This document shows, in pieces, positions 1 through 64,000 of a DNA stretch of 64,000 nucleotides. Below the pieces are notes generated by a model that made no database searches, was not told the origin of the DNA, and saw only the letters and a list, made by a program, of their open reading frames with translations. Source of the DNA: an uncultured Rickettsiales bacterium (GTDB lineage Bacteria > Pseudomonadota > Alphaproteobacteria > Rickettsiales > UBA1997); the NCBI GenBank assembly GCA_905478165.1, contig CAJQHK010000001.1:2754-66753 (forward strand), in the 5' to 3' direction. Within the stretch, counting starts at the first letter, position 1. Every line of letters starts with the position of its first letter. Both the position numbers and the translations under genes were made by a program.

Positions 1-803
1 TTAATTTCATCTAAAATTTCACAAATTTTATTTACTATATTATTGTTATTTAACTCATTATTGCCGCCAATACAGTAGGTTGCTCCAATTTTACCTTTTT
101 CTAAAATTAAATCTACCGCCCTATTATGATCATCAACATGAATCCAATCTCTAACATTTTTGCCATCACCATATATGCCAATATCCTCACCTGCAATTGC
201 CTTTCTAATAATTGTCGGGATTAACTTTTCATTATGCTGTCTTGGGCCATAATTATTACTGCAATTGCTAATGGTAATTGGCAAATTGTAGGTTTTGTTA
301 TAAGCTCTTACCAGGTGATCGCTGGCAGCTTTTGAAGCGGAATAGGGAGAGGATGGATTATAAGGGGTATCTTCGGTAAATTTTTCATTACCTTCTAATG
401 GTAAGTCACCAAAAACTTCATCAGTTGAAATATGATGAAAATGGAAATTAGGTTTCTTTTTATATTGTGCTAAAGCAATTTTTAATAAGGAATGTGTGCC
501 ATTAATGTTGGTTTGAATAAAAGCATCAGGATTTTTGATAGAATTATCGACATGGCTTTCAGCAGCAAAATGGATAATTTTATCAATATCATATTCTGTA
601 ACAATTTTATCCACTAATGTTTCATCTAAAATATCACCGACAATTAGTTTATACTTATCTTTTCCAATCCAAGTTAGATTTTCTTTTTTGCCAGCATAGG
701 TTAATTTATCCAAAACTATTACCTTGTTACCTTTTTTTACTTGTTGTCCTACAAAGGAGCTGCCAATAAAACCAGCACCTCCTGTTACTAATAAATTTGT
801 CAT
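1..803 (-). CDS. rfbB: dTDP-glucose 4,6-dehydratase, C-terminus cut by window edge
   Basis: Minus-strand frame is open from base 1 to the ATG at 803-801. It is absent from the ORF track because no stop lies inside the window. Translation starts MTNLLVTGGAGFIGSS (Rossmann GxxGxxG) and contains YSASKAASD (SDR YxxxK) and NCSNNYGP. It lies directly downstream of rfbA-rfbC. Confidence 0.9.
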   Translation of the reverse strand, partial: MTNLLVTGGAGFIGSSFVGQQVKKGNKVIVLDKLTYAGKKENLTWIGKDKYKLIVGDILDETLVDKIVTEYDIDKIIHFAAESHVDNSIKNPDAFIQTNINGTHSLLKIALAQYKKKPNFHFHHISTDEVFGDLPLEGNEKFTEDTPYNPSSPYSASKAASDHLVRAYNKTYNLPITISNCSNNYGPRQHNEKLIPTIIRKAIAGEDIGIYGDGKNVRDWIHVDDHNRAVDLILEKGKIGATYCIGGNNELNNNNIVNKICEILDEI

Positions 804-808
804 TATTT

Positions 809-1354
809 TTAAAATTTTGGATCTTTTAAATATTCTTTAAAACTCAATTGAGTCCTGTCTCTTTCAGAAATTATTGGATTTTTTATTTTCCAGTCAATAT
901 TTAAATCAGGATCATTCCACATTATTCCCCCCTCACCAGAGGAGTTATATTCTCCACCAGTAATTTTATAATATAAATCAGCCGAGTTACCTCCCATAGC
1001 GCAAAATCCATGAGCAAACCCTGCTGGAATCCAAAATAATGTTTCCTGATCTAAAATCATACCAAAGGATTTACCAAGAGTTGGTGAATCTTTTCTGATG
1101 TCCACTGCCACATCAAATATTTTACCGGAAATGCAGCCAACTAATTTACCTTGCTCTGGATTAAATTGATAATGCAGACCGCGAATAACATTTGGAGCAG
1201 ATTTTGAATGATTGTCCTGAACAAAATCAGTTGGTAAATTAAATTCTTTAAGTTTTGATAATTTAAATTTTTCTACAAAAAAACCCCTATCATCACCATA
1301 AAGATTCAATCTAATTATCTTCAAACCTTCAATAGGAGTATCTTCAATTTGCAT
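809..1354 (-). CDS. rfbC: dTDP-4-dehydrorhamnose 3,5-epimerase
   Basis: 181 aa cupin-type RmlC pattern ([17 protein letters not shown]). It overlaps the rfbA stop by 11 nt. Confidence 0.9.
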
Positions 1355-2234
1355 ATTTAATAATTTTTCTTAAATAATCACCATAACTATTGCCAATTTT
1401 AAATTTATCGGCAAGTTTCTGTAATTGATTCTTGTTAATATAGCCCCTATTAAATGCCACCTCCTCAATACATCCAATTTTAATCGCCTGTCTATTTTCA
1501 ACAACCTCAATAAATTGAGCAGATTTATATAAGGAATCATGAGTTCCGGCATCAAGCCAAGCAAATCCACGATTCATTCTTAATACTGATAATGTTTTTC
1601 TTTTAAGATATTCATTATTAACATCAGTGATTTCCAATTCTCCGCGATCTGATGGCTTAATATTTTTAGCAATATCTACCACTTTATTATCATAAAAATA
1701 CCAGCCAGTGACTGCAAAATCAGATTTGGGGTTTTTTGGTTTTTCTTCAATTGCCAAGGCTTTGTTGTTGCTATCCAACTCTACAACGCCATACCTTTCA
1801 GGATCGATAACACGATAAGAAATGACATAGGCGCCGCCTTTTAATCCTACAGCTTCTTTAAAATTTTGCGCAACCTCAACGCCACTAATCTCACTACCAT
1901 AAAAAATATTATCTCCCAAAATTAGACTAACAGAGTCATTTCCTATAAATTCTTCAGCTAAAATAAAAGCCTGAGCAATACCGTCTGGAGATGGCTGAAC
2001 TTTATATGAAAGATTGATTCCAAGATTTTTACCATCGCCAAGTAAATTTTCTATTCTTGGCAGATCTTCTTCTGTGCTAATGATCATGATATCCTTAATC
2101 CCAATATTCATTAAATTGGATAATGGATAGTAAATCATTGGCTTGTCGTAAACTGGTAACAATTGCTTGCTGATTGAATTTGTTATTGGCGCTAATCTGG
2201 TGCCACTACCTCCTGCTAATATTATTCCTTTCAT
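1344..2234 (-). CDS. rfbA: glucose-1-phosphate thymidylyltransferase
   Basis: 296 aa. The N-terminus [18 protein letters not shown] is the sugar nucleotidyltransferase motif, and the full length resembles RmlA. Confidence 0.92.
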
Positions 2235-2323
2235 TTTTTTATCTTTTATTTGTTACAATCACACAGTAGATCCTGAAAAATCTACCAATATAATTTCAGA
2301 AATCAGCAATTTTTTGTAGAATT

Positions 2324-3583
2324 CTAACCGTTAATTAACATTTCTTTTGCAAAAATCTTTCCCTCCTCAACTGCTGGCTGGCCAAAAGGGCTAACTCCTA
2401 ATATTTTGGCATAAAATATAGTTTCCAACATAAAATACATCATAATTTCTCCAAAACCAGTCTCGTCTAAATCATTAAAATTAAATCTCCTAGTAATGTG
2501 ATTCTTACTTTTAATGCTCTTAATTGTAGATTCTTGATTAGCATAAATTATATCTCCTAATTTACTATTATTTAGATATTGCAAATCATCTTGTAAATAA
2601 TCTGGTACTAAAATTTTATTACCTTTTTTTTGATGATCACTTGTCAGGAAGGTAAAAAATTTATCTTTTGGCCCATCTAAAAATAACTGTAAAACACTAT
2701 GTTGATCAACACTACCAATAGCTTTTAACGGAGTTATTCCAAGGCCATTTTTACCAACAGACTCTGCCAGAAGTTGATTATACCAATAATTAAAATGATA
2801 TAGACGACTTAAATATGGCATTGAGACTTGAATATTTAAATCATTTTTTTGACATTCTTGCAAGAAATAAACCCCCTCCGCAAATATTTTGTCACTTTTT
2901 TTGATAAAGGAATCTATCATATTCAAGGCGCCATCTAGGTATTTTTTAATATCAATATCATAAAATGCAGCAGGAATTAAAGCTACCGGCGTAAAACAGG
3001 AATACCTACCTCCAATATCCTTATCATGCTCTATAATTTCTCTTTTATGCTCTTTAGCAATTTTATATAGAGGGTTATTTTTTTCTCTATCCTCAGTTAA
3101 AAAATAAAGATTCTGAGAATTATTATTTACCAACTCATCCTTATAATAATCGGTAATAAATAAGGTTTGGCAAATTGTCTCTATTGTTCCTCCAGATTTT
3201 GAAATGAATAGAAAGGCAGTTTCATTAAAATTTAGAATTTTTAAAAATTCACAGAGATTGTGATAGTGGATATTATCGATAAAATAGATTTTATTTTGCA
3301 GTTTGTGGTGATAACTGTCATAAAAATTATTACTACACAAGGCTTTAGCTCCAAGAGAAGAGCCGCCCATACCACAAATTACTAGATTTTTATATTTTTG
3401 CTTAATTTCGGATGAAATTTCTAAAGATTTATCGAGGTAGGATTTATATCTATTTTTTAAATCAAAAATTCCCTTGCCAAAATTTTCAGAAATAACTTCC
3501 TGCTGCAAATTATTAAAGAAATTTTGATTAAAATTATCAAAATCTATATTATAGAACTCTCTGGTAAAAGTAAAATCAGTCAT
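2324..3583 (-). CDS. pgi: glucose-6-phosphate isomerase (short form)
   Basis: ORF 2324..3640 trimmed to the internal ATG (MTDFTFTREF). SIS/PGI motifs GMGGSSLGAK and FISKSGGTIET are present. It overlaps the upstream ABC gene by 8 nt. Confidence 0.8.
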   Translation of the reverse strand: MTDFTFTREFYNIDFDNFNQNFFNNLQQEVISENFGKGIFDLKNRYKSYLDKSLEISSEIKQKYKNLVICGMGGSSLGAKALCSNNFYDSYHHKLQNKIYFIDNIHYHNLCEFLKILNFNETAFLFISKSGGTIETICQTLFITDYYKDELVNNNSQNLYFLTEDREKNNPLYKIAKEHKREIIEHDKDIGGRYSCFTPVALIPAAFYDIDIKKYLDGALNMIDSFIKKSDKIFAEGVYFLQECQKNDLNIQVSMPYLSRLYHFNYWYNQLLAESVGKNGLGITPLKAIGSVDQHSVLQLFLDGPKDKFFTFLTSDHQKKGNKILVPDYLQDDLQYLNNSKLGDIIYANQESTIKSIKSKNHITRRFNFNDLDETGFGEIMMYFMLETIFYAKILGVSPFGQPAVEEGKIFAKEMLING

Positions 3584-5384
3584 TCTTTTCCTCTTCCAAC
3601 AACTCAAATTGCTTATTATATAAATTAGAATATTCGCCATTTAATTTTAATAATTCCTCATGATTTCCTTCTTCAACGATTTTACCATTCATAACTACAC
3701 ATATTTTATCAGCATGCATAATGGTTGATAATCTATGAGCTATCACGACAGTAGTTTTGCCTTTCATTAATTTATTTAGAGCATTTTTAATAAGATTTTC
3801 TGAAATTGGATCAAGAGCTGAAGTTGCCTCGTCAAGCAGTAAGATTGGTGCATTATATAGAATTGCCCTAGCAATTGCAATTCTCTGCCTCTGCCCTCCA
3901 GACAAAACTACTCCATTTTGTCCAATTTGTGTATTATATTGTTGCGATAAATCTTGAATAAATTCATCTGCCTCCGCCATCTTTGCCGCCTCCATTATTT
4001 GTTTTTCCGTAGCATCTTCTTTACCATATCGAATATTTTCTAATATTGTGTCATCAAAGAGCATAACTTCCTGATTAACAACAGACATAGACCCCCTTAA
4101 TGAATTTAAAGTAAGATCTTTTAAATTGTGACCATCAAGATTTATATCTCCTTTTTTTGGATCATAAAACCTTAGGATCATACTCATGATCGTTGATTTT
4201 CCACCTCCAGAAGGTCCAACCAAAGCAGTTACCTTTCCCTGTTCAATTTTTAAATTAATGCCATTTAAGGCAATTTTATCTTCAATATAATTGAAATAGA
4301 CTTTATTAAAATTAATTTTACCCTTAATTATACCTATTTCCTTAGCATTCTTTTTGTTTTTAATTTTTGGTTTTTGGTCAATAGTGCTAAAATATCTCTC
4401 AGTAGCGCCCAGTCCCAATTGAATTCCCGCATTCATTCCGGAAACTGATTTTAGGGGTTTGTAAGCCATCATCATGGCGGCAAAAAATGACATAAAAGCA
4501 CCCGCCGTCGTTTCTCCGGCAATAACTTGGTAGCCACCATACCATATAACGCAACCTATGCCAACTGAAGACAACATTTCTACCATAGGAGATGAAATAG
4601 ATGACAATCTGGCAATTTTTCTGCCAAGCTTTGTCATATGATCAATTATCTCCCCCATCCTTGTGACTTCAAATTTTTCACAATTATAGGATTTAACTAG
4701 CTTACCATATTGCAAAGAATCATCCATTTGAGATAGAAATTTTTGTGCGATCACCTGGTCGCCAAATGATAAATGTCTTAATTTTTTACCAATCTTGTAA
4801 AGAGGGTAGGCCGCAAGTGGAAAGCCGATAAAGCCAATAATTGCCAAGGCAAAATTTTGATAAAACATAACCCCAATTAAGACAAATAAAGTAATTAATT
4901 GTTTAAAAAATCCATTTATGGCAATTGAAATACCACCTGTAATTCTACCTATATCCATCATAATCCTGGCAATCATATTGCCTGATGAGGTGCTATTTAA
5001 AGTAGAGATGTCGGAATGTATATAATGCTTATAAAGTTCCTTTCTTAAATCGGCGGTAATGTATACGATAACATAATTCATTAAAACTACCTGAAAATAA
5101 GTAGAGGCACCTTTTATGATTGCTATTATAATGATGGCAATTGGTATTAATAATAACATTCTTTTGTTGCCCTGTACCAATACTTCATCCAATGCTGGCT
5201 GAATTAAATATGCTATAGTACCAGTAGTTCCAGCAATTATAAACATAAAAAAAACTGACAGAAAAAATTTAAATTTATAAGGAAAGACATATTCTTTAAA
5301 CAGCCTTTTGGCCAAGTAAAGATTATCCTTATAATCTGGTTTTTGAGAGTTAGGCTTTTTATTGTTAGTAGCTACTTTTTTCAT
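3576..5384 (-). CDS. ABC exporter, fused permease/ATPase (MsbA/ABCB lipid-exporter architecture)
   Basis: 602 aa. The N-terminal half is a multi-helix membrane domain. The C-terminal NBD has Walker A GPSGGGKST, signature LSGGQRQR and Walker B LLLDEATSALD. Confidence 0.8.
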   Translation of the reverse strand: MKKVATNNKKPNSQKPDYKDNLYLAKRLFKEYVFPYKFKFFLSVFFMFIIAGTTGTIAYLIQPALDEVLVQGNKRMLLLIPIAIIIIAIIKGASTYFQVVLMNYVIVYITADLRKELYKHYIHSDISTLNSTSSGNMIARIMMDIGRITGGISIAINGFFKQLITLFVLIGVMFYQNFALAIIGFIGFPLAAYPLYKIGKKLRHLSFGDQVIAQKFLSQMDDSLQYGKLVKSYNCEKFEVTRMGEIIDHMTKLGRKIARLSSISSPMVEMLSSVGIGCVIWYGGYQVIAGETTAGAFMSFFAAMMMAYKPLKSVSGMNAGIQLGLGATERYFSTIDQKPKIKNKKNAKEIGIIKGKINFNKVYFNYIEDKIALNGINLKIEQGKVTALVGPSGGGKSTIMSMILRFYDPKKGDINLDGHNLKDLTLNSLRGSMSVVNQEVMLFDDTILENIRYGKEDATEKQIMEAAKMAEADEFIQDLSQQYNTQIGQNGVVLSGGQRQRIAIARAILYNAPILLLDEATSALDPISENLIKNALNKLMKGKTTVVIAHRLSTIMHADKICVVMNGKIVEEGNHEELLKLNGEYSNLYNKQFELLEEEKND

Positions 5385-5443
5385 TTATTCTTTAAATTTA
5401 AATCAAAACAAAATTCTAGCCACTTATTTTGAACTTTTCAAAT

Positions 5444-6382
5444 TTATTTAATATATTCTATACTATATAAACTACTGGGCTCTAAAAATAACTGGGAAAA
5501 CATCTTAAGACATACTAATAATATCATAATAGCCAGCATTAATTTTAGATTATCATTATCCATATTTTTGGCTTTTTTGATGCCAAATTGCACACCTATC
5601 ACCGATCCAGCAATCATAATAGCAGCGAGGATAATATCAACCGCATTATTAACCACAGATTGCATCATGGTGACAACAATTGAGATAAAAACAATTTGAA
5701 ATAAAGAGGTGCCCGTGATTATTTTGTGAGGCATTTTTAAAATATAAATCATGGCTGGTATTATTACAAAACCACCACCAATTCCCATCATCGAGACTAA
5801 GGAGCCCGCAAAAACACCAATGATTAATGGAATTAGTAAGCTAATTTCTATATTTGATTTTGGAAAGTACATTTTAAAGGGCAGTTTATTTATTTTTTTG
5901 CTAAATTTAACAAACAACTTCTTCTTTCCTCTTTTTTTACTAGTTTCTATCTCATATTTTTCTTTAAGAATAGTTTTAATATTGTCGATCGCCATGGTAA
6001 GACCAATCAAACCAAGAAAAATTACATAAATTATTGAAATAAATACATCCGTTTGACCTAAATCTTGCAATAGACGAAAGATAATGATACCAAGAATAGA
6101 GCCAAAAATGCCGCCGAATATAAGTACAAAACCCATCTTAAAATCAACATTTTTTTGCTTAGAGTGAGATAATAATCCCGAAATAGATGAGGCTGTAATT
6201 TGATTGGCTGAAGTTGCAACCGCAACCAAAGGGGGTATACCCATGAATATTAAGAAGGGTGTCGCAATAAAGCCTCCACCAACTCCAAACATGCCAGATA
6301 ATATGCCAGTGACAAAGCCAAGAGATAAAATTAGCAATATATTAATTGGAATTTCAGCGATCGGAAGGTATATTTGCATCAA
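5444..6382 (-). CDS. TauE/SafE (DUF81) family anion exporter
   Basis: 312 aa polytopic membrane protein with two similar halves, each carrying a glycine motif (GVGGGF, GIGGGF). Confidence 0.7.
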   Translation of the reverse strand: MMQIYLPIAEIPINILLILSLGFVTGILSGMFGVGGGFIATPFLIFMGIPPLVAVATSANQITASSISGLLSHSKQKNVDFKMGFVLIFGGIFGSILGIIIFRLLQDLGQTDVFISIIYVIFLGLIGLTMAIDNIKTILKEKYEIETSKKRGKKKLFVKFSKKINKLPFKMYFPKSNIEISLLIPLIIGVFAGSLVSMMGIGGGFVIIPAMIYILKMPHKIITGTSLFQIVFISIVVTMMQSVVNNAVDIILAAIMIAGSVIGVQFGIKKAKNMDNDNLKLMLAIMILLVCLKMFSQLFLEPSSLYSIEYIK

Positions 6383-6842
6383 TAATTAGCTTCTATATTA
6401 TAATGATATATTTGAAATTCACTAACTATTGATTTATATAGCATCTATCAAATTACTTAAAAGAGACATCGATCATTTCGGTAACCGAGCAGAAGTAATA
6501 TTTTGATAGTCAAGAGGTTGCTTTAGTCTTCTAGCGTGATTTTTAGAGAATTTTCAAAGCCATATTCATGAGAAAATTCTTTACTAAAATCTTTTTTGAG
6601 ATCTTCTGTTAACAATAAAATATCATTCATTAAGTTAGTAAACTTTTGATACGGATCAATATTTTTAGAATTTTTGATTTTATTTTCCATTTTTTTACAA
6701 ATTTCTAAAATAAGTTATTGTTAATAAATCTAGCATACTCTATACTAAATCAATGAATAATATCTTATTTCAAGTTATTAACACTATAAGCGCAACTATG
6801 TAATTATAATTATAATTATTTTATAAGTCAACAATATAAGTA

Positions 6843-8081
6843 ATGTCATATCAGGTCTTAGCAAGGAAATACAGGCCCAATACTCTTTTAGAGTTGGTGG
6901 GGCAAGATATATTAGTTACAACTCTATTATCATCAATTAAGCAAAATAAAATAGCTCACGCTTTTATTTTAAGTGGCATTCGTGGCGTTGGCAAAACGAC
7001 AACTGCCAGAATTATTGCTAAAGCACTTAATTGCGTTGGTGAAGATGGTAAATTGCAAGAGGCATCAGATCCTTGCGGAAAATGTCACGCTTGCATCTCT
7101 ATTGCCAATTCTACTTTTCCAGATGTAATAGAGATGGATGCCGCATCAAAAACTGGGGTTGACGACATAAGGGAGATAGTTGACAACATATCATACGCAA
7201 CCTCTATTGGTCGCTACAAAGTATATATCATTGATGAGGTGCACATGCTTAGTAATAACGCCTTTAATGCACTATTAAAGACTCTGGAAGAGCCACCTGC
7301 TCATGTTAAATTTATTTTTGCCACAACAGAGATTAAAAAAATTCCAATTACTATAATATCTCGCTGTCAAAGATTTGACCTAAAGAGGCTTTCTAGTGCA
7401 GATATTGCCAATCATCTTAAAAATATATTGCAAAAAGAATCATTTGAGGCTGAAGATGGAGCGATAAATTTAATAGCAAACTTGTCTGGAGGGTCAATGC
7501 GAGACTCACTTTCCCTTCTAGATCAAGCCTTATCATACAATAATTATCAAAAATTACTAACTTCTGATAAGTTTGAGGAAATGATTGGTTTGGTAGATAA
7601 ATCCCAAATTGTTGATTTTATTAAAATCATATTGGCAGGAAAAGTAGAAGAGGTCATTAATATGTTTAATGATTTTTATGACAAATCTATTGATATAACT
7701 TCTCTTGCTAATGATTTATTGGAAATAGTTCATGATATAACATTGGTTAAAACCATTGATAATTACAAGATAGTGAACATATCAGATGATTGTTATAAAA
7801 AAATACAAGATATTACGAACGTCATCTCAGTAGCCTCCCTTGCTAGAATTTGGCAGATGCTTTTGAAAGGGGTAGATGAGTTAAAGAATTCACCAAATCA
7901 CAAAATGTCCTTCGAAATGATTCTTATTAGAATTTGCTATATGTCTAATGTAGCAAATTTTGAACAAATACTTGTTGATAATAACAAAAATATTACTCAA
8001 AATAGGAGTGCGGAATCTGTTTTAGCGGGGGAAGCTTTACGAAACTTCCCAGAATCAAAAATTATAAATCAAAATGACTGA
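6843..8081 (+). CDS. dnaX: DNA polymerase III clamp-loader subunit gamma/tau (gamma-length only)
   Basis: 412 aa with Walker A GIRGVGKTT, a zinc module CGKCHAC, Walker B IIDEVHML and the SRC motif ISRCQRF. Confidence 0.9.
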   Translation: MSYQVLARKYRPNTLLELVGQDILVTTLLSSIKQNKIAHAFILSGIRGVGKTTTARIIAKALNCVGEDGKLQEASDPCGKCHACISIANSTFPDVIEMDAASKTGVDDIREIVDNISYATSIGRYKVYIIDEVHMLSNNAFNALLKTLEEPPAHVKFIFATTEIKKIPITIISRCQRFDLKRLSSADIANHLKNILQKESFEAEDGAINLIANLSGGSMRDSLSLLDQALSYNNYQKLLTSDKFEEMIGLVDKSQIVDFIKIILAGKVEEVINMFNDFYDKSIDITSLANDLLEIVHDITLVKTIDNYKIVNISDDCYKKIQDITNVISVASLARIWQMLLKGVDELKNSPNHKMSFEMILIRICYMSNVANFEQILVDNNKNITQNRSAESVLAGEALRNFPESKIINQND

Positions 8082-9120
8082 TAAAAAGGCAAAAATTCTT
8101 TGCGTAGAGGATGAGGTTGATATTAGAGAAAATATAGTTGAGATCTTGAGGGATGAAGGGTTTGAGGTAATGGCAGCAGTAGATGGGGCGGAAGCATTCG
8201 AAATTTTAAAAAATAATCAAGATATAGAGTTGGTATTATCTGATATCATGATGCCAAATTTAAGTGGCTTAGAATTATTAGACAAAGTTAGAAACAGTAA
8301 ATTTGACCATTGCAATGTGCCATTTATCTTACTAACCGCCCTTTCATCAAAGGATGACGTAATTAATGGTAGCAAAGTGGGTGCGAATGATTATATTATC
8401 AAGCCAATCGATTTTGACATTTTAATTGCCAAAATTAGTGAAAAAATATTGAATTCCACAAGGATTCAGAGTCGATTTATTAACAATATTAAAAACATTA
8501 CAGATCAAATATCAAATATCTTGCCAAATAACATGGTGGATAATGTTAAAATTATCAATCATCTTTCGGAGGTCTTAAGAACTGAGCCTTATGGGCCATT
8601 TTCTCATCCAAAATATATAACTGATATCAACAGAATACATGCTGCGTCTTTAAAGCTCACAGCTTTAATTAATAATTACCTAGAGGGTGAGTATGTGGCT
8701 AACTCTATAGATAAGAACGCATCTATATGTAACCCAGTGGAGCTATTAAATGATACTATTTCTGGTTTAAACCCAAAATTAAGGGAATATATTTATGTAG
8801 ATTTAGAAAATACTGATAGAATTCCTAAAGTTAAAATAGACTCCAATTTAATAGTCGAATCTATTAAAAAAACTTTATCTGTATTGCTAAAAGCTCATTT
8901 ATCAAATATTGATATAAGTATTGTTCGCGATCATTTAGATAGGGTGGTATTTGTACTTACTGTAAGAGACCACTTAGAGAAAGACAACATTACTAAAATA
9001 ATAGAAAGTAGAGGTTTTGATCGCAAATTACGTGAAGAAGATTATGATTTTGACATCCTATTTAATGGCGGTGAACTTTCTGCATTAATTTTTATACCAA
9101 CATTTAGGGTTTTAGAGTAA
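8074..9120 (+). CDS. response regulator receiver domain fused to an uncharacterised C-terminal domain (possibly a degenerate kinase-like fold)
   Basis: 348 aa. The receiver motifs are the CVEDEVD acidic pocket, LVLSDIMMP (phospho-Asp), LLTA and IIKP. The C-terminal ~220 aa lack any output motif I recognise. The start overlaps the dnaX stop (ATGACTGA, 8 nt). Confidence 0.7.
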   Translation: MTDKKAKILCVEDEVDIRENIVEILRDEGFEVMAAVDGAEAFEILKNNQDIELVLSDIMMPNLSGLELLDKVRNSKFDHCNVPFILLTALSSKDDVINGSKVGANDYIIKPIDFDILIAKISEKILNSTRIQSRFINNIKNITDQISNILPNNMVDNVKIINHLSEVLRTEPYGPFSHPKYITDINRIHAASLKLTALINNYLEGEYVANSIDKNASICNPVELLNDTISGLNPKLREYIYVDLENTDRIPKVKIDSNLIVESIKKTLSVLLKAHLSNIDISIVRDHLDRVVFVLTVRDHLEKDNITKIIESRGFDRKLREEDYDFDILFNGGELSALIFIPTFRVLE

Positions 9121-9138
9121 TAGCAAAATTTATCTATA

Positions 9139-11946
9139 GTGCCGCATTTATATAAATTAATTTTTGATAAAAATCACTACATCTCGTTAAAGCCTTTTAT
9201 ATCCTTTGCTATTAAAGTCATTTTTCTTCTTTTTCTTCTTTTTGTTATTTCTGCATCTTATTTTATCTTACTAATCAGTGTCGAACAAAAATCCTTTCCC
9301 TTCCTAGTAAATAAAATAGAATCGAAGATTAAAAACTATATTGATAAAAATGACAATATTATCATAGAAAATATTAGGGTTGAGCAGGATAATTTTAATA
9401 TTATTGCATATATTGACAATGTTAAGTTTAATCATTCTAAATTATTTCTTGAAGTAGCTGAGGCAAAAGTTTCATTTTCCATTTTTGACTTAATATTATT
9501 CCAAACCTCAATCAAAAACCTTGATATCAAGACTATAAACATAAAATATCATTCTTATTTACCAGAAAGAGTAAATGATGATGGGGATGCAATTAAACTA
9601 CATGATATTTTACCTAACTTACTTGATTACGACGTAGAGGAGGCGAATATACACGCGTTAAATGTAACTTTTTTAAAAAAGGATCAAAATAATAGGGACT
9701 TTCAAATTAACGATATTAATCTGAGTATTAAGAATAATAAACTCAAATTATCATCTAAAATTAATTTCGAGGATTATAAGGTTAATCTTAAAAGCCGATG
9801 TTATATTCAAAATAAAAATTCTATTTGCAACGCACTATCTTCCGAAATTAACCCTGAAATAATTTCTAAATTTTATCCTAAATTTTCTAAAATATCTGGC
9901 ATAAAAACTAAAATATCTAGTAATATTACCATTAAATCAAATAATAAGGAGGATGATATTTCTTTCATTCTTTACAGTGATAAGGGCGAAATAAATAATA
10001 AAAATATTTTCCAAGACAAGGTTACTTTTACCGACCTAACTCTTCATGGTGACTATAAATTTAATACAAAATCATTAAATGTTACAGATTTTTCTCTTAA
10101 TTTCATGAATGATATTGAATTTCGTGGCAATATAGAAATTGATAATATTTTAAAACCCAAATTCAATATAAATTTATTTTTAAATAATTTAACAAGAGAG
10201 GATTCGCCTAAATTGTGGCCCGTAATAATTCCAAAAGATGATAATATTAAAAAATTACTCCTCAGACATATAAAATCTTTTTACATAAGTGATTCTCATA
10301 TATTAATGAAGTTTAGTGAAGGAAGGCTTCTTGATATTGATGCTAAATTCAATTTTACAGACGCATCCATCCTCTATGATAGAAGATTTCCAGCGATATA
10401 TGATGTATCTGGAAAAGCCTATTTTAACAAAAAGTCAATGAGAATAAACATTGACAAGGGTAGCCTATTGAAGAGTAAAATTAAAAATGCTGAAATTATT
10501 ATCAAAAACTTCCATAAAGAAAATACGCCCCTAGAAATTAGAGGAAAAGTTACAGGAAGGGCTGAAGATTTAATAAAGCACGTTAACTACAAATCCTACT
10601 TTTCAAAAAATATAGGGAATTATATTAATGGATCCGCCATCAGTTACTTTGATTTGCTAATACCAATTAAAAAAAAATTACAGTTACGAGATATTTATTT
10701 ACAAATTTATTCAGCAATTATGAATATTAACAATAGTTATATTGGTAAAAGTTCTAATTTACGTGTAAACCTTACTAAAAATGTAAACGATAATATATTT
10801 CGAACTCATATTGACCTAACAAAATCTCAGATTGATTTTAAGCCACTATCCATATCTAAACAAAAAAATATTAATTCTACCCTATCACTAAATATTAGTC
10901 CTGAAGGAAACTTACTGACATTTAGTGACATAAAATTTAAATTACAAAACCAAAATTTACTAACTGGATTTTTCTTAATCAACCTAGATAACAAAAATAT
11001 TCAAAACATAAAACTAACCCACCCAGATTTTTCTTTATTATATGACTCAAACCACGAAAAATCTTATCGTAAATTAGATTTAAAAGGCAAAAAACTTGAT
11101 CTAAATAAATTAAAATCAATTTTGCAATCCGGCCAAGGCGATAGTAAAAAATATAAAATTAATGACATAGAAATTATTTTAGATCAATTAATTTTGGCAA
11201 ATAATATAGAGTTGCACGATATTGATGTCAGTATTAAATGTCATGGATCGGTATGTATTAATAGCTTTATTGAAGCAAAGAAAGGTGGTAAGGAAATTGT
11301 TAATATCGATTTTCATCCCTATCCAATAAAAAAAACAACAATAATTAATGGCAAAATATCAGATATATCATCTATAATGAAGGGTGTTAATATTTATGAC
11401 AAAATAACAGATGGAGACCTAGTAATTAGAGCTAAAATTTTTACAAAGGATAATGATGCTATTATATCTGGAGAAGCATATAATAAGAAGGCATATAAAA
11501 TATTGAAGGGTGAGTTGGTGCAAAAAATATCAGAAGACGGATCTTTCTCTAGAATAAATGATCAATTAATCTTAGCAGATCAGATAAAATTTGAAAAAAT
11601 GCACTCTAAATTTAACATTAAGAATAATATTTTAGAAATAGAAAAATTTATTATTAGTAATAATTATCTAGGCGTTACTGCCAAGGGACATATTGACATA
11701 AATAACAACAAGATAGATATAAAAGGCTTGGTTGTTCCAGGATATTTAATTAACGGGTTGTTTGGCATAGGGGAATTACCTATTATTAAATATATTTTTC
11801 CTATTTTGGTCGGAGAAGAGGGTGGTGGCATATTTGCCGGAAGGTATCGGTTAGAAAAAAATCCAGATATTGATAATAAACTTAGATTTAAATTAAATAA
11901 AAGTTCTGTATTTGCTCCCGGCGCAATTCGTAACTTCTTGGATTAG
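9139..11946 (+). CDS. large envelope protein, AsmA/YhdP-like (assignment by eye)
   Basis: 935 aa with a GTG start and a single N-terminal TM helix (VIFLLFLLFVISASYFILLI). A long Asn/Lys/Ile-rich region follows. The C-terminal block GLVVPGYLINGLFGIGELP...GGGIFAGRYRL resembles AsmA-family C-termini. Confidence 0.5.
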   Translation: MPHLYKLIFDKNHYISLKPFISFAIKVIFLLFLLFVISASYFILLISVEQKSFPFLVNKIESKIKNYIDKNDNIIIENIRVEQDNFNIIAYIDNVKFNHSKLFLEVAEAKVSFSIFDLILFQTSIKNLDIKTINIKYHSYLPERVNDDGDAIKLHDILPNLLDYDVEEANIHALNVTFLKKDQNNRDFQINDINLSIKNNKLKLSSKINFEDYKVNLKSRCYIQNKNSICNALSSEINPEIISKFYPKFSKISGIKTKISSNITIKSNNKEDDISFILYSDKGEINNKNIFQDKVTFTDLTLHGDYKFNTKSLNVTDFSLNFMNDIEFRGNIEIDNILKPKFNINLFLNNLTREDSPKLWPVIIPKDDNIKKLLLRHIKSFYISDSHILMKFSEGRLLDIDAKFNFTDASILYDRRFPAIYDVSGKAYFNKKSMRINIDKGSLLKSKIKNAEIIIKNFHKENTPLEIRGKVTGRAEDLIKHVNYKSYFSKNIGNYINGSAISYFDLLIPIKKKLQLRDIYLQIYSAIMNINNSYIGKSSNLRVNLTKNVNDNIFRTHIDLTKSQIDFKPLSISKQKNINSTLSLNISPEGNLLTFSDIKFKLQNQNLLTGFFLINLDNKNIQNIKLTHPDFSLLYDSNHEKSYRKLDLKGKKLDLNKLKSILQSGQGDSKKYKINDIEIILDQLILANNIELHDIDVSIKCHGSVCINSFIEAKKGGKEIVNIDFHPYPIKKTTIINGKISDISSIMKGVNIYDKITDGDLVIRAKIFTKDNDAIISGEAYNKKAYKILKGELVQKISEDGSFSRINDQLILADQIKFEKMHSKFNIKNNILEIEKFIISNNYLGVTAKGHIDINNNKIDIKGLVVPGYLINGLFGIGELPIIKYIFPILVGEEGGGIFAGRYRLEKNPDIDNKLRFKLNKSSVFAPGAIRNFLD

Positions 11947-12262
11947 CAACAACTACCAAATTTAATTATATAAAATTGAGCAAAAATATTTTTTTCTTAA
12001 ACTAGCTGTATCACGATCTAATGACCTAAATTAACTTTCTTCTGCCTTTTTTAGAATAATATTTGTAAAGTATAATTGACTATTATACCAAATCCCATCT
12101 AAAATACTAGATAAGATAACAAAAAATTTAACTTTATCTTTTTTGTTAAAATAGACAAAAAGACTTGTAAAATATATTTATATTCCGGTCATTTTTTATC
12201 TATAATTTTTCTCAAAAATCTTTTGTTAAATGATTAATTATGCAAAATCAGATACAATAAAA

Positions 12263-12940
12263 ATGAAAACAGCAATAATAATTTTTCCAGGCTCAAACTG
12301 TGACAAGGACGGTTTAGATGGTCTTAATAAAATTAGTAATAATATACAACAAATTTGGCATAAAGAGACTAAATTAGATGATAATTTAGATCTAATTTTA
12401 ATTCCTGGAGGCTTTTCTTACGGAGACTACTTAAGAAGTGGTGGTATTGCGGCTAACTCTAATATCATGCCCGAAATTATTCGCCTAGCAAACAAAGGAG
12501 TCAAAGTAATTGGCATTTGTAATGGCTTCCAGATTCTAACTGAAGCAGGATTATTAGATGGTGCTTTAATGAAGAATGTGGGGGCAAAGTTTATTTGTCA
12601 AAATACTTATTTATCTTGTCAAAATCAAAAAACCAACTTTACTAACAAGATTAATAAAATTATTCAGATTCCAATTGCGCATATGGATGGCAACTATTAC
12701 TGCTCTGATGATGTTTTAAAAAATCTTGAAGATAACAATCAAATTGCTTTTAAATATTGCAATAAAAATGGAGAGACTAAGAATGAATTCAATCCTAACG
12801 GCTCGAAAGAAAATATTGCCGGTATTTTTAATAAAAATAAAAATATTTTAGGTATGATGCCGCATCCTGAAAGGGCAATAGATAAAGATATTAATGGTAT
12901 TGATGGTATGCTATTGTTCAATTCCTTATTAAATAAATGA
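12263..12940 (+). CDS. purQ: phosphoribosylformylglycinamidine synthase, glutaminase subunit
   Basis: Class I GATase motifs: FPGSNCD, nucleophile elbow GICNGFQ and C-terminal MPHPER. The start is moved from the track ATG at 12230 to ATG 12263 (MKTAIIIFPGSNCD). Confidence 0.85.
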   Translation: MKTAIIIFPGSNCDKDGLDGLNKISNNIQQIWHKETKLDDNLDLILIPGGFSYGDYLRSGGIAANSNIMPEIIRLANKGVKVIGICNGFQILTEAGLLDGALMKNVGAKFICQNTYLSCQNQKTNFTNKINKIIQIPIAHMDGNYYCSDDVLKNLEDNNQIAFKYCNKNGETKNEFNPNGSKENIAGIFNKNKNILGMMPHPERAIDKDINGIDGMLLFNSLLNK

Positions 12941-14568
12941 TGAATAACAAAACAAAATTTATTTTTATTACTGGTGGCGTTGTATCATCTCTTGGAAAGG
13001 GGTTAGCATCCGCTTCTATTGCCGCACTTTTGCAATCTCGTGGTTATAAGGTGCGTCTTAGAAAATTAGATCCATACTTAAATATTGATCCGGGTACAAT
13101 GAGTCCGACTCAGCATGGCGAGGTCTTTGTTACTGAAGATGGAGCTGAAACCGACCTAGATTTGGGTCATTATGAAAGATTCACCGGAGTTAATGCTAAG
13201 AAATCAGACAATGTTACTGCTGGACAAATTTATCAAAAATTACTAAATAGAGAAAGAAAAGGAGATTACCTTGGAAGAACAGTTCAAGTTATCCCCCATG
13301 TTACTGATCTAATTAAAGAGTTTATCTTAAATGATCTTGACGATATTGATTTCGGATTATTCGAGATTGGTGGCACCGTTGGAGATATTGAGGCTTTACC
13401 ATTTTTTGAAGCTATTAGGCAAATTGGTTTTGAATATGGTAACTCTAGATGCGCCTTTGTACATTTAACCTTATTGCCATATATTGAGTGCGCTCATGAG
13501 TTAAAAACCAAGCCAACTCAACATTCTGTTAAAGAACTTAGATCAATAGGTATTAATCCTAGCATCTTATTATGTCGAGCTGAAAGACCTGTTGATGAGT
13601 CCATAATTGATAAAATAGCCAAAATGTGCTCCGTCAATAAAGACTACGTCCTGTTGGCACCGAACGTTGACAACATCTACAAAGTACCAATGATTTACCA
13701 TGATCAGGGTTTGGATGGAAAAATTTTAAAATATTTTAATCTAGACTCCAAGGAGCCGAATTTAAAAAAATGGCGAGATATTTTTTCTTCGATTGACAAT
13801 AAGGAGGGGCAGGCAATTATTGCAATTGCAGGTAAATATACTGAATATAGTGATTCTTATAAATCTTTGTTGGAGGCGATTGACCACGCCTCAATTTACC
13901 ACAAAATTAAGATTAAAATTAAATGGGTTAATATTAGGAATTCTAATAAAAATAAATTAAAAGATTTAGAAAATATTGATGCAATTTTGGTTCCTGGTGG
14001 TTTCGGTGATGATGGGATGGAGGGCAAGATTGCCATAGTTAACTACGCTAGGAAAAATAAAATCCCTTATTTAGGAATTTGTCTTGGTATGCAAATGGCT
14101 TTATTAGAATTTGCCAGAAACAAAGCTGGAATTAGCAACGCCGTATCTAGTGAAAGTGAATCATCTGATGGCACTAAACTAATTTCCATGATGCATGAGT
14201 GGGAAAAGGGTGGTAAAAAGCAAGAACAAGGGGCGGATCTTGGTGGCACCATGCGTCTCGGCTCATACCCCTGCAATATACATAAGGACACATTAGCCTA
14301 TGAAATTTATGCCGAAGAAAGAATTTCTGAAAGACATCGTCACCGCTATGAGGTAAACATTAATTACAAAAAGGACTTAGAAGATGTTGGACTGATATTT
14401 TCTGGAATGTCACCCGATGGTAAGCTTGCTGAAATTATTGAACTTAAAGATCATCCATTTTTTATCGGCGTCCAATTCCATCCAGAGTTAAAATCTAAGC
14501 CATTCTTACCTCACCCGATTTTCTTAAAATTTATCAAAGCTGCTAAAAATTACAAATCTAAGCAGTAG
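12937..14568 (+). CDS. pyrG: CTP synthase
   Basis: 543 aa with FITGGVVSSLGKG, a C-terminal GATase domain (GICLGMQ) and HRHRYEVN. It overlaps the purQ stop by 4 nt. Confidence 0.95.
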   Translation: MMNNKTKFIFITGGVVSSLGKGLASASIAALLQSRGYKVRLRKLDPYLNIDPGTMSPTQHGEVFVTEDGAETDLDLGHYERFTGVNAKKSDNVTAGQIYQKLLNRERKGDYLGRTVQVIPHVTDLIKEFILNDLDDIDFGLFEIGGTVGDIEALPFFEAIRQIGFEYGNSRCAFVHLTLLPYIECAHELKTKPTQHSVKELRSIGINPSILLCRAERPVDESIIDKIAKMCSVNKDYVLLAPNVDNIYKVPMIYHDQGLDGKILKYFNLDSKEPNLKKWRDIFSSIDNKEGQAIIAIAGKYTEYSDSYKSLLEAIDHASIYHKIKIKIKWVNIRNSNKNKLKDLENIDAILVPGGFGDDGMEGKIAIVNYARKNKIPYLGICLGMQMALLEFARNKAGISNAVSSESESSDGTKLISMMHEWEKGGKKQEQGADLGGTMRLGSYPCNIHKDTLAYEIYAEERISERHRHRYEVNINYKKDLEDVGLIFSGMSPDGKLAEIIELKDHPFFIGVQFHPELKSKPFLPHPIFLKFIKAAKNYKSKQ

Positions 14569-14622
14569 AAAAAATTATTATAATTGCTATAATACCGGTT
14601 ACCAGATTTGCACTATACATAT

Positions 14623-14794
14623 AACCCCCACCAAAATCAAAGATTTTGACTCCCCCTTAGGGGGAGTTGATAATGTGCCGAGACTTACTTTCGACTTAAC
14701 TCCCCCTTAGGGGGGGGTTGATAATGTGCCGAGACTTACTTTCGACTTAACTCCCCCTAAGGGGGAGTCAAAATCTTTGATTTTGGTGGGGGTT
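14623..14794. repeat. modular nested palindrome (perfect 44-nt inverted arms enclosing two 33-nt direct units and three G/C hairpins)
   Basis: 14623-14666 is the exact reverse complement of 14751-14794. The unit ttgataatgtgccgagacttactttcgacttaa occurs at 14667-14699 and 14718-14750. The hairpin ctccccc-tta-gggggag occurs at 14650-14666, 14700-14717 and 14751-14767. Confidence 0.9.
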
Positions 14795-14865
14795 GCGTCA
14801 AGTTTAGTATAATAAAAGATTGATTTTTTCTCAAATAGAAAATATCATTAATTCTTCAAAAATTA

Positions 14866-14941
14866 GGGGTTGTAGCTCAGCGGTTAGAGCAGGATGCTCA
14901 TAACGTCTTGGTCGTAGGTTCGATTCCTACCAGCCCCACCA
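14866..14941 (+). tRNA. tRNA with CAU anticodon (elongator tRNA-Met, or tRNA-Ile2 if lysidine-modified)
   Basis: 76-nt cloverleaf. Acceptor stem is GGGGTTG/CAGCCCC, and the D arm is GCTC-AGCGGTTA-GAGC. Anticodon arm is GGATG-CTCATAA-CGTCT, T arm is GTAGG-TTCGATT-CCTAC, and CCA is encoded. A G1:C72 pair and the lack of a GGG/CCC anticodon stem argue against an initiator. Confidence 0.9.
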
Positions 14942-14956
14942 CTGAATTAAAAAACT

Positions 14957-15982
14957 CTATTCGATTGATGGCAGAACATTTTCTGCAATCTTTCCGAACT
15001 CCATAGCAATTTCTGACGATTTATCCTTATAACAAATAGGAATTCTATCATCATTTGACTGATTAATCTCTTGATTAATGGCGATTTCACCTAAAAAATC
15101 AATTCCACGCTCTATAGCCAATTGTTTTATGCGGTTTTTACCAAAAATATATTTCTTTTGGCCCCTCACCTCTTCCAAGTAAGACATATTTTCTATAATA
15201 CCAGATATTTTAATATTAAGCTTTTCATACATATCTATTGATTTCACTAAATCAATAACAGCAATTTGAGAAGGGGTAGACACCAAAACTACCGAATCAA
15301 TTGAAAATTTTTGCATCATGGTTAAGTGAACGTCACCGGTTCCAGGTGGCAAGTCAACAACCATAAGATCGACACCTTCCCAACGAGTTCCGTTTATCAT
15401 TTGATCTAAAGTTTTAGTAATCATCGCACCCCTCCATATTGCAGCCGATTCTTTTTCAAACAAAGACCCCATTGAAATAATTTTAATACCATAATTTTCT
15501 AAAGGAATTATTTTTCCATCTTTAAAATCTGGCTTTTCATTGAGATTCATAAGGTAAGCAATAGATGGCCCATAAATATCCGCGTCCACTAAGGCAACCT
15601 TAAATCCTATTCTGCTAAAACTAATTGCCAAATTTGTAGCGATCGTTGACTTTCCAACTCCACCCTTAGCAGAAGAGATCGCGATAATCTTTTTTACCCC
15701 AAAAACCTTACCAACTTCTTTTGTTGATTGTAGTTTTTTATCAGAAGTTAAAAAAATTAATATTTTTAAAGGAATTTTATCTTTAATTCCAGAAATTATG
15801 GTTTTCTCCAATTCTTTTGCCGCTTCTTTAGTAAGATCGTGACCTGATATATCAAGAAAAACTGATATATTATCTTTTTTGATTAATATTTTTGGATTAA
15901 AAGCAAATGATTGCAGCTTTTTATCTAAAAAAATTATTTGATTAAATATTGCCAAAACGGCTTTTTCCTTAAAAAATTTCAT
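14957..15982 (-). CDS. Mrp/ApbC (NBP35) iron-sulfur cluster carrier ATPase
   Basis: Deviant Walker A SAKGGVGKST, DADIYGPS and DLPPGTGD. The ORF-track start at 16027 is trimmed to MKFFKEK because the first 15 codons are supplied by the terminus of repeat copy A. Confidence 0.85.
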   Translation of the reverse strand: MKFFKEKAVLAIFNQIIFLDKKLQSFAFNPKILIKKDNISVFLDISGHDLTKEAAKELEKTIISGIKDKIPLKILIFLTSDKKLQSTKEVGKVFGVKKIIAISSAKGGVGKSTIATNLAISFSRIGFKVALVDADIYGPSIAYLMNLNEKPDFKDGKIIPLENYGIKIISMGSLFEKESAAIWRGAMITKTLDQMINGTRWEGVDLMVVDLPPGTGDVHLTMMQKFSIDSVVLVSTPSQIAVIDLVKSIDMYEKLNIKISGIIENMSYLEEVRGQKKYIFGKNRIKQLAIERGIDFLGEIAINQEINQSNDDRIPICYKDKSSEIAMEFGKIAENVLPSIE

Positions 15983-16013
15983 AATTTTGTTAAAAAATAT
16001 TGAAAATACTGCC

Positions 16014-16152
16014 ACACCAATTCCCATTTATAATGCGCAATACAGCAAAATATTTTAAGGTTAAAATTGTCAAAACACAACTACCCTACAACCTTAGAGC
16101 GCAAGGCTTTTTGGTAATTAGAAGTTTAAAAGATAAAGGTGGATTTTGGTAT
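16014..16152 (+). repeat. palindromic TIR-bounded dispersed repeat, copy A
   Basis: Aligns over most of its length with 56637-56807 and, in reverse complement, with 32669-32840, 18241-18412 and 57018-57129. The 31-mer at 16045-16075 is identical to the reverse complement of 32779-32809. Its termini acaccaattccc and ggattttggtat are mutually inverted. Confidence 0.85.
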
Positions 16153-16261
16153 TATTTATTGCTAAAATATTTGTAATACAAAATAAATTGTAAATCTATG
16201 CTTGTGATGACTCAAAATCTAGTATTTTTTGAATTGTTACTAAGTTATATAATAATAAATT

Positions 16262-16567
16262 ATGTCAAATGATAGTGATAAAGTTTCAGTAGATCCATTA
16301 TTTTTGGGTCTCACAAGACCTCCGATGATACTAGGTGTCAGCTATAAATTGGCCGCCCTTAACATGCTCAGTTCTCTTTTAACATTTATTACTACTAGTG
16401 ATTTTTTCTACCTTTTAATTTTAATGCCCAGCTTACATGGTATATTTTATATTTTATGCCTAAAGGAGCCAAGAGCAATAGAATTGTTGATAACAAAAAA
16501 TTCTAAATGTAGTATTTGTAGAAATAGATCTAACTACAACGGAACTAATTCTTACGATTTATATTAA
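16262..16567 (+). CDS. VirB3/TrbD-like type IV secretion protein (orphan)
   Basis: 101 aa. DPLFLGLTRPPMILGVSY is followed by two hydrophobic helices, the conserved VirB3 pattern. No other T4SS gene is adjacent. Confidence 0.65.
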   Translation: MSNDSDKVSVDPLFLGLTRPPMILGVSYKLAALNMLSSLLTFITTSDFFYLLILMPSLHGIFYILCLKEPRAIELLITKNSKCSICRNRSNYNGTNSYDLY

Positions 16568-16597
16568 GTAATTATAACAAGATTAAATTTAATTAAA

Positions 16598-17134
16598 ATG
16601 AACATATCTAAAGTATCCTTTGGTAGCAAAGCTCCAGAAATTGTTAATGTCGTAATTGAAGTACCAATGAACTCTAATCCAGTTAAATATGAATTAGATA
16701 AGGATTCTGGAGCCTTGTTTGTTGACAGGTTTTTAGCAACACCAATGTATTACCCTTGTAATTACGGATTTATACCAAACACATTATCGGATGATGGAGA
16801 TCCAATTGATGTTTTAGTTGTTTCAGAGTTACCTTTAATGCCAACTTCAGTTATTAAAGTAAAGCCAATAGGGGTTTTGATCATGGAAGATGAAAAGGGT
16901 ATGGATGAAAAAATTCTTGCCGTTCCTTCTATAAAAACTAATTCTGAATATGAAAACATTTCTGACTATACAGAACTTAATAAGTCTTTATTAGATAAGG
17001 TTTCTCACTTTTTTGAAAGATATAAGGATTTAGAAAAAAATAAATGGGTTAAAGTGAAAGGCTTCGAAGGAGCCGCAAAAGCCAAGGAATTAATCAAAGA
17101 AGCGATTGATAGGGAGTCAAAAAACTCCAAATAA
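16598..17134 (+). CDS. ppa: inorganic pyrophosphatase
   Basis: 178 aa family I PPase pattern (VKYELDKDSGALFVDRF, YPCNYGFIPNTLSDDGDPIDVLV). Confidence 0.92.
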   Translation: MNISKVSFGSKAPEIVNVVIEVPMNSNPVKYELDKDSGALFVDRFLATPMYYPCNYGFIPNTLSDDGDPIDVLVVSELPLMPTSVIKVKPIGVLIMEDEKGMDEKILAVPSIKTNSEYENISDYTELNKSLLDKVSHFFERYKDLEKNKWVKVKGFEGAAKAKELIKEAIDRESKNSK

Positions 17135-18021
17135 TGCAACAAAGAACATCTTTAATAGCGTTAATTGGACCCCCAAACGCCGGCAAGTCAAGCCTAACAA
17201 ATGAAATTTTAGGTCAAAAAATTTCCATTACTTCTAACAAGGTTCAGACCACTAGAAACATTATTAAAGCTATTATAACCGAAGGAGATACTCAGATGGT
17301 TCTTTTTGATACTCCGGGGTTGTTCATACCAAAAAAGGACAGACCACTTGAAAGATATATCGTTAAAAATGCTTGGCAGGTAATTCGTCAAATCGATGAA
17401 GTTTTTTTATTGATTGATGGTGGTCAGTTAGCTAAAGGAATTAAAAATATTAAAAATATCATCTCAGATCTAAAAAAGCACGAGATTGTACCAAAAATTA
17501 TCATCAATAAGATAGATTTAATAGATAATGATATTAAAGAAGTTACTGATGAAGTTCTGGAGTTGGGAGTTGAAAAGATCTTTTTTACTTCAGCAAAGAA
17601 TGGCACCGGAGTTGCTGAGTTAAAAAAATATTTCCTAAGCTTATCAATAATTAGAGATTGGCCATTTCCAAAGGATGATATATCTGATGTTTCAATGAAA
17701 TTTTTAGCATCTGAAGTTACTAGGGAAAAATTATTTTTAAAATTAAAGGAGGATCTACCCTATGCAATAGACGTAACTACTGAAAGCTGGGAAGAGAGGG
17801 CGGAAGATATTAAGATTCATCAAGTGATATATGTACTAAAAGATAGTCAGAAAAAAATTATCATCGGCAAAGATGGTGGCTTTTTGAAAAAAATAGGATC
17901 CTCTTCAAGATTAGAATTAAGTAAAATGTGTGGTAAAAAAATTCACTTGTTTTTGTTTGTAAAAGTGAAGGCGGGTTGGATGCATGATCAGGAAAGCCAC
18001 CTTCCTTCAAATTATTTTTAG
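17134..18021 (+). CDS. era: GTPase Era
   Basis: 295 aa with G1 GPPNAGKSS, G3 DTPG and G4 NKID, plus a C-terminal KH domain. It overlaps the ppa stop by 1 nt (TAATG). Confidence 0.92.
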   Translation: MQQRTSLIALIGPPNAGKSSLTNEILGQKISITSNKVQTTRNIIKAIITEGDTQMVLFDTPGLFIPKKDRPLERYIVKNAWQVIRQIDEVFLLIDGGQLAKGIKNIKNIISDLKKHEIVPKIIINKIDLIDNDIKEVTDEVLELGVEKIFFTSAKNGTGVAELKKYFLSLSIIRDWPFPKDDISDVSMKFLASEVTREKLFLKLKEDLPYAIDVTTESWEERAEDIKIHQVIYVLKDSQKKIIIGKDGGFLKKIGSSSRLELSKMCGKKIHLFLFVKVKAGWMHDQESHLPSNYF

Positions 18022-18240
18022 TTCGTAATTTATCTTTCTTAAGGATGACCACCTTCTTTTGCACCCCTGTCATCACTAGGAAGAAGTTAGTCAACTTAGC
18101 AACAGCGCCCTTACAAAAGAACTACTATATTTTATAAATACCTTAGATAGTGATATTAACAACAATTCTTCTGAGAAATGCAGGATGTTAATAACTCAAA
18201 TTAATACAAAATACCCTCCGTGCGTGGATGAATATAAGTA

Positions 18241-18412
18241 ATACCAATTCCCATCTTTAAAATACACAAGTTAAGACAGATTTTTTCGAAATCTTTTTAT
18301 CCTTAAATCATCGAAAAGCCTTACACCCCATTAACATAGGTCGGGCATTTTTTAATAATTTATGCATAAAAATATTTCGAAAAAAAACTGCTTTAAAGGT
18401 AGGAATTTGTAT
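18241..18412 (-). repeat. palindromic TIR-bounded dispersed repeat, copy B
   Basis: The termini ataccaattcccatctttaaa and tttaaaggtaggaatttgtat are inverted. The core aaaagccttacacc and the arm tttttaataatttatgcataaaaatatttcg align with the reverse complement of copy A. The left and right arms are imperfect reverse complements. Confidence 0.85.
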
Positions 18413-18509
18413 AATGTGTCAAAAATTTAATCTTTACAGACTGGAACGGTTCGAGACGTAAACCCCCATAACGACGATAAAAAGGTCCCGTCGGGCAGGA
18501 AGTAGAGAG

Positions 18510-19022
18510 TTAGCAAGACCTAATCTCGGTTGAAGAGATATCCACCTTGTCAATCTTCAAAAATTGGCATTTATTCAAACTCTTAGCATACTTATAAGCG
18601 ACGGAGTTTACGGCGTGACCATAATAACTTCCTCTGTCACCTATGACTAAACCTGTTAAATTAACAATTTCTTGCCACTCTTCCCACAAATGAAAATCAA
18701 TTATGGAATCAGCCCCCATGAGCCAAAAAAATTGATTTTCTGGATATGATTTAATTAATTTTCTGATCAAATCAATAGAAATGTTACTACTTAAATGTCT
18801 TTCATCATCTTTTATTATAATTTCTGGGTAATTTTTGACAATTTGATAGCATTTTTGTAGCCTTGAATCAAAATCTTCTGATTTTAATTTCTTAAAAGGG
18901 TTCTGCTTGGTTGGTTGCCACCAAACCTGACTCAAATTCATTAATCTTTTTGCCTCTAGGCTTAAATTTAAATGTCCTTGATGAGGTGGGTTAAAACTGC
19001 CTCCTAAAATTGCTATCCTCAT
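18510..19022 (-). CDS. nadD: nicotinate-nucleotide adenylyltransferase
   Basis: 170 aa. The motif GGSFNPPHQGH is the (T/H)xGH nucleotidyltransferase signature, and ISSTEIR lies at the C-terminus. Confidence 0.8.
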   Translation of the reverse strand: MRIAILGGSFNPPHQGHLNLSLEAKRLMNLSQVWWQPTKQNPFKKLKSEDFDSRLQKCYQIVKNYPEIIIKDDERHLSSNISIDLIRKLIKSYPENQFFWLMGADSIIDFHLWEEWQEIVNLTGLVIGDRGSYYGHAVNSVAYKYAKSLNKCQFLKIDKVDISSTEIRSC

Positions 19023-20197
19023 TGATTTTCAAAAATTCTTTTAATCATTTTGTCGGCTACATTTTTTGCTGCAGACTTATGGGATTTCTCTGACATCTCT
19101 ATCAGCATATCTGTATTGTCAATTAACTTGGTAATTAAGTTGCTAATCTTGTTAATTGTAAAATCTTTTTCTTCTATCATTATTGCGCTACCCTTTTTGA
19201 TAATTTCCTTAGCATTTTTTAATTGATGATTATCAGAAGAATTGACAAGGGGAATTAAAATCAAAGGCTTTTTGGCAATGGTAGACTCACTAATGGTCGA
19301 CGATCCTGCTCTTGAGATAATCAGATGAGCATTTTTAATTTTTTTCTCCATATCACCAAAAAAGCTTCCAATAACAGTGTTAATTTTAAATAATTTATAT
19401 TGTTTTAAAGTAGAATCCAATAAATCTATACGACATTGTTGGGAAATTAGTATATTTTGTTTAATTTCTGATCTTAGGTTAAAAATAGCTTTTGGCATAA
19501 TATCACTAAAAATTTTGGCACCGCCACTTCCGCCGATAATTAGAATATTAAAAAAACTATCAACCTTCCTTTTTTGTAAGTCAAAATCAGATTTTAACAA
19601 CAAATTATATCCCATATTTTTGTCATTTTTTGCAAATTTTTTGTCAGAGGGTAGATAATATTTTACCTTCGATAATTTAGCGATATCTTTACGCACCAAA
19701 TTGCCAACAGTAAAACTTTTTTTATTAAAAATTTTTTCTAAACCGTCAGTGTTTCTGTAAGTAAGAAAAATTTTTTTAGCAAATTTAGCAAAAATACGAT
19801 TTATCTTTCCTAGGTGAGCATTTTGTTCGTGAAGAATTATATTTTTACGAAGAATGGTAGCGGCACAAAGCGTTGGAAAGGTTGCATAGCCACCGAAGGC
19901 AATAACAAATGTTGGACGAAAAAACAGCATCTGAAAAAATGCCTGCAAGATACCGAAAGATATCTTTATGCCCGCTATAAATGAAAATATAAAAGATTTT
20001 CCTATTTGTGAGGAGGAGATAATATTGTGACCAAAATCGTCGTTTACAAAGGTATAATTTTTATAATTTTTATTAGCAAAGATCTTAACTTTACAGCCCC
20101 TACCAGACAATTCTTCGGCCAAAACCCTTGCCGGAAAAATATGACCCCCAGTTCCACCGGTTGCAATGATTATTTTTTGATTTTTTAGGTCAGACAT
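19019..20197 (-). CDS. murG: UDP-N-acetylglucosamine--LPS/lipid I N-acetylglucosamine transferase MurG
   Basis: The G-loop TGGTGGHIFPA and the C-terminal GT28 pattern (ISRAGSSTISE) are present. The start is trimmed to MSDLKNQK at 20197 so that it abuts nusB rather than overlapping it. Confidence 0.88.
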   Translation of the reverse strand: MSDLKNQKIIIATGGTGGHIFPARVLAEELSGRGCKVKIFANKNYKNYTFVNDDFGHNIISSSQIGKSFIFSFIAGIKISFGILQAFFQMLFFRPTFVIAFGGYATFPTLCAATILRKNIILHEQNAHLGKINRIFAKFAKKIFLTYRNTDGLEKIFNKKSFTVGNLVRKDIAKLSKVKYYLPSDKKFAKNDKNMGYNLLLKSDFDLQKRKVDSFFNILIIGGSGGAKIFSDIMPKAIFNLRSEIKQNILISQQCRIDLLDSTLKQYKLFKINTVIGSFFGDMEKKIKNAHLIISRAGSSTISESTIAKKPLILIPLVNSSDNHQLKNAKEIIKKGSAIMIEEKDFTINKISNLITKLIDNTDMLIEMSEKSHKSAAKNVADKMIKRIFENQ

Positions 20198-20675
20198 TCT
20201 CAAATTCTGTTGATCTATTTTTTTTTGCAATATTTTCTAAAATAGAATTAACAAATTGTACCTTTGATTCGCCATCAAAGCTAGAGGCGATATCGGTATA
20301 TTCATTAATTATTACTTTAGTTGGAATTTTGTCAAAATATTTGATTTCAAAAATTGCAACCCTTAGAATTTGCTTGGTAATATTTTCAATTTTTTGCAAG
20401 ATAAATTCTGGATCTAAAAATTCCTCAATTTCTTGATCAAGAATGGTGAGTGATTGAACTATATTGGCGATAATATTATTTAAATGTTTCTTATCAATTT
20501 TGGATCGATATGATTTTACGTCATCTTCAAAATTAATTAAATAATAATCAAGCATTTCTTCCTTGATATCTTCAATCTTTGTTGATTTATTATAAAAATC
20601 ATATTGAAAAAGAATTTGAATTGCCATCAAGCGAGAAATAGATTTTTTAACTATTAAAATATTTTTACTATTCAT
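20190..20675 (-). CDS. nusB: transcription antitermination factor NusB
   Basis: 161 aa all-helical protein of NusB length and pattern ([14 protein letters not shown]). Confidence 0.75.
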
Positions 20676-20679
20676 TATT

Positions 20680-21618
20680 ATGTCTGTTACTAAAGAACAA
20701 TTAGAAGAGGTTAATCTAGTACGAGAAAATAAATTTACAACCCTCCGTCCCGTTTCTGAAGAATTGGAGAAAATTTTATATGAAATTTTTCCTGTCTTAG
20801 ATCATGGTTTTGTGAGAGTTGTGGATTATATGGGGGATGATTCTTCTGTTGTACAGGCTGCCAGAGTCTCTTATGGTAAGGGTACAAAGAAGGTGAGCGA
20901 AGATAGAGGCTTAATTAATTATCTAATGCGCCATCGTCACACCACTCCCTTTGAAATGTGTGACATCAAGTTTCATATTAAATTGCCAATCTTCATTGCC
21001 AGACAATGGATTCGTCATCGCACAGCCTCTATTAATGAATATTCTGCAAGATATTCCATTTTGGAGGATGAATTTTACATTCCTGCACCAGAAAATATCG
21101 CCGCACAATCAAAAAAAAATCACCAAGGTCGGGATGAAAATAAAAGGTTGAGTTCGGTAGAGCAAAATAGAGTACTAGAAATTTTAAAAACAGATTCTAA
21201 AAATGGCTACAATCATTATCTAGAAATGATGAATGAAGATAAATGTGGCAATGTAATTAACGAGTCAAATGACGGGGTTGCTAGAGAATTAGCCAGGATG
21301 AATCTTACCTTAAATTGCTATACTGAATGGTATTGGAAGATTAATCTGCACAATTTGTTTCACTTTCTAGCTCTTCGCTCCGACTCCCATGCTCAATATG
21401 AAATTAGAGAATATGCTAATATCATGCTTGATATGGTGCAAAAATGGGTACCTTATTCTTTTTCTGCCTTTGAGAAATATCGCATTGGTGGCAAAGAATT
21501 CTCTCGAGATGAAATCTTAACTATTAAAAAATTAGTTAAGGGTGATAAGATTGATCAAGAAAATAGCAACCTTAGTAAGAGAGAGTGGAGTGAATTAAAA
21601 AATTTATTAGAGTTTTAG
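20680..21618 (+). CDS. thyX: flavin-dependent thymidylate synthase
   Basis: 312 aa with the ThyX signature [14 protein letters not shown] (RHRxxSxxxxSxR). Confidence 0.92.
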
Positions 21619-21709
21619 AAGGTAATCTAAAAATTAAACTTAGCTCTTAGGAATATTGCAAAAATATCTCCTTACACCATTTTAACTTTATAAAATAAAA
21701 TTAATAATT

Positions 21710-21871
21710 ATGTCTATCGGAGTTTGGCAATTAATCTTAATATTGGTGTTAGTTTTGTTATTTTTTGGTACAGGTAAACTACCAAAAGTAATGTCTGACA
21801 TTGGCAAAGGCTTAAAAAGTTTAAAAAACAGCGTAAAAGATAGTAAAAGTAGCAACAAGAAGGGTAAATAA
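21710..21871 (+). CDS. tatA: twin-arginine translocase subunit TatA/E
   Basis: 53-aa ORF below the track cutoff: MSIGVWQLILILVLVLLFFGTGKLPKVMSDIGKGLKSLKN. It has the canonical TatA TM helix, the FG hinge and an amphipathic helix. Confidence 0.75.
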   Translation: MSIGVWQLILILVLVLLFFGTGKLPKVMSDIGKGLKSLKNSVKDSKSSNKKGK

Positions 21872-21912
21872 ATACAGCTAACAATATTTATGTAAAAAAA
21901 TAAGCGTATTTG

Positions 21913-22548
21913 ATGAAAAAAAAATTAAAAGAAATGTCGCAAAAGCCAACGGCAGACTTATTAGAAGATGTAGTAACGCAAAACACATCTGACATGATAT
22001 ATATTAAGGATATTGTTAATAATATGAGTCAAGGCGGCTTCGCTCTGATAATGCTAATCTTTTCTTTGCCTATTTTAATACCATTACCACCACCCTTACC
22101 AAGTTTTATTGCTTTTCCATTATTAGTTTTTTCATTTCAAATGCTAATAGGACTACCCGCTCCTAAAATTCCAAAATTTATTGGTAATCGACAAATAAAA
22201 AGGGAGTTGCTAGCTAAAATTATTGAAAAATCTGTATTTCAACTAAGAAGAGTTGACAAATTTATTCAATCTAGGTGGCATTTCATGTTCGACATCATCA
22301 GTGAAAAAGCAATTGGTTTGTTAGCTTTTATTTTTGCTACCTCTATTTTATTGCCACTACCATTAACCAACCTTCTTCCGGGGACTTCGATCTTAGTAAT
22401 CTCTCTTGGTCTACTCGGTAAGGATGGCCTAGTGCTGTTTGTGGGACTTATGATTGGAATCGCTGGAATATTAATTACTTTGTCCATTATCGTTTTTGGA
22501 GTTGAGGCGGTAATCGTGATTAAGGATATTATTTTTGGCTTTATTTAG
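21913..22548 (+). CDS. ExoD-like exopolysaccharide synthesis membrane protein
   Basis: About 211 aa membrane protein with the ExoD pattern (GGFALIMLIFSLPILIPLPPPLP, FQMLIGLPAPKIP). The ATG lies just after the track TTG. Confidence 0.6.
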   Translation: MKKKLKEMSQKPTADLLEDVVTQNTSDMIYIKDIVNNMSQGGFALIMLIFSLPILIPLPPPLPSFIAFPLLVFSFQMLIGLPAPKIPKFIGNRQIKRELLAKIIEKSVFQLRRVDKFIQSRWHFMFDIISEKAIGLLAFIFATSILLPLPLTNLLPGTSILVISLGLLGKDGLVLFVGLMIGIAGILITLSIIVFGVEAVIVIKDIIFGFI

Positions 22549-22578
22549 TTTTATTATGATTCAATACCAATTATCAAC

Positions 22579-23649
22579 ATGAGCTTGATGAACAGAAAAA
22601 TAATAGGCATAGAGACTAGTTGTGACGAAACGGCAATCGCAATAATTGACGAGGATAAGAATATATTAAGTAATTTAATTATCTCTCAAATTGATATCCA
22701 CAAGGAGTTTGGCGGCGTTGTTCCAGAAATTGCAGCAAGAAATCACGCTCTTATAATTGATAAATTAATAAAAAAATCCCTATTAGAAGCGAAATTAAAT
22801 TTTAAGGATCTAGACGCAATCTCTGTAACAGCTGGGCCGGGATTAATTGGCGGAGTGATTGTTGGGGTTATGGCAGCAAAAATGCTAGCCTCAATCTATA
22901 AAAAACCTATAATCGCGGTTAATCATTTAGAGGCTCACGCCTTAACAATCAGATTAACTTCGGAAATAAAATTTCCATATCTCTTATTGTTAGTTTCCGG
23001 AGGTCATTGTCAAATTCTACTGACTAAAGGTGTTGGAAATTATCAAAAATTAGGCGAGACAATAGATGATGCTCTGGGGGAAGCTTTTGACAAGGTGGCT
23101 CAGATGATAGGGTTGGAATATCCTGGAGGACCAAAAATCGAAGAATTAGCCCAAAATGGCAATAAAAACAAATATAATTTTCCAAAGCCATTACAAAAAT
23201 CTAAAAATCATAAATATAATTTTTCTTTTTCAGGACTTAAGACTGCGATTAGGAGGGAGATTGAAAAAATTACCGGTGAAGATTATAAAAAAGATTCTTA
23301 TCAAAAGCTATCTGAAGAAGAGAAAATAGATATTGCAGCTTCTTTTCAAAAAGTAGTTGCAGAAAATATTGTTGATCGCTTAAAAAATATTTTAGAAGAT
23401 TATGATTTAAATATAAAAAACCTTGTTATTGCTGGAGGAGTCGCTGCTAATCAATATTTATTTGGTGAAATATCTAATTTTACAAAAAGTTATAACATAA
23501 AGACATCTGCTCCAGCCATCAACCTCTGCACTGATAATGGCGCAATGATCGCTTGGGCTGGAATGGAGAGATTGAAATTGGGATTAATTGATGGTTTAGA
23601 TTTTAAAGCAAGGGCAAGATGGAAATTAACGGACATTGAAAAGAAATGA
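22579..23649 (+). CDS. tsaD: tRNA N6-adenosine threonylcarbamoyltransferase
   Basis: 356 aa with the Kae1/TsaD motifs GIETSCDET, VNHLEAHAL and SGGHCQ. Confidence 0.92.
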   Translation: MSLMNRKIIGIETSCDETAIAIIDEDKNILSNLIISQIDIHKEFGGVVPEIAARNHALIIDKLIKKSLLEAKLNFKDLDAISVTAGPGLIGGVIVGVMAAKMLASIYKKPIIAVNHLEAHALTIRLTSEIKFPYLLLLVSGGHCQILLTKGVGNYQKLGETIDDALGEAFDKVAQMIGLEYPGGPKIEELAQNGNKNKYNFPKPLQKSKNHKYNFSFSGLKTAIRREIEKITGEDYKKDSYQKLSEEEKIDIAASFQKVVAENIVDRLKNILEDYDLNIKNLVIAGGVAANQYLFGEISNFTKSYNIKTSAPAINLCTDNGAMIAWAGMERLKLGLIDGLDFKARARWKLTDIEKK

Positions 23650-24416
23650 CAAAAATTAGCTGGTACGATATAAAAACGAAACTCAAACATATTCTTAGGC
23701 TTTTTTTCTATAGCCCTATGATGCAAGAGATTTTGGCCTATATTATAGTTTTTTACATGAAACTAATCTATTTCACTAGTAAAAAACAATATAAGAATTT
23801 AAACATCTTCCTTAGTTCCCTCGAAAAGGGTGAGGCGGTTATAATTTGCTCTTGGCATAATACAATCATGATAATGCCACTTTTGATGTTCGAGATGAAG
23901 AAAATTAAAAATCGCAAAGAAATGAACAGTCTATCTTCAAAGCATGGAGATGGCAAGATTGTTGGCAATGTTATGGATAAATTTGGATTTATCAATATCT
24001 CAGGATCCTCAAATAACAAAAAAGGTCGCGGCATCACTATTTATGATTTAAAAAAAATTATTAAAAATCTCAGGAAGGGCTATAGTTTGGCAATTACTCC
24101 TGACGGACCAAGAGGCCCTCGATATAAAATCAACAGTCAAGTAGTAAATATTGCCAAATTATCTGGCGCAAAAATTATACCATCTAGCTGTAGCATATCT
24201 CGATCAATTCGCTTAAATAGTTGGGATCGATTTGTCTTTCCTTTACCATTCTCGACATTATCCTATTATTTTGATCAAAAAATTGCAATTTCTAAACATA
24301 TAAAAAAAGAAGAAATAGAAAATAAAAATTTAGAAATTGAAAACAAACTCAACAAATGTCGAGAGAGATTAGATTTTATATTTAAAACTTGCCAAACAAA
24401 ATCAAATAAGGTATAA
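23646..24416 (+). CDS. DUF374-type lysophospholipid acyltransferase family protein
   Basis: 256 aa with an N-terminal TM helix and the motifs CSWHN, SSKHGDG and ITPDGPRGP, which are typical of DUF374 proteins. Confidence 0.6.
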   Translation: MTKISWYDIKTKLKHILRLFFYSPMMQEILAYIIVFYMKLIYFTSKKQYKNLNIFLSSLEKGEAVIICSWHNTIMIMPLLMFEMKKIKNRKEMNSLSSKHGDGKIVGNVMDKFGFINISGSSNNKKGRGITIYDLKKIIKNLRKGYSLAITPDGPRGPRYKINSQVVNIAKLSGAKIIPSSCSISRSIRLNSWDRFVFPLPFSTLSYYFDQKIAISKHIKKEEIENKNLEIENKLNKCRERLDFIFKTCQTKSNKV

Positions 24417-24424
24417 TTACTATC

Positions 24425-24770
24425 GTGCCCTGCACTATGGTGATAAACGTGATTTAGAATAGATGTTTTGCGGACTCGGGGGCGGTACCCGACATCTCCA
24501 CCATTGTCGACTACTTAAAATTAATTATGGGGATGAAATAGCTTCGACGCGCACAGTAAAAAAATTATTTTTACCCGACAAGATACAGTCGGTTTAATTT
24601 AGCAATAAATTAAATATTAGTTCAAAACAAATAAACGCAAAAATAAACTTTGCTAATGATAATATTGCTCAAAATGAGGATGTTAGGTTAAAAGCAGTAG
24701 CTTTCGCTTAATATCTAATATTATCGGGGTTTTGAGGTTCTCCTGTCAACAGAAAAACCTCGCTCTTTTA
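24425..24770 (+). ncRNA. ssrA: two-piece (circularly permuted) tmRNA
   Basis: The acceptor piece ends ...GCGGACTCGGGGGCGGTACCCGACATCTCCACCA at 24503. The coding piece starts GGGGATGAAATAGCTTCGACG at 24529. GGGGATG pairs with CATCTCC, including the G3:U pair that confers Ala identity. The tag frame at 24652-24711 encodes ANDNIAQNEDVRLKAVAFA then a stop. A terminal hairpin gaggtt...aacctc with a T-run lies at 24734-24770. The outer boundaries are approximate. Confidence 0.8.
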
Positions 24771-24786
24771 ACTTAAAAGTACTTTG

Positions 24787-25248
24787 ATGAAAGATTTTAT
24801 AGGTTACGGCCAAATCATAGAAGATGCGATGAGGAGTGCTGTCAAAAGCGTTCTAACAAAAGTTCAAGATAGTGGGTTACAAGGTGAGCATCATTTTGTT
24901 ATATCATTTCTAACAAACGACAAAAATACCAAAATATCAACAATACTAAAAAAAAAATTTCCTAATGAGATGGTCATAGTAGTCCAGCATCAATTTAAAG
25001 ATTTGAAAATTAATGATGATAATTTTGAAATCTTTTTAAGTTTTGATGGTAACTATGAAAAATTAGTTGTTTCTTTTGCCTCAATCACCTCTTTTTCCGA
25101 CCCCTCAATGAATTTTGGCGTTAAATTTAATTTCAATATTGAGGGAGAAATTCATAACGGCACGACAGAAGAAAAATCAGAAAAATCCAACATAGACCTA
25201 TCTCAAAAAATTATATCGCTAGATGATTTTAGAAAAGGTCATGATTAA
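24787..25248 (+). CDS. sspB: ClpXP adaptor SspB (alphaproteobacterial type)
   Basis: The motifs GEHHFVISF, MVIVVQHQFKDLKI and SFSDPSMNFGVKF match the SspB-alpha fold pattern. The C-terminal IISLDDFRKG resembles the ClpX-binding tail. Confidence 0.8.
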   Translation: MKDFIGYGQIIEDAMRSAVKSVLTKVQDSGLQGEHHFVISFLTNDKNTKISTILKKKFPNEMVIVVQHQFKDLKINDDNFEIFLSFDGNYEKLVVSFASITSFSDPSMNFGVKFNFNIEGEIHNGTTEEKSEKSNIDLSQKIISLDDFRKGHD

Positions 25249-25266
25249 TAATACCCCCCTTAACAC

Positions 25267-25884
25267 ATGATATTTGACTTAAAGCATTATATATATTTTC
25301 TAATTTCCTACTTAATTTGCTCAATTCCATTTGGCTTGATTGTTGGCAAAATATTTGGTAATATTGACGTAAGAAAACAAGGTTCAAAAAATATTGGTGC
25401 CACAAATGTTTCAAGATTAGTTGGTAAAAAATGGGGTATTCTAACTTTCATGCTGGACGGCATGAAAGGTGGGACAATGATTATAATTGCTAAGCAATTT
25501 TCTATGTCCTACTACCATAGTTATTTTTTATCCTTAGTTGTATTATTTTGTGTTTTGGGACATATATTTCCAATTTATTTAAAATTTAAAGGCGGAAAGG
25601 GCGTTGCAACAACTATGTTTTGCTTATTATTTTATAGCAAAATCATCGGTATATGCGCCATGATCATTTGGCTAATTACGTTTGTTTTTACAAGAACCTC
25701 ATCCCTTGCGTCACTAGTATCAATATTTTTTGCCACAGCAATAGCTATGCAATATACAAATAGAGAGTCATCTATTTTAATGATAATTTTATGTATTCTA
25801 ATATTCTTGCGTCATAAAAATAATATCATCAACTTAATCAACGGAACTGAAAAAAAATTTAATAAAAATGTCAAAAAAAGATAA
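25267..25884 (+). CDS. plsY: glycerol-3-phosphate acyltransferase PlsY
   Basis: 205 aa membrane protein with GSKNIGATNVSR and KGGKGVAT. Confidence 0.88.
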   Translation: MIFDLKHYIYFLISYLICSIPFGLIVGKIFGNIDVRKQGSKNIGATNVSRLVGKKWGILTFMLDGMKGGTMIIIAKQFSMSYYHSYFLSLVVLFCVLGHIFPIYLKFKGGKGVATTMFCLLFYSKIIGICAMIIWLITFVFTRTSSLASLVSIFFATAIAMQYTNRESSILMIILCILIFLRHKNNIINLINGTEKKFNKNVKKR

Positions 25885-26560
25885 TCTAATAGTTGCCCTT
25901 GATTTTCCTGACTATAATTCAGCCAAAATATTGGTTGAACAATTGGGAAGTAGAATAACTTTCTATAAAATTGGCTTAGAATTATTGATGAGCGGTAATT
26001 ATTTTGACCTAATTGAATTTTTGGCCAAAAAAAATAAAAAAATGTTCATTGATCTAAAATTTTTTGATATTGGTCAGACTGTTGTTAAAGCGATTGAGAA
26101 TCTTAATAATTATCCGAATATAGTATATACCACAATCCACTCAACCAGCAGAGAATCCATGGAAAGAATAGCTGCCAACAAAGGTAACATAAAGATATTA
26201 GCTGTTACCATCTTAACCAGTTTCAATCAAAATGATTTAACGGACATCAACCTTGATCCAAGTATTTCATTAGAAGATATCGTTATAAAAAGGGCAAAAT
26301 TAGCAAAGGAATGTAATATTGACGGAGTTATATGCTCTGCTTTTGAGAATAAAAGAATTAGATCTGAAGTTGGTAAGGATTTTATTATTGCTAACCCAGG
26401 GATAAGAATTGAAAAATTAGAAGGTGATGATCAAAAAAGAATCGTTGATGTCAAAACTGCAATAAATGATGGAGCTAATCATATCGTAGTTGGCAGGCCA
26501 ATCAATAGAGCTATCGATCCCAGAGGAGTGACTGATAAATTCTTAAACGAAATGTCATAA
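25868..26560 (+). CDS. pyrF: orotidine 5'-phosphate decarboxylase
   Basis: 230 aa with LIVALDF, DLKFFDIGQTV and VVGRPI. Confidence 0.88.
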   Translation: MSKKDNLIVALDFPDYNSAKILVEQLGSRITFYKIGLELLMSGNYFDLIEFLAKKNKKMFIDLKFFDIGQTVVKAIENLNNYPNIVYTTIHSTSRESMERIAANKGNIKILAVTILTSFNQNDLTDINLDPSISLEDIVIKRAKLAKECNIDGVICSAFENKRIRSEVGKDFIIANPGIRIEKLEGDDQKRIVDVKTAINDGANHIVVGRPINRAIDPRGVTDKFLNEMS

Positions 26561-26564
26561 ATTT

Positions 26565-28856
26565 ATGAATTGGTCAATATTTTCTCGCACCACTCCAATC
26601 ACTACATTTGCCCTTAATGCAATATTAACCATATTCTTTTTTGCCAATCACTCCTTTGCTGAAATTATAATTTCTGGCAACCAAAGAACGGATGATTCTG
26701 TAATTAAATCCGTAATCTCTGACAATAATATAAAATCTGGTAAAATATCTGACATTAATCAGGCACTAAAAGATCTATATAAGAGTGATTTATTTTTAGA
26801 TATTGATATCTACAAGGAAGATAAAGATATCATTATTAAAGTCATAGAAAATCCAATAATTTTGGACATTAAGTTTAAAAATAATAAAAAAATTGATGAT
26901 GAAATTTTGGAGTCGGAAATTTCATTAAAAAAGGGTAGTTTCTATAGTAAAAATACATTGAAATCTGATATCAAAAGAATCAATGATATTTATATAAAAA
27001 GCGGAAGGTTCTTAACGAGGATTGACCCTAAAATAATTCAAAAAGAAGATAATAGAATTGAGTTAATTTTCGATATCTTTGAAGGAAAAAAAGCAAAAAT
27101 TGCTAAAATTAGCATCGTTGGTAATCAAAATTATTCTGATCAAAGTTTACTTGACGAAATTACAACCAAACAATCAAAATGGTATAAAATATTTGGCACA
27201 AATGATGTTTATGATTCAGATAGGGTAGAATTTGACAAGGAAAAGTTGCGCATATTTTATACCAACAGAGGATATGCAGATTTTGAAGCAATCTCTGCAA
27301 TAGCTCAAATTGCAACAACTAAAGATAGGTTTTTTATCTCATTTTTACTATCTGAAGGTATAAAATATAATTTTGGCAAAAGTAAGGTAGTCAATAATAT
27401 TAAAAATCTTGACACCAGATTACTAGAAAAGCAAATTCACCTTAAGGAAGGAGGGGTCTATAGTGGTAAATTGGCAGATGAAGTTGTAGACAAAATGGTT
27501 AAGATCATGTCCGACAATGGCTACGCTTTTAGTCATGTAGTGCAAACTCTAGAGCGCGATAAAGTTGGCAATATAATAAATATTAAATTTATTGTTAATG
27601 AAACTCCTAAAATCTATATTAATTCTATTAATATCTCAGGAAACGACAGAACAAAGGATAGTGTTTTGCGGAGAGAACTGCGTATTAGCGAGGGAGACCC
27701 ATATAATTTAACAAAAATTAATCGATCAAGACAAAGATTAATGAATCTTGGATTTTTTGAAAATGTTAAGCTCGACACCAAGAGAGTTTCTGGTGACAAA
27801 ATTGACTTAAATATTCAGGTCAGTGAGAAAAAAACTGGAGAATTAAACTTTGGTATTGGCTATTCCACCGTAGATAAAATAAATGGCAATATTGGTATGA
27901 AGGAAAATAATCTATTCGGCACCGGTCAAGAGTTGGGAATTAATTCTAGAATCTCATCTTATAGCACGAGCAACGAGATTAGCTATTCTAAACCCTGGCT
28001 TTTTGATAGAGAACTTAAGGGCGGAGTTAGTGTTTTCAACAATGAGGTTGATAGTTACAACACGGTATCTTATAACCAAAAAACAAAAGGAGCCACGTTG
28101 AGCGCCACCTACCCAGTCTTGGAATATATTACTCATCAAATCTTATATTCATATCAGGATAATCAGATTGGCTACTCAAATAGCGCCTCCATGGTTATTT
28201 CTGAATTAATTGGTCAATATTCAACATCATCCATTGCTCACACAATATCTTTAGACAAGAGAGATAATAGAATCAAACCAACAAGAGGATATCACATCAG
28301 CCTATCACAAAAAAGAGCTGGTATTGATGGGGATATCAAATATTTTAAAAATGACTTAACTGCCGGATATTATATTCCAATTATAAACGAAGATTGGGTA
28401 GTAAAGTTTATTGGAAAATATGGATATATTGATGGTATAGGGCAAGATGTCAGAATTAATGACAACTTCTTTCTTGGCGGTTATAATTTTAGAGGCTTTG
28501 AGTATGGCGGCGTTGGACCAAGAATAAAAAATGATGATGGCTCCTATGGAGATCCGGTTGGTGGAAAATTATATTATACAGGAACTGCAGAATTAAAATT
28601 TCCAACTGGGTTACCAAAAGAAATTGGCATAAATACCTCTTTATTTATTGATGCCGGAACAGTTAAAATAGTTGACAAAGGAATTAAGAGTAATGTTGAT
28701 ATTGTGGATTCTGGATCTATTAGGTCTAGCTACGGACTTAGTCTTAGCTGGTCCTCTCCTCTTGGACCTATTAGACTAGATTTTGCCAAAATCATAAAGC
28801 AAGAAGAGTACGATGAAAGTGAAGGTTTTAGGTTTAGTTTTGGTAATTATTTTTAA
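26565..28856 (+). CDS. bamA: outer membrane protein assembly factor BamA
   Basis: 763 aa. A signal peptide is followed by repeated POTRA-like modules. The C-terminal Omp85 barrel ends in FRFSFGNYF. Confidence 0.9.
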   Translation: MNWSIFSRTTPITTFALNAILTIFFFANHSFAEIIISGNQRTDDSVIKSVISDNNIKSGKISDINQALKDLYKSDLFLDIDIYKEDKDIIIKVIENPIILDIKFKNNKKIDDEILESEISLKKGSFYSKNTLKSDIKRINDIYIKSGRFLTRIDPKIIQKEDNRIELIFDIFEGKKAKIAKISIVGNQNYSDQSLLDEITTKQSKWYKIFGTNDVYDSDRVEFDKEKLRIFYTNRGYADFEAISAIAQIATTKDRFFISFLLSEGIKYNFGKSKVVNNIKNLDTRLLEKQIHLKEGGVYSGKLADEVVDKMVKIMSDNGYAFSHVVQTLERDKVGNIINIKFIVNETPKIYINSINISGNDRTKDSVLRRELRISEGDPYNLTKINRSRQRLMNLGFFENVKLDTKRVSGDKIDLNIQVSEKKTGELNFGIGYSTVDKINGNIGMKENNLFGTGQELGINSRISSYSTSNEISYSKPWLFDRELKGGVSVFNNEVDSYNTVSYNQKTKGATLSATYPVLEYITHQILYSYQDNQIGYSNSASMVISELIGQYSTSSIAHTISLDKRDNRIKPTRGYHISLSQKRAGIDGDIKYFKNDLTAGYYIPIINEDWVVKFIGKYGYIDGIGQDVRINDNFFLGGYNFRGFEYGGVGPRIKNDDGSYGDPVGGKLYYTGTAELKFPTGLPKEIGINTSLFIDAGTVKIVDKGIKSNVDIVDSGSIRSSYGLSLSWSSPLGPIRLDFAKIIKQEEYDESEGFRFSFGNYF

Positions 28857-28866
28857 TAAATAAGTG

Positions 28867-29226
28867 ATGAAAAATCAAAGACAACTACAAATAGGAGAAA
28901 AAATAAAAAGACACCTAGGAAAGGTTTTCGCAAGTGATGCTAATTTAATTTTATCCGATGGTCACAACATTACTATCAGCCAAGTTGATATTAGTCCAGA
29001 TCTAAAGAATATGAGAATTATTATTGACTCATTTAGTAAAATTAAAAAAGGAAATATTTTAAAAATTTTAGAGCAAGAATCTGGGTATATTAAAAATAAA
29101 ATTGCTAAGGAGATAAATTTAAGATCTATACCTAATATAAAATTCGTCTTTCATGAAAATAAAGATAATATTAACAATATAGAGCAGATTTTAATGGAAG
29201 AGGCGAAAAAATTTAATACTGATTAA
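28867..29226 (+). CDS. rbfA: ribosome-binding factor A
   Basis: About 119 aa of RbfA length and pattern (RQLQIGEKIKRHL..., ITISQVDISPDLKN). Confidence 0.78.
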   Translation: MKNQRQLQIGEKIKRHLGKVFASDANLILSDGHNITISQVDISPDLKNMRIIIDSFSKIKKGNILKILEQESGYIKNKIAKEINLRSIPNIKFVFHENKDNINNIEQILMEEAKKFNTD

Positions 29227-29446
29227 TGATTATAAAAAAAGAAAATCCAGTCCTTATTTATTAAAAATCAACACTAAATTCAACCCCCAATTCAAACAAA
29301 ATCGAACCTATCACGAAAACTGCGTAAATAACAATTTTATAATTTAAAGTTTTCTTTAAATTTTTATGAATTTATTTATATATAAATCGCGCCTCAAATA
29401 AGAAATAAACTGAACTCAAAAAGTAAGAATCAAGAGATGAAGAAAT

Positions 29447-30277
29447 TTAATAATCTATTACGCTGACTATATAAACTCTATTAACATCCTCCACCATCTT
29501 TGCGTAAACTTTCTCTCCTTTAATTGCGCTCACCTTACCAACTAATATGCCGTACGGCAAAGAATCCCCATCTCCAGAAGTAAAAATCATGTCACCTTCT
29601 TTTAGTCCATGATCCTTATCTAAATATAAAATTTCCATAATTTCATTACCCCTTCCTTTTAAAATTCCTCTGTTTTTACTTCCGGAAGTAATTATTGGAA
29701 GGTGGGAGTTGATATCGGTTGGCAATAATATCCGAGATTTACTTTCCCCAACCTGAGATATTCTACCAATCATCGCATATTTACCGACCACAACAGAGTC
29801 TTGTTTGATGCCATGGTTAGACCCGACCTCTACAAATATTGAGTCACTATATGTTTTATTTGACCTACCTATGATTCTGGAAGATTTATTGTTTGCAGAT
29901 CTCAAGCTAACGTAATTTGCCAGATCTTTTAAATATTGATTTTCTTCTTTTATTTTTAAAGATTCTAAGAGTTGTTGCTTTAGGTTTTCGTTATCTTTTT
30001 TTAGTAAATTATTTATTTCCCGACTTTTAACTAAGTCTTTAAAGTTAGATGGTACCCTAGATAGGTAGTTGAGAGGGTATGATACCACCTCCATAACTGG
30101 CAAGGTTATATTTACAAAAAACATCGAAACTTTATTTTCAAAATCTTTGCTTGCAAACCCCATCATTAGCAACAATATGGATAATGTAACAAACAACTTT
30201 ACTTCTATCTTGTTGTAAGTGGAAGAAATAATATAGTATATGCTGAAATTATTACGATAAAATGTATTATTACTCAT
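29447..30277 (-). CDS. mreC: rod shape-determining protein MreC
   Basis: 276 aa with an N-terminal TM helix, a coiled coil (LKKDNENLKQQLL) and the C-terminal beta domain pattern (GRISQVGESKSRILLPTD, IFTSGDGDSLPYGILVGKV). Confidence 0.85.
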   Translation of the reverse strand: MSNNTFYRNNFSIYYIISSTYNKIEVKLFVTLSILLLMMGFASKDFENKVSMFFVNITLPVMEVVSYPLNYLSRVPSNFKDLVKSREINNLLKKDNENLKQQLLESLKIKEENQYLKDLANYVSLRSANNKSSRIIGRSNKTYSDSIFVEVGSNHGIKQDSVVVGKYAMIGRISQVGESKSRILLPTDINSHLPIITSGSKNRGILKGRGNEIMEILYLDKDHGLKEGDMIFTSGDGDSLPYGILVGKVSAIKGEKVYAKMVEDVNRVYIVSVIDY

Positions 30278-31446
30278 GTTTCCAAAATGTATTTTGTAGC
30301 CATGTCTGTAGGACTATCTTTAAAGTTGATACCCATAGCAATTAGGGAATTTTTAGAATCCTTAATCTGCTTCAAACATAAATTATCATCTTCTAAAAAC
30401 CTTATTGCTTCATTTGCCAAATCTTTTGCATTGCATTTTTTCTGCAAAAACTCAGCTATTACCTCTTTTTTAGAGATAATATTAATTAAATTAGCAAATT
30501 TAATTTTAATCATCAATTTTATTAGATAATAGGTTAGATAATTTACTTTGTAAGTTATGATCATTGGTAATTGATATAAAGACATTTCGATATTATTTGT
30601 TCCAGATTTAGCTATAGCAAAATTAGCATCCGTAAATAATTCATACTTATCTTTCTGTCTCACAATGAGAACATTCACTTCACAATCTTTTAAATAATGT
30701 TGAATAAAACTCTCCACCTTATCTGTAACCAGAATAGCAAATGTGATTTGTTTTGAAAAATGTTGTTTTATGATTTTTGCTGCACCAACCAGGTGTGGTA
30801 AAATTTTTTTTACTTCAGATACTCTACTTCCCGCCGTTAAGACTATTAATTTTTCTTCATTTTTGATACTAAATTTTTTTCTAAAATGTCCTTTTTTACA
30901 TATCTGCTTATTTTGTAAAATTGGATGACCAACGAACTTGCTACTTAGTCCGTATTTTTCAAAAAATGGCGGCTCAAAAGGCAATATTGTTAACAATAAA
31001 TCATAAATTTTAGATATTTTTTGCGCCCTACCTTCTCGATAAGCCCAAACTGATGGCGCAATTAAGTGGCATTTTTTAATATGAGATAAATCTTTATCAG
31101 TCGCTATTTTTTTTACCACTCGAAAAGAAAAATCTGGAGAATCAATTGAAATTACAATATCAGGATTAATTTCTTTAATCCTTTGGGCGGTAAAGTTAAT
31201 TCTTTTAATTAATTTTGGTATATGGGGAATAATTTCTAAGAAACCCATTAAAGATAATTCCGAAATTGAAAAAATAGACTTAATTCCCAATTTTTTCATC
31301 CTACTTCCACCTAAGCCAAAAAACTCTACATCACTTTCGTTTACTAGGCTACTTACTAAGATAGATTTCATTAATTTTTCACCCAAAATATCACCAGACT
31401 CCTCTCCCAAAACAAAGAATATCTTTAATTTGTTAGATTTGTTCAT
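30274..31446 (-). CDS. lpxB: lipid-A-disaccharide synthase
   Basis: 390 aa with the N-terminal motif IFFVLGEESGD and GT19 length and pattern. Confidence 0.88.
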   Translation of the reverse strand: MNKSNKLKIFFVLGEESGDILGEKLMKSILVSSLVNESDVEFFGLGGSRMKKLGIKSIFSISELSLMGFLEIIPHIPKLIKRINFTAQRIKEINPDIVISIDSPDFSFRVVKKIATDKDLSHIKKCHLIAPSVWAYREGRAQKISKIYDLLLTILPFEPPFFEKYGLSSKFVGHPILQNKQICKKGHFRKKFSIKNEEKLIVLTAGSRVSEVKKILPHLVGAAKIIKQHFSKQITFAILVTDKVESFIQHYLKDCEVNVLIVRQKDKYELFTDANFAIAKSGTNNIEMSLYQLPMIITYKVNYLTYYLIKLMIKIKFANLINIISKKEVIAEFLQKKCNAKDLANEAIRFLEDDNLCLKQIKDSKNSLIAMGINFKDSPTDMATKYILET

Positions 31447-32074
31447 AATAAATAAAATTTCTTAATAGTTTAATTCCCGATTCGCCGCTTTTTTCTGGGT
31501 GAAACTGAGTAGCTACGATATTGTCTTTTGCAATGATGGCCACTAGATCTTGGCCATAAGATACCTTAGCAATTACATCATCATATTTTTTTGGCACAAA
31601 ATGATAACTGTGTACAAAATAAAAATGTTCATAATTCTTTATGCCCTCTAATATATAATGGTCTTGGCATATATTTAACTCATTCCAGCCGATATGAGGT
31701 ATTTTTAATTCATCATTATGATTATCAATCTTAATGACCTTACCAGGAATAAACCCTAAGCCTAAATTTTTACCATATTCATGACCAAAATCAGCTAATA
31801 GTTGCATCCCAACACAAATTCCAAGAAAGGGTTTTTTTTTAACTAGAACCTCTTCCCTTAAGATGTCTGTCATTTTTTCAATCTTAGATAATGATCCTAT
31901 GCAATCGGCAAAAGCACCGACTCCAGGCAGGATAATTTTATTAGATTTTTTAAGATCTTCCGGATCAGAAGAGATTTGAAATTTATAATGCTCAGTATCT
32001 ATTAAAGTTAAGGCGTTATAAACAGACCTAAGATTTCCAGATCCGTAATCAATGATTGTAACTATTTTTTTCAT
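31433..32074 (-). CDS. hisH: imidazole glycerol phosphate synthase glutaminase subunit HisH-type amidotransferase
   Basis: 213 aa with IIDYGSGNLRSV, GICVGMQLL and FHPEKSG. It overlaps the lpxB start by 14 nt. Confidence 0.85.
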   Translation of the reverse strand: MKKIVTIIDYGSGNLRSVYNALTLIDTEHYKFQISSDPEDLKKSNKIILPGVGAFADCIGSLSKIEKMTDILREEVLVKKKPFLGICVGMQLLADFGHEYGKNLGLGFIPGKVIKIDNHNDELKIPHIGWNELNICQDHYILEGIKNYEHFYFVHSYHFVPKKYDDVIAKVSYGQDLVAIIAKDNIVATQFHPEKSGESGIKLLRNFIYYEQI

Positions 32075-32092
32075 TGTAGGTGGGAATTGATT

Positions 32093-32821
32093 TTATTCAT
32101 GCCAAAAAGAGCCAAAATATTTATAATTAGTGCCGTAAAACATACTACTTGACATGGCGCCCTTTCCTTCCCCACCATCAGCAGTGCTACTTCTAGTAAA
32201 ATCAAAAACAGAGCTAAAAATGTTATTATCAGCAACAGATTGGTTAAGCCCAAAACCCAAATTTTCATTTTTACCAACAATTGTGTTATCAACACTTCCA
32301 AGACTCCAATCAAAGTAACTAGGGCTTACAATATATTCGTCAGATCCGGCATCATTAATAAATCTTATAATATAGTTAAAGCAAAAACCATAACCCCTAG
32401 AAACTGCAAATTTATATTCAGAATCATCTATTAATCTTGGGTCGTATTTAAAGCCTTTATATCTTGCTCTATAAAATGTATTGCCCCTAGAGCTCAACAC
32501 ACTTTCGCAACCATCTCGAAAACCCTTTTTAAATGTTGGTGTTCCTTCGGGGATTTTAATATTAGTACCCGAAAAAAAGGTTGTGTCAGCACCTCGAAAC
32601 CACTGACATCCAGATATAACAAGGGTTGCCACAAAGATCAAGTGAGCACTTCTAAAAAATCGGAAACAACACCACTTCTTATTTACAATATTGGGTAAGC
32701 AATAGCGTGATCTAGTTTTATCTTTTAAGACTCTAATTGCCAAAAAGCCTCGCACCCCATTAATATAGGATAATCGTTTTTTGACAATTTTAACCTTAAA
32801 ATATTTTGCTATATAGTGCAT
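32093..32821 (-). CDS. hypothetical lipoprotein; annotated 5' end is supplied by repeat copy C, so the true start is uncertain
   Basis: A lipobox LVISGC follows a hydrophobic stretch (AHLIFVATLVISGC). No family was recognised for the mature part. Codons 1 to about 51 lie inside the repeat at 32669-32840. Confidence 0.5.
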   Translation of the reverse strand: MHYIAKYFKVKIVKKRLSYINGVRGFLAIRVLKDKTRSRYCLPNIVNKKWCCFRFFRSAHLIFVATLVISGCQWFRGADTTFFSGTNIKIPEGTPTFKKGFRDGCESVLSSRGNTFYRARYKGFKYDPRLIDDSEYKFAVSRGYGFCFNYIIRFINDAGSDEYIVSPSYFDWSLGSVDNTIVGKNENLGFGLNQSVADNNIFSSVFDFTRSSTADGGEGKGAMSSSMFYGTNYKYFGSFWHE

Positions 32822-32840
32822 TACAAATGGAAAATGGTAT
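32669..32840 (-). repeat. palindromic TIR-bounded dispersed repeat, copy C
   Basis: Its reverse complement aligns with copies A and D. The identical 31-mer lies at 32779-32809. The termini acaccacttctt and aaatggaaaatggtat match the family ends. Confidence 0.85.
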
Positions 32841-33073
32841 AATTTATCGCCGCCATATTCAGGTCAGACTTAATATTGATAAGGTGATAATTTTTTTCAA
32901 ATTATTTTGCAACACCAACTTCCCCCCATAATAAGTCTCTGTGGAACCTAAAATCTCCTTTGATATTGTTCTATTTTTTAACTTTACGATACTCATTTGC
33001 CTTAAGTAAACTGCACTTCCAAATTTAAAAGAATCTCTGTGAATATTTTAATCTCAGACGGCTCCTAATTAAT

Positions 33074-34417
33074 CTAAAGTGGTAATATAATTTTTATACA
33101 TAAACCGCCGTAAGAACTTCTGCCAGCTGATATTTGCCCTCCATGAGAAGTTATGATGTCCTTAGCGATAGATAAGCCAAGACCCGTCCCTATTATATCA
33201 AGATTACGAGAATAGTCAAGCCTATAAAAAGGCCTGAATATTTTGTCTAAATCGCCATCCTCAACGCCTAAGCCATTATCACCTACCTCAATAATTATAT
33301 TATTCCTACTTCGTTTTGCAGAAATATATACATGATCCTTGGTGTATTTAACGGCATTGTCAATTACATTTCTAAGAGCTCTTTTTAAATTATTTGCCTT
33401 GCAAGATATTTTAATTTTTTCGCCAATTCTTCCTCTATAATCAATATTTTTATGAAGAGACTGATAAGAACTTACTATTTCATCAAAATATAATTTAGCA
33501 TTTATTTCACTACTATTCTCTGATTGATTTCCCTTATTAAATTCTAGATATTCATTTATCATCGATTCCATGTCTAATATATCAGACCCCAGATTAGAAA
33601 GTTGGTCATTTTTATCCATTAAAGCTATCTGCAACTTCATTCTTGTAAGTAACGTTCTAAGATCGTGAGAAACTCCTGATAGCATTAAAGTTCTTTGATT
33701 AATTTGACGACTTATCCTCCCTTTCATCTGAATTAAAGATATCCCAAGAGACCTGATTTCACTAGCACCTTTTATTTTAAAATTAACAACATCTACGCCC
33801 ATACCTAATTTTTGTGCGTTCCTTTTTAAAGATCTAATGGATTTTATTTGATTCTTTATAAATAATATTGAGATCAAAGAGGTTATGGTCGAAATTACTA
33901 TGATCCAAGCAATGAACACCCCCCTTCTCGAGGTAATAATTTTTTTCTTAGGTACGTTAAGTTTCAAAACATCATCTCCCATCTGCACTTCTATTGTAAC
34001 TCTGTTTTTATCTTGAGATGGATAAATTATAAATAACTCGATTTCGCCCCTTTTCAAGCTATCTCTTAAATAAGTGAATGAATCTATGATTGGAGATACA
34101 TTAATAAATCCTAAAAAATTTTTAGCTTTATAATTATAATATTTGGGGTGTATTTTTTTATGTCTAATAATTTCCGATGTAATTTCTGATTTTTTAGAAA
34201 AACTAGGAATTAATTCGGCATCCATATCTTTTTGATATATTTGATATATTAAGTATACTTGGCTAGACATTGATTCAGCCATGTGTTTATTAATATTGTT
34301 TATGTAGTTATAATAAAAAATATAAATAATGGTTATTTGAACTATAACTGATGGTATGAGTATTATTAATAAAAAACGATTCAATAATGATTTTGGTATA
34401 AATTTTTTGAGGAACAT
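33074..34417 (-). CDS. sensor histidine kinase (EnvZ/PhoR-like architecture)
   Basis: 447 aa with two TM helices. It has H-box SGVSHDLRT, N-box NVIDNAVKYT, G1 DNGLGV and G2 GTGLGLSIA. Confidence 0.82.
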   Translation of the reverse strand: MFLKKFIPKSLLNRFLLIILIPSVIVQITIIYIFYYNYINNINKHMAESMSSQVYLIYQIYQKDMDAELIPSFSKKSEITSEIIRHKKIHPKYYNYKAKNFLGFINVSPIIDSFTYLRDSLKRGEIELFIIYPSQDKNRVTIEVQMGDDVLKLNVPKKKIITSRRGVFIAWIIVISTITSLISILFIKNQIKSIRSLKRNAQKLGMGVDVVNFKIKGASEIRSLGISLIQMKGRISRQINQRTLMLSGVSHDLRTLLTRMKLQIALMDKNDQLSNLGSDILDMESMINEYLEFNKGNQSENSSEINAKLYFDEIVSSYQSLHKNIDYRGRIGEKIKISCKANNLKRALRNVIDNAVKYTKDHVYISAKRSRNNIIIEVGDNGLGVEDGDLDKIFRPFYRLDYSRNLDIIGTGLGLSIAKDIITSHGGQISAGRSSYGGLCIKIILPL

Positions 34418-34506
34418 ATTTATCTCTAAGTTAGTGAAGTGGTAAGATTTTTTGCTGATTTAGGGACAATAAGGGCAAATAAAAAATCTTCTTTAACTTA
34501 CACACT

Positions 34507-35451
34507 TTAAAGGCTGGAAATGGGGCCATACTTGTCAATAATACTAGTAATCTCATCTAAATTACTGTAAGAAATCGTAATTTTACCTTTATTTTTATTA
34601 GGGTTAAACTGAGATTTAATTTTAACATTAGAGCCTAGTATATTTTTTAATCTATCCGTTAAATATTGAGTCTTGCCGTCGCACTCATCAACAGTTATTT
34701 CCTTCGATTCTTTTGTCCCTTTTATATCCTTAGCTTTTTCAGGCGTAAATAGTTCTTCAGTCAAGTCAGAACACAAAACCTCAGTCTGCCTTACGGATAA
34801 AGACTCTGTAATAATTTTTTGGGCAATTTTAATTATATCGCTTCGATTCATGATCACCTTCACATGGCCCATACTTAACAACCGACCTTCAATCATCTCT
34901 TGAACCTCTAACGGCACAGTAAGTAACCTTAATAAATTTGCTACATGACTACGACTTTTGCCAATTTTTTGAGCTATATCTTTTTGAGAATAATAAAATT
35001 CTTCAATCAAACGCTTATAAGCCTTAGCTTCCTCTAAAATTAACAGATCCTCCCTTTGAATGTTTTCTAATATTCCAATAGCTAATGCTTGGTCACCATC
35101 AATGTCACGAATTATCGCTGGAACTTCTTTCAGTTCGGCCAGCTTAGCCGCTCTAAACCGCCTTTCGCCAGATATAATTTCATAAATATCTTGGTCCTTA
35201 CTGGCCTTTCTAATTATAATTGGCTGAATAATACCATACTCCTTGATAGACTCGCCTAACTCAGTGATTGTGTCATCGTTAAATTTTGATCTTGGCTGAT
35301 ATGTGCCAGCAATAATCTTGCTAACTGAAATCTGGTACACGGTAAAACCCCTGCCGACATTTGTCATTTTAACCCTGCCACTACTCATCCTCCTTTCTTC
35401 ACCAAGTAAAACTGAAAGACCTCGACCTAATTTTGGATGATTGCTAGACAT
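34507..35451 (-). CDS. parB: chromosome partitioning protein ParB
   Basis: 314 aa with an N-terminal LGRGLSVLL, the ParB box GERRFRAAKLA and an HTH (SQKDIAQKIGKSRSHVANLLRLL). Confidence 0.88.
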   Translation of the reverse strand: MSSNHPKLGRGLSVLLGEERRMSSGRVKMTNVGRGFTVYQISVSKIIAGTYQPRSKFNDDTITELGESIKEYGIIQPIIIRKASKDQDIYEIISGERRFRAAKLAELKEVPAIIRDIDGDQALAIGILENIQREDLLILEEAKAYKRLIEEFYYSQKDIAQKIGKSRSHVANLLRLLTVPLEVQEMIEGRLLSMGHVKVIMNRSDIIKIAQKIITESLSVRQTEVLCSDLTEELFTPEKAKDIKGTKESKEITVDECDGKTQYLTDRLKNILGSNVKIKSQFNPNKNKGKITISYSNLDEITSIIDKYGPISSL

Positions 35452-35517
35452 TATTTGATGATTCTTGTATAATTACATTACCTATATTAGATAATTTTAT
35501 TTAAATAACTAATTAAC

Positions 35518-37215
35518 TTATTCGGTTGATTTGTTAATTTTGTCATTTAAATCTCTAAACTCATTTAAAAATGTATCAATATCATTATTATCAGCTCCAA
35601 TTAAAAGGAAGGCGTTTTTTGCCAATTGTAAACTTGTTTCCATGTCAGGAGACACAATGGATCCCGCTCCAACCATCCTAAATCTATCATCATTATTATT
35701 AGAATTAACCTTTGTCACAACATTAACATGAGGAAAATTATCATGAATAAATCTGGCGGTTTTGAGACAATTAAGATCGTCCTCTGCCGCTATAATTACT
35801 GAATTTGCAGTATTTATGCCTGAACTAATTAAGATATCTTTATTTAAAGAGTCTCCATAATGAACATTATGATTATTTACCCTTCCAGCCTGAACAGATC
35901 TGTAATTATTTCCAAGAGTTATGTATGTGACGTCTTTTTGCTTTAAAAGATTAGTTACAATGCGACCGATTTTACCATATCCTATGATAATTACGTGATC
36001 CGATAAATCACCAACATCTCTTTTTAACTTATTGTCCTTCAGCGCCTCAAGAACATAAATAGACCTTTTAATTTTACTACCAATTATGGCTAGTATCGGC
36101 GTAAATGCCATAGTAACCGTAACTACGGTGATTAATAGCTGCGTTGTGCTCGCAGACATAATGCTCATATTTTGAGCCTCTAAAAACACTACAAAAGCAA
36201 ACTCTCCCCCTTGCGACAATATCAGTCCCGTATGAATTGACGGGGCAATTGGAAATCTAAAAATACGACACAACAATATGATAACAAAAGCCTTTAAAAA
36301 TATTAAAGAAGCAGATAAAAATATGATTAAGTCAAACTTCTGTAATAAAAATTGTAAATCGAAATCCATCCCAACGGTTAAGAAAAAAAGTCCCATCAAT
36401 AAGGATTTAAAAGAAGAGGTTTCTCTTTCAACTCGATATTTATATTCAGTTTCGGCAACCATTAATCCGGCAACAAAGGCGCCCAAAGTAAATGACATCC
36501 CCATGTAATTAGTAATAGCTGCAGAACCTAGGATGATCAACAATGTCGTGCTTAAAAATAAGGTATCATTCCTGGTCGAAACTATAATTCTATAAATCGG
36601 TCTTAAAAACAATCTTCCTACAGCGAATATAATAACAAATGCTAATATCGCCCTAAAAAAAGCATCGGCAATAGCACTATGGAGCTGAGCCTCCTGCATT
36701 GAGATTAAGGGCAGCAATACTAGAATTGGTATCACAGCTAAATCCTGCATTATTAAAGCCGATATTGACAATCTACCAACTCGCGTTGATTGTTCAGAAC
36801 TTTCTGCTATAACTTGCATTACTATGGCTGTAGAAGAGAGGGCTAAAGATGATGATATAATTAAAGCTACGCCATTATCAAAACTAAAGACGCTTGTTGC
36901 TATGATGTAAAAAAGAATAGTTGTAAGTAAAAATTGCAAACCTCCAAAACCAATAACATATTTTCTCATAGCCTTTAACTTGTCGAAAGTTAACTCTAGG
37001 CCTATACTAAACAACAAAAATACTACTCCAAATTCTGCGATAGAGGTGGTAATTTCACTAGATTGAATGTAGGCAAAGCCAGAAGGTCCAATTGCAACGC
37101 CTGCAAATAAATACCCAAGTACCGGACTCAATTTTAATTGCTTAAAGAAGGCAATCATAAATATCGATGTCGATAATAGAATTATTAGATCTTTTAAGTA
37201 AGAGACTTCGTGCAT
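35518..37215 (-). CDS. CPA2-family monovalent cation:proton antiporter with C-terminal KTN/TrkA-N domain (KefB/KefC-like)
   Basis: 565 aa. A polytopic N-terminal domain is followed by the Rossmann motif IIIGYGKIGR. Confidence 0.8.
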   Translation of the reverse strand: MHEVSYLKDLIILLSTSIFMIAFFKQLKLSPVLGYLFAGVAIGPSGFAYIQSSEITTSIAEFGVVFLLFSIGLELTFDKLKAMRKYVIGFGGLQFLLTTILFYIIATSVFSFDNGVALIISSSLALSSTAIVMQVIAESSEQSTRVGRLSISALIMQDLAVIPILVLLPLISMQEAQLHSAIADAFFRAILAFVIIFAVGRLFLRPIYRIIVSTRNDTLFLSTTLLIILGSAAITNYMGMSFTLGAFVAGLMVAETEYKYRVERETSSFKSLLMGLFFLTVGMDFDLQFLLQKFDLIIFLSASLIFLKAFVIILLCRIFRFPIAPSIHTGLILSQGGEFAFVVFLEAQNMSIMSASTTQLLITVVTVTMAFTPILAIIGSKIKRSIYVLEALKDNKLKRDVGDLSDHVIIIGYGKIGRIVTNLLKQKDVTYITLGNNYRSVQAGRVNNHNVHYGDSLNKDILISSGINTANSVIIAAEDDLNCLKTARFIHDNFPHVNVVTKVNSNNNDDRFRMVGAGSIVSPDMETSLQLAKNAFLLIGADNNDIDTFLNEFRDLNDKINKSTE

Positions 37216-37338
37216 AATTACTGGTCAGTATTGTAAAATGAGTATAGCTTGTTTAAACTGACAATTGGTGTGGTCGATACTGACCTCGTATTAATCAGTT
37301 AGAATTATCTTACTGATTCATAAATAAATCAAGAATAA

Positions 37339-38532
37339 ATGTTGGAAATTGAGGGGATAAAGATAGCGACAATAAATAGTGGTATTAAATATAAGGATCG
37401 CGACGATCTGTTATTGATTGAGATGCCAAAAGGTTCAATTGTCAGTGGTGTTTTTACCAAATCTAACATTGTTGGAGATTGCATTACCGAGGCTCGTAAA
37501 AATATTAAAAATGGAAGTGTGAAGTCTTTGATCGTTAACTCTGGAAATGCCAATGTTTTTAACGGTAAATTTGGTCAGGAGGCTGTCAACAATATTAACA
37601 AAACTGCAGCTAATTTGTTTAATTGTAAACAAGAAGAAGTTTATAGCTTTTCAACCGGAGTAATTGGTGAAATTTTAAATGACAAACTAATTACCGAAAA
37701 ACTACCAAAGATGTTTCAAAAATTGGATCAAAATGAAGATTATTGGGAAAAAGCTGCCTCAGCAATATTGACAACCGACCTTAAAACAAAAAAAATTAGC
37801 AAAAAATTTGAAATTAATGGTCAAAAAGTGCGGATTAATGCCATAGCCAAAGGTTCCGGTATGATAGCGCCAAATATGGCGACAATGCTTTCCTTTATTT
37901 TCACTGACATCAATATTGATCAAAAGATTTTACAAAAAATATTTAGCGAAATTAACGAAATTAGCTTTAATTCAATTACAGTTGATTCTGATACCTCTAC
38001 TAGTGATGCGGCAATGATTTTTTCAACTAAAAAAGTAGGAAATTATGAAATTACCGATATTAATGACCCAAGTTTAGTTATTTTTAAGGAAAAGCTATCT
38101 GAGATTATGATTTATTTGGCGAAAGAGATAGTGGCCGATGGTGAAGGTGCCAAGAAATTAATAGAAATTAACCTTAGAAATGCCAAATCTCATATTTCTG
38201 CCAAAAATATTGCTTTTTCTGTAGCGAATTCGCCATTAGTTAAGACTGCAATTGCTGGATCCGATCCCAATTGGGGTCGTATCCTAATGGCAGTTGGTAA
38301 AGTAGGGGAGAAAATTGACCCAACAAAAATCAATATCAAAATTGGTGACAATAATATAGTAACAAATGGTGAGAAAGATCCTTCATATAGCGAAGAAAAA
38401 ACCCATAACTACTTAAAGAGTGATAAAATTTATATTGAAATTGACCTAAATATTGGCAGTTTTTCTAGAAGAGTTTGGAGTTGCGACTTCAATGAGGAAT
38501 ACATTAAGATTAACAAGGATTACAGAAGTTAA
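37339..38532 (+). CDS. argJ: bifunctional glutamate N-acetyltransferase / amino-acid acetyltransferase
   Basis: 397 aa with the ArgJ autoprocessing region KGSGMIAPNMATMLSFIFTD and the C-terminal pattern DLNIG...WSCDF. Confidence 0.9.
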   Translation: MLEIEGIKIATINSGIKYKDRDDLLLIEMPKGSIVSGVFTKSNIVGDCITEARKNIKNGSVKSLIVNSGNANVFNGKFGQEAVNNINKTAANLFNCKQEEVYSFSTGVIGEILNDKLITEKLPKMFQKLDQNEDYWEKAASAILTTDLKTKKISKKFEINGQKVRINAIAKGSGMIAPNMATMLSFIFTDINIDQKILQKIFSEINEISFNSITVDSDTSTSDAAMIFSTKKVGNYEITDINDPSLVIFKEKLSEIMIYLAKEIVADGEGAKKLIEINLRNAKSHISAKNIAFSVANSPLVKTAIAGSDPNWGRILMAVGKVGEKIDPTKINIKIGDNNIVTNGEKDPSYSEEKTHNYLKSDKIYIEIDLNIGSFSRRVWSCDFNEEYIKINKDYRS

Positions 38533-38578
38533 TCTATCTTTTCGATGTCAATTATCAATTTTATTAGCTATTTTTTAA

Positions 38579-39104
38579 TTATTTATAAAAATATTAGCAT
38601 TCGCCGCAAATGATGGTAAAAAGTCAACCAACAAACAGCTTGCAGCATATTCAGCGGGGTTACTAAAAAATACTCAAACTAAGATTTTAGATTTAAAATG
38701 ATTAAAAACTTCCATTATTTAGAGCAAACAAGGGGTCTAATCTTGGTAAGTCAGAATTGACGCAGGATTTTTTATCAGAAATTGGAGATAATGACGCTAT
38801 TATTATATCATTTGCAGAACATAGTGGTTCATACAGAGCTGCTTATAACAACCTTTCTAATTTGCGTTACTCTCAAACCATTCCAAAATGGTAATTATTG
38901 ATATAGTACCATTTTAAAAACTATGTTAAAAAAACTAAACAATCTATTTTTATCTTTTTACCCGACCAAAATTAGCAAAGCTTAATGGTATCTGTAAAAA
39001 CTGAGGTCTCTTATTTTTCTATAAAGGTAATTGATGAAAATGGTCATTCAGGAAGTGAAAATGGGATTAAGAACTGTTTAAGTTATTTTTTTACAATTTC
39101 TTAA
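38579..39104 (+). pseudogene. decayed NAD(P)H-dependent FMN reductase-like gene
   Basis: No ATG is present. Fragments lie in different frames and are separated by stops. They read KILAFAANDGKKSTNKQLAAYSAGLLKNTQTKILDLK, then ELTQDFLSEIGDNDAIIISFAEHSGSYRAAYNNLSNL, then ...VIDENGHSGSENGIKNCLSYFF. Their order matches the FMN_red family layout (ILxxSGSxRxxSxN ... PEYNGSYxxxLKN). Confidence 0.55.
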
Positions 39105-39209
39105 TATAGGGTGTAAACCCCGTCAAAGTAGCGAAGCTACTTTGACAAAAGAGCGGTATGCTTTTTACCCATTTTCAGCGGGTAGGTGATTGAAGATTTG
39201 TGAGTCGAA

Positions 39210-40868
39210 TTAGAATCCGCCCATACCAGGCATTCCACCCATGCCACCCATAGGAGGCATTCCAGCAGCACCAGCACCAGAATCTTCAGTTTTAGCGTCA
39301 ACGATTGCAACCTCGGTAGTAATTAACAGAGATGCGATTGAAGTGGCATCTTGAAGAGCAGATCTCACGACCTTAACTGGATCAATTACACCATCCTCAA
39401 ACATATTGACATATTTGCCAGTTTGAGCATTAAAACCATAATCCTTGTCGCTTTTGATAGAAACTTCATTAGCAACAACAGCGCCATCAAAACCAGCATT
39501 TTCAGCTATTTGACGAATTGGCGCTTGAAGAGCTTTTTTCACGATAGTAATACCGCTATTTTGATCTTCATTTGTACCCTTGACGTTATCTAGAATTTTA
39601 GCAGCGTAAAGAAGGGCAGAGCCACCACCAGCGATAACACCTTCTTGCATTGCAGCTCTAGTTGCAGCAAGAGCATCTTCGACGCGGTCTTTCTTTTCCT
39701 TGACTTCAACCTCGGTTGCACCACCAACTCTTAAGATTGCAACACCACCAGAAAGCTTAGCTAGTCTTTCTTGTAATTTTTCACAATCATAGTCAGAAGT
39801 AGTTTCTTCGATTTGTTGCTTAATCTGATTACACCTAGATTTAACATCGGAATCAGAAGCTGCACCATCAATAATTGTAGTTTCTTCCTTAGTGATTATA
39901 ATTTTTTTGGCAGAACCTAAATGCTCTAAAGTAGTAGTTTCTAGAGTCATACCAAGATCTTCAGCAATTAGCTGACCCTTAGTTAGACAAGCAATATCTT
40001 CTAACATTGCCTTTCTTCTATCACCAAATCCTGGAGCTTTAACAGCAGCAATCTTTAAACCACCTCTTAATTTGTTGATAACAAGAGCAGCAAGAGCTTC
40101 ACCCTCAATATCTTCAGCAATAATTAATAATGGTTTGCCAGATTGAGAAACAGCTTCAAGGATAGTAATTAATGGCTGTAAGTTGGTAATTTTTTTCTCG
40201 AAAATCAAAATATATGGATTTTCAAACTCAACCGTCATTTTTTCTGAATTTGTAACAAAGTAAGGAGAAAGATATCCTCTGTCGAAGTTCATACCTTCTA
40301 CAATATTAGTTTCAAAATCAAGGCCCTTAGCCTCCTCAACAGTGATTGGACTTTCAGGTCCAACTTTTTCAACAGCATCGGCAATTTTTTCACCAATATC
40401 AGTATCGCCATTAGAAGAGATGGTAGCAACTTGAGCAATTTCAAAATTACCCTTAACCGCTCTTGAGTTATTCCTTAACTCTTCAAGAACTTTTATAACC
40501 GCTAAGTCAATTCCTCTTTTAAGATCCATAGAATTGATGCCAGTTGCAACTAATTTCGAACCCTCCCTAACAATTGCTTGAGCAAGAACTGTAGAGGTAG
40601 TAGTTCCATCCCCAGCAACATCATTAGTTTTAGAAGCTACTTCCTTAATCATGGCTGCACCCATATTTTGGAACTTATCCTTTAGCTCAATCTCTTTAGC
40701 AACAGAAACACCATCCTTAGTGATTCTTGGAGCTCCAAATGATCTATCAATAATAACATTTTTACCTTTTGGGCCTAACGTTACTTTTACTGCATTTGCA
40801 ATGATGTCGACACCTTCACAAATTTTTGTTCTAGCGTCTGTATTAAATAAAATTTCTTTTGCTGACAT
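39210..40868 (-). CDS. groEL: chaperonin GroEL
   Basis: 552 aa, an unmistakable Cpn60 sequence with a C-terminal GGM-type tail ([13 protein letters not shown]). Confidence 0.97.
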
Positions 40869-40887
40869 TGTATTTATATATTTAAAG

Positions 40888-41178
40888 TTATTCAGTAATA
40901 GCTAAGATATCAGACTCCTTTAAAATAAGAAGATCTTTACCCTCAACCTTGATTTCAGTTCCGCCCCATTTGGCAAAAAGAATATTGTCGCCAACCTTTA
41001 CATCTAAAGGAATGCTTTTACCATTCTCGCTCTTAATACCGTTACCAACGGCAATGACTTTACCTTCAGAAGGTTTTTCTTTAGCAGTGTCCGGAATAAT
41101 AATTCCGCCTGCAGTAGTAGTTTCAGCCTCGACTCTTTCGACTAAAACATTATTGTGTAATGGCTTAATATTACTCAT
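40888..41178 (-). CDS. groES: co-chaperonin GroES
   Basis: 96 aa Cpn10 ([26 protein letters not shown]). Confidence 0.95.
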
Positions 41179-41355
41179 AATTTTTAAATTAATTAATATT
41201 ATTATTAACGCTTAAATTGAAGTCCTCCTCAAAATCGCAATATCAAAACTTACCCTAATCTAACTTTAACCAAAAATTAAAGTAAAGAGATATCAGAAAA
41301 AACTTTAGATTCCTAGACAACCCTTTTGCAAAAGATAAGTTCTTATCATAACTTT

Positions 41356-41385
41356 ATATATAGGTATGTTTCGATTTTTTACAAG
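41356..41385 (-). promoter_or_regulatory. candidate RpoH (sigma-32)-type promoter for groESL
   Basis: The minus strand reads CTTG-taaaaaatcgaaacata-CCTATATAT. This fits the reported alphaproteobacterial heat-shock consensus CTTG-N17-CYTATNT. It lies about 180 nt upstream of the groES ATG. This is motif evidence only. Confidence 0.4.
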
Positions 41386-41441
41386 GCCTTACATCATTTA
41401 AAACTATTTCAAAAAAATTGATTTAAAAATTAGTATTGATG

Positions 41442-42623
41442 CTATGCATAATTTCCGGCAACAAAACCAGAAGACCAAGCCCACTGAAAATTATACCCTC
41501 CCAGATGTCCGGTTACATCTAAAACTTCACCAATAAAATAGAGATTTTTAATTTTTTTTGATTCAAAAGTTTTTGAAGAAATTTCATTACTATCAACGCC
41601 TCCAATCGTAACTTCCGCCTTAACAAACCCCTCTGTTCCATCTGGAATTATCTGATAGCTATTAATATTATTTGAAATAATTTGAATTTGTCTTTTACTT
41701 AAGTTTGCTAAAATGCCCGAAATTTTACTTTCTAACAAAATGTAATTTATCAATTTTTTCGGAAGTAAGTTGCTTAACGAATTCGCCACATCTTGTTTTA
41801 AATTTTGCTGCTTTGCGTCAATTAAATAATCATAAATATCAATTTTCGGAGAAAAATTAATAGTAATTGTCTGATTTTTGTGCCAATATGATGAAATTTG
41901 CAATATGGCAGGACCACTAATTCCTTTATGAGTAAATAGTACGTTTTCAAGAAATACTTTTTTACCAATGCTGACTTCACAAAAAGCGCTAATCCCCGCT
42001 AATTCCTTGGTTTTTTCCAGTAAATTTTTAGAAAAAGTTAGAGGAACCAAAGCTGGACGCGGAAAGATGATTTTTAAACCAAATTGCTTGGCGATTTTGT
42101 AACCAAAATCTGTAGCCCCCATTTTAGGAATCGATAAGCCGCCAGTTGCAACAATCAAAGACTTTGATTTAAAAGCGCCCTTACTACTTTTAATAAAAAA
42201 CTCATCTGCAATTTTTTCTATTGTAAGGATTTCGGTCTCCGTCTCTATAGTGACATCATATTTTTTGCACCCATCGAGAAACATATTGATGATTTGTTTA
42301 GAAGATTTGTCGCAAAATAACTGTCCTAAGGTTTTTTCATAATAAGAAATATCATTATTCTCTACCATTTTTATAAAATCATCTTGGGTGAACTTCTTTA
42401 AAGCAGAGATTGCAAAATGTGGATTTTGTGATAAAAAATTATCCTGAGTAACGCTTAAATTGGTAAAGTTACAACGACCACCGCCAGAAATTCTAATTTT
42501 CTCAGCGATATTTTTTGACCTCTCGATGATTAAGGTTCTCTTACCTCTTTTTCCCATCTGCAATCCACACATTAAACCCGCTGCCCCAGCACCAACAACT
42601 ACCGCTTCATAACGCTTATTCAT
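41442..42623 (-). CDS. HI0933/BaiN-like NAD(P)/FAD-dependent oxidoreductase
   Basis: 393 aa with VVVGAGAAGLMCG, ISGGGRCNFTN and a C-terminal GGYNFQWAWSSG, typical of the TIGR00275-type flavoproteins. Confidence 0.8.
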   Translation of the reverse strand: MNKRYEAVVVGAGAAGLMCGLQMGKRGKRTLIIERSKNIAEKIRISGGGRCNFTNLSVTQDNFLSQNPHFAISALKKFTQDDFIKMVENNDISYYEKTLGQLFCDKSSKQIINMFLDGCKKYDVTIETETEILTIEKIADEFFIKSSKGAFKSKSLIVATGGLSIPKMGATDFGYKIAKQFGLKIIFPRPALVPLTFSKNLLEKTKELAGISAFCEVSIGKKVFLENVLFTHKGISGPAILQISSYWHKNQTITINFSPKIDIYDYLIDAKQQNLKQDVANSLSNLLPKKLINYILLESKISGILANLSKRQIQIISNNINSYQIIPDGTEGFVKAEVTIGGVDSNEISSKTFESKKIKNLYFIGEVLDVTGHLGGYNFQWAWSSGFVAGNYA

Positions 42624-42750
42624 AAATGAATTTAAAAGAATTTGTAAAAATTAATACCGCCAAAACTCATCCCTAAATTGTTAAAAAATTCTTGGACCTT
42701 GTTAAGTTTGATAATTGTCATGATAGCAAGTATAACATTTAATTACACGC

Positions 42751-42950
42751 TTAATAGTTTTTCGCAGTCAATAAGCAACCTACCAATGCCACCTTTCTGT
42801 ATATCCTTTTTATTTGACCCCACTTCTTTTCGACGAGATTAAGGTCAAGAGAATATCCTGGAAGATATTTAATATTACTTCCCAATTCTTCTAACGACTC
42901 TCTGTATCGTCTCTTTTATAAAAAGAGGTGTGATCAAGAATAATTGTCAT
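42751..42950 (-). pseudogene. IS630/Tc1-mariner-type transposase C-terminal remnant (frameshifted)
   Basis: The minus strand reads MTIILDHTSFYKRDDTESR-stop. One frame over it reads ELGSNIKYLPGYSLDLNLVEKKWGQIKRIYRK. This corresponds to the IS630 DDE C-terminal pattern (DNASFH ... LPPYSPDLNPIExxW). Only about 65 codons survive. Confidence 0.6.
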
Positions 42951-43213
42951 GTTTTTGTTTTTTTATTTCAGATAAATAACATTCTTTGTATGGCATAAAT
43001 TAGACCCAGATTTGTTTAGAGTTAATCCAGAGAAATGTAGAAATATAGTAAATGGCTTAAGGAAATTAAGGAGATTTGGTAAAATAGCGTTGTAAAACTT
43101 GACGCTTAGGTTTTATTTTTAATCGAGATTATAAATAGCTATTTCAAGATTAAAAATAAAACAAATTAAAGCAAAAGTAAGGCTCTTGATGTAGATTTAA
43201 GATTTATATTAAC

Positions 43214-45105
<1,892 letters not shown>

Positions 45106-45276
45106 TAAAAAAATAATTAAAATAATTTTAGACCTAGTATAAAAAAACCTAGATGGGTCATATTTTTTGGAGCAATATTATGTATATTTGCACCAAAAAC
45201 TGGTGATTATTTAGGCTAAAAATAGAGCGTGAGCTATATTATAATATTGAGGTTAAATATTATTGTAAAGAAGTTA

Positions 45277-45305
45277 TTGACAGTAAAAACATTGGCTGTT
45301 ATACA
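45277..45305 (+). promoter_or_regulatory. candidate sigma-70 promoter (TTGACA-N17-TATACA)
   Basis: An exact -35 hexamer with a 17-nt spacer lies about 200 nt upstream of the uvrA ATG. This is motif evidence only, in an AT-rich spacer. Confidence 0.3.
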
Positions 45306-45502
45306 TTTCATATCAAGCTTTATTTAATTCAGGCTAAAAATAGCAAATTAAGGATGGTTAGCTACAATTAGCATTGGTAGATTTTGCAGAGGTTCTTATG
45401 TAATACACTTTAGGCATTAGCACTAGGCTTCTGGCTTATTTCTAAGTTGAATAATATTACTATCTCAATCGACTAACACCTCAATCAATACAGACCTAAA
45501 TA

Positions 45503-48358
45503 ATGGAAGAAAAAGCAATTAAAGTTGTCAATGCCAAAGAACATAATCTCAAAAATGTCTCGATAGATATTCCAAAAAATCAATTAGTTGTTGTTACAGG
45601 CCTGAGCGGTTCAGGAAAATCCTCATTAGTGTTTGACACGGTTTATGCCGAGGCACAAAGAAGGTACATTGAGAGTCTGTCAGTTTACTCTAGGCAATTC
45701 TTGAACATGCAAAGTAAGCCAGATGTAGAGTCTATCTCTGGACTTTCTCCAGCAATTGCTATTAGTCAAAAAACTACCTCAAGAAATCCGCGATCTACGG
45801 TTGCAACTGTGACTGAGATTTATGATTATATGAGATTGTTGTTCGCCAAAATTGGCGTTCCTCATTCTCCGGAAACTGGACTTCCCATCTCTAATCAATC
45901 CTCATCGCAGATGGTGGAGCAAATTAAAAAATTACCAGATGGTACCAAATTATATATTTTAGCGCCAATCGCTAGAGGGCAAAAGGGAGAGTTTAGAAGG
46001 GAGATAATAAATATCAAAAAACAGGGGTTTGCTAGGTTAAAAATAAATGGCAAGGTTTACAAATTAAATGAACCAATTCCAAAATTAGAAAAAACTAAAA
46101 AGCATGATATTGAGGTTGTGGTTGATAGAATTGTTATGTCAGAAAGTCTTGGTAACAGAATCGCCGACTCGGTAGAAACAGCTTTAAAACTCTCTGAGGG
46201 CTTAATTTTTGTAGAAATTGTTGCCGTACCAGATGGTTGCACGCAATACAAGAAAAAAGACATCATTACTTTCTCAGAAAAATTTTCTTGCCCAGTTTCC
46301 GGATTCACTATTACTGAAATTGAGCCAAGATTGTTTTCATTCAATAGTCATTACGGCGCTTGCGAAGTGTGTGATGGACTTGGTACCGAGCTTTTCTTTT
46401 CTGAAGAGCTAGTAGTTCCTGATGAAAATTTATCATTACAGGAGGGTGCTATAGCTGTTTGGCAAGGGTCAGAATCTAAGCATTTTGGGCAAATATTGAC
46501 CGCTCTTGGTGAAAAATATAAATTCGCTCTCGATGTACCATTTAAAGAGTTGAATGCGGAGGTTAGAAAAATTATCTTCTACGGTATTGAAGGCGAAATT
46601 GAAATGAAATATCAGGATGGATTTAGAACTTATACTGTCAAACACACATTTGAAGGGGTAATAAATTATCTAAAATTTCAATATAATGATTCCAGTAAGT
46701 CGTCCTTAAAAGAAAATATAGCAAAATATCAGGACTTAACCACTTGCCATGTCTGCGAAGGTGCCAGACTAAACGAAGAAGCCCTGTCTGTTAAAATTCA
46801 TGGCATAAATATTGCCCAAATGGCTAACCTATCTATTGTCAAAACAATAGATTGGCTTGAGGATCTTAAGAATCACCTAGATGAAATTAAAATTAAAATT
46901 TCCGAAAGAATTGTTAAAGAGACTAATAAAAGACTTGGTTTTTTAAAAAATGTTGGTCTGGAATACTTAACTCTAAACAGAAAAGCGGGAACCTTATCTG
47001 GCGGTGAGGCTCAGAGAATTCGTCTTGCCTCTCAAATTGGTTCTGGACTTTCTGGAGTGATTTATGTGCTAGATGAACCTTCAATTGGACTACACCAATC
47101 AGACAATAATAAATTAATTACCACCCTAAAAAATCTTAGAGATATAGGAAACTCAGTATTAGTTGTTGAGCATGATGAAGACATGATGAGGGAGTCGGAT
47201 TATTTAATAGATGTCGGTCCGGGAGCCGGAATTCATGGTGGACAAATTATCTCTCAAGGACTACCGCAGGATGTAATAAATGACGATAACAGCATTACTG
47301 GTCAGTATCTAAGTGGTAAAAAAGAAATTCCAATTCCAAAAAACAGGAGGACCGTTAGTCAAAAATATGCAATCACAATTAAAGATTGCGTGGCCAATAA
47401 TTTAAAAAATATTACTGCCAAATTTCCTTTGGGAGTTTTTTGTGCCGTTACCGGCATTTCTGGCGGCGGCAAATCAAGTTTAGTTATACATACATTATAC
47501 AAGGCTTTAAATAGGTTGGTAAATAATTCAAAATCAATTCCGGGGCCATATAAATCTATCGAAGGTTTTGCTTATATTGATAAAATTATTCAAATTGACC
47601 AATCTTCGATCGGCAGGACACCAAGATCAAACCCTTGCACCTATATTAGCGCCTTTACTCCAATTAGAGAATTTTTTACCAACCTACCAGAAGCAAGATC
47701 TAGGGGTTACAAATCAGGAAGATTTTCTTTCAATGTTAAGGGTGGTAGGTGTGAAAATTGTCAGGGTGACGGTCTAATCAAGATTGAGATGCATTTCTTG
47801 CCTGACATTTATGTTGTTTGTGATGTTTGTAAGGGTCATCGTTACAACAAAGAGACCTTAGAAATTAAATATAAGGACCAAACTATCGCCGATATTCTTG
47901 AAATGACGGCCGAAGAAGCTAAGGCGTTTTGGGTTAGTATGCCTCATATCTACGACAAATTTAAAGCTCTTTGTGACGTCGGTTTAAATTATATAAAAAT
48001 TGGCCAATCAGCAACAACCCTCTCTGGTGGCGAGGCTCAAAGAATTAAATTAGCTAAAGAGCTTAGCAAGAAGGCAACTGGCAAAACCTTATATATTCTT
48101 GACGAACCAACTACCGGTCTACATTTTGAAGATATCAACAAATTACTAAAATCGCTTCATAAATTAGTTGACAACGGAAATAGCATCATTGTTATTGAGC
48201 ACAATCTTGATATTATTAAAACTTCAGATTGGGTTATTGATATTGGACCTTGTGGCGGCGATAAGGGTGGCTACATTGTGGCAGAAGGTAGGCCCGAGGA
48301 TATAGCTAATAATCCAGAATCAGTTACGGGGGAGTATCTAAAAAAAATGTTAAACTAA
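45503..48358 (+). CDS. uvrA: excinuclease ABC subunit A
   Basis: 951 aa with two ABC modules (GLSGSGKSS and GISGGGKSS; signatures LSGGEAQR twice) and CxxC zinc modules. Confidence 0.97.
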
Positions 48359-48365
48359 ACTTTAT

Positions 48366-49166
48366 ATGTCAACAACTGTCAATAAAAGCAAAAAACCCAC
48401 AACCTTGAAGGAGTCTGCTCGGTTTTGGTGGTCTGTTTTTTGGAGGTCTCATCTAATTAGCATCGCTTTACTGATCTTTGTGACTTGCGGCTTTTACGTT
48501 ACCAACTCCAATAACAGCGCCCAATCTTTTTCATTAATAATTCTATCTTTTTTATATCCCGGTAGTTACCAAGCTGCTGCCTTCCTACTTTCTCTTTTAA
48601 TATTTTTTAGAATCTTAAAGAATAATGTGGGATCAGCAAATATTTCCGCTATTTTTTGGCCATTTATTTGGAGATACACCGCCTCTATAGTTGCGATATA
48701 TACCATATGGTTCTGCACTTTTTACCTAATGTTATCGCTATCTTTTAATATTAATCACGAGCTTTACATACCAAGTTGGAATCTTAACCTAAATTACTTT
48801 ATAGCTAGTCTAATATCTGTCATATTAGGGGTCGCCTTGGTGTCTCGCACTTGCTCTCTTGGTCGAAGATCTGTCTCTATATTAATTGCGATCTATATGA
48901 TATTTGCTTTAATCACATATATTTTGTCACCATTTTTTTTCTTATTCCTATATAAATCCAGTGCACTTTTTATCTACAGCTATCCCACCACACACAACAG
49001 CACCGTTGACAATCTTTTGTTAGGCATGTATTTGTTCGTGATTTTGGCTGGCATACTTTCAAAGAGTAGAATTTATCAAGTCATTTTCAACAATGGCTTG
49101 CTTAAATATTCTGCAATTAAAGATCTTAATATTACTAAAATTAAGATCGGAAAATTTTCAATATAA
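48366..49166 (+). CDS. hypothetical polytopic membrane protein
   Basis: 266 aa with about 7 hydrophobic segments. No family was recognised. It is tightly packed between uvrA and aroC. Confidence 0.5.
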   Translation: MSTTVNKSKKPTTLKESARFWWSVFWRSHLISIALLIFVTCGFYVTNSNNSAQSFSLIILSFLYPGSYQAAAFLLSLLIFFRILKNNVGSANISAIFWPFIWRYTASIVAIYTIWFCTFYLMLSLSFNINHELYIPSWNLNLNYFIASLISVILGVALVSRTCSLGRRSVSILIAIYMIFALITYILSPFFFLFLYKSSALFIYSYPTTHNSTVDNLLLGMYLFVILAGILSKSRIYQVIFNNGLLKYSAIKDLNITKIKIGKFSI

Positions 49167-49169
49167 TTG

Positions 49170-50228
49170 ATGACAAATACATTTGGGAAGTTATTTTCCT
49201 TCACATCATTTGGCGAGTCTCATGGGCCAGCAATTGGCTGCGTAATTGACGGTTGCCCACCACTGATCGAAATCGAAGAGCAAGATATTCAAAAAGATCT
49301 AGATCGTCGTCGTCCAGGTACTTCAAAATTTGTTACCCAAAGGAATGAGCCTGATAAGGTAAAAATTTTATCGGGCATCTTTGAGGGAAAGACAACGGGG
49401 ACTCCAATCGCCTTACTAATTGAAAACCAAGATCAAAAATCAAAAGATTATTCTGATATCAAGGATAAATTTCGCCCATCTCACGCAGATTATACTTATT
49501 TTAAAAAATATGGCATCAGAGATTATCGTGGTGGCGGTAGATCGTCGGCAAGAGAGACTGCGGTGAGGGTTGCGGCTGGAGCTGTAGCTAAGAAATTTCT
49601 AAAAAAACATAATATTGAAATTACTGGCTATATTTCTCAAATTGGATCAATAAAGATTGATAAAAATAATATCAATTATAACCAAATTTCAAAGAATGAC
49701 TTCTTTTGCCCCGACATTAATAAGGTTACAGAATTAGAAGATTATTTAACAAAAATTAAAAAAGAGGGGGACTCGATTGGCGCGATAATAGAAATTGTAG
49801 CTAAAAATGTACCAGCTGGCCTTGGTGAGCCAGTTTACAACAAGCTTGATACTGCGCTAGCGGCAGCAATGATGAGTATTAATGCCGTAAAAGCGGTTGA
49901 AATCGGATCTGGTTTTGACGTTGCAACAAAAAGAGGTAGCGAGGTCTCGGATGAAATTTCAATGGATGGCAATGAGGTGAGTTTTTCTAACAATAATTCT
50001 GGTGGCATCTTAGGTGGAATCTCTTCTGGCCAAGATATCATTATTCGTTTTGCTGTAAAACCAACCAGCTCAATTCTAAAAGAAAAAAATACTATTGATA
50101 AATTTGGCAACAACACCACATTAATTACCAAAGGTCGTCACGACCCCTGCGTTGGAATTCGAGCGGTACCAATTGGCGAAGCAATGGCAGCTTGCGTTTT
50201 ACTCGATCATTTTTTACTAAAAAAATAA
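49170..50228 (+). CDS. aroC: chorismate synthase
   Basis: About 352 aa with [16 protein letters not shown] and RHDPC. Confidence 0.95.
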
Positions 50229-50304
50229 AAATATTTTGACACACTACCAACCCCCATCTTTAGGGCGGTTTTTAAAAACCTTTAGCGCAAATGTTAATTA
50301 GCCA

Positions 50305-51822
50305 CTACTTAACAACAAGACTCTTGCCGCTCATTTCAGTTGGCTGTTTAATGTTCATTAGACTTAGTATTGTTGGAGCAATATCAGATAAAGCTCCGTC
50401 TTTTAGATAAAATTGACTCGAATTGTTTGATACTAAGATCAATGGTACGGGATTTAAAGTGTGAGACGTGTGTGGGTTTCCGCCCTCATCAACCATATCC
50501 TCAATATTGCCATGATCGGCAGTTATTAACATTGCACCATCAATCTTCAAAATTTCCAACTCTAGCTGTTTAATTTCTTTATCGATTACTTCACAAGCTG
50601 TAATTGCAGAATTTAAAACCCCGCTATGACCAACCATGTCTGGATTAGCATAATTTACAACAATAAAATCATATTTATTAGATTTAATTTGCTCAACAAT
50701 ATTTCTGGTTACTTCTGCCGCAGACATTTCTGGCTTTAAATCGTAAGTGGTAACATTTGGAGATTTAATTAAAATGCGATCTTCAAAATTAAATTTTCTC
50801 TCTCTACCTCCACTAAAAAAGAAGGTTACATGAGCATATTTTTCGGTTTCCGCAATCCTTAATTGAGTTAAGCTATTGTTTTGCAAAATTTCGCCTAATG
50901 AATTTTTAACATTGCCAGATGGAAATAAAATTTCCTGAAATCTATCTAATTCATCAGAATAACTAGTCATGGCAATCTGTGAGCTAAAATTAATTTTCTT
51001 AACCCTAAATTCCGTAAAATCTGGATCTAAAATTGCCGAACAAATTTGCCTTACTCGATCAGACCTAAAATTAGCACAAATAATATCCTCACCATCCTTA
51101 ATACCATTATAATCACCAACTACGCTTGGCAGAATAAACTCATCAGTAATATTTTGTTGATAATGGTCACAAATAACATCAAGAACTGTGCCATATTTTT
51201 TGCCATTACCAAAAATTATTGAATCATAAGATAGCTTAATACGATCCCACTTTTGATCACGATCCATAGCATAATATCTACCTGAAATTGTTGCAATTTG
51301 AATGTTTTTATTATCACCAACAATCTTATTAAACTTAGCGAAATCGTCAATTGCAGCTTTTTGAGGAACGTCTCTTCCGTCTAAAAAAGCATGAATCTTA
51401 ACTAAAAATCCATTTTTTGACAAGAATTTAGCCAAATATATAATGTGATCAAGGTGAGAGTGTACGCCTCCAAAAGAAAAGAGGCCCATCAAATGACAAA
51501 CCTTATTTTCTTTTTTAACAATTAATTTTTGTAGAATTGGGTTATTCTTGAGATTATCCGTCTCAACCTCTTTATTAATCTTTGGTAAATTTTGATATAT
51601 AACTCTTCCAGACCCAATAGAAACATGCCCAACTTCGGAATTACCAATCTGCCCCTTAGGAAGGCCAACGTCAAGACCAGAAGTTTTAATTTCAGAATGC
51701 GGGTATTTTTCTAGTATTTTGTCGTAATTTGGCGTTTTTGCCTTATAAATGGCATTGTTCTCACACTTTTTTCCAACTCCCCAACCATCAAGAATACAAA
51801 GCAATGTTGTTTTTTTAGTCAT
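50305..51822 (-). CDS. gpmI: 2,3-bisphosphoglycerate-independent phosphoglycerate mutase
   Basis: 505 aa with the iPGM pattern (LCILDGWG, GNSEVGH, ADHGN). Confidence 0.93.
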   Translation of the reverse strand: MTKKTTLLCILDGWGVGKKCENNAIYKAKTPNYDKILEKYPHSEIKTSGLDVGLPKGQIGNSEVGHVSIGSGRVIYQNLPKINKEVETDNLKNNPILQKLIVKKENKVCHLMGLFSFGGVHSHLDHIIYLAKFLSKNGFLVKIHAFLDGRDVPQKAAIDDFAKFNKIVGDNKNIQIATISGRYYAMDRDQKWDRIKLSYDSIIFGNGKKYGTVLDVICDHYQQNITDEFILPSVVGDYNGIKDGEDIICANFRSDRVRQICSAILDPDFTEFRVKKINFSSQIAMTSYSDELDRFQEILFPSGNVKNSLGEILQNNSLTQLRIAETEKYAHVTFFFSGGRERKFNFEDRILIKSPNVTTYDLKPEMSAAEVTRNIVEQIKSNKYDFIVVNYANPDMVGHSGVLNSAITACEVIDKEIKQLELEILKIDGAMLITADHGNIEDMVDEGGNPHTSHTLNPVPLILVSNNSSQFYLKDGALSDIAPTILSLMNIKQPTEMSGKSLVVK

Positions 51823-52099
51823 TTTCCATTAAAAATACCCTTTCTTTTTGTAAATCAATATCAAACAAAACTAATTCTAGAGAATTACCATCATCCTCCA
51901 TTGATATCACCTCCGCTTCGTGAGATTGATTGTTATTGAGATCAAAAATTTCAATTACTAAACCTACCCTGGTTAAGTTGTTGGACCCTATATCTATCAT
52001 ATTTGTAGAATCTTTTTCGTGTCCTACCCAAGCAAAAGAACTGCTCACAAAGGCAAAAAAAGATATGATTGCGAATAAGTTGGTAATTATTTTCTTCAT
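51815..52099 (-). CDS. hypothetical small secreted protein
   Basis: 94 aa with a signal peptide MKKIITNLFAIISFFAFVSSSFA. Its stop overlaps the gpmI start by 8 nt (ATGACTAA). Confidence 0.4.
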   Translation of the reverse strand: MKKIITNLFAIISFFAFVSSSFAWVGHEKDSTNMIDIGSNNLTRVGLVIEIFDLNNNQSHEAEVISMEDDGNSLELVLFDIDLQKERVFLMEND

Positions 52100-52209
52100 T
52101 AAATAATTGATATATTACGACTTATGGCTGAATTAATATATTGCAAATTTAAAAAAAATAAAAGAAAATAGCAATTAAATTAAATTTTCTTGGAAATTTT
52201 AAAATAAGG

Positions 52210-52286
<77 letters not shown>

Positions 52287-52298
52287 TAATCAATTTTG

Positions 52299-52628
52299 AT
52301 GACAAACTTACAATTAATTTTATTAATAATTCAGATCATAGTTGTATCATTTATGATAATTCTGGTTTTGGTACAAAAATCTGGAAACAATTCTCTTAGT
52401 GGTATTGGCGCTAGCGGTGGAGTTAATTCTGCAATATCATCTAAAGCTGGAAATGCAGCCGTTACTAAATCTATAATGGTGTTAGTTGCTATTTTTATGG
52501 GCAACAGCCTTATTTTGGCCACAATTACAGCGAGATCTGCTGACTCGTCTATATCTAAAATTGAGAAGGTTATTGAAGAGCAAAAAAAAGCAAATACATT
52601 ACAAACTCCAAATATTTCCGATGAATAG
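52299..52628 (+). CDS. secG: preprotein translocase subunit SecG
   Basis: About 109 aa with two TM helices separated by a glycine/serine-rich loop (SGIGASGGVNS). Confidence 0.8.
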   Translation: MTNLQLILLIIQIIVVSFMIILVLVQKSGNNSLSGIGASGGVNSAISSKAGNAAVTKSIMVLVAIFMGNSLILATITARSADSSISKIEKVIEEQKKANTLQTPNISDE

Positions 52629-53736
52629 TACACTCTCCATAAAAAAAACATCTTTAAACCAAGTTCATAAAGATCAAAAAGGGAAAATGGTTGAATTTGC
52701 TGGCTATGAAATGCCGGTAGAATATTCATTCGGCATGTTAAAGGAGCATGAGTGGGTTAGGGGAGATAATATCGGCCTATTCGACGTATCTCATATGGGG
52801 CAAATTACTATTGAAGGACCAAATTCTGCTGAATTCTTGTCAAAATTAACGCCGAGTAACTTTAAGATTGCCAAAAATAACTTAGCAAAATATACGGTAT
52901 TAACCAATGAAAAAGGCGGTATTATTGATGATTTAATTATCACAAGAATCGCTGAAGATAAGTTTTTTATTGTTATTAATGCTGGCTGCAAAGAAAAAGA
53001 CATCGCTTGGATTACAAAAAACCTACCCAAAGAACTGACTTTAACTAAACTAGACAACCGCTCTTTAATTGCTATTCAAGGATTGAAAGCGGAAGAAGTT
53101 TTACAAAATTTTATTACAAAAGGCCGCTTATCAGAGTTGCCTTACATGAATCTAGGTGAATTTACTTTAAAAAATGGTCAAAATATTTTTATTAGCAGAA
53201 CTGGATACACTGGAGAGGACGGTTTTGAAGTAAGTATTGATGATTCTGATGCTAGTGATTTTTGGCTAGAATTATGTCAAAACGAGCTTGTTAGACCAAT
53301 TGGACTTGGAGCTAGAGATAGCTTAAGATTGGAAATGGGGTATCCATTATATGGTCACGACCTTAATGAAGAAACAAGCCCGGTTGAGGCAGGATTATCT
53401 TGGGTTGTCAGTAAAACTAATGACAGTTTTTTTGGCTCCGACAGAATCATTCCTGAAAAAGCAAATGGCGCTAAAATTAAACGAGTTGGCATTAAGGTTC
53501 TTGAAAAAGGAATAGCAAGAGAGGGTGCAAAAATTGAAAGAGATGGCAAAACCATTGGAAAACTAACCAGTGGAGGATTTTCTCCAACATTAAAGACTTC
53601 AATTGGACAAACATATCTACCTTCCGATATTGCGATCAATGGTGAAAAACTACATGTAATCGTCAGAAATAGAAAAATTTTAGCTGAAATTTGTTCTCCA
53701 AATTTTTTGCCAGCCAGAACAAAAAGCAATAAATAA
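52621..53736 (+). CDS. gcvT: glycine cleavage system aminomethyltransferase
   Basis: The track ORF is trimmed to MNSTLSIKKTSLNQVHKDQKGKMVEFAGYEMPVEY, the canonical GcvT N-terminus. It overlaps the secG stop by 8 nt. Confidence 0.92.
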   Translation: MNSTLSIKKTSLNQVHKDQKGKMVEFAGYEMPVEYSFGMLKEHEWVRGDNIGLFDVSHMGQITIEGPNSAEFLSKLTPSNFKIAKNNLAKYTVLTNEKGGIIDDLIITRIAEDKFFIVINAGCKEKDIAWITKNLPKELTLTKLDNRSLIAIQGLKAEEVLQNFITKGRLSELPYMNLGEFTLKNGQNIFISRTGYTGEDGFEVSIDDSDASDFWLELCQNELVRPIGLGARDSLRLEMGYPLYGHDLNEETSPVEAGLSWVVSKTNDSFFGSDRIIPEKANGAKIKRVGIKVLEKGIAREGAKIERDGKTIGKLTSGGFSPTLKTSIGQTYLPSDIAINGEKLHVIVRNRKILAEICSPNFLPARTKSNK

Positions 53737-54095
53737 TGCCTCACATAGTTTTAGAATATAGCTCAAACATCGCTAAAAAAAACATATCTTTTTCTGAAGA
53801 GCTTTTTCCTAAAATACATAACTTGCTAGTTAAAAATTTAGATGCAGATATTGAGGCCTGCAAAAGCAGGGCAATAAAGTTTGAAGACTTCTACCTGTCA
53901 GACGGTAACAAAGAGAAATCTTTTGTTTTTTTTGAGGTTAAAATCCTACCAGGCAGGTCGAAAATTAAAATAGAAAGCTTTTCTCAAAATTTACTAGAAT
54001 TGGCAAAAAATTACTTCTCTAACTCTGTGGAGAAAAAAAATCTTGCTATTTCCGTAAATATTGTTGAAATGAACTGCTATAATAAAATTAATTAA
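53736..54095 (+). CDS. 5-carboxymethyl-2-hydroxymuconate isomerase-like (tautomerase-related) protein
   Basis: 119 aa. The N-terminal MPHIVLEYSSNI and the central FVFFEVKILPGRS parallel the CHMI/HpcD pattern (MPHxxxExSxN ... FVHxxLKIGxGRS). Confidence 0.65.
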   Translation: MPHIVLEYSSNIAKKNISFSEELFPKIHNLLVKNLDADIEACKSRAIKFEDFYLSDGNKEKSFVFFEVKILPGRSKIKIESFSQNLLELAKNYFSNSVEKKNLAISVNIVEMNCYNKIN

Positions 54096-54106
54096 ATTTA
54101 AAAATC

Positions 54107-54481
54107 ATGGTACTTAGATTTACAAAAGATCACGAATGGATAGAAGTTGAGGGTGACGAAGGAACTATCGGCATTAGCAAGCATGCAGTTGAAGCTCTTG
54201 GTGAGTTAGTTTATGTTGAGCTTCCTGAAATTGGAGCGGCATTTACTAGAAGCGACGCCTTTGCAGTTGTCGAATCTGCCAAATCAGCCTCCGATGTCTA
54301 CATACCTATTTCTGGCGAAGTGATTGCCGTTAACAACATTCTTAACGACCATCCAGAAAGAATTAATCAGTGCCCTCAAAAAGAAGGGTGGCTAATTAAA
54401 ATTAAATTAGATGGTAGCAATAAACTTGACGACTTAATGGATCAAGACGCTTATGACCAGTATTTAAAAAACAACGAGTAG
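54107..54481 (+). CDS. gcvH: glycine cleavage system H protein
   Basis: 124 aa with the lipoyl-lysine motif VESAKSASDVY. Confidence 0.92.
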   Translation: MVLRFTKDHEWIEVEGDEGTIGISKHAVEALGELVYVELPEIGAAFTRSDAFAVVESAKSASDVYIPISGEVIAVNNILNDHPERINQCPQKEGWLIKIKLDGSNKLDDLMDQDAYDQYLKNNE

Positions 54482-54554
54482 AGCCTTGTAAATCGAGGCG
54501 GGCCCAAGATTGTTGTCGAAAAATCTATTTAATCTTTATAAGATATCATTAATT

Positions 54555-54998
54555 ATGACCAATCAAAAACAAAAAATTATCAGTATTCTTAATAAAGTCT
54601 TAGAAACTGAATTGGCAGGAGTGGTGAGGTATACCCACTACTCTTTGATGATCTTTGGCCACAATAGAATTCCAATTGTCGAGTGGTTAAAAGGGCAGGC
54701 AAGCGAGTCCCTGCTCCATGCTGGAGAGGCTGGAGAAATGATCACTCATTATGGTGGTCACCCTTCCCTTGCTATCGGGACATTATTAGAGACCGAGAAT
54801 CACAATATTGACGCCATCTTAGAGGAGTCAAGGCAGCACGAAAGCAAATCTCTTGATTTATACAAAAATTTACTAAAATTAACCGAAGGTGTTGCTGACT
54901 ATATTTTAGTTAGAGAATATGCAGTACAAAAGATTGTCGAAGAAGAGTCCCATCTTGGCGAGGTCGATAAAATGCTTCGTAAAGAGGGTAGTCTGTAA
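54555..54998 (+). CDS. bacterioferritin-like (ferritin superfamily) protein
   Basis: The start is trimmed to the ATG at 54555. It has a four-helix ferritin-like pattern with di-iron ligand contexts (ETELAGVVRY, SESLLHAGE, EEESHLGEV). Confidence 0.62.
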   Translation: MTNQKQKIISILNKVLETELAGVVRYTHYSLMIFGHNRIPIVEWLKGQASESLLHAGEAGEMITHYGGHPSLAIGTLLETENHNIDAILEESRQHESKSLDLYKNLLKLTEGVADYILVREYAVQKIVEEESHLGEVDKMLRKEGSL

Positions 54999-55114
54999 TA
55001 ATTTAAATTTTGAGCCGCATTTTAACTCAAATTTTTATCTAAAACAGAAACTCACACATAGTACAACATTTCTCTTGTATTTTTTTTCTAAAAACTAAAA
55101 ACAGCGCTACATCA

Positions 55115-56602
55115 TTAGGTGGATCTGTACCCAATAGCTTCCGACAAATGATGTTGCTCGATTTTTTTACTATTCTCAAGGTCGGCGATTGTTCTAGAAA
55201 CTTTTAAAATTCTAACAAAACCTCTCATAGAGATGTCCAACTTACTGACGGCCTTTTCAATTAAATCTCTATTTTTGCCAGTAAAATCAAAAGTTTTCTC
55301 AATTTCACTATTGCTATTGTGACTATTTAACTTTCCTGATCTTTGATATTGAGCTTCTCTGGCAAAGACCACTCTTTTAAAAATATCTTTCGAACTTTCC
55401 TCCGCAGTTTCGATATTTTTAGTAAAAATGTTGATCTGAGGTACATTGATAATAATATCCATACGATCTAAAATTGGCCCAGAAATTTTGGCCTGATAAT
55501 CTTGGCCACATTTTGGCGCCCTGTTGCAAGATTTATTTGCATCGCCTAAATAGCCGCATCGACAAGGGTTCATGGCGGCAATTAATTGAAAATTAGCTGG
55601 ATAAGTAATATGAGAGTTAGCTCTAGAAATGGTCACAACATTGTCCTCAATTGGCTGGCGCAAAGAGTCCAAAACTTGCCTTGGGAACTCGCCAAGTTCA
55701 TCTAAAAATAATACGCCATTATGAGCTAAAGAAATTTCGCCAGGCTTAGTCTTCATTCCTCCACCTACCATGGCCGGCATGGAGCAAGAGTGGTGTGGCG
55801 CGCGAAATGGTCTATTGGTGATTAATTCACCATCCTTAATATTGCCAGAAACGCTATTGATCATATTTACCTCCAACATCTCCTCAATAGTTAGTTTTGG
55901 CAAGATTCCTGTTAATCTAGCGGCAATCATTGACTTTCCAGATCCTGGAGGGCCAACCATGAGAAGATTATGCCCTCCGGCAGCAGAAATCTCTAAAGCT
56001 CTTTTTACTCTTTTTTGCCCCTTAACTTCAGAAAGGCAAGGATAGGATATAGTTTTTTGACTAAAATTTTGTTCTGGCCGCGATAGAATTTGTGTTCCTT
56101 TGAAGTGGTTAATTAGTTGCAAAAGGTTGTCCGGAGCCAAAACGCCAATATTACTGGAAGCATAAACCGCCTCTGGTCCAGATTTTTCGGGGCAGATCAC
56201 GTTACCACCAAATTCGTTGGCAGTAATTGATGCCGACAAAATACCATTTACTGGTTTAATTTTACCATTTAACGACAATTCTCCAAGACAGTAGTAACTC
56301 TCTAATTCTAATTTATCAATAATTTTTATCTCGCTTAAAATGCCAAGAGCAATTGCTAAATCAAAATGACTACCTTCCTTTTCAAGGTCTGCTGGCGCTA
56401 GATTGACGGTAATTCTTTTTGCCGGGATTTCTAGTCCAATAGAGTTTATTGCCGCCCTAATTCTTTCTCGCGATTCCGCAAGCGCTTTATCTGGAAGTCC
56501 GACAATATTAAAGACTTGCTGTCCAGATGAAATTTTGACTTCAACATCAACAGGGACGGCTGTGATACCAATAAAGGTGAAGGTTTTGATAGTGGTTACC
56601 AT
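55115..56602 (-). CDS. YifB/ComM family Mg-chelatase-like AAA+ ATPase
   Basis: 495 aa. An N-terminal Lon-protease-like domain is followed by Walker A GPPGSGKS and Walker B VLFLDELGEF, then a C-terminal ChlI-type domain. Confidence 0.88.
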   Translation of the reverse strand: MVTTIKTFTFIGITAVPVDVEVKISSGQQVFNIVGLPDKALAESRERIRAAINSIGLEIPAKRITVNLAPADLEKEGSHFDLAIALGILSEIKIIDKLELESYYCLGELSLNGKIKPVNGILSASITANEFGGNVICPEKSGPEAVYASSNIGVLAPDNLLQLINHFKGTQILSRPEQNFSQKTISYPCLSEVKGQKRVKRALEISAAGGHNLLMVGPPGSGKSMIAARLTGILPKLTIEEMLEVNMINSVSGNIKDGELITNRPFRAPHHSCSMPAMVGGGMKTKPGEISLAHNGVLFLDELGEFPRQVLDSLRQPIEDNVVTISRANSHITYPANFQLIAAMNPCRCGYLGDANKSCNRAPKCGQDYQAKISGPILDRMDIIINVPQINIFTKNIETAEESSKDIFKRVVFAREAQYQRSGKLNSHNSNSEIEKTFDFTGKNRDLIEKAVSKLDISMRGFVRILKVSRTIADLENSKKIEQHHLSEAIGYRST

Positions 56603-56636
56603 AATTATTATTTATTTGCGGTAATTAAGCTAATAC

Positions 56637-56807
56637 AATACTAACTTTAACTTATAATGCAGTATGTAGAAAAATATTTTAGGATTAAAATTGCTAAAAA
56701 AGACGGGCCTACCTTAATAGAGTGCAAGGCTTTTTTGCAACTAGAAGCTTAAAAAATGAAACTAGGTCATGCTATTATTTGTCCAATACTATAATGAGAA
56801 TTGGTAC
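56637..56807 (+). repeat. palindromic TIR-bounded dispersed repeat, copy D
   Basis: Aligns with copy A through the segments ataatgcagtatgtagaaaaatattttaggattaaaattgctaaaaaa and gagtgcaaggcttttttgcaactagaag, and it ends in gagaattggtac. The left terminus is degenerate. Confidence 0.8.
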
Positions 56808-57017
56808 AACACTATTTAAACTAGATGATAATTCACCCCCAAGTCAAGCTTTTTTGGAAATTACTATCTAAGAAGGCTCTGAAAAATCTATATACGCACC
56901 TTAGTAACCGTCTTTTTTACTTAGATTTACACTCTTTTTAGCCTAAAAGTTAATAAATTCTAGACTAAAATATTACGATTCTAAGGTCTTTGTAAGTTCC
57001 TTAGTCTTGCCTCCGCC

Positions 57018-57129
57018 ATCATCTCTTTATCAAAAAGCCTTATACCCTATTAATATAGGGCAGACATGCTTTAATAGTTTGTAAATAAAAATATTTTGAA
57101 AAAACTGCTTTAAAGATGGAAATTGGCAT
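57018..57129 (-). repeat. palindromic TIR-bounded dispersed repeat, copy E (left part degenerate or truncated)
   Basis: Aligns with copy B through aaaaagccttataccctattaatatagggcagacatgctttaatagtttgtaaataaaaatattttgaaaaaactgctttaaagatggaaattggcat. It may extend to about 56960. Confidence 0.75.
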
Positions 57130-57229
57130 TATATATTTTTAAATAGCATGGCGCCAAACTTTATCTAAAATATAAAAAAACATTTCGTTAAAATTGAAAC
57201 TCAAAACTTAACACAACTAGAAGAATAAA

Positions 57230-58126
57230 ATGACAAACAAAATATCAGAATCAATTAGTATATTAAGCTTGTCCAACGAACATAGAATATTGCATCGAGT
57301 TCCCGAAATATTAACAAAAAAAGAACCTAAGGGAAGAATATTTAAAGCGGCATTTATTGACCTCGAAACCACCGGTCTAGATCCAAAAAAAGACGAGATT
57401 ATTGAGGTGGGAATATTAATAGCGTCCTTCACTGACGAAGATGGATTTATCAGCATTGATTTTGGCAACAACCAGCTACAACAACCTAACAAACCTATAA
57501 GCGAAGAAGTTACTAAGATTACCGGAATTACTAATGAAGATGTTAGTGGAAAAGTTATTGATTGGAATATATTAAAAGATAGTTTGGTGAATATTGACCT
57601 AATAATATGTCACAACGCTTATTTTGATAGAAATTTTATGGAATTACAAACTCCCGACTTCTTTAAATCCGTCATAGAGTCAAAATCATTTGCATGCTCT
57701 TTAAAGGGGGTAAAGTGGAGGGAGTTTGGATATGAAGGAGTTAAATTAGAATATCTTAATTTTAAAATGGGTTATTTCTACGAAGGGCATAGGGCTCTTA
57801 TTGATTGCTACGCTACTTTAAATCTTTTTACATCAAAACCAGAGGCATTTAAAGAGTTGCAGGAGGGATGTTATCAAAAAGAATTATTAATTTGCGCAAC
57901 GAATGCCAGTTTTAATAAAAAAGACATATTAAAGAAGAGGAGTTATAGGTGGAGTAGTGGAGATGGTGACCTACCTAAATCTTGGTGGATTACGGTTCCA
58001 GAAAAAGAGTATGAGTCGGAATTATTATTTTTAAAGAACGAGATTTACGGGGGAGTTAGTACCTCCCTTCCCACAAGAACCGTAACCGCAAAAGAAAGAT
58101 ACTCTTACCGCTCTGAGAAATTATAA
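57230..58126 (+). CDS. DEDDh 3'-5' exonuclease (DnaQ-like) with extra N- and C-terminal regions
   Basis: 298 aa with ExoI FIDLETTGL, ExoII ICHNAYFDRNF and ExoIII HRALIDCYAT. A C-terminal extension of about 90 aa (RSYRWSSGDGDLPKSWWITVPEKEYE) has unknown function. Confidence 0.75.
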   Translation: MTNKISESISILSLSNEHRILHRVPEILTKKEPKGRIFKAAFIDLETTGLDPKKDEIIEVGILIASFTDEDGFISIDFGNNQLQQPNKPISEEVTKITGITNEDVSGKVIDWNILKDSLVNIDLIICHNAYFDRNFMELQTPDFFKSVIESKSFACSLKGVKWREFGYEGVKLEYLNFKMGYFYEGHRALIDCYATLNLFTSKPEAFKELQEGCYQKELLICATNASFNKKDILKKRSYRWSSGDGDLPKSWWITVPEKEYESELLFLKNEIYGGVSTSLPTRTVTAKERYSYRSEKL

Positions 58127-58175
58127 ATATATCAAAACCACTTAATCTTTGCAAAAACCCTTGCTGTCGTGTATT

Positions 58176-58946
58176 TTATTTTTCTTTTTTTGAATATTTA
58201 GGTAGATTAGAAAATATATAATCCGACAATTTAATTGGCAGAGACGTTATGAGTAATATTGAGGCGTATAGTTGCCAAGGAAACGAGATTCTGGCTTTAT
58301 TCTTATCCAAACCTTTTTTAATAATTTTTGCTGCCTTTTCCGAGCTCATTAAAAATGGCATAGGAAAGTCGTTAAGATCGGTAAGTGGAGTCTTAACGTA
58401 TCCGGGGCAAATTATGTTAATTTTTATATTAAATTTTGCCAATTTCAGTCTTAACCCCTCTCCCAAAACCCTAACATAAGCCTTGCTTGCGCTATAAGAT
58501 TCTGATCCAGGCACAGCTTTAAAAGAGGCGAGAGATGACATGATAGCAATTTGACCATTTTTTTGCCTCATCATAACCCTTTGCGCTGGATTAATAACAT
58601 TTAAAACACCCTTAATATTAATATCTATCAACTCTTCTATCTGCTGAGACTCCTCAATATCAGAAATTTTGCCAGCAGAAATTCCGGCATTAGCAATCAC
58701 TAGATCAATGTTATTATTTTTACTAATTTTTTTAAAATATTTAGCAACAACCTCCTTTTCTCTGACATCAACGGTAAAAATTTCAACATCAGCTCCTTTT
58801 TCTTGACATTGTTGGGCAATTTTTTTTAACCGACTATCATCTCTTGCAACTAAAAATAACTTTACATTTGGTGCAGAATATTTTGCTGCCAAAGAGGCTC
58901 CAATGCCACTATTTGCACCTGTAATTAATATTGTTTTGATTTTCAT
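58176..58946 (-). CDS. short-chain dehydrogenase/reductase
   Basis: 256 aa with TGANSGIG, NAG and the catalytic motif YSASKAY. Confidence 0.85.
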   Translation of the reverse strand: MKIKTILITGANSGIGASLAAKYSAPNVKLFLVARDDSRLKKIAQQCQEKGADVEIFTVDVREKEVVAKYFKKISKNNNIDLVIANAGISAGKISDIEESQQIEELIDINIKGVLNVINPAQRVMMRQKNGQIAIMSSLASFKAVPGSESYSASKAYVRVLGEGLRLKLAKFNIKINIICPGYVKTPLTDLNDFPMPFLMSSEKAAKIIKKGLDKNKARISFPWQLYASILLITSLPIKLSDYIFSNLPKYSKKEK

Positions 58947-59321
58947 TATAGATTATTGTTTTGATTTTTAAAAAAATTGAGCGACAATAGTCACTAATTA
59001 TTCTTAAAGATGATGACACCGAGGCACATTTAAAATAAGCTTTGTCACAAAGTAGTGCAAGCTAACCCTTAGAAACTAACGCTTATTACAAAATTTTACA
59101 ACAGGTTGATTAGTGTAATATGGAGCATATATATTGCAAATAAGCAATTTTTTAAGAACTGTGTATTTCTCCAACAACTAGTTAAAATAATATTTAATTA
59201 AATTTTAACGAAAGTAAGTCAACAACTCTTAAAGCAAAAATTAACAATAAAATTTGCCGCAATTACATTGTATAGTTTTGGCAAAAAATTAACAAAATGA
59301 ACAATTTAACAGAATTTAATA

Positions 59322-61184
59322 ATGACAAAATCAATAATAATCGACGCTGCCTATAAGGATGAGACCAGAATTGCAGTTATGGAGCAGGGTGTTTTACAAG
59401 ATTTCGATCGTGAAGCGCTAGCAGTTAAGAAAATTAAAGGCAATATTTACGCCGCAACTATTACCAGGATTGAACCCTCTCTTCAGGCGGCCTTTATAGA
59501 TTATGGCGACGAGAAGAGCGGTTTTTTACCATTTTCAGATATCAACCCTAGCTATTACAATCTTCCGGAGGAGGAAAAAAATCAAATCATTGATCGTAGA
59601 TCGGCCAACAGAAGTATTGTCGACAATCATTCAGGTGACGACAATAATAAAGACCACTCAGAGCACGTTATCACTACCGGCTCTTACACGGTTGACGAAG
59701 AAAGTGATTTTGAGGAATTTTCTCGCAACCTATCTCACGAAGACTCTAGATCAGAAAAAAAATATAAGATTGAAGAGGTTATGGAGGTTGGCGCCAAAAT
59801 ATTAGTTCAAGTCCTAAAGGAGGAAAGGGGTAATAAGGGTGTTGCGATGACCACTTACGTTTCTATCGCTGGTAGGTATTGCGTTTTAATGACTAATATT
59901 TCTGGTAAGGGCGGAATCTCTAAAAAAGTTAACAACATTCGTGACAGAAAGGCTCTTCGTAGTATTTTAAGTAATCTAAATATTGATGAAGACAAGTCTA
60001 TCATCATTAGAACGGCTGGTATTGGCAAGGTGGCAGAAGATATAGAGGATGATTACAAATATTTAGTAAAATTGTGGGATCACATCTTAAAAGAGTGTGA
60101 AAAAACAAAATCTCCATTACTTATTCATTCTGAAGATGATATAGTAAAAAAGATTGTCTGCAACCTTAATCATGAAGATATAAAGGAAATTACCATTGAA
60201 GGTAAAAAAACTTATGACAGTATCTTTAATTTAATTCAAATTGCTGGCGGCAATACAGAAAAAGTCAGGTTATATAGTGAGCGTACTCCAATTTTTAATA
60301 GGTATAAAATTGAGGATCAGATTGACGGACTATATGAAAGATCTGCCAACCTACCTTCTGGAGGGTCGATTGTGATTGACCAAACAGAGGCTTTGATTGC
60401 CATTGATATTAATTCAGGCAAGGCAACTAGCCACAAAAATATTGAAGACACCGCATATAAAACAAACCTTGAGGCTGTTAAGGAAATTTCAAGGCAAGTA
60501 AGGCTCAGAGATTTAGCTGGCTTAATCGTAATTGACTTTATTGACATGGATAACCAATCAAATCGCCGCTTGATTGAAAAATCTCTTAGAGACGAGTTAA
60601 GAAATGATCGCGCTAGAGTGCAGATTGGAAAGATTAGCATCTTTGGCCTACTCGAACTGTCTCGCCAAAGATCGAGTAACAGCTTTTTTGAAACCATTAC
60701 TAAGGATTGTAATAAATGTGCTGGCTCTGGATATGTTAAGTCTGAAGAAGTGTTGTCACTTAACATTCTTCGCTCAATTAGATATGCAACTAGTGACAAA
60801 CAGACAGGAGTAATCTATGTAAAAGCCCCAAATAACGTTATCTCTTACATGATGAACTACAAAAGAAGGGAGTTATATAAGATTGAAAAAAATTATCATA
60901 TTCATATTTTAATGCATAGTGACAATGATATGAATGACAATTCTTACCAAATTAGAAAGAGAAAAAGCCTGTTGGACGAAGAAAAGAAGCTTCTTCTTCT
61001 CGATTCTGAAAAAATTGGCAAGGTGAATCAAATGGAAATTGCTAAAAAATATTACAACAACTCCACTCCTCACAAGTCAAAGCCCAGAGCTGAAAAGGGG
61101 CGTCCCAACAGCAATAATAATAAAAATAACAAAAAGAAGGTAGAAGTGAAAACCTCTTTTTTATCTAAATTGTTTGGAAAATAA
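59322..61184 (+). CDS. rne: ribonuclease E/G family endoribonuclease (RNase E-like catalytic half)
   Basis: 620 aa. It has an S1 domain, catalytic VIDFIDM and a Zn-link CNKCAGSG. The tail is basic. An acidic insertion interrupts the S1 region. Confidence 0.88.
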   Translation: MTKSIIIDAAYKDETRIAVMEQGVLQDFDREALAVKKIKGNIYAATITRIEPSLQAAFIDYGDEKSGFLPFSDINPSYYNLPEEEKNQIIDRRSANRSIVDNHSGDDNNKDHSEHVITTGSYTVDEESDFEEFSRNLSHEDSRSEKKYKIEEVMEVGAKILVQVLKEERGNKGVAMTTYVSIAGRYCVLMTNISGKGGISKKVNNIRDRKALRSILSNLNIDEDKSIIIRTAGIGKVAEDIEDDYKYLVKLWDHILKECEKTKSPLLIHSEDDIVKKIVCNLNHEDIKEITIEGKKTYDSIFNLIQIAGGNTEKVRLYSERTPIFNRYKIEDQIDGLYERSANLPSGGSIVIDQTEALIAIDINSGKATSHKNIEDTAYKTNLEAVKEISRQVRLRDLAGLIVIDFIDMDNQSNRRLIEKSLRDELRNDRARVQIGKISIFGLLELSRQRSSNSFFETITKDCNKCAGSGYVKSEEVLSLNILRSIRYATSDKQTGVIYVKAPNNVISYMMNYKRRELYKIEKNYHIHILMHSDNDMNDNSYQIRKRKSLLDEEKKLLLLDSEKIGKVNQMEIAKKYYNNSTPHKSKPRAEKGRPNSNNNKNNKKKVEVKTSFLSKLFGK

Positions 61185-61213
61185 CTAACTTTTAAACTTT
61201 GTAATTGCTTTAG

Positions 61214-61870
61214 GTGAATATTCTATCTTTTGACGTAACCAGCAACAATATCTCTATTTCTGTGTCAGATGGAGATATTATTTTATCTCAAATAAGCCAA
61301 ATAAGCAACTCTAACCAGTCAGAACTTTTAACAACCTTATTACAAAAATCCCTAGAAGAGGCTAATTTAGATTATCAAGATTTGGGTCTTGTTGCCTTTA
61401 CTAATGGTCCCGCCTCATTTACTTCGACCAGAATTGGATATATTGCTGCAAAAATGATTAATGTGTGTTGCGAAATTCCTATCTTAGCCATTAGTAGTAA
61501 CCTAGCTATTGCCGCTGACTATTTAAGCTCCAGTTACACAACGATTGTAACCGCAATTGATGCGCGACTTGGGGACGTGTTTTTTCAAATTTTTAATCTA
61601 AATGGTAAAAAACTAACAGAAGTTTCAGAAGTTTTGATGGTAAATCTTGAGGAGATAGAAAAATATTTACCTCAAGATGAGTTTTTGCTTGTCGGTAGCG
61701 CTAAGGAATTGATAAAATGCCAATTAAAAAACAAAATAATTAACACTTGTAACAGGCGCGATGCGATAAAGTCAGAAAATATAATTAAAATTGCTTTAGA
61801 ATACCGCAAAGATAATAATAATAAAATTCCAGACGAGCCTCTGTATATTAGAGAGCCAAAAATTGGATAA
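61214..61870 (+). CDS. tsaB: tRNA threonylcarbamoyladenosine biosynthesis protein TsaB
   Basis: 218 aa with a GTG start. It has the YeaZ pattern (ILSFDVTSNNISISV, FTNGPASFTSTRIG). Confidence 0.75.
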   Translation: MNILSFDVTSNNISISVSDGDIILSQISQISNSNQSELLTTLLQKSLEEANLDYQDLGLVAFTNGPASFTSTRIGYIAAKMINVCCEIPILAISSNLAIAADYLSSSYTTIVTAIDARLGDVFFQIFNLNGKKLTEVSEVLMVNLEEIEKYLPQDEFLLVGSAKELIKCQLKNKIINTCNRRDAIKSENIIKIALEYRKDNNNKIPDEPLYIREPKIG

Positions 61871-62008
61871 TGCCAAAGTTTATCTATAATGCGGCATTTA
61901 GCTAAATCTATGATAATTTTTGACTAAGAATGAGGAGTGTAAATGCTTCATTATAGATGAGTTTGGGCATACTACTAATCATTAATACCAATTATCAATC
62001 TTAACTAT

Positions 62009-63292
62009 ATGCCTTACGATTTTGAGAATGGATTTAATCAAAAACTAAAAAAGATTTTAGGAACAAGTTTGCCAAAAAAAATTATTATTGCCGTTTCTGG
62101 CGGGACTGATTCCATGGCTTTATTATGCCTATCTAATAAATTTTGCCAAAAAAATAATATTGACCTTATCGCCATAACGGTTGATCACAAAACAAGAGAA
62201 GATTCTGCGATGGAGGCAAAATTTGTTACCAAAGCTTGTCAAAAATACAAAATTCATCACCGAATATTAGAAAACAACTTCGTCATCCCAACTAGCAATA
62301 TCGAGTCTAACCTTCGAGAAATTCGCTATAAACTATTATTAGATTTTGCTAAAGAGCATGATATAAAAAATATTCTAATAGCCCATCATCAACAAGATGT
62401 TGCTGAAAATTTTTTAATCCGACTTTTTCGTGGCAGCGGCATCGACGGCTTGTCATCAATAGAAGAGTTTACCATATTTAAAAACACTAACTTTATTCGC
62501 CCATTGTTAGATTTTACAAAAGACCAATTAAAAAAATATCTTCAAATAAATAACATTACCCACGTCGAAGATCCTAGTAATCAAGATCAAAAATTTCTTA
62601 GAAATAAAATTCGTACCTTCTTAAATAATCTCGAAGATAAGGAGAATATTAACCAAAGAATTTCTAGGGCCAGTAAAAATATTTTAGAAAACAGAAAGAT
62701 TATTGAAAGCCTCATAAAAGAAAAATCTAAAGAGATTTACGAGTTTAATGATCTGGGATATTTTTTGCTTAAAAAACAGAATTTTAAAAATCTAAATAAG
62801 GAACTCTCTTTTCGCTACCTCAATCTCATTATTAATTATTTTAACGGCAAGTTCTATAAATCTCGTTTAAAAAAAATAGACGCTCTTTATGGCTGGCTAC
62901 TTTTCGGCCAAGAACATAAAGCAAAAAATTTTAATGGCGCTATTGTTGAAAACTTTAATGAAGAGAGTTTTATTGTTTATCGAGAAAAATCAAAAATAGA
63001 ATCACAAAAGATTACAGAACATTCTTTTGTTTGGGACAATAGATTTCAAATTAATATTAATAAAAATTTAAATTTAAAAAATTTAAAAATCACAACTCTT
63101 GACGCAAAAGAACTTAATGTACTGCTGAAGGATAAAAAGAATTTACAATATAAAAATATAAAAATCCCGTTAAAAAAAGTTTTATACACAATTCCAGTTA
63201 TCAAAAAGGGTGACAATATATTCGCAATATACTTTCTAAAAAACAGCTCAGAGATTAAAATAGATATAATTGATAGTAATTTTTATCTTTAA
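62009..63292 (+). CDS. tilS: tRNA(Ile)-lysidine synthase
   Basis: 427 aa with the PP-loop AVSGGTDSMAL and downstream TilS patterns (HHQQDVAENFLIRLFRGSG). Confidence 0.85.
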   Translation: MPYDFENGFNQKLKKILGTSLPKKIIIAVSGGTDSMALLCLSNKFCQKNNIDLIAITVDHKTREDSAMEAKFVTKACQKYKIHHRILENNFVIPTSNIESNLREIRYKLLLDFAKEHDIKNILIAHHQQDVAENFLIRLFRGSGIDGLSSIEEFTIFKNTNFIRPLLDFTKDQLKKYLQINNITHVEDPSNQDQKFLRNKIRTFLNNLEDKENINQRISRASKNILENRKIIESLIKEKSKEIYEFNDLGYFLLKKQNFKNLNKELSFRYLNLIINYFNGKFYKSRLKKIDALYGWLLFGQEHKAKNFNGAIVENFNEESFIVYREKSKIESQKITEHSFVWDNRFQININKNLNLKNLKITTLDAKELNVLLKDKKNLQYKNIKIPLKKVLYTIPVIKKGDNIFAIYFLKNSSEIKIDIIDSNFYL

Positions 63293-63478
63293 TAATTTTC
63301 CTTTGATTTTCTAAAACTATAATTATAATTGTAACTAGAGTTAACTTTCGCCAATAACTTAAATTATTGTTTTGCCTTTTTTTAAACACTTCAATTTTTA
63401 CCTAAATCATTCCGTAAGAGGGTAAAGGAATAATTGAAGACTTTACATAAAACTTAATTCACGACAACCAAATATATT

Positions 63479-64000
63479 ATGACTATTGAAATTTTAATGC
63501 CGGCCCTGTCTCCAACCATGAAAGAAGGAGTTCTTGCCAACTGGCTAAAAAGTGAAGGCGATATTATTGAGCCAGGAGATGTAATTGCTGAGATTGAAAC
63601 GGACAAGGCAACGATGGAGGTTGAGGCTGTTGATGAGGGTATTTTAGGAAAAATTCTTGTCGCTTCTGGCACAGAAAATGTCGCAATTAACACCCCAATA
63701 GCACTTATGCTTGAGGATGGGGAAGATAATTCGGTCTTGGATTCTTACAAGGTTAGCGCTCCAAAATCTGCAGACAACCCAACAAAGGAGGAGGTGTCAA
63801 CCGAAAAAGAGGAGGAGAAAGTCGTAACCCCCTTGACAACGGAGACGCTAACCGTCGCTAGGTCGGCACTGAATGATCGCATATATGCCAGCCCACTTGC
63901 TAAAAGGGTCGCGGCAAAAAATAACGTTTCTTTGGGTAACTTGGTTGGTTCAGGGCCGCATGGTAGAATTATCAAGAATGATGTCTTGTCTGCAGGAGTA
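63479..64000 (+). CDS. pdhC: dihydrolipoamide acetyltransferase (2-oxoacid dehydrogenase E2), N-terminal part, runs off window
   Basis: Open frame from ATG 63479 to the window end, not in the ORF track. The lipoyl domain reads MPALSPTMKEG...EIETDKATMEVEA. A linker follows, then the peripheral-subunit-binding domain ASPLAKRVAAKNNVSLGNLVGSGPHGRIIKNDV. Confidence 0.82.
   Translation, partial: MTIEILMPALSPTMKEGVLANWLKSEGDIIEPGDVIAEIETDKATMEVEAVDEGILGKILVASGTENVAINTPIALMLEDGEDNSVLDSYKVSAPKSADNPTKEEVSTEKEEEKVVTPLTTETLTVARSALNDRIYASPLAKRVAAKNNVSLGNLVGSGPHGRIIKNDVLSAGV

Follow-up and report, generated by a model that had tools for sequence, protein, structure and literature searches.

The 172-nt element located between pyrG and the tRNA-Met gene (14623-14794 of the window, that is, of the whole 64,000-nt stretch of DNA analysed) is one copy of a multi-copy intergenic repeat family, and its block structure suggests that it is related to the BoxC/triplex-motif repeats of E. 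coli and is a candidate triplex former. The explanation that we favour, and regard as probable, is that the element is a non-autonomous selfish repeat, a "triplex-motif doublet", which is linked to a DUF559 gene and plays no role as a pyrG/tRNA device. The descriptive part of this explanation (the family, the mirror rule of its blocks, the variable number of tandem repeats (VNTR), the absences and the embedding of the single DUF559 gene of the genome among the repeats), taken alone, can be accepted with high confidence; the proposal that DUF559 acts on the module has, in our estimate, slightly less than an even chance of being right.

The anatomy of the element was established from the sequence and by a repeat finder (Table 1). 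The inverted arms (14623-14668 and 14749-14794) are 46 nt long and 100% complementary. The preliminary description had rightly recognised them as exact reverse complements, but placed their inner borders 2 nt too far outward (14623-14666 and 14751-14794). A 51-nt direct repeat is present in two tandem copies (14652-14702 and 14703-14753, 92% identical), and the GC hairpin occurs three times within the symmetric palindrome, as had been noticed earlier, with a spacing of 50 and 51 nt. Between each third block and the adjacent GC hairpin lies a variable hairpin, v, which acts as a structured linker joining the two. Folded as single-stranded DNA, the element reached -64.1 kcal/mol compared with -21.1 +/- 3.2 for its shuffles (z = -13.6), and none of the 200 shuffles folded as stably. 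Since the stop codon of pyrG occupies 14566-14568 and tRNA-Met begins at 14866, the gaps on the two sides are 54 and 71 nt in place of the 55 and 72 nt reported before.

Table 1. Features of the pyrG-tRNA-Met element and its neighbours, in window coordinates
Feature	Position	Strand	Sequence	Basis or remark
pyrG (CTP synthase)	12937..14568	+		ORF; Pfam CTP_synth_N + GATase; upstream neighbour, outside the element
Left third block (T>)	14623..14632	+	AACCCCCACC	Sequence, repeat finder
Left variable hairpin v	14633..14648	+	AAAATC-AAA-GATTTT + G	
GC hairpin H1	14649..14667	+	ACTCCCCC-TTA-GGGGGAGT	Pyrimidine arm, loop, purine arm
Internal unit 1	14668..14698	+	TGATAATGTGCCGAGACTTACTTTCGACTTA	
GC hairpin H2	14699..14718	+	ACTCCCCC-TTA-GGGGGGGGT	G-run extended to 8
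Internal unit 2	14719..14749	+		Identical to unit 1
GC hairpin H3	14750..14768	+	ACTCCCCC-TAA-GGGGGAGT	Reverse complement of H1
Right variable hairpin	14769..14784	+		Reverse complement of 14633-14648
Right third block (<T)	14785..14794	+	GGTGGGGGTT	
tRNA-Met (CAT)	14866..14941	+		Downstream neighbour, outside the element
Single T-v-H module			ACTCCCCCTAAGGGGGAGTCAAAATCTTTGATTTTGGTGGGGG	As single-stranded oligo

The host genome (G000) is that of a streamlined, AT-rich (31% GC) marine alphaproteobacterium of 1.2 Mb. The same modules were found at about 13 loci on six contigs, amounting to approximately 27 terminal modules and 60 GC hairpins. The earlier remark that the window contains no second GC hairpin was correct, because contig C1 carries only the pyrG-tRNA copy, while the apparent uniqueness ended with the genome-wide search. 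The modules are arranged in the order third block CCCCCACC, variable hairpin, GC hairpin ACTCCCCC-NNN-GGGGGAGT, n x (unit + hairpin) and the inverted end, and the consensus of the terminal module is CCCCCACC-v-GACTCCCCC-NNN-GGGGGAGT. All members of the family share the character of a dispersed, intergenic repeat with inverted terminal modules; besides pyrG-tRNA, about 12 loci lie between unrelated housekeeping genes, and these other copies have no adjoining tRNA gene. The period of the arrays is 43-51 nt. Their internal units are identical within one array and completely different between loci, and the unit TGATAATGTGCCGAGACTTACTTTCGACTTA has only two matches genome-wide, both of them at the pyrG-tRNA locus. 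The family conserves the structure of v but not its sequence: among the v linkers of this module type 101 distinct sequences with 41 distinct stems were counted, and 69 of the 101 possess a stem of at least 6 bp, in contrast to 0.5% of shuffles.

Comparison with metagenome contigs of the same species revealed that the core of the element is a VNTR differing between strains at the pyrG locus. The (unit + hairpin) repeat, 50/51 nt long, is present in two copies here and in contig L185 and in three copies in contig L186, the internal hairpins of which have G7 and G8 runs. Similar variance was detected elsewhere: site c of contig C4 contains one or three units among same-species contigs, the terminal modules upstream of the hisI neighbourhood are found in 2 to 4 or more tandem copies, and the hairpin loops switch between TTA and TAA across copies. 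No element-free allele was seen within the species among 3 pyrG, 10 hisI-metE and 2 rsmA contigs; copy number alone varies. The element documents, in this way, a population-level change of copy number at a single locus.

The comparison of the pyrG-tRNA spacer in relatives, which the preliminary description had proposed, spoke against a locus-specific role: the congener G004 keeps the same pyrG-tRNA-Met synteny with a 208-nt AT-rich spacer lacking the element. The locus is rearranged in G002, and the other relatives have no tRNA there. The exact module was detected in 1 of the 126 genomes of the bacterial family (21 matches vs 0 with reversed controls) and was found in none of the other 125, a figure that applies to the exact module type only, since the strict DNA pattern undercounts related variants such as the modules of contig L179. 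Outside the family, the exact module is present in MAGs of Pseudomonadales, Bdellovibrionales and other groups, including gammaproteobacterial Pseudohongiella-like MAGs. Within the genus, the repeats occur only in the genome that has a DUF559 gene. Neither target-site duplication nor a clean empty site was seen; the G004 spacer is too diverged to be aligned beyond the promoter-like region of the tRNA, and rearrangement affects the other sites. In Pseudomonadales, the DUF559 cassette occupies a hot spot of variable gene content, where DUF559 alternates with an aldehyde dehydrogenase or a small membrane protein, and this site is consequently uninformative as an empty site. We infer that the repeat family and the DUF559 gene were acquired jointly by this lineage through horizontal transfer.

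The key to the relationship of the element lies in its third block. Read on the bottom strand, the left third block is GGTGGGGGTT, a mirror image of the purine arm of the hairpin, GGGGGAG, in which T replaces A. The three blocks are ACTCCCCC, GGGGGAGT and GGTGGGGG; the last, when reversed, gives GGGGGTGG and corresponds to GGGGGAG apart from this replacement. At 80 metagenomic DUF559 loci, such a mirror third block (with at most one mismatch, within 45 nt) accompanied 175 of 181 pyrimidine-loop-purine hairpins, and where the arms are asymmetric, the mirror match was better than the direct one in 75 cases and worse in 4, with 55 ties. Hairpins of the opposite polarity were rare (7 vs 98). The sequences show that the third block follows the mirror rule of the BoxC/PIT/TMECO intrastrand-triplex motifs, and the mirror covariation provides indirect support for triplex folding of this variant.

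It is about 30 years since the BoxC, PIT and TMECO repeats became known. These intrastrand-triplex motifs, present in E. coli and in other bacteria (Holder et al. 2015, PMC4666352; Hoyne and Maher 2000, cited there), form triplexes in vitro and mark unstable loci, and the main study identified no gene able to mobilise them (PMC4666352). As in our element, one strand carries a pyrimidine arm followed by a loop, the purine arm, a linker and finally a G-rich third block, which mirrors the purine arm and has T or A where that arm has A. Both kinds of repeat are rich in G/C, confined to intergenic DNA and multi-copy, often form inverted pairs and go along with local instability; for neither has a transposase been found, and both adjoin a DUF559 gene (ycjD in E. 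coli K-12). The published TMECO pattern prescribes 9-nt blocks, a first loop of 3-6 nt and a second loop of 3 nt (PMC4666352). The element deviates from it in having blocks of 7-8 nt and, in place of the second loop, a hairpin of 15-21 nt and variable sequence. Further differences are the tandemly amplified (unit + hairpin) core of the doublet and the AT-rich alphaproteobacterial host. Because a hairpin replaces the second loop, this variant would escape both the TMECO pattern and the ITxF search, which allows loops of 1-6 nt, and is invisible to published searches. Two E. coli genomes contain 23 and 29 matches to the exact TMECO pattern, and E. coli K-12 has 23 BoxC.

The gene linked to the repeats codes for a predicted nuclease of the DUF559 type (Vsr-fold, PD-(D/E)xK). 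It is the single PF04480 gene of G000 (contig C4:4284-4667, outside the window), has repeat elements on both sides and scores 110 bits against a gathering cut-off of 20.6. D54, E65, D67, H71, D77 and R80 are invariant in the DUF559 alignment, and D54, E65, D67 and H71 correspond to the conserved catalytic D / E-x-D / H residues. The DUF559 profile matched PDB 3HRL with E = 8e-35 and the homing endonuclease I-Bth0305I (3R3P) with E = 7e-5. In G000, the element-DUF559-element cassette lies inside an insertion that truncated hscB, a gene intact in G004 and G001, and no DUF559 gene was found in the four congeners. In an initial set of 22 DUF559 proteins, those matching the G000 protein best were the two from Pseudomonadales MAGs with the same module 45 nt downstream of their genes; the closest database homologues are 65-69% identical, and the blocks on their flanks covary while the architecture stays the same. 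In other genera of the family, small DUF559 genes are accompanied in at least 9 of 16 cases by elements that have this architecture with a different sequence. In the metagenomic set, hairpins with a mirror block were 12-fold enriched at the ends of the 80 DUF559 genes, the hairpin density being 4.22 per kb up to a distance of 150 nt from the ORFs vs 0.34 per kb elsewhere.

A parallel exists in E. coli, where YcjD scores 167 bits against PF04480 and a TMECO lies approximately 180 nt downstream of ycjD. The ycjD-positive strains have 19-30 TMECO copies, in contrast to 1 in IHE3034, 11 in Sakai and 1-2 in B2 strains, all ycjD-negative; this contrast rests on few independent lineages, four strains having been searched directly and the rest taken from the supplement of PMC4666352, with the ycjD status confirmed in a minority of those. 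The repeats also occur where DUF559 is lacking according to both the Pfam model and our own profile, the latter of which recovered the positive control; this is so in seven Pseudomonadales genomes, including five complete chromosomes, and one of these genomes, G142, has about 50 or more copies. The nuclease is thus not needed for the persistence of the repeats, which limits the strength of any claim of partnership, and the causal arrow between repeats and DUF559 could also run in reverse. Where a gene is present, the arrangement seen most often is H<T - gene - T>H, while the doublet without a gene reads T>H - unit - H<T. Owing to these opposed module orientations, the doublet is not a simple internal deletion of the commonest cassette; contigs L179 and L237 have a gene layout that matches the orientation of the doublet.

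The doublet consists of two inverted terminal modules (third block, variable hairpin and GC hairpin) enclosing a tandemly amplified (unit + GC hairpin) core. According to the mechanism we propose, the family and the DUF559 gene entered the lineage together by horizontal transfer, the nuclease might recognise the folded module and nick or cut there, and copies might be made or homogenised through repair and recombination, a REPIN/RAYT-like layout with nuclease chemistry. To our knowledge, no strand-transfer activity has been described for PD-(D/E)xK nucleases. The internal repeats would expand and contract by slippage or unequal exchange among identical GC hairpins. Any influence on pyrG or the tRNA would be a side effect, such as a block to read-through, a 46-bp duplex cut by RNase III, or promoter-like hexamers arising by chance. 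A more tentative generalisation, which we consider somewhat more doubtful than sound, is that DUF559 proteins of the YcjD type, with their Vsr fold, are the cognate enzymes of BoxC/PIT/TM repeats across bacteria, recognising a folded single strand composed of the hairpin and a mirror third strand (connected here through a structured hairpin in place of the loop), and that the pyrG-tRNA doublet is kept or copied in trans by the only DUF559 gene of the genome, both having entered jointly by horizontal transfer. If true, the REPIN/RAYT partnership would have a second of its kind, in which no transposase takes part. The present genus offers a clean case of lineage-specific co-occurrence of repeats with a single DUF559 nuclease gene, and the mirror-block covariation together with the 12-fold enrichment makes the hypothesis testable in E. 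coli K-12, with its ycjD and 23 BoxC copies.

REPIN/RAYT systems consist of REP doublets and a single-copy Y1 transposase gene flanked by REPs. The resemblance is that a single-copy enzyme gene is bracketed by a foldable repeat also dispersed as inverted intergenic doublets, that the repeat type is homogeneous per genome, and that enzyme and repeat type co-vary. The differences are that the enzyme here is a Vsr-fold PD-(D/E)xK protein and not an HUH transposase, no Y1 gene being present, that some genomes keep many repeats without the enzyme, and that repeat sequence and fold differ. The BOX elements of Streptococcus pneumoniae have the structure boxA - boxB x n - boxC. By description, they share two partly complementary terminal modules, variable tandem internal modules and an intergenic, noncoding nature with our element, but the sequences are presumably unrelated, and we know of neither a mirror third block nor a linked nuclease gene in BOX. 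The catalytic fold of DUF559 is common to Vsr and to the EDxHD homing endonucleases (I-Bth0305I, PDB 3R3P; PMC3239194), a kinship indicating that this fold is able to serve a selfish DNA element. Enzymes of the I-Bth0305I/Vsr type reside inside group I introns or inteins and possess NUMOD DNA-binding domains, whereas DUF559 proteins stand alone, have a length of about 120 residues and are framed on both sides by triplex-motif repeats.

The alternative that deserves most attention, although we think it rather unlikely, is that the repeats spread without DUF559, by template switching at foldable DNA or by an enzyme from elsewhere, and that DUF559 is a separate selfish gene of the homing type inserted or retained at the repeats, which would keep it by giving homology or insulation. 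The seven repeat-bearing genomes without DUF559 agree with this, as do the 11 TMECO of the ycjD-less Sakai strain, the location of the Pseudomonadales cassette at a variable hot spot, the distant relationship of DUF559 to the catalytic domain of a true homing endonuclease (PMC3239194), and the fact that DUF559 genes are usually present in one to few copies despite many candidate repeat sites. However, in each genome having both, the dispersed modules agree in sequence type with the ones next to DUF559, protein similarity follows module type across bacterial classes, the repeats in this genus are confined to the DUF559-bearing genome, and the ycjD-negative B2 strains are nearly devoid of TMECO compared with the ycjD-positive ones.

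Most of the remaining readings had been raised by the preliminary description. A bidirectional terminator or insulator, or an RNA-processing platform separating the pyrG mRNA from the tRNA-Met precursor, would suit the position exactly between two transcription units and the strong fold potential; given the specificity of RNase III, the perfect 46-bp duplex would be a plausible substrate if transcribed, and the element supplies promoter-like hexamers (TTGACT-17-GATAAT) aimed at the tRNA. Such a locus-specific role is nevertheless quite improbable and found no support: no hairpin is followed by a T-run, and 0 terminator-like sites were found in 14400-15000 on both strands; G004 retains pyrG-tRNA-Met and the promoter-like site of the tRNA (TTGATT-17-TATCAT, 14820-14848 here, outside the element) without the element; the same modules occur at the unrelated loci; and the unit number differs between strains. 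The earlier text had itself held that absence from relatives with unchanged pyrG or tRNA expression, or membership in a common known REP family, would undermine a function; G004 does lack the element, and the element does belong to a dispersed repeat family. Closest in kind was its comparison to a REP/BIME-like mosaic, which holds insofar as the family is a dispersed, modular, intergenic mosaic of inverted palindromic units and linkers, as in BIMEs, while the 46-nt perfect terminal inverted repeats also recall a MITE. That the element is a REP/BIME moved by a RAYT (Y1 HUH transposase), or else an IS-derived MITE of the classical kind, is in spite of this very improbable. Y1_Tnp (PF01797) was detected neither in G000 nor in seven other repeat-bearing genomes (6 of 14 controls matched), the ends are AACCCCCACC and GGTGGGGGTT with no GTAG-type REP head, no transposase adjoins any copy, the only linked gene being DUF559, and no target-site duplication is visible; the block structure is moreover that of BoxC/PIT/TMECO. 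Equally remote is an att-like or cruciform recombination/integration site using the tRNA gene, or a small structured RNA gene. Both were prompted by the palindrome near a tRNA, but the element lies upstream of the tRNA with no overlap with its 3'-end, no integrase or island adjoins it (the next gene codes for a Mrp/ParA-type ATPase), and the other copies are not tRNA-linked; as for an RNA gene, Rfam gave a sub-threshold match only (18.5 bits vs a gathering score of 37), and the internal units differ wholly between loci.

The Rfam match just mentioned was to "whalefall-1" and was dismissed as chance; the region otherwise scored tRNA only. A CRISPR array was also considered and rejected, as each array repeats one and the same sequence between its hairpins, with a period of 43-51 nt, and there are no nearby cas genes. 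For annotation, such elements are to be labelled selfish repeats. Many copies of the family fall at contig ends or in scaffold gaps, and such elements disrupt assemblies.

Re-reading of the window and a repeat finder bore out the preliminary description of the sequence between pyrG and tRNA-Met. Besides its inverted arms, the element contains a 51-nt direct repeat in two copies and the GC hairpin in three, spaced 50 and 51 nt apart. The fold computed for the element as single-stranded DNA had −64.1 kcal/mol, compared with −21.1 ± 3.2 for shuffled sequences (z = −13.6), and the symmetry is confirmed and lies far above the chance level. The junctions of modules and units also carry tRNA-ward sigma-70-like hexamers, one pair per unit (TTGACT-17-GATAAT, 10/12, at 14646–14674; TTAACT-18-GATAAT at 14696–14725).

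Coordinates of the pyrG–tRNA-Met locus (window positions) and of the DUF559 gene (contig C4 of the same genome)
Feature	Position	Description	Basis
pyrG	end 14568		ORF call; Pfam CTP_synth_N + GATase on identical protein
Left inverted arm	14623–14668	46 nt, 100% complementary to right arm	repeat finder
Right inverted arm	14749–14794	46 nt, 100% complementary to left arm	repeat finder
tRNA-Met(CAT)	14866–14941
DUF559 (PF04480) gene, sole one in the genome	C4:4284–4667	127 aa, 110 bits

No copy of the GC hairpin had been seen elsewhere in the window, which is correct. This does not hold for the draft genome (G000; 1.2 Mb, 31% GC), of which the window is C1:2754–66753; a genome-wide search found some 60 occurrences of CTCCCCC-NNN-GGGGGAG, distributed over contigs C1, C4, C12, C15, C18, and C25. 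The genome has about 27 terminal modules, built as CCCCCACC - variable segment - GACTCCCCC-NNN-GGGGGAGT, that is, a third block (T), a variable hairpin linker (v), and the GC hairpin (H). From left to right, a complete element runs T>, v, H (the left module), then unit plus H repeated n times, and then H, v, <T (the right module, inverted). The internal units (24–50 nt) are identical within one array and differ between loci, and the 31-nt unit of the pyrG–tRNA element occurs at no other site according to the genome-wide search. Members of the family sit between housekeeping genes (ruvC–ribF, rsmA, der–argH, trmB, and hisI–metE) and often occupy contig ends, which shows them to break assemblies. 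The units at window 14668–14698, C4:11940–11966, C25:1458–1482, and in the loci L158, L168, and L184 have in common a core close to the 3′-end that resembles GAGYTCGRTYTAA or CTCGAT; this core spans loci and even genera with different GC blocks and could be a candidate recognition site or simply reflect shared ancestry.

On the G-rich strand the terminal module reads 5′-ACTCCCCC-loop-GGGGGAGT-[v]-GGTGGGGG-3′, and its third block reversed, GGGGGTGG, matches the purine arm GGGGGAG, A being replaced by T. In a purine-motif intrastrand triplex the third strand lies antiparallel to the purine arm, forming G.GC and T.AT triplets, and the block order of the module corresponds to the geometry that established triplex rules predict for such a structure. 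The same geometry is found in the published pattern of the TMECO/BoxC/PIT repeats, CCCTCNCCC-N3-6-GGGNGAGGG-N3-GGGNGAGGG (PMC4666352), but their second loop is 3 nt long, whereas the module of G000 has the 15–21-nt segment v at this position. For this module type, 69 of the 101 distinct v sequences contain a perfect stem of at least 6 bp, as do 0.5% of shuffled sequences, and 41 different stems are in use, thus the structure of v is conserved while its sequence is free. Since a hairpin joins its own two ends, v can serve as a short “structured loop”. The repeat kind itself is already known but unexplained, and the hairpin-as-loop form is a new variant, which escapes existing triplex searches.

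Eighty metagenomic loci coding for small proteins of the DUF559 family (PF04480, Vsr-fold nucleases) served as an independent test set for the mirror rule. A mirror third block (at most one mismatch, within 45 nt) accompanied 175 of the 181 pyrimidine-loop-purine hairpins. For the 134 arms lacking mirror symmetry, the mirror match won over the direct match in 75 cases and lost in four, with 55 ties, and third-block matches averaged 0.97 (mirror), 0.89 (direct), and 0.84 (shuffled); the comparison is conservative because neighbouring copies can raise only the “direct” score. Hairpins of opposite polarity (purine arm first) were rare (7 vs. 98). In close relatives the blocks also covary: in one locus (L184) the hairpin CCCCCTC/GAGGGGG is accompanied by the third block GGGGGAG, and in another (L154) the pair TTTCCCCTC/GAGGGGAAA by AAAGGGGAG.

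The exact module pattern gave 21 matches in G000 (none with the reversed control) and none in 125 further genomes from the bacterial family; sequence variants, which fall outside this exact-pattern count, are present in other genera of the family. Pseudohongiella-like Pseudomonadales MAGs contain this exact module in abundance, and further hosts are a sponge gammaproteobacterium, a member of the Bdellovibrionales (MAG), and an unclassified MAG. In these MAGs from outside the family, complete doublets, that is, two inverted terminal modules enclosing a core, have the order T-v-H-unit(23–31 nt)-H-v-T. This patchy distribution across classes points to horizontal acquisition. In another genome of the genus (G002), the position of the tRNA gene 3′ of pyrG is taken by an element of ~180 nt whose inverted ends are long (GCCCCCTAAAATTCAGACCATTAATT...; L115:340–520) and which may be an IS630-type MITE.

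Metagenome contigs encoding a letter-for-letter identical PyrG protein include L185, which has two units at this locus as in the window, and L186, which has three, its internal hairpins having G-runs of 7 and 8. Since unit number differs between contigs of the same locus, the “perfect symmetry” represents one momentary VNTR state. Another site has one unit in G000 and three in a TARA contig (~98.4–99.6% nucleotide identity), and in this comparison several hairpins showed TTA/TAA loop flips, that is, hairpin inversion. Upstream of the hisI neighbourhood, two to four or more whole terminal modules stand in tandem, and assemblies have scaffold gaps within these arrays. In three metagenome contigs (L217, L197, and L192), DUF559 loci lie inside arrays in which 10–20 or more triplex-motif hairpins recur every ~35–45 nt; these arrays resemble a 7-hairpin array of G000 (C4:9698–10070).

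The DUF559 gene of G000 is bracketed by two family elements. This block (C4:4043–5181, L114) stands where the last rsmA codons, the spacer, and ~190 nt at the 5′-end of hscB would be. The hscB gene is intact at the matching site in the congeners G004 and G001, and the block is therefore an insertion at the cost of a gene; the remainder of hscB looks degraded. DUF559 was found in none of the four congeners. Among 22 extracted DUF559 proteins, those of two Pseudomonadales MAGs were the most similar to the G000 protein (47% and 44%), and each of the two genes is followed after 45 nt by a complete doublet of the G000 type; the closest database homologues of the G000 protein (65–69% identity) are flanked by the same architecture. 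Profile comparison matched DUF559 with PDB 3HRL (E = 8e-35) and the homing endonuclease domain 3R3P (E = 7e-5), that is, the fold is that of a nuclease, not a transposase. Between <T and T> of neighbouring elements, a ~50-nt linker (TTGAGA...AAGTAAATYTAARGCTAAYAGTTT...) occurs at C4:270–326, 4190–4238, 4826–4874, and 10059–10107, and its right half is also present after the DUF559 stop codon; it may be a remnant of a DUF559 cassette minus the ORF or a putative gene promoter region (TTTAAA-16-TATAAT).

The association extends to elements of different sequence. In other genera of the family, elements of the same three-block design flank at least 9 of 16 small DUF559 genes, and mirror-type hairpins adjoin the gene in about 70 of the 80 metagenomic loci (34–72% GC). 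In the 50 loci where the pattern located the DUF559 ORF, hairpin density was 4.22 per kb within 150 nt of it versus 0.34 per kb elsewhere. The gene is usually bracketed in the order hairpin-third block, gene, third block-hairpin; the reverse order is rarer. TMECO motifs accompany the E. coli K-12 member, ycjD (167 bits vs. PF04480): a canonical one ~180 nt downstream and, at the stop codon, a degenerate one. The last ~45 nt of ycjD are duplicated just 3′, and a degenerate BoxC-like block gives the present stop codon (L270:5330–5480), so that the end of ycjD looks as if it were a site of repeat insertion. The TMECO study reports no mobility genes and is silent on ycjD or any nuclease (PMC4666352), and literature searches on DUF559, ycjD, and TMECO found no paper linking DUF559 to these repeats; the nearest mention is a table that gives “DUF559 domain-containing protein” an odds ratio of 14 for enrichment among predicted targets of inversion (PMC9881135).

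The pyrG–tRNA element is very probably a non-autonomous, selfish, foldable intergenic repeat of the BoxC/PIT/TM kind, whose core would gain and lose units through slippage or unequal exchange between its identical GC hairpins. The functions proposed for it at this locus found no support: no terminator-like site was detected around the element, it matched no RNA family, G000 has no RAYT gene, and in G004 (PyrG 84% identical) pyrG is followed by tRNA-Met after a 208-nt AT-rich spacer without the element. A promoter-like region just 5′ of tRNA-Met is common to both genomes. If transcribed, the element may block read-through or offer a candidate RNase III site; taken alone, it is ordinary selfish DNA.

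A tentative extension, to which we give slightly less than an even chance, is that the folded module is the substrate of the linked DUF559 nuclease, whose nicks or breaks would lead to copying or homogenisation of modules by repair; the pyrG–tRNA element is a clean case for this hypothesis. Of 5,426 complete E. coli genomes, 3,343 have an intact fabI-ycjD-sapF locus. The ycjD-positive strains MG1655 and 55989 have 23 and 29 exact TMECO copies, whereas the ycjD-negative IHE3034 and O157:H7 Sakai gave 3 and 15 BoxC-like BLAST matches; published counts are 1–2 in B2 strains, 11 in O157:H7, and 19–30 in A/B1 strains (PMC4666352). This contrast, which involves few independent lineages and few strains checked for ycjD, fits a nuclease aiding amplification or maintenance of the repeats. 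Evidence against an obligate partnership comes from seven repeat-bearing Pseudomonadales genomes (five complete chromosomes), in which neither the Pfam model, nor our own profile (positive control found), nor a DNA search detected DUF559; one of them (G142) has ~50 or more repeat copies, and these genomes are counter-examples that any model has to explain. Comparison of sites in relatives revealed neither a target-site duplication nor a clean empty site. The occupant of one Pseudomonadales site (L171, L279–L282) varies: DUF559 plus a doublet in two MAGs, an aldehyde dehydrogenase gene in five genomes, a small membrane protein in two. With its conserved flanks, this site is a hot spot of gene content. 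Elsewhere in the window, a permuted two-piece tmRNA (24411–24802) has an unusual tag, AKINFANDNIAQNEDVRLKAVAFA, ending in AFA.

Follow-up and report, generated by a model that had tools for sequence, protein, structure and literature searches.

The palindromic repeats dispersed through the window, by which we mean the whole 64-kb stretch of DNA that was analysed, are very probably copies of a non-autonomous MITE that is moved in trans by an IS630-family DDE transposase whose own element has the same termini, with duplication of a 3-bp T-W-A target. The MITE reading had been proposed from the sequence alone, and it is borne out here by terminal inverted repeats, target duplications, a filled/empty site pair and a cognate IS630-family element. 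The family is most like the IS630-derived MITEs RUP and Orientia mISOt2, but with a Tourist-like 3-bp TTA/TAA duplication. It had not been recognised as belonging to any described family, and we also found no description of it in Rfam, in plasmid and phage collections or in the literature searched; blastn against PLSDB plasmids and the phage collections gave no similarity to the element.

The five stretches originally noted are real and interrelated. A profile made from their own alignment retrieves all five (nhmmer E 8e-36 to 8e-52), and pairwise scores lie 4-28 sd above shuffled controls, with the E-F pair (2.2 sd) as the sole exception. The 31-nt block at 16045-16075 is, as claimed, identical to the reverse complement of 32779-32809 (copies A and C), and the shared core holds up as the pattern AAATATTTT-N27/28-CCTA-N15-AGGCTTTT, which is present at five places in the window but in none of 100 dinucleotide-shuffled versions. 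Subfamily profiles run over the window added a near-full sixth copy (F), a half copy (G) and a remnant (H), giving eight copies or part-copies (A-H) and three fragments. Copies A-H make up 1.7% of the window (about 1.1 kb in total), and pairwise identity among the window copies is 68-83%. Of the three sites first taken for isolated fragments of a terminus, 32912-32935 and 50244-50262 are remnants, but 12085-12110 is the end of near-full copy F. The features are listed below.

12086..12232, - strand: copy F, type III-like, about 72% identity to the HJD.7 copies
16015..16151, + strand: copy A, type I, 137 bp after loss of about 35 bp internally
18242..18411, - strand: copy B, type II, 170 bp, the best preserved, with both terminal repeats
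32670..32839, - strand: copy C, type I, 170 bp
32912..32935, - strand: remnant of a solo terminal repeat, separated from copy C by about 75 bp
34439..34528, + strand: half copy G, right half of type II, conserved in contig L034
38907..38979, - strand: remnant H, type III-like right arm, adjoining a deletion relative to L034
50245..50273, + strand: terminal-repeat remnant (TACCAACCCCCATCTTTAGGGCGG...), like the left part of the 44-bp mini-element
56639..56806, + strand: copy D, type I, 168 bp
57018..57128, - strand: copy E, type II, 5' two thirds recognisable, 5' flank TAA
61871..61907, + strand: 5' arm of a type I copy, a weak remnant (E 0.002)

Copy A separates the divergent genes mrp/apbC and virB3; its 5' end is mutated to CACC and its 3' flank is TTA. 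Copy B, between the convergent era and nadD genes, is one long hairpin (DNA z -7.2) and has kept its 3-bp duplication intact (TAA at 18239-18241 and 18412-18414 on the + strand). The flanks of copy C, in the orientation of the element, are TTA and TTG, and its orthologue is L034 6758-6927; the solo repeat near it corresponds to L034 6666-6681, which reads AGAGGGGAATTGGTAT and has one mismatch to the consensus. Copy D, between the divergent yifB and exonuclease genes, is flanked by the non-canonical direct repeat CAA/CAA (56636-56638 and 56807-56809). The 3' third of copy E (to about 56951) is unrecognisable through decay, and copy F, immediately upstream of purQ, retains its 3' terminal repeat and TAA flank but has lost its 5' end. 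Every copy had been placed in a spacer or at the 5' end of a gene; spacers do hold the copies, but with half copy G it is a gene's 3' end that is overlapped.

Intact copies measure 168-170 bp, with ends 5'-TACCAATTCCC...GGGAATTGGTA-3', and are imperfect palindromes over their full length with terminal inverted repeats of about 20 bp (TACCAATTCCCAYCTWWAAA). Terminal inverted repeats of the form TACCAATTCCCAYCT...AGRTGGGAATTGGTA are present in window, MAG and metagenome copies alike, while overall copy size ranges from 34 to 198 bp. Among 64 non-redundant copies with both ends, the flanks are TTA/TTA at 19, TAA/TAA at 16 and mixed TTA/TAA at 8 (Fisher p 4.8e-5); direct 3-bp repeats thus occur at 35 of the 43 copies with TTA or TAA on both sides (p 2e-5). 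Flanking bases that formed part of the inverted repeat would show complementary, not identical, middle bases at the two ends. Direct repeats other than TWA are uncommon (CAA/CAA at window copy D, and AAA/AAA), and they favour a 3-bp over a 1-bp duplication. The target as reconstructed is (not T)-T-W-A-(mostly T).

The sequence-only reading had pointed to empty orthologous sites as the way to define the exact ends, and one clean filled/empty pair, from two related genomes, does so. Removal of the 169-bp copy at 6111-6279 of contig L015 together with one TTA leaves a gap-free junction (AAAATAACTTACATACT) with the TARA contig L112. Since the filled and empty sites differ by exactly the element plus one TTA, the element transposes, and the comparison fixes both its ends and the 3-bp length of the duplication. 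We rejected the inner TA as the duplicated bases, which the empty site AACTTACATACT contradicts, and also a TA duplication with a one-base asymmetric end, as both TTA and TAA flanks are seen with a single orientation of the MITE and with a single orientation of the IS. The window at 38888-38909 was considered as an empty site relative to L034 and set aside, because the larger deletion in the window also takes part of a gene. At the position of remnant H, L034 has an additional type II copy and an intact gene; between window 38700-38910 and L034 290-800, the 3' part of this gene and the adjoining type II copy have been lost from the window. Judged by eye, the gene resembles one for an NAD(P)H-dependent FMN reductase. 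It is whole in L034, the 92%-identical relative, and its remainder in the window looks like a pseudogene.

The partner element emerged from an examination of 43 terminal repeats that lack a MITE body. In L096, an exact 20-nt terminal repeat, preceded by TTA, stands 75 nt upstream of a decayed transposase gene with Tc3/IS630-type helix-turn-helix domains and the motifs DESRFG...MDGAGW...NPIE. Homologues of this gene are abundant, on contigs of about 1.1-2.5 kb, and loci L131-L143 (the DNA of two homologues) contain an intact element of 1,085 bp and 30% G+C, with termini TACCAAWTCCCATCTTTA...TAAAGATGGGATTTGGTA. It has two genes, orfA (158 aa) and orfB (163 aa), which overlap at an A9 run. The conceptually fused protein scores 221.5 bits with the NCBIfam model NF033545, 'IS630 family transposase' (cut-off 100), and also matches Pfam DDE_3. 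MITE and IS share 18-20 of their 20 terminal bases. Ten IS copies have both ends on the contig, and their flanks are TAA/TAA at four loci, TTA/TTA at two and unequal at four; the unequal flanks possibly come from chimeric assembly of short contigs, some of which share one flank with another contig. In L134 the orfB of an IS copy is interrupted by a MITE, and the HJD.7 contig L033 has an IS remnant that consists of the last 42 codons and the terminal repeat, followed by TTA.

No IS is present in the 64-kb window, and the sequence examined from HJD.7 and JBLHPX01 has no intact one. A search for multi-copy ORFs that might encode a transposase in the MAG loci found none, and those pairs of terminal repeats 0.4-4 kb apart that were inspected span ordinary genes without a transposase. 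IS and MITE resemble each other over no more than some 19 nt at the 5' terminus and some 25 nt at the 3' terminus; the MITE therefore did not arise by simple deletion from the IS copies seen. L063 has, at about 7719-8625, an ORF for a TrwC-type relaxase (Pfam E 9e-55), separated by some 0.9 kb from a terminal repeat without a MITE body; the ORF may belong to a conjugative element that transfers copies between lineages.

Much shorter derivatives of the MITE also occur. Where L091 has a full copy, L093, from a sister strain, has at the same site, between flanks that are 100% identical, a 34-bp palindrome made of two terminal repeats. Internally deleted versions of 56-106 bp and head-to-head junctions are numerous in HJD.7 and metagenome contigs. 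Three unrelated sites hold a 44-bp mini-element, and every one of them has a separate TAA or TTA duplication; very short versions thus seem to move. A 28-bp unit, TACCAAATCCCATCTTTGTGAGTTGGTA, usually followed by TGAGGATT, was seen at eight sites in metagenome contigs of 35-39% G+C (L044, L045, L049, L050, L076, L082 and L108). It looks like either a derived mini-element or a part of a different repeat from another organism.

The MITE codes for nothing. That its copies are free of a transposase had been stated before, and six-frame translation agrees, with no open frame above 56 codons and no family match. Most likely, then, it would be mobilised in trans by the DDE transposase of the 1,085-bp IS630-family element. 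This transposase would probably consist of orfA, with the helix-turn-helix, and orfB, with the DDE_3 domain, joined by slippage on the A9 run; we infer that frameshifting fuses the two. Insertion would take place at T-W-A sites, those three bases being duplicated, and the copies would decay in spacers, with remodelled annotated ends of a few genes as a by-product. Shared termini, shared flanks and co-occurrence of IS and MITE are what suggest, at the level of sequence, that this particular transposase moves the MITE. The IS630/Tc1/mariner group duplicates TA, with Sailor (TATA) as the exception (PMC8533490), and a 3-bp duplication is therefore unexpected for an IS630-family element. A TWA duplication in IS630 is not described in the sources that we searched. 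Three-bp duplications are made by Zator elements.

A broader proposal, which we regard as possible but on the whole doubtful, brings three features together. The partner would represent an IS630 clade that may cut TWA with a 3-nt stagger, as PIF/Harbinger does, instead of the canonical TA; its substrate may need hardly more than the two termini of about 20 bp (compare the 44-bp and 34-bp versions); and the whole-length hairpin may be selected because it aids transposition or expression. If true, this would be an undescribed mechanistic variant within IS630/Tc1/mariner, and the short versions would be among the smallest mobile DNAs in bacteria. A 3-bp duplication by an IS630-type enzyme, if confirmed, would in itself bear on how the stagger is set in IS630/Tc1/mariner.

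Because of the TWA duplication, we at first expected a MITE of Tourist type that depends on an IS5-family or PIF/Harbinger-type transposase, these being the classic duplicators of TTA/TAA; some IS5 subgroups also make 3-bp duplications. Published accounts describe 3-bp duplications for PIF/Harbinger elements (PMC2213677) and, for these and for Tourist MITEs such as mPing, a TTA/TAA duplication with short terminal repeats as seen here (PMC2213677, PMC4561436). Tourist MITEs, however, are eukaryotic and belong with a different transposase superfamily, whereas the partner found here scores as IS630 family and is the sole transposase element with matching termini and flanks. In the 878 kb examined, no terminal repeat has an IS5-like or Harbinger-like gene beside it. 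We set this partner aside when the IS630-family element with the same termini was found, and now consider it quite unlikely. A reading in which the repeats are in the first place not mobile DNA but genes for structured RNA, or hairpins with a regulatory role (as small RNA, terminator or promoter cassette), must account for the same duplications and precise empty site, which show insertion, although it would fit the location of all copies in spacers and the retention of a long hairpin across subfamilies through compensatory changes. The intact copies that we folded (B and those in L015 and L007) each form one long hairpin with z of -6.8 to -9.6, and the three subfamily consensus sequences fold alike, with two-sided changes between subfamilies at 12 of 67 pairs. 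In 38 natural copies the consensus structure has 35 pairs, and 96% of cells are paired compared with 37-64% when partners are slid, a figure that is inflated because the structure was derived from the same alignment that scored it and that is supportive rather than conclusive; two-sided changes fall at 19 consensus pairs, compared with 9-17 for slid partners. Every window copy had been expected to form one long hairpin, and this is so for B (z -7) but not for A, C, D, E and F (z -0.4 to -2.8), so that the fold is lost in most window copies. Copies also occur in both orientations, in divergent, convergent and tandem spacers. All Rfam families score far below threshold; the best scores for copy B are 14-21 bits against thresholds of 59-195, and over the whole window Rfam finds nothing but a tmRNA gene (two overlapping models) and two tRNAs. 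A promoter or terminator role was rejected because such motifs are no commoner in the copies than in shuffled sequence. We found no evidence for an RNA, promoter, terminator or coding function of the copies, and think it highly unlikely that a structured-RNA or regulatory function is what they are primarily for.

Membership in the Rickettsia palindromic element (RPE) families is suggested by the Rickettsiales label of the host and by the similar size and palindromic build, RPEs being palindromic repeats of 105-146 bp that form long stem-loops in AT-rich Rickettsiales genomes (PMC2229807). The consensus of type I even has one frame open over 56 codons, which 4% of shuffles match, but the consensus sequences of types II and III are not open, and we therefore do not regard RPE-style coding capacity as a feature of the family. 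Protein and RNA genes often contain RPEs as in-frame fusions that encode a conserved peptide, whereas the copies here are intergenic; none lies in frame within a conserved gene, and copy C, the only one to overlap an ORF, has been free of coding constraint. For RPEs, neither a transposase partner nor a clear target duplication is known, target duplication being unresolved according to a review (PMC2229807), whereas the MITE has both a clear duplication and a partner IS. The core motif is in no Rickettsia representative genome. Membership in an RPE family is thus extremely unlikely. The RPE likeness drawn from the sequence alone extends to the general architecture and no further, and the element is a MITE and in all likelihood not an RPE, set apart by its host, its coding behaviour and the absence of the core motif from Rickettsia.

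Several observations bear on the identity of the host. The window carries virB3, era, nadD, purQ and parB and has a G+C content of about 32%. Its pyrophosphatase is about equally distant from the proteins of Ehrlichia, Rickettsia, Bartonella and Brucella, which argues that the host is not of the genus Rickettsia; the PDB codes of the compared pyrophosphatases are ones that we take to belong to these four genera. An 88%-identical protein carries the NCBI name '[Rickettsiales bacterium]'. An identical Era protein is present in 84 blocks of the assembly collection, of which the four listed contigs are ENA metagenome assemblies. The window also contains, at 24385-24802, a two-piece (permuted) alphaproteobacterial tmRNA gene with the tag peptide AKINFANDNIAQNEDVRLKAVAFA. 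This gene has no inserted repeat, unlike the RPE-bearing tmRNA genes of Rickettsia (PMC2229807).

Among bacterial elements, RUP of Streptococcus pneumoniae is a non-autonomous element of about 107 bp whose terminal repeats match those of IS630-Spn1; it is thought to be mobilised in trans and lies mostly in spacers, but also inserts into IS copies (PMC2229807). Here too the termini of the MITE match those of an IS630-family IS, and a MITE lies inside the IS in L134. RUP, however, targets and duplicates TA where our MITE duplicates TTA or TAA, has no sequence similarity to it and occurs in a different host phylum. The mISOt2a and mISOt2b elements of Orientia tsutsugamushi are MITEs that share terminal repeats with the resident ISOt2 (IS630 family) and are massively amplified (PMC2575882). 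They offer the same combination of a Rickettsiales MITE and an IS630-family IS with shared termini, but the core pattern has no match in representative genomes of Orientia, and the lineage here is uncultured and mostly marine. The Correia/NEMIS elements of Neisseria are MITEs of 100-160 bp that have terminal TA and are abundant in spacers (PMC2229807); they differ in duplicating TA, in having terminal repeats of about 24 bp and unrelated sequence, and in having no identified transposase.

A scan of 185,579 species genomes for the core pattern matched 35 contigs of two MAGs (28 from HJD.7 and 7 from JBLHPX01), apart from three chance matches. The first of these MAGs, JALQXY01, is 'Rickettsiales bacterium HJD.7', and many of its matches are at contig ends. 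JBLHPX01 is labelled 'Ulvibacter sp.' (Bacteroidota), and its MITE-bearing contigs are L001, L013, L015, L020, L034, L035 and L037. One of them, L034, is 92% identical to the window over 7.3 kb (window 31597-38888), and the MITE-bearing contigs look mis-binned, or the MAG mislabelled. The terminal repeat was found in 88 metagenome stretches, mostly of 23-38% G+C and, by their contig names (TARA, ENA 'marine metagenome'), mostly marine; viral contigs gave no matches. In all, 158 matches to the element were recorded across the 878 kb of sequence examined. The copies fall mainly into three subfamilies, type I (A, C, D), type II (B, E, G) and type III (HJD.7, F, H), with additional variants from other metagenome samples (Ga0172372 and related contigs).

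Mean identity is 92.5% among HJD.7 copies and 94% among marine type II copies, compared with 68-83% for the copies in the window. Copies C and G are at the same sites in L034, and both insertions therefore predate the split of the two genomes. In the window genome the family appears to be inactive, old and decaying selfish DNA confined to spacers, judging from the low identity of its copies, the loss of the hairpin from most of them, the two copies held in common with the 92%-identical relative and the lack of an IS in the window. In related genomes the element is, or recently was, active, as indicated by copies 92-94% identical and by one polymorphic insertion.

A few annotated genes take their ends from the copies. 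The listed start of the mrp ORF (ATG 16027) is inside the terminal repeat of copy A, and the metagenome gene callers agree on it. The terminal repeat of half copy G provides the parB-like ORF 34507-35451 (- strand) with its final 7 codons and its stop codon, TAA. In both the window and L034, the listed lipoprotein ORF (32093-32821 in the window) takes its first 51 codons, ATG included, from copy C. Between these two genomes, substitutions by codon position are 9/5/3 in the segment derived from copy C, where 14 of 51 residues differ, and 9/2/26 in the mature part of the lipoprotein, where 12 of 170 residues differ, so the copy C segment is without coding constraint. In homologues from other lineages the copy C segment is missing, and the lipoprotein begins about 25 residues ahead of the lipobox cysteine.

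Gene callers are thus misled at the start or stop codons of mrp, the lipoprotein gene and parB, which are within copies. The copies also break MAG assemblies, as many HJD.7 copies are at contig ends, and they can be used as strain markers. Nothing is overturned by these results, as MITEs, Rickettsiales ones included, are well known; what they provide is a fully anatomised MITE and parent, with ends, target, empty site, transposase and decay products, in uncultured, mostly marine Rickettsiales-like bacteria whose mobile DNA has hardly been described so far.

Two other kinds of palindrome were noticed in the window. The first, at 14623-14794, is an unrelated, G+C-richer element of 172 bp that lies just upstream of a tRNA-Met gene (14866-14941); its two 51-bp tandem units are enclosed by perfect terminal inverted repeats of 46 nt (AACCCCCACCAAAATCAAAGATTTTGACTCCCCCTTAGGGGGAGTT). 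Four metagenome contigs of the same organism carry it unchanged, and L015 has a related terminus at 1664. The second is a small palindrome of the type CCCCGTCAAA...TTTGAC (for example ccccgtcaaagtagcgaagctactttgac) at window 39116-39150 and at about 215-245 of L034. It is conserved between the two, and a second, similar copy is located nearby in L034.

What the first reader, a model, noticed from the sequence alone, without database searches (positions are those of the whole stretch)
32669..32840. Repeat copy C is fused in frame to a lipoprotein gene and supplies its ATG and first ~50 codons
The only ATG-initiated frame for the lipoprotein ORF 32093..32821 begins inside repeat copy C. Residues MHYIAKYFKVKIVKKRLSYINGVRGFLAIRVLKDKTRSRYCLPNIVNKKWCC are all element-encoded. 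The signal-peptide core and lipobox (AHLIFVATLVISGC) follow only afterwards. No in-frame ATG lies between the element end (about 32669) and the lipobox. Either the element donates the start codon and a long N-terminal extension, or translation uses a non-ATG start, or the gene was inactivated. Copies A and D carry the same ATG-initiated frame. Copy A reads MRNTAKYFKVKIVKTQLPYNLRAQGFLVIRSLKDKGGFWYYLLLKYL-stop. Copy D reads MQYVEKYFRIKIAKKDGPTLIECKAFLQLEA-stop. The terminus of copy A also creates a spurious 15-codon extension (MGIGV...) on mrp. In-frame insertion of palindromic elements into genes is established for Rickettsia RPEs, so this may be an analogous case.
Basis: partly seen in the sequence, partly recalled or inferred. 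Interest (0 to 1): 0.6.

Follow-up and report, generated by a model that had tools for sequence, protein, structure and literature searches.

The report
Mobile repeat donates lipoprotein start codon
A 170-base selfish DNA repeat landed five codons into a lipoprotein gene of an uncultured marine bacterium, and the gene survived, most likely because the repeat carries its own stop-then-restart signal and open reading frame, which puts 52 extra residues in front of the export signal.

Summary
Copy C (core 32839-32670, minus strand) belongs to a ~170-nt repeat family with terminal inverted repeats and about 96 loci in this 1.2-Mb genome. It is flanked by a 3-bp duplication (TTA/TTG).

The only ATG-started frame of the lipoprotein ORF (32821-32093) begins at element position ~20. 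Codons 1-50 are element-encoded.

Removing the element plus one duplication copy in silico restores MAAINYFRFFRSAHLIFVATLVISGC from an ATG at 32856. That is a canonical lipoprotein signal peptide. The same holds in three lineages.

Today that ATG opens an 11-codon uORF. Its TAA overlaps the element ATG (TAATG), and this offsets the +2 frameshift caused by the 173-nt insertion.

The gene is not dead. The mature part has dN/dS 0.12, equal to its neighbours, and metatranscriptome contigs cover the junction. The extension evolves neutrally.

The genome hardly uses Shine-Dalgarno sites. ATG 32821 sits in an unstructured window typical of real starts, while the alternative starts do not.

Translation itself is not shown.

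The family is a MITE with terminal inverted repeats and a target duplication, and it is otherwise intergenic. It is not an RPE-1-like element that sits inside genes. I class this as a new variant of known MITE-gene fusions, of moderate interest.

The parts
32670..32839 (-). Repeat copy C, a type II MITE-like element. It is a 170-nt core, TACCATTTTCC...AAGTGGTG, with imperfect terminal inverted repeats.
   Evidence: nhmmer score 125, model positions 1-169 of 170. Alignment with 43 near-full copies. Boundaries and ends. As RNA it folds into one long hairpin, -39.8 kcal/mol, z = -2.3.
32840..32842 (-). Left target-site duplication, TTA.
   Evidence: A 3-bp T-W-A duplication flanks most well-preserved copies, about 10 of the 13 best-scoring ones perfectly. 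At copy C it is TTA on the left and TTG on the right, in all three lineages.
32667..32669 (-). Right target-site duplication, TTG (one change from TTA).
32093..32821 (-). Present lipoprotein ORF, 242 aa. The ATG at 32821-32819 lies at element position ~20. Codons 1-50 are element-encoded. Then come the n-region FRFFRS, the h-region AHLIFVATLV, the lipobox ISGC (32617-32606, Cys codon 32608-32606), and the mature domain.
   Evidence: The Cys is invariant in 16 homologues. dN/dS of the mature part is 0.118.
32821..32856 (-). An 11-codon uORF, MAAINYTIFHL*. It starts at the pre-insertion start codon (ATG 32856-32854). Its TAA (32823-32821) overlaps the element ATG, giving TAATG.
   Evidence: Excising the element plus one duplication copy restores ATG32856-MAAINYFRFFRSAHLIFVATLVISGC-QWF... 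in the window, L001 and L011. The local fold at this ATG is -3.8 kcal/mol, typical of real starts.
32913..32934 (-). Solo 3' terminal-inverted-repeat fragment of an older copy of the same family (TTATTATGGGGGGAAGTTGGTG; in L001 TATTATAGAGGGGAATTGGTA, followed by TTA).
   Evidence: Read from alignment A4 against the family's 3' end consensus. Coordinates. This rests on inspection only.
32935..33059 (-). A copy of a second, unrelated repeat family 'X' (~125 nt, ends GTCTGGAATC...GATTCCAGAC).
   Evidence: blastn of the spacer finds at least 10 other copies in the genome at 73-85% identity. Alignment of 13 copies.
33069..33101 (-). Remnant of the ancestral start of the lipoprotein gene, overlapping the kinase 3' end: ATG...MYKNYITTLD*. 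It is now out of frame and dead-ends.
   Evidence: In L002, L003, P0007 and P0008 the gene starts at this ATG (MCQNYFTH.., MYKNHITN.., MCKNYLTS.., MCKNYTSN..). DNA match to L003 is 21 of 22, with 0 of 500 shuffles as good. Caveat: this stretch is also constrained as kinase coding sequence.
33192..33219 (-). Sigma-70-type promoter inside the kinase 3' end: TTGACT, 16 nt, TG-n-TATAAT, 11 of 12 matches. Predicted transcription start is about 33185.
   Evidence: The 36-nt stretch is identical in four lineages apart from one non-synonymous change, while flanking synonymous sites vary. A metatranscriptome contig of depth 65 ends at 33185, with no coverage from 33272 to 33687.
33074..34417 (-). EnvZ/CpxA-like sensor histidine kinase, the upstream neighbour.
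   Evidence: Pfam HATPase_c, HisKA and HAMP. NCBIfam EnvZ at 1.4e-58, below its cut-off.

Best explanation
A type II copy of a ~170-nt MITE inserted at a TTA triplet 15 nt downstream of the then-current start codon (ATG 32856) of a lipoprotein gene. The family has terminal inverted repeats and a 3-bp T-W-A target duplication. The 173 added bases shift the frame by +2.

The gene stayed functional because this subfamily carries two things:
- the pentamer TAATG near its 5' end;
- downstream of it, the only one of its six frames that is open to the element's end.

I infer the following sequence of events. Ribosomes still load at the intact native start and read 5 native plus 6 element codons. They stop at TAA (32823-32821) and restart on the overlapping ATG (32821). 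Alternatively they initiate there directly. That frame leaves the element in the native frame.

The product would be a 242-aa pre-lipoprotein. A 52-residue, strongly basic extension precedes the unchanged n-region, h-region and lipobox (FRFFRS-AHLIFVATLV-ISG|C). The extension stays cytoplasmic and is removed with the signal peptide by Lgt/LspA processing, so its sequence can drift.

Shown here: the anatomy, the restored empty site, purifying selection on the mature part, transcription, and the start-site context. Inferred: which codon is actually used, the coupling, and export and cleavage.

An older insertion event (repeat X plus a solo terminal repeat) had already separated the gene from its ancestral start inside the kinase gene.
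For: Anatomy:
- Element boundaries and the 3-bp duplication.
- In-silico excision restores ATG-MAAINYFRFFRSAHLIFVATLVISGC in three lineages. The uORF ends in TAATG in all three.
- Only forward frame 1 of the type II consensus is open, and it is the frame fused here.

The gene is alive after the insertion:
- Window versus L001, mature part: dN/dS 0.118 (13 non-synonymous, 24 synonymous changes).
- Kinase 0.121 and hisH 0.115 for comparison.
- The insertion is shared by the window, L001 and L011.
- The strain polymorphism in the mature part is an in-frame 3-nt deletion.

Transcription:
- RNA-run contigs cover 32448-32796, 32779-32929 and 32774-33185.
- A conserved promoter sits upstream, and an RNA contig ends at the predicted transcription start.

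Start choice:
- Only 3% of 586 long ORFs have an SD motif, against 7% at random positions.
- Real starts sit in weakly folded windows, mean -3.9 kcal/mol against -7.4 for internal windows.
- ATG32821 scores -2.1, the 76th percentile of real starts.
- GTG32755, TTG32743, ATT32689 and TTG32641 score -14.1, -12.7, -9.2 and -9.3. These fall in the most structured 1-4% of starts.
- One-base stop/start overlaps are common: 33 among 953 adjacent ORF pairs.

lgt and lspA are present. All other homologues have 17-32-residue lipoprotein signal peptides with the same invariant Cys.
Against: - No protein-level or ribosome-level data exist.
- The extension shows no coding constraint: 15 non-synonymous against 2 synonymous changes.
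- Keeping the ATG and the open frame between the window and L001 has probability 0.44 under neutral simulation. Conservation therefore does not argue for translation.
- In a global fold of the leader, the ATG pairs with the element's 3' arm (unpaired probability 0.11).
- A lipobox Cys at residue 72 lies well outside the usual range for lipoprotein signal peptides (general knowledge; the PROSITE PS51257 rule expects roughly 15-35).
- The intermediate 'ATG 32856' state is reconstructed. It was not observed in any genome: G004 and G002 carry the older arrangement and G001 lacks the locus.
- RNA contigs carry no strand information.
Confidence: 0.6

Rival explanations
1. The gene is functional, but translation starts at a non-ATG or internal codon closer to the signal peptide. 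Candidates are GTG 32755, ATT 32689 and TTG 32641. Most of the element would then be 5' leader rather than coding sequence.
For: - The extension evolves neutrally, and its open frame and ATG are not significantly conserved.
- A start at ATT 32689 would give MVNKKWCCFRFFRS...ISGC, with Cys at position 28, which is canonical. ATT is kept in L001 and L011.
- TTG 32641 and the AGAAG 7 nt upstream of it are kept in all three lineages.
- ATT 32689 is unpaired in the global fold, probability 0.89.
Against: - The genome essentially lacks SD-led initiation, so nothing marks a weak non-ATG codon.
- All these candidates lie in local windows folded more strongly than 96-99% of real starts.
- TTG 32743 is TTA in L001.
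- TTG 32641 would give an 11-residue signal peptide with no charged n-region. It would leave the perfectly conserved FRFFRS untranslated.
- The TAATG overlap with the intact former start points ribosomes to ATG 32821.
Confidence: 0.22
2. The gene was knocked out by the insertions and is a young pseudogene. The ATG-started frame would be a mechanical by-product of the element's own ORF.
For: - Both earlier start codons (33101 and 32856) now run into stops.
- The family consensus itself carries the ATG and the open frame, so their presence needs no selection.
- No function is known for the protein: no Pfam, NCBIfam or PDB match.
Against: - The insertion predates the split of three lineages, dS about 0.25. 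Yet the mature part has dN/dS 0.118, the same as the flanking essential-type genes. It has no stops or frameshifts, and its only indel polymorphism is in frame.
- The locus is represented in five metatranscriptomes.
Confidence: 0.06
3. An RPE-style internal in-frame insertion: the native start is still used and the element is translated as an internal peptide insert of the precursor.
For: The element has one frame open from end to end, YQFPFIMHYIAK...IIDGNG, as Rickettsia RPEs do.
Against: - The frame from ATG 32856 enters the element in its frame 2 and stops after six element codons.
- The frame from ATG 33101 stops after 10 codons.
- The in-frame stretch upstream of ATG 32821 begins at a TGA and holds no start codon (PEYGGDKLYHFPFV).
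- The insertion is 173 nt, not a multiple of three.
Confidence: 0.02
4. Assembly artefact: contigs were wrongly joined at a repeat, so the fusion does not exist in the cell.
For: Short-read unitigs in several metagenomes break inside the element, around 32774-32808.
Against: - The same join appears in independent assemblies: the window, L004, L001, L011 and G003. They differ by 7-11% within the element, so these are orthologous copies and not a collapsed repeat.
- DNA contigs covering 32050-32808 and 32781-33150 overlap.
- An RNA contig covers 32448-32796 with no mismatch.
Confidence: 0.02

Closest known systems
Rickettsia palindromic elements (RPE-1 and relatives; Ogata et al. 2000, as summarised in PMC10969869)
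   Same: A ~150-170-nt palindromic dispersed repeat in a small AT-rich alphaproteobacterial genome. It carries one frame open from end to end, and here that frame is joined in frame to a host gene that stays functional.
   Different: - RPEs are noted for sitting inside genes and being read through from the host start. Here 0 of 63 near-full copies are inside an ORF.
- This insertion is 173 nt, so it is frame-shifting, and the host start frame terminates in the element.
- The family has clear terminal inverted repeats and a 3-bp target duplication.
- BLAST finds it in none of the 16 other families of the order that were sampled.
IS630/Tc1-mariner-derived bacterial MITEs (for example RUP of Streptococcus pneumoniae, Correia elements of Neisseria)
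   Same: Small size, terminal inverted repeats, an AT-rich target duplication, a hairpin-forming transcript, many intergenic copies, and effects on neighbouring gene expression or coding ends.
   Different: - The duplication is 3 bp (T-W-A), not TA.
- The parent IS was not examined here.
- Start-codon donation with a built-in stop-restart is not a feature I know to be described for these families (my own knowledge; no search was made for it).
Intragenic ERIC and other enterobacterial MITE ORF fusions (Delihas, cited as ref. 48 in PMC10969869)
   Same: MITE-borne ORFs fused in frame to the ends of host genes. The review calls this 'not unusual'.
   Different: Here the fusion replaces the start codon of a secreted lipoprotein and places 52 residues ahead of its signal peptide. 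Post-insertion purifying selection is demonstrated.
Translational coupling at overlapping stop/start codons (UAAUG and AUGA junctions in bacterial operons)
   Same: The TAA of the short upstream ORF shares its last A with the ATG of the downstream ORF. Such overlaps are frequent in this genome.
   Different: Here the junction is not between two genes. It lies inside a transposon, and it would splice the two halves of one interrupted gene at the level of translation.
Extended signal peptide regions (ESPR) of autotransporters
   Same: A charged N-terminal extension preceding an otherwise normal Sec signal peptide. This shows that long pre-sequences can be exported (my own knowledge).
   Different: ESPR is a conserved motif of about 25 residues with a proposed function. 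This extension is transposon-derived, about 52 residues long, and evolves neutrally.

Membership tests
Rickettsia palindromic elements (RPE) | Many copies are inserted inside protein-coding genes, in frame, and are read through from the host start. | tested here: not met
   0 of 63 near-full copies are contained in an ORF of 60 aa or more. A few clip 18-49 nt of gene ends. At copy C the host start frame stops inside the element.
Rickettsia palindromic elements (RPE) | Palindromic repeat of ~100-150 bp with a conserved encoded peptide. | tested here: met
   Hairpin of -39.8 kcal/mol. One open frame in the type II consensus. MHYIAKYFKVKIVKK... recurs in copies A, C, D and others.
Rickettsia palindromic elements (RPE) | Sequence membership in a described RPE family, and occurrence in the genus Rickettsia. 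| tested here: inconclusive
   BLAST of the consensus hits only the own genus and two other genera of the same family. It hits none of the 16 other families of the order.
MITE of the IS630/Tc1-mariner type | Terminal inverted repeats. | tested here: met
   TACCAATTCCCAC...GTGGGAATTGGTA in the best copies.
MITE of the IS630/Tc1-mariner type | Target-site duplication containing TA. | tested here: met
   TTA or TAA on both sides in about 10 of the 13 best-preserved copies. It is 3 bp rather than the canonical 2 bp.
MITE of the IS630/Tc1-mariner type | Short, non-autonomous, multi-copy. | tested here: met
   ~170 nt, about 96 loci in 1.2 Mb, no transposase-sized ORF.
MITE of the IS630/Tc1-mariner type | A parent insertion sequence with matching ends and a DDE transposase. 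| not tested
   Claimed only by earlier notes e1-2815097 and e1-2164228.
Bacterial lipoprotein precursor (Lgt/LspA pathway) | Lipobox [LVI][ASTVI][GAS]C after a hydrophobic h-region and a positively charged n-region. | tested here: met
   FRFFRS-AHLIFVATLV-ISGC. The Cys is invariant in 16 homologues. lgt and lspA are present.
Bacterial lipoprotein precursor (Lgt/LspA pathway) | The signal peptide lies at the extreme N-terminus, with Cys at roughly residues 15-35. | tested here: not met
   Cys is residue 72 of the ATG-started ORF. It is residue 26 in the reconstructed pre-insertion ORF, and 18-33 in the other homologues.
Bacterial lipoprotein precursor (Lgt/LspA pathway) | Actual lipidation and cleavage. 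| not testable with these tools
   Needs labelling or a globomycin assay.
Translational coupling by stop/start overlap | Overlapping stop and start codons, with the upstream ORF having a competent start. | tested here: met
   TAATG at 32823-32819 in three lineages. The upstream ATG 32856 is the former gene start and sits in an unstructured window, -3.8 kcal/mol.
Translational coupling by stop/start overlap | Downstream translation depends on upstream translation. | not testable with these tools
   Needs reporter mutagenesis.

The most novel reading that the evidence does not exclude
The type II subfamily of this MITE may be built to be tolerated inside coding DNA. Its 5' TAATG plus a single end-to-end open frame exactly cancels the +2 shift of its own 170+3-nt insertion. 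One in six insertions into a gene would then yield a stop-restart 'translational splice' instead of a knockout. In this lipoprotein that device has been in continuous use since before three lineages diverged. It would produce a natural precursor with a 71-residue cleavable leader. Translation of the uORF would also melt the element hairpin that hides the restart codon, and so act as a translational gate.
Probability: 0.15. Interest if true: 0.65.

Novelty: new variant of a known kind. Interest (0 to 1): 0.45.

Why it matters
This is a clean natural case of a gene surviving a transposon hit inside its first codons. The empty site can be reconstructed to the base. The gene is demonstrably still under selection. 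A concrete, testable mechanism is available: stop-restart at a transposon-borne TAATG.

If translation does start at the element ATG, the lipoprotein export pathway tolerates a 52-residue basic extension ahead of the signal peptide. That is well outside the range used by predictors and annotation rules.

It also bears on annotation. In MITE-rich, Shine-Dalgarno-poor genomes, element-borne ATGs create both real N-termini (here, and probably rnhB) and spurious ones (mrp).

The general phenomenon, MITE ORFs fused to host genes, is already known, so the advance is one of mechanism and documentation rather than of kind.

Tried and rejected
- Conservation of the extension as a test of translation is uninformative. 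Neutral simulation gives P = 0.44 for keeping the ATG and open frame. Per-site divergence of the extension (0.11) equals that of the non-coding spacer (0.11-0.14).
- DNA similarity between the present signal-peptide region, or the X-to-C spacer, and the signal-peptide regions of L002 and L003 is not above shuffles. Homology of the h-region is argued only from position and from the N-Y motif.
- Rfam finds nothing in 32500-33300, even at E <= 1. No intrinsic terminator is predicted.
- The metagenome scan for more lineages carrying the insertion yielded only an identical contig (L004), insertion-free relatives, and another element copy (L010). The one extra lineage, L011, came from cluster members.
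- Population contigs at 85% likeness break at the repeat and add no frameshift information for the extension.
- A Shine-Dalgarno argument for TTG 32641 or TTG 32743 was dropped once the genome proved to be SD-poor.
- Function of the lipoprotein: no Pfam, NCBIfam or PDB relatives.
- The 16S 3' end was not found in the assembly, so the anti-SD sequence was assumed to be canonical.

Full report
**Organism and locus**

The window is C1:2754-66753 of a 1.2-Mb, 31% G+C, 31-contig genome. It carries an alphaproteobacterial two-piece tmRNA. Its closest public relatives are MAGs titled 'Rickettsiales bacterium'. The sequence is common in marine metagenomes.

On the minus strand the gene order is as follows:
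- an EnvZ-like histidine kinase, 34417-33074;
- a 252-nt spacer;
- the 242-aa lipoprotein ORF, 32821-32093;
- hisH;
- lpxB.

The ORF begins MHYIAKYFKVK... as quoted, and the lipobox ISGC follows at residues 69-72. A profile built from the five window copies finds the repeat all over the genome. A refined profile gives about 96 loci, 59 of subfamily I and 37 of subfamily II.

Copy C is a subfamily II copy at window 32671-32840 by nhmmer. The family ends are TACCAATTCCCAC...GTGGGAATTGGTA. The best-preserved copies are flanked by identical TTA or TAA triplets.

At copy C the core is 32839-32670 (170 nt). It has TTA on the left and TTG on the right. I did not test that note's claim of an IS630 parent.

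**Orthologues**

Sixteen homologues share an invariant lipobox Cys. Every one outside the window's immediate lineage has a short classical lipoprotein signal peptide.

In two species of the same genus (L002 = G004, L003 = G002), and in P0007 and P0008, the gene starts at an ATG inside the last codons of the kinase gene (MCQNYFTH.., MYKNHITN..). There is no spacer and no repeat.

The window keeps that ATG at 33101, but it now reads MYKNYITTLD-stop. Three lineages share the whole composite insert: the window, L001 (= G003) and L011. The insert consists of:
- a copy of a second repeat family 'X', 33059-32935, with at least 10 other copies;
- a solo 3' terminal repeat of an older copy of the C-type family, 32934-32913;
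- about 70 nt of unknown origin;
- copy C.

**The empty site**

In a script I joined the two flanks of copy C, removing the 170-nt core and one copy of the triplet. This gives ATG GCG GCG ATA AAT TAT TTC CGA..., which translates to MAAINYFRFFRSAHLIFVATLVISGC-QWFRG. The equivalents are MEAVNY... in L001 and MAAVNY... in L011.

That is a textbook lipoprotein precursor with the Cys at residue 26. So immediately before this insertion the gene started at ATG 32856. The element landed between codons 5 and 6. This intermediate state is inferred; no sampled genome has it.

**How the present arrangement can work**

The 173 inserted bases shift the frame by +2. From ATG 32856 the frame now reads MAAINYTIFHL and stops at TAA 32823-32821. 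The last A of that stop is the first base of ATG 32821 (TAATG).

The ATG is therefore two bases out of phase with the uORF. That is exactly the phase of the downstream native codons. Its frame is the only one of the six frames of the subfamily II consensus that is open to the end of the element.

All three lineages keep the uORF, the TAATG and the open frame. One-base stop/start overlaps are common between genes in this genome, 33 among 953 adjacent pairs. Termination-reinitiation is therefore a reasonable expectation, but it is an inference.

**Is the gene alive?**

Yes. The window and L001 both carry the insertion. Comparing them gives:

| Region | Non-synonymous changes | Synonymous changes | dN/dS |
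|---|---|---|---|
| Mature domain | 13 | 24 | 0.118 |
| Kinase | not recorded | not recorded | 0.121 |
| hisH | not recorded | not recorded | 0.115 |
| Signal peptide | not recorded | not recorded | 0.34 |
| Extension (52 codons) | 15 | 2 | about 2 |

The extension value means neutral evolution once the strong transition bias is considered (16 of 17 changes are transitions).

The only indel polymorphism seen in the mature part is a 3-nt in-frame deletion. Contigs from five metatranscriptomic runs lie on the locus. They include 32448-32796 (mature part through most of the element, no mismatch) and 32779-32929 (element ATG and uORF). These contigs carry no strand information.

A strong promoter-like site lies in the kinase 3' end: TTGACT, 16 nt, TG-n-TATAAT, at 33219-33192. 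It is identical across four lineages apart from one non-synonymous change, while neighbouring synonymous sites vary. It uses codons atypical for this AT-rich genome. In run X20 a contig of depth 65 ends at 33185, seven bases after the -10 box. Nothing is laid for the next 400 bases upstream.

**Which start codon?**

Conservation cannot decide. Under neutral simulation the ATG and open frame survive with P = 0.44.

Context does discriminate:
- Only 3% of 586 long ORFs have a GGAG, GAGG or AGGA motif upstream, fewer than at random positions.
- Real starts lie in weakly folded 63-nt windows, mean -3.9 kcal/mol against -7.4 for internal windows.
- ATG 32821 (-2.1) and ATG 32856 (-3.8) look like real starts.
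- GTG 32755 (-14.1), TTG 32743 (-12.7; TTA in L001), ATT 32689 (-9.2) and TTG 32641 (-9.3) fall in the most structured 1-4% of starts.
- TTG 32641 would also give an 11-residue signal peptide with no charged n-region. It would leave the perfectly conserved FRFFRS unused.

Against ATG 32821, in a global fold it pairs with the element's 3' arm. Translation of the uORF, or co-transcriptional initiation, would relieve that.

The extension has a net charge of about +13 in the window and about +10 in L001, counted from the sequences. This fits retention on the cytoplasmic side. lgt and lspA are present.

I put 0.6 on ATG 32821, about 0.2 on a downstream non-ATG start, and about 0.06 on a pseudogene.

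**Comparison with known systems**

None of 63 near-full copies lies inside an ORF. The insertion is not a multiple of three. The host start frame stops in the element.

The family has terminal inverted repeats and a target duplication like an IS630-type MITE. BLAST finds it only in this genus and two other genera of the same family, and in none of the 16 other families of the order that were sampled.

In-frame fusions of MITE ORFs with host genes are described as 'not unusual' in a recent review (PMC10969869).

To my knowledge three things are new here:
- the donated start codon with a frame-correcting stop-restart;
- its position ahead of a lipoprotein signal peptide;
- the direct evidence that the gene remained under selection afterwards.

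**Verdict**

This is a new variant of a known kind, of moderate interest.

Noticed in passing
window 32935-33059 (-); other copies e.g. G000 C17:48521-48646, C21:22964-23056, C21:22405-22497, C2:41324-41416, C29:8847-8978, C10:57638-57732: A second dispersed repeat family 'X' of ~125 nt, with ends GTCTGGAATC...GATTCCAGAC and at least 10 copies. It is unrelated in sequence to the C-type element. The window copy does not fold better than shuffles (z = +0.8).
   Followed up: partly
window 33185-33219 (-): A near-consensus extended -10 promoter inside the kinase coding region. It is identical in four lineages apart from one non-synonymous change, and it uses non-preferred codons. It implies that the lipoprotein-hisH-lpxB string has its own conserved promoter embedded in the upstream gene.
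   Followed up: partly
window 32774-33185: In metatranscriptome X20 the leader contig has depth 65, against 4-14 for the coding region and 0-2 for the kinase. In X25 the ratio is reversed (3.7 against 15). This could be a stable 5' leader fragment, attenuation at the element hairpin, or a sampling effect.
   Followed up: no
L010 1501-2300; G000 C18:3451-4191: Another type II copy sits between an rluD-like gene and rnhB. The only plausible rnhB start (MVVGIVGVDEVGRGPL...) is the ATG inside the element's 3' terminal repeat. This looks like a second case of a start codon donated by this family.
   Followed up: partly
window 14957-16027 (-): The mrp/apbC-like ORF is extended by 15 codons (MGIGVAVFSIFFNKI-MKFF...). 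The terminal repeat of copy A contains ATGGGAATTGG. This is probably an annotation trap, not a real N-terminus.
   Followed up: partly
whole genome G000: Shine-Dalgarno motifs are depleted upstream of genes: 3% of 586 long ORFs against 7% at random positions. Start regions are marked instead by weak RNA structure. The 16S rRNA 3' end was not found in the assembly.
   Followed up: partly
L001 (JBLHPX010000011.1): This 10.4-kb contig is filed in a MAG titled Ulvibacter sp. (a flavobacterium). It is 93% identical in DNA and syntenic to this Rickettsiales-like genome, and the same protein is filed elsewhere under 'Rickettsiales bacterium'. It is probably a mis-binned contig.
   Followed up: no
window 32350-32355: A strain-level in-frame 3-nt deletion with a cluster of nearby substitutions in the mature lipoprotein (IIRFINDAG versus ILRFVT-AG). 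It is seen in several metagenomes and one metatranscriptome. This may be a recombined allele.
   Followed up: no
G000 C19:33285-33470: A type I copy is followed directly by the start of another copy (...ATTAGTA|TAA|TACCAATTCCCACC). This is a tandem or nested insertion sharing one target triplet.
   Followed up: no
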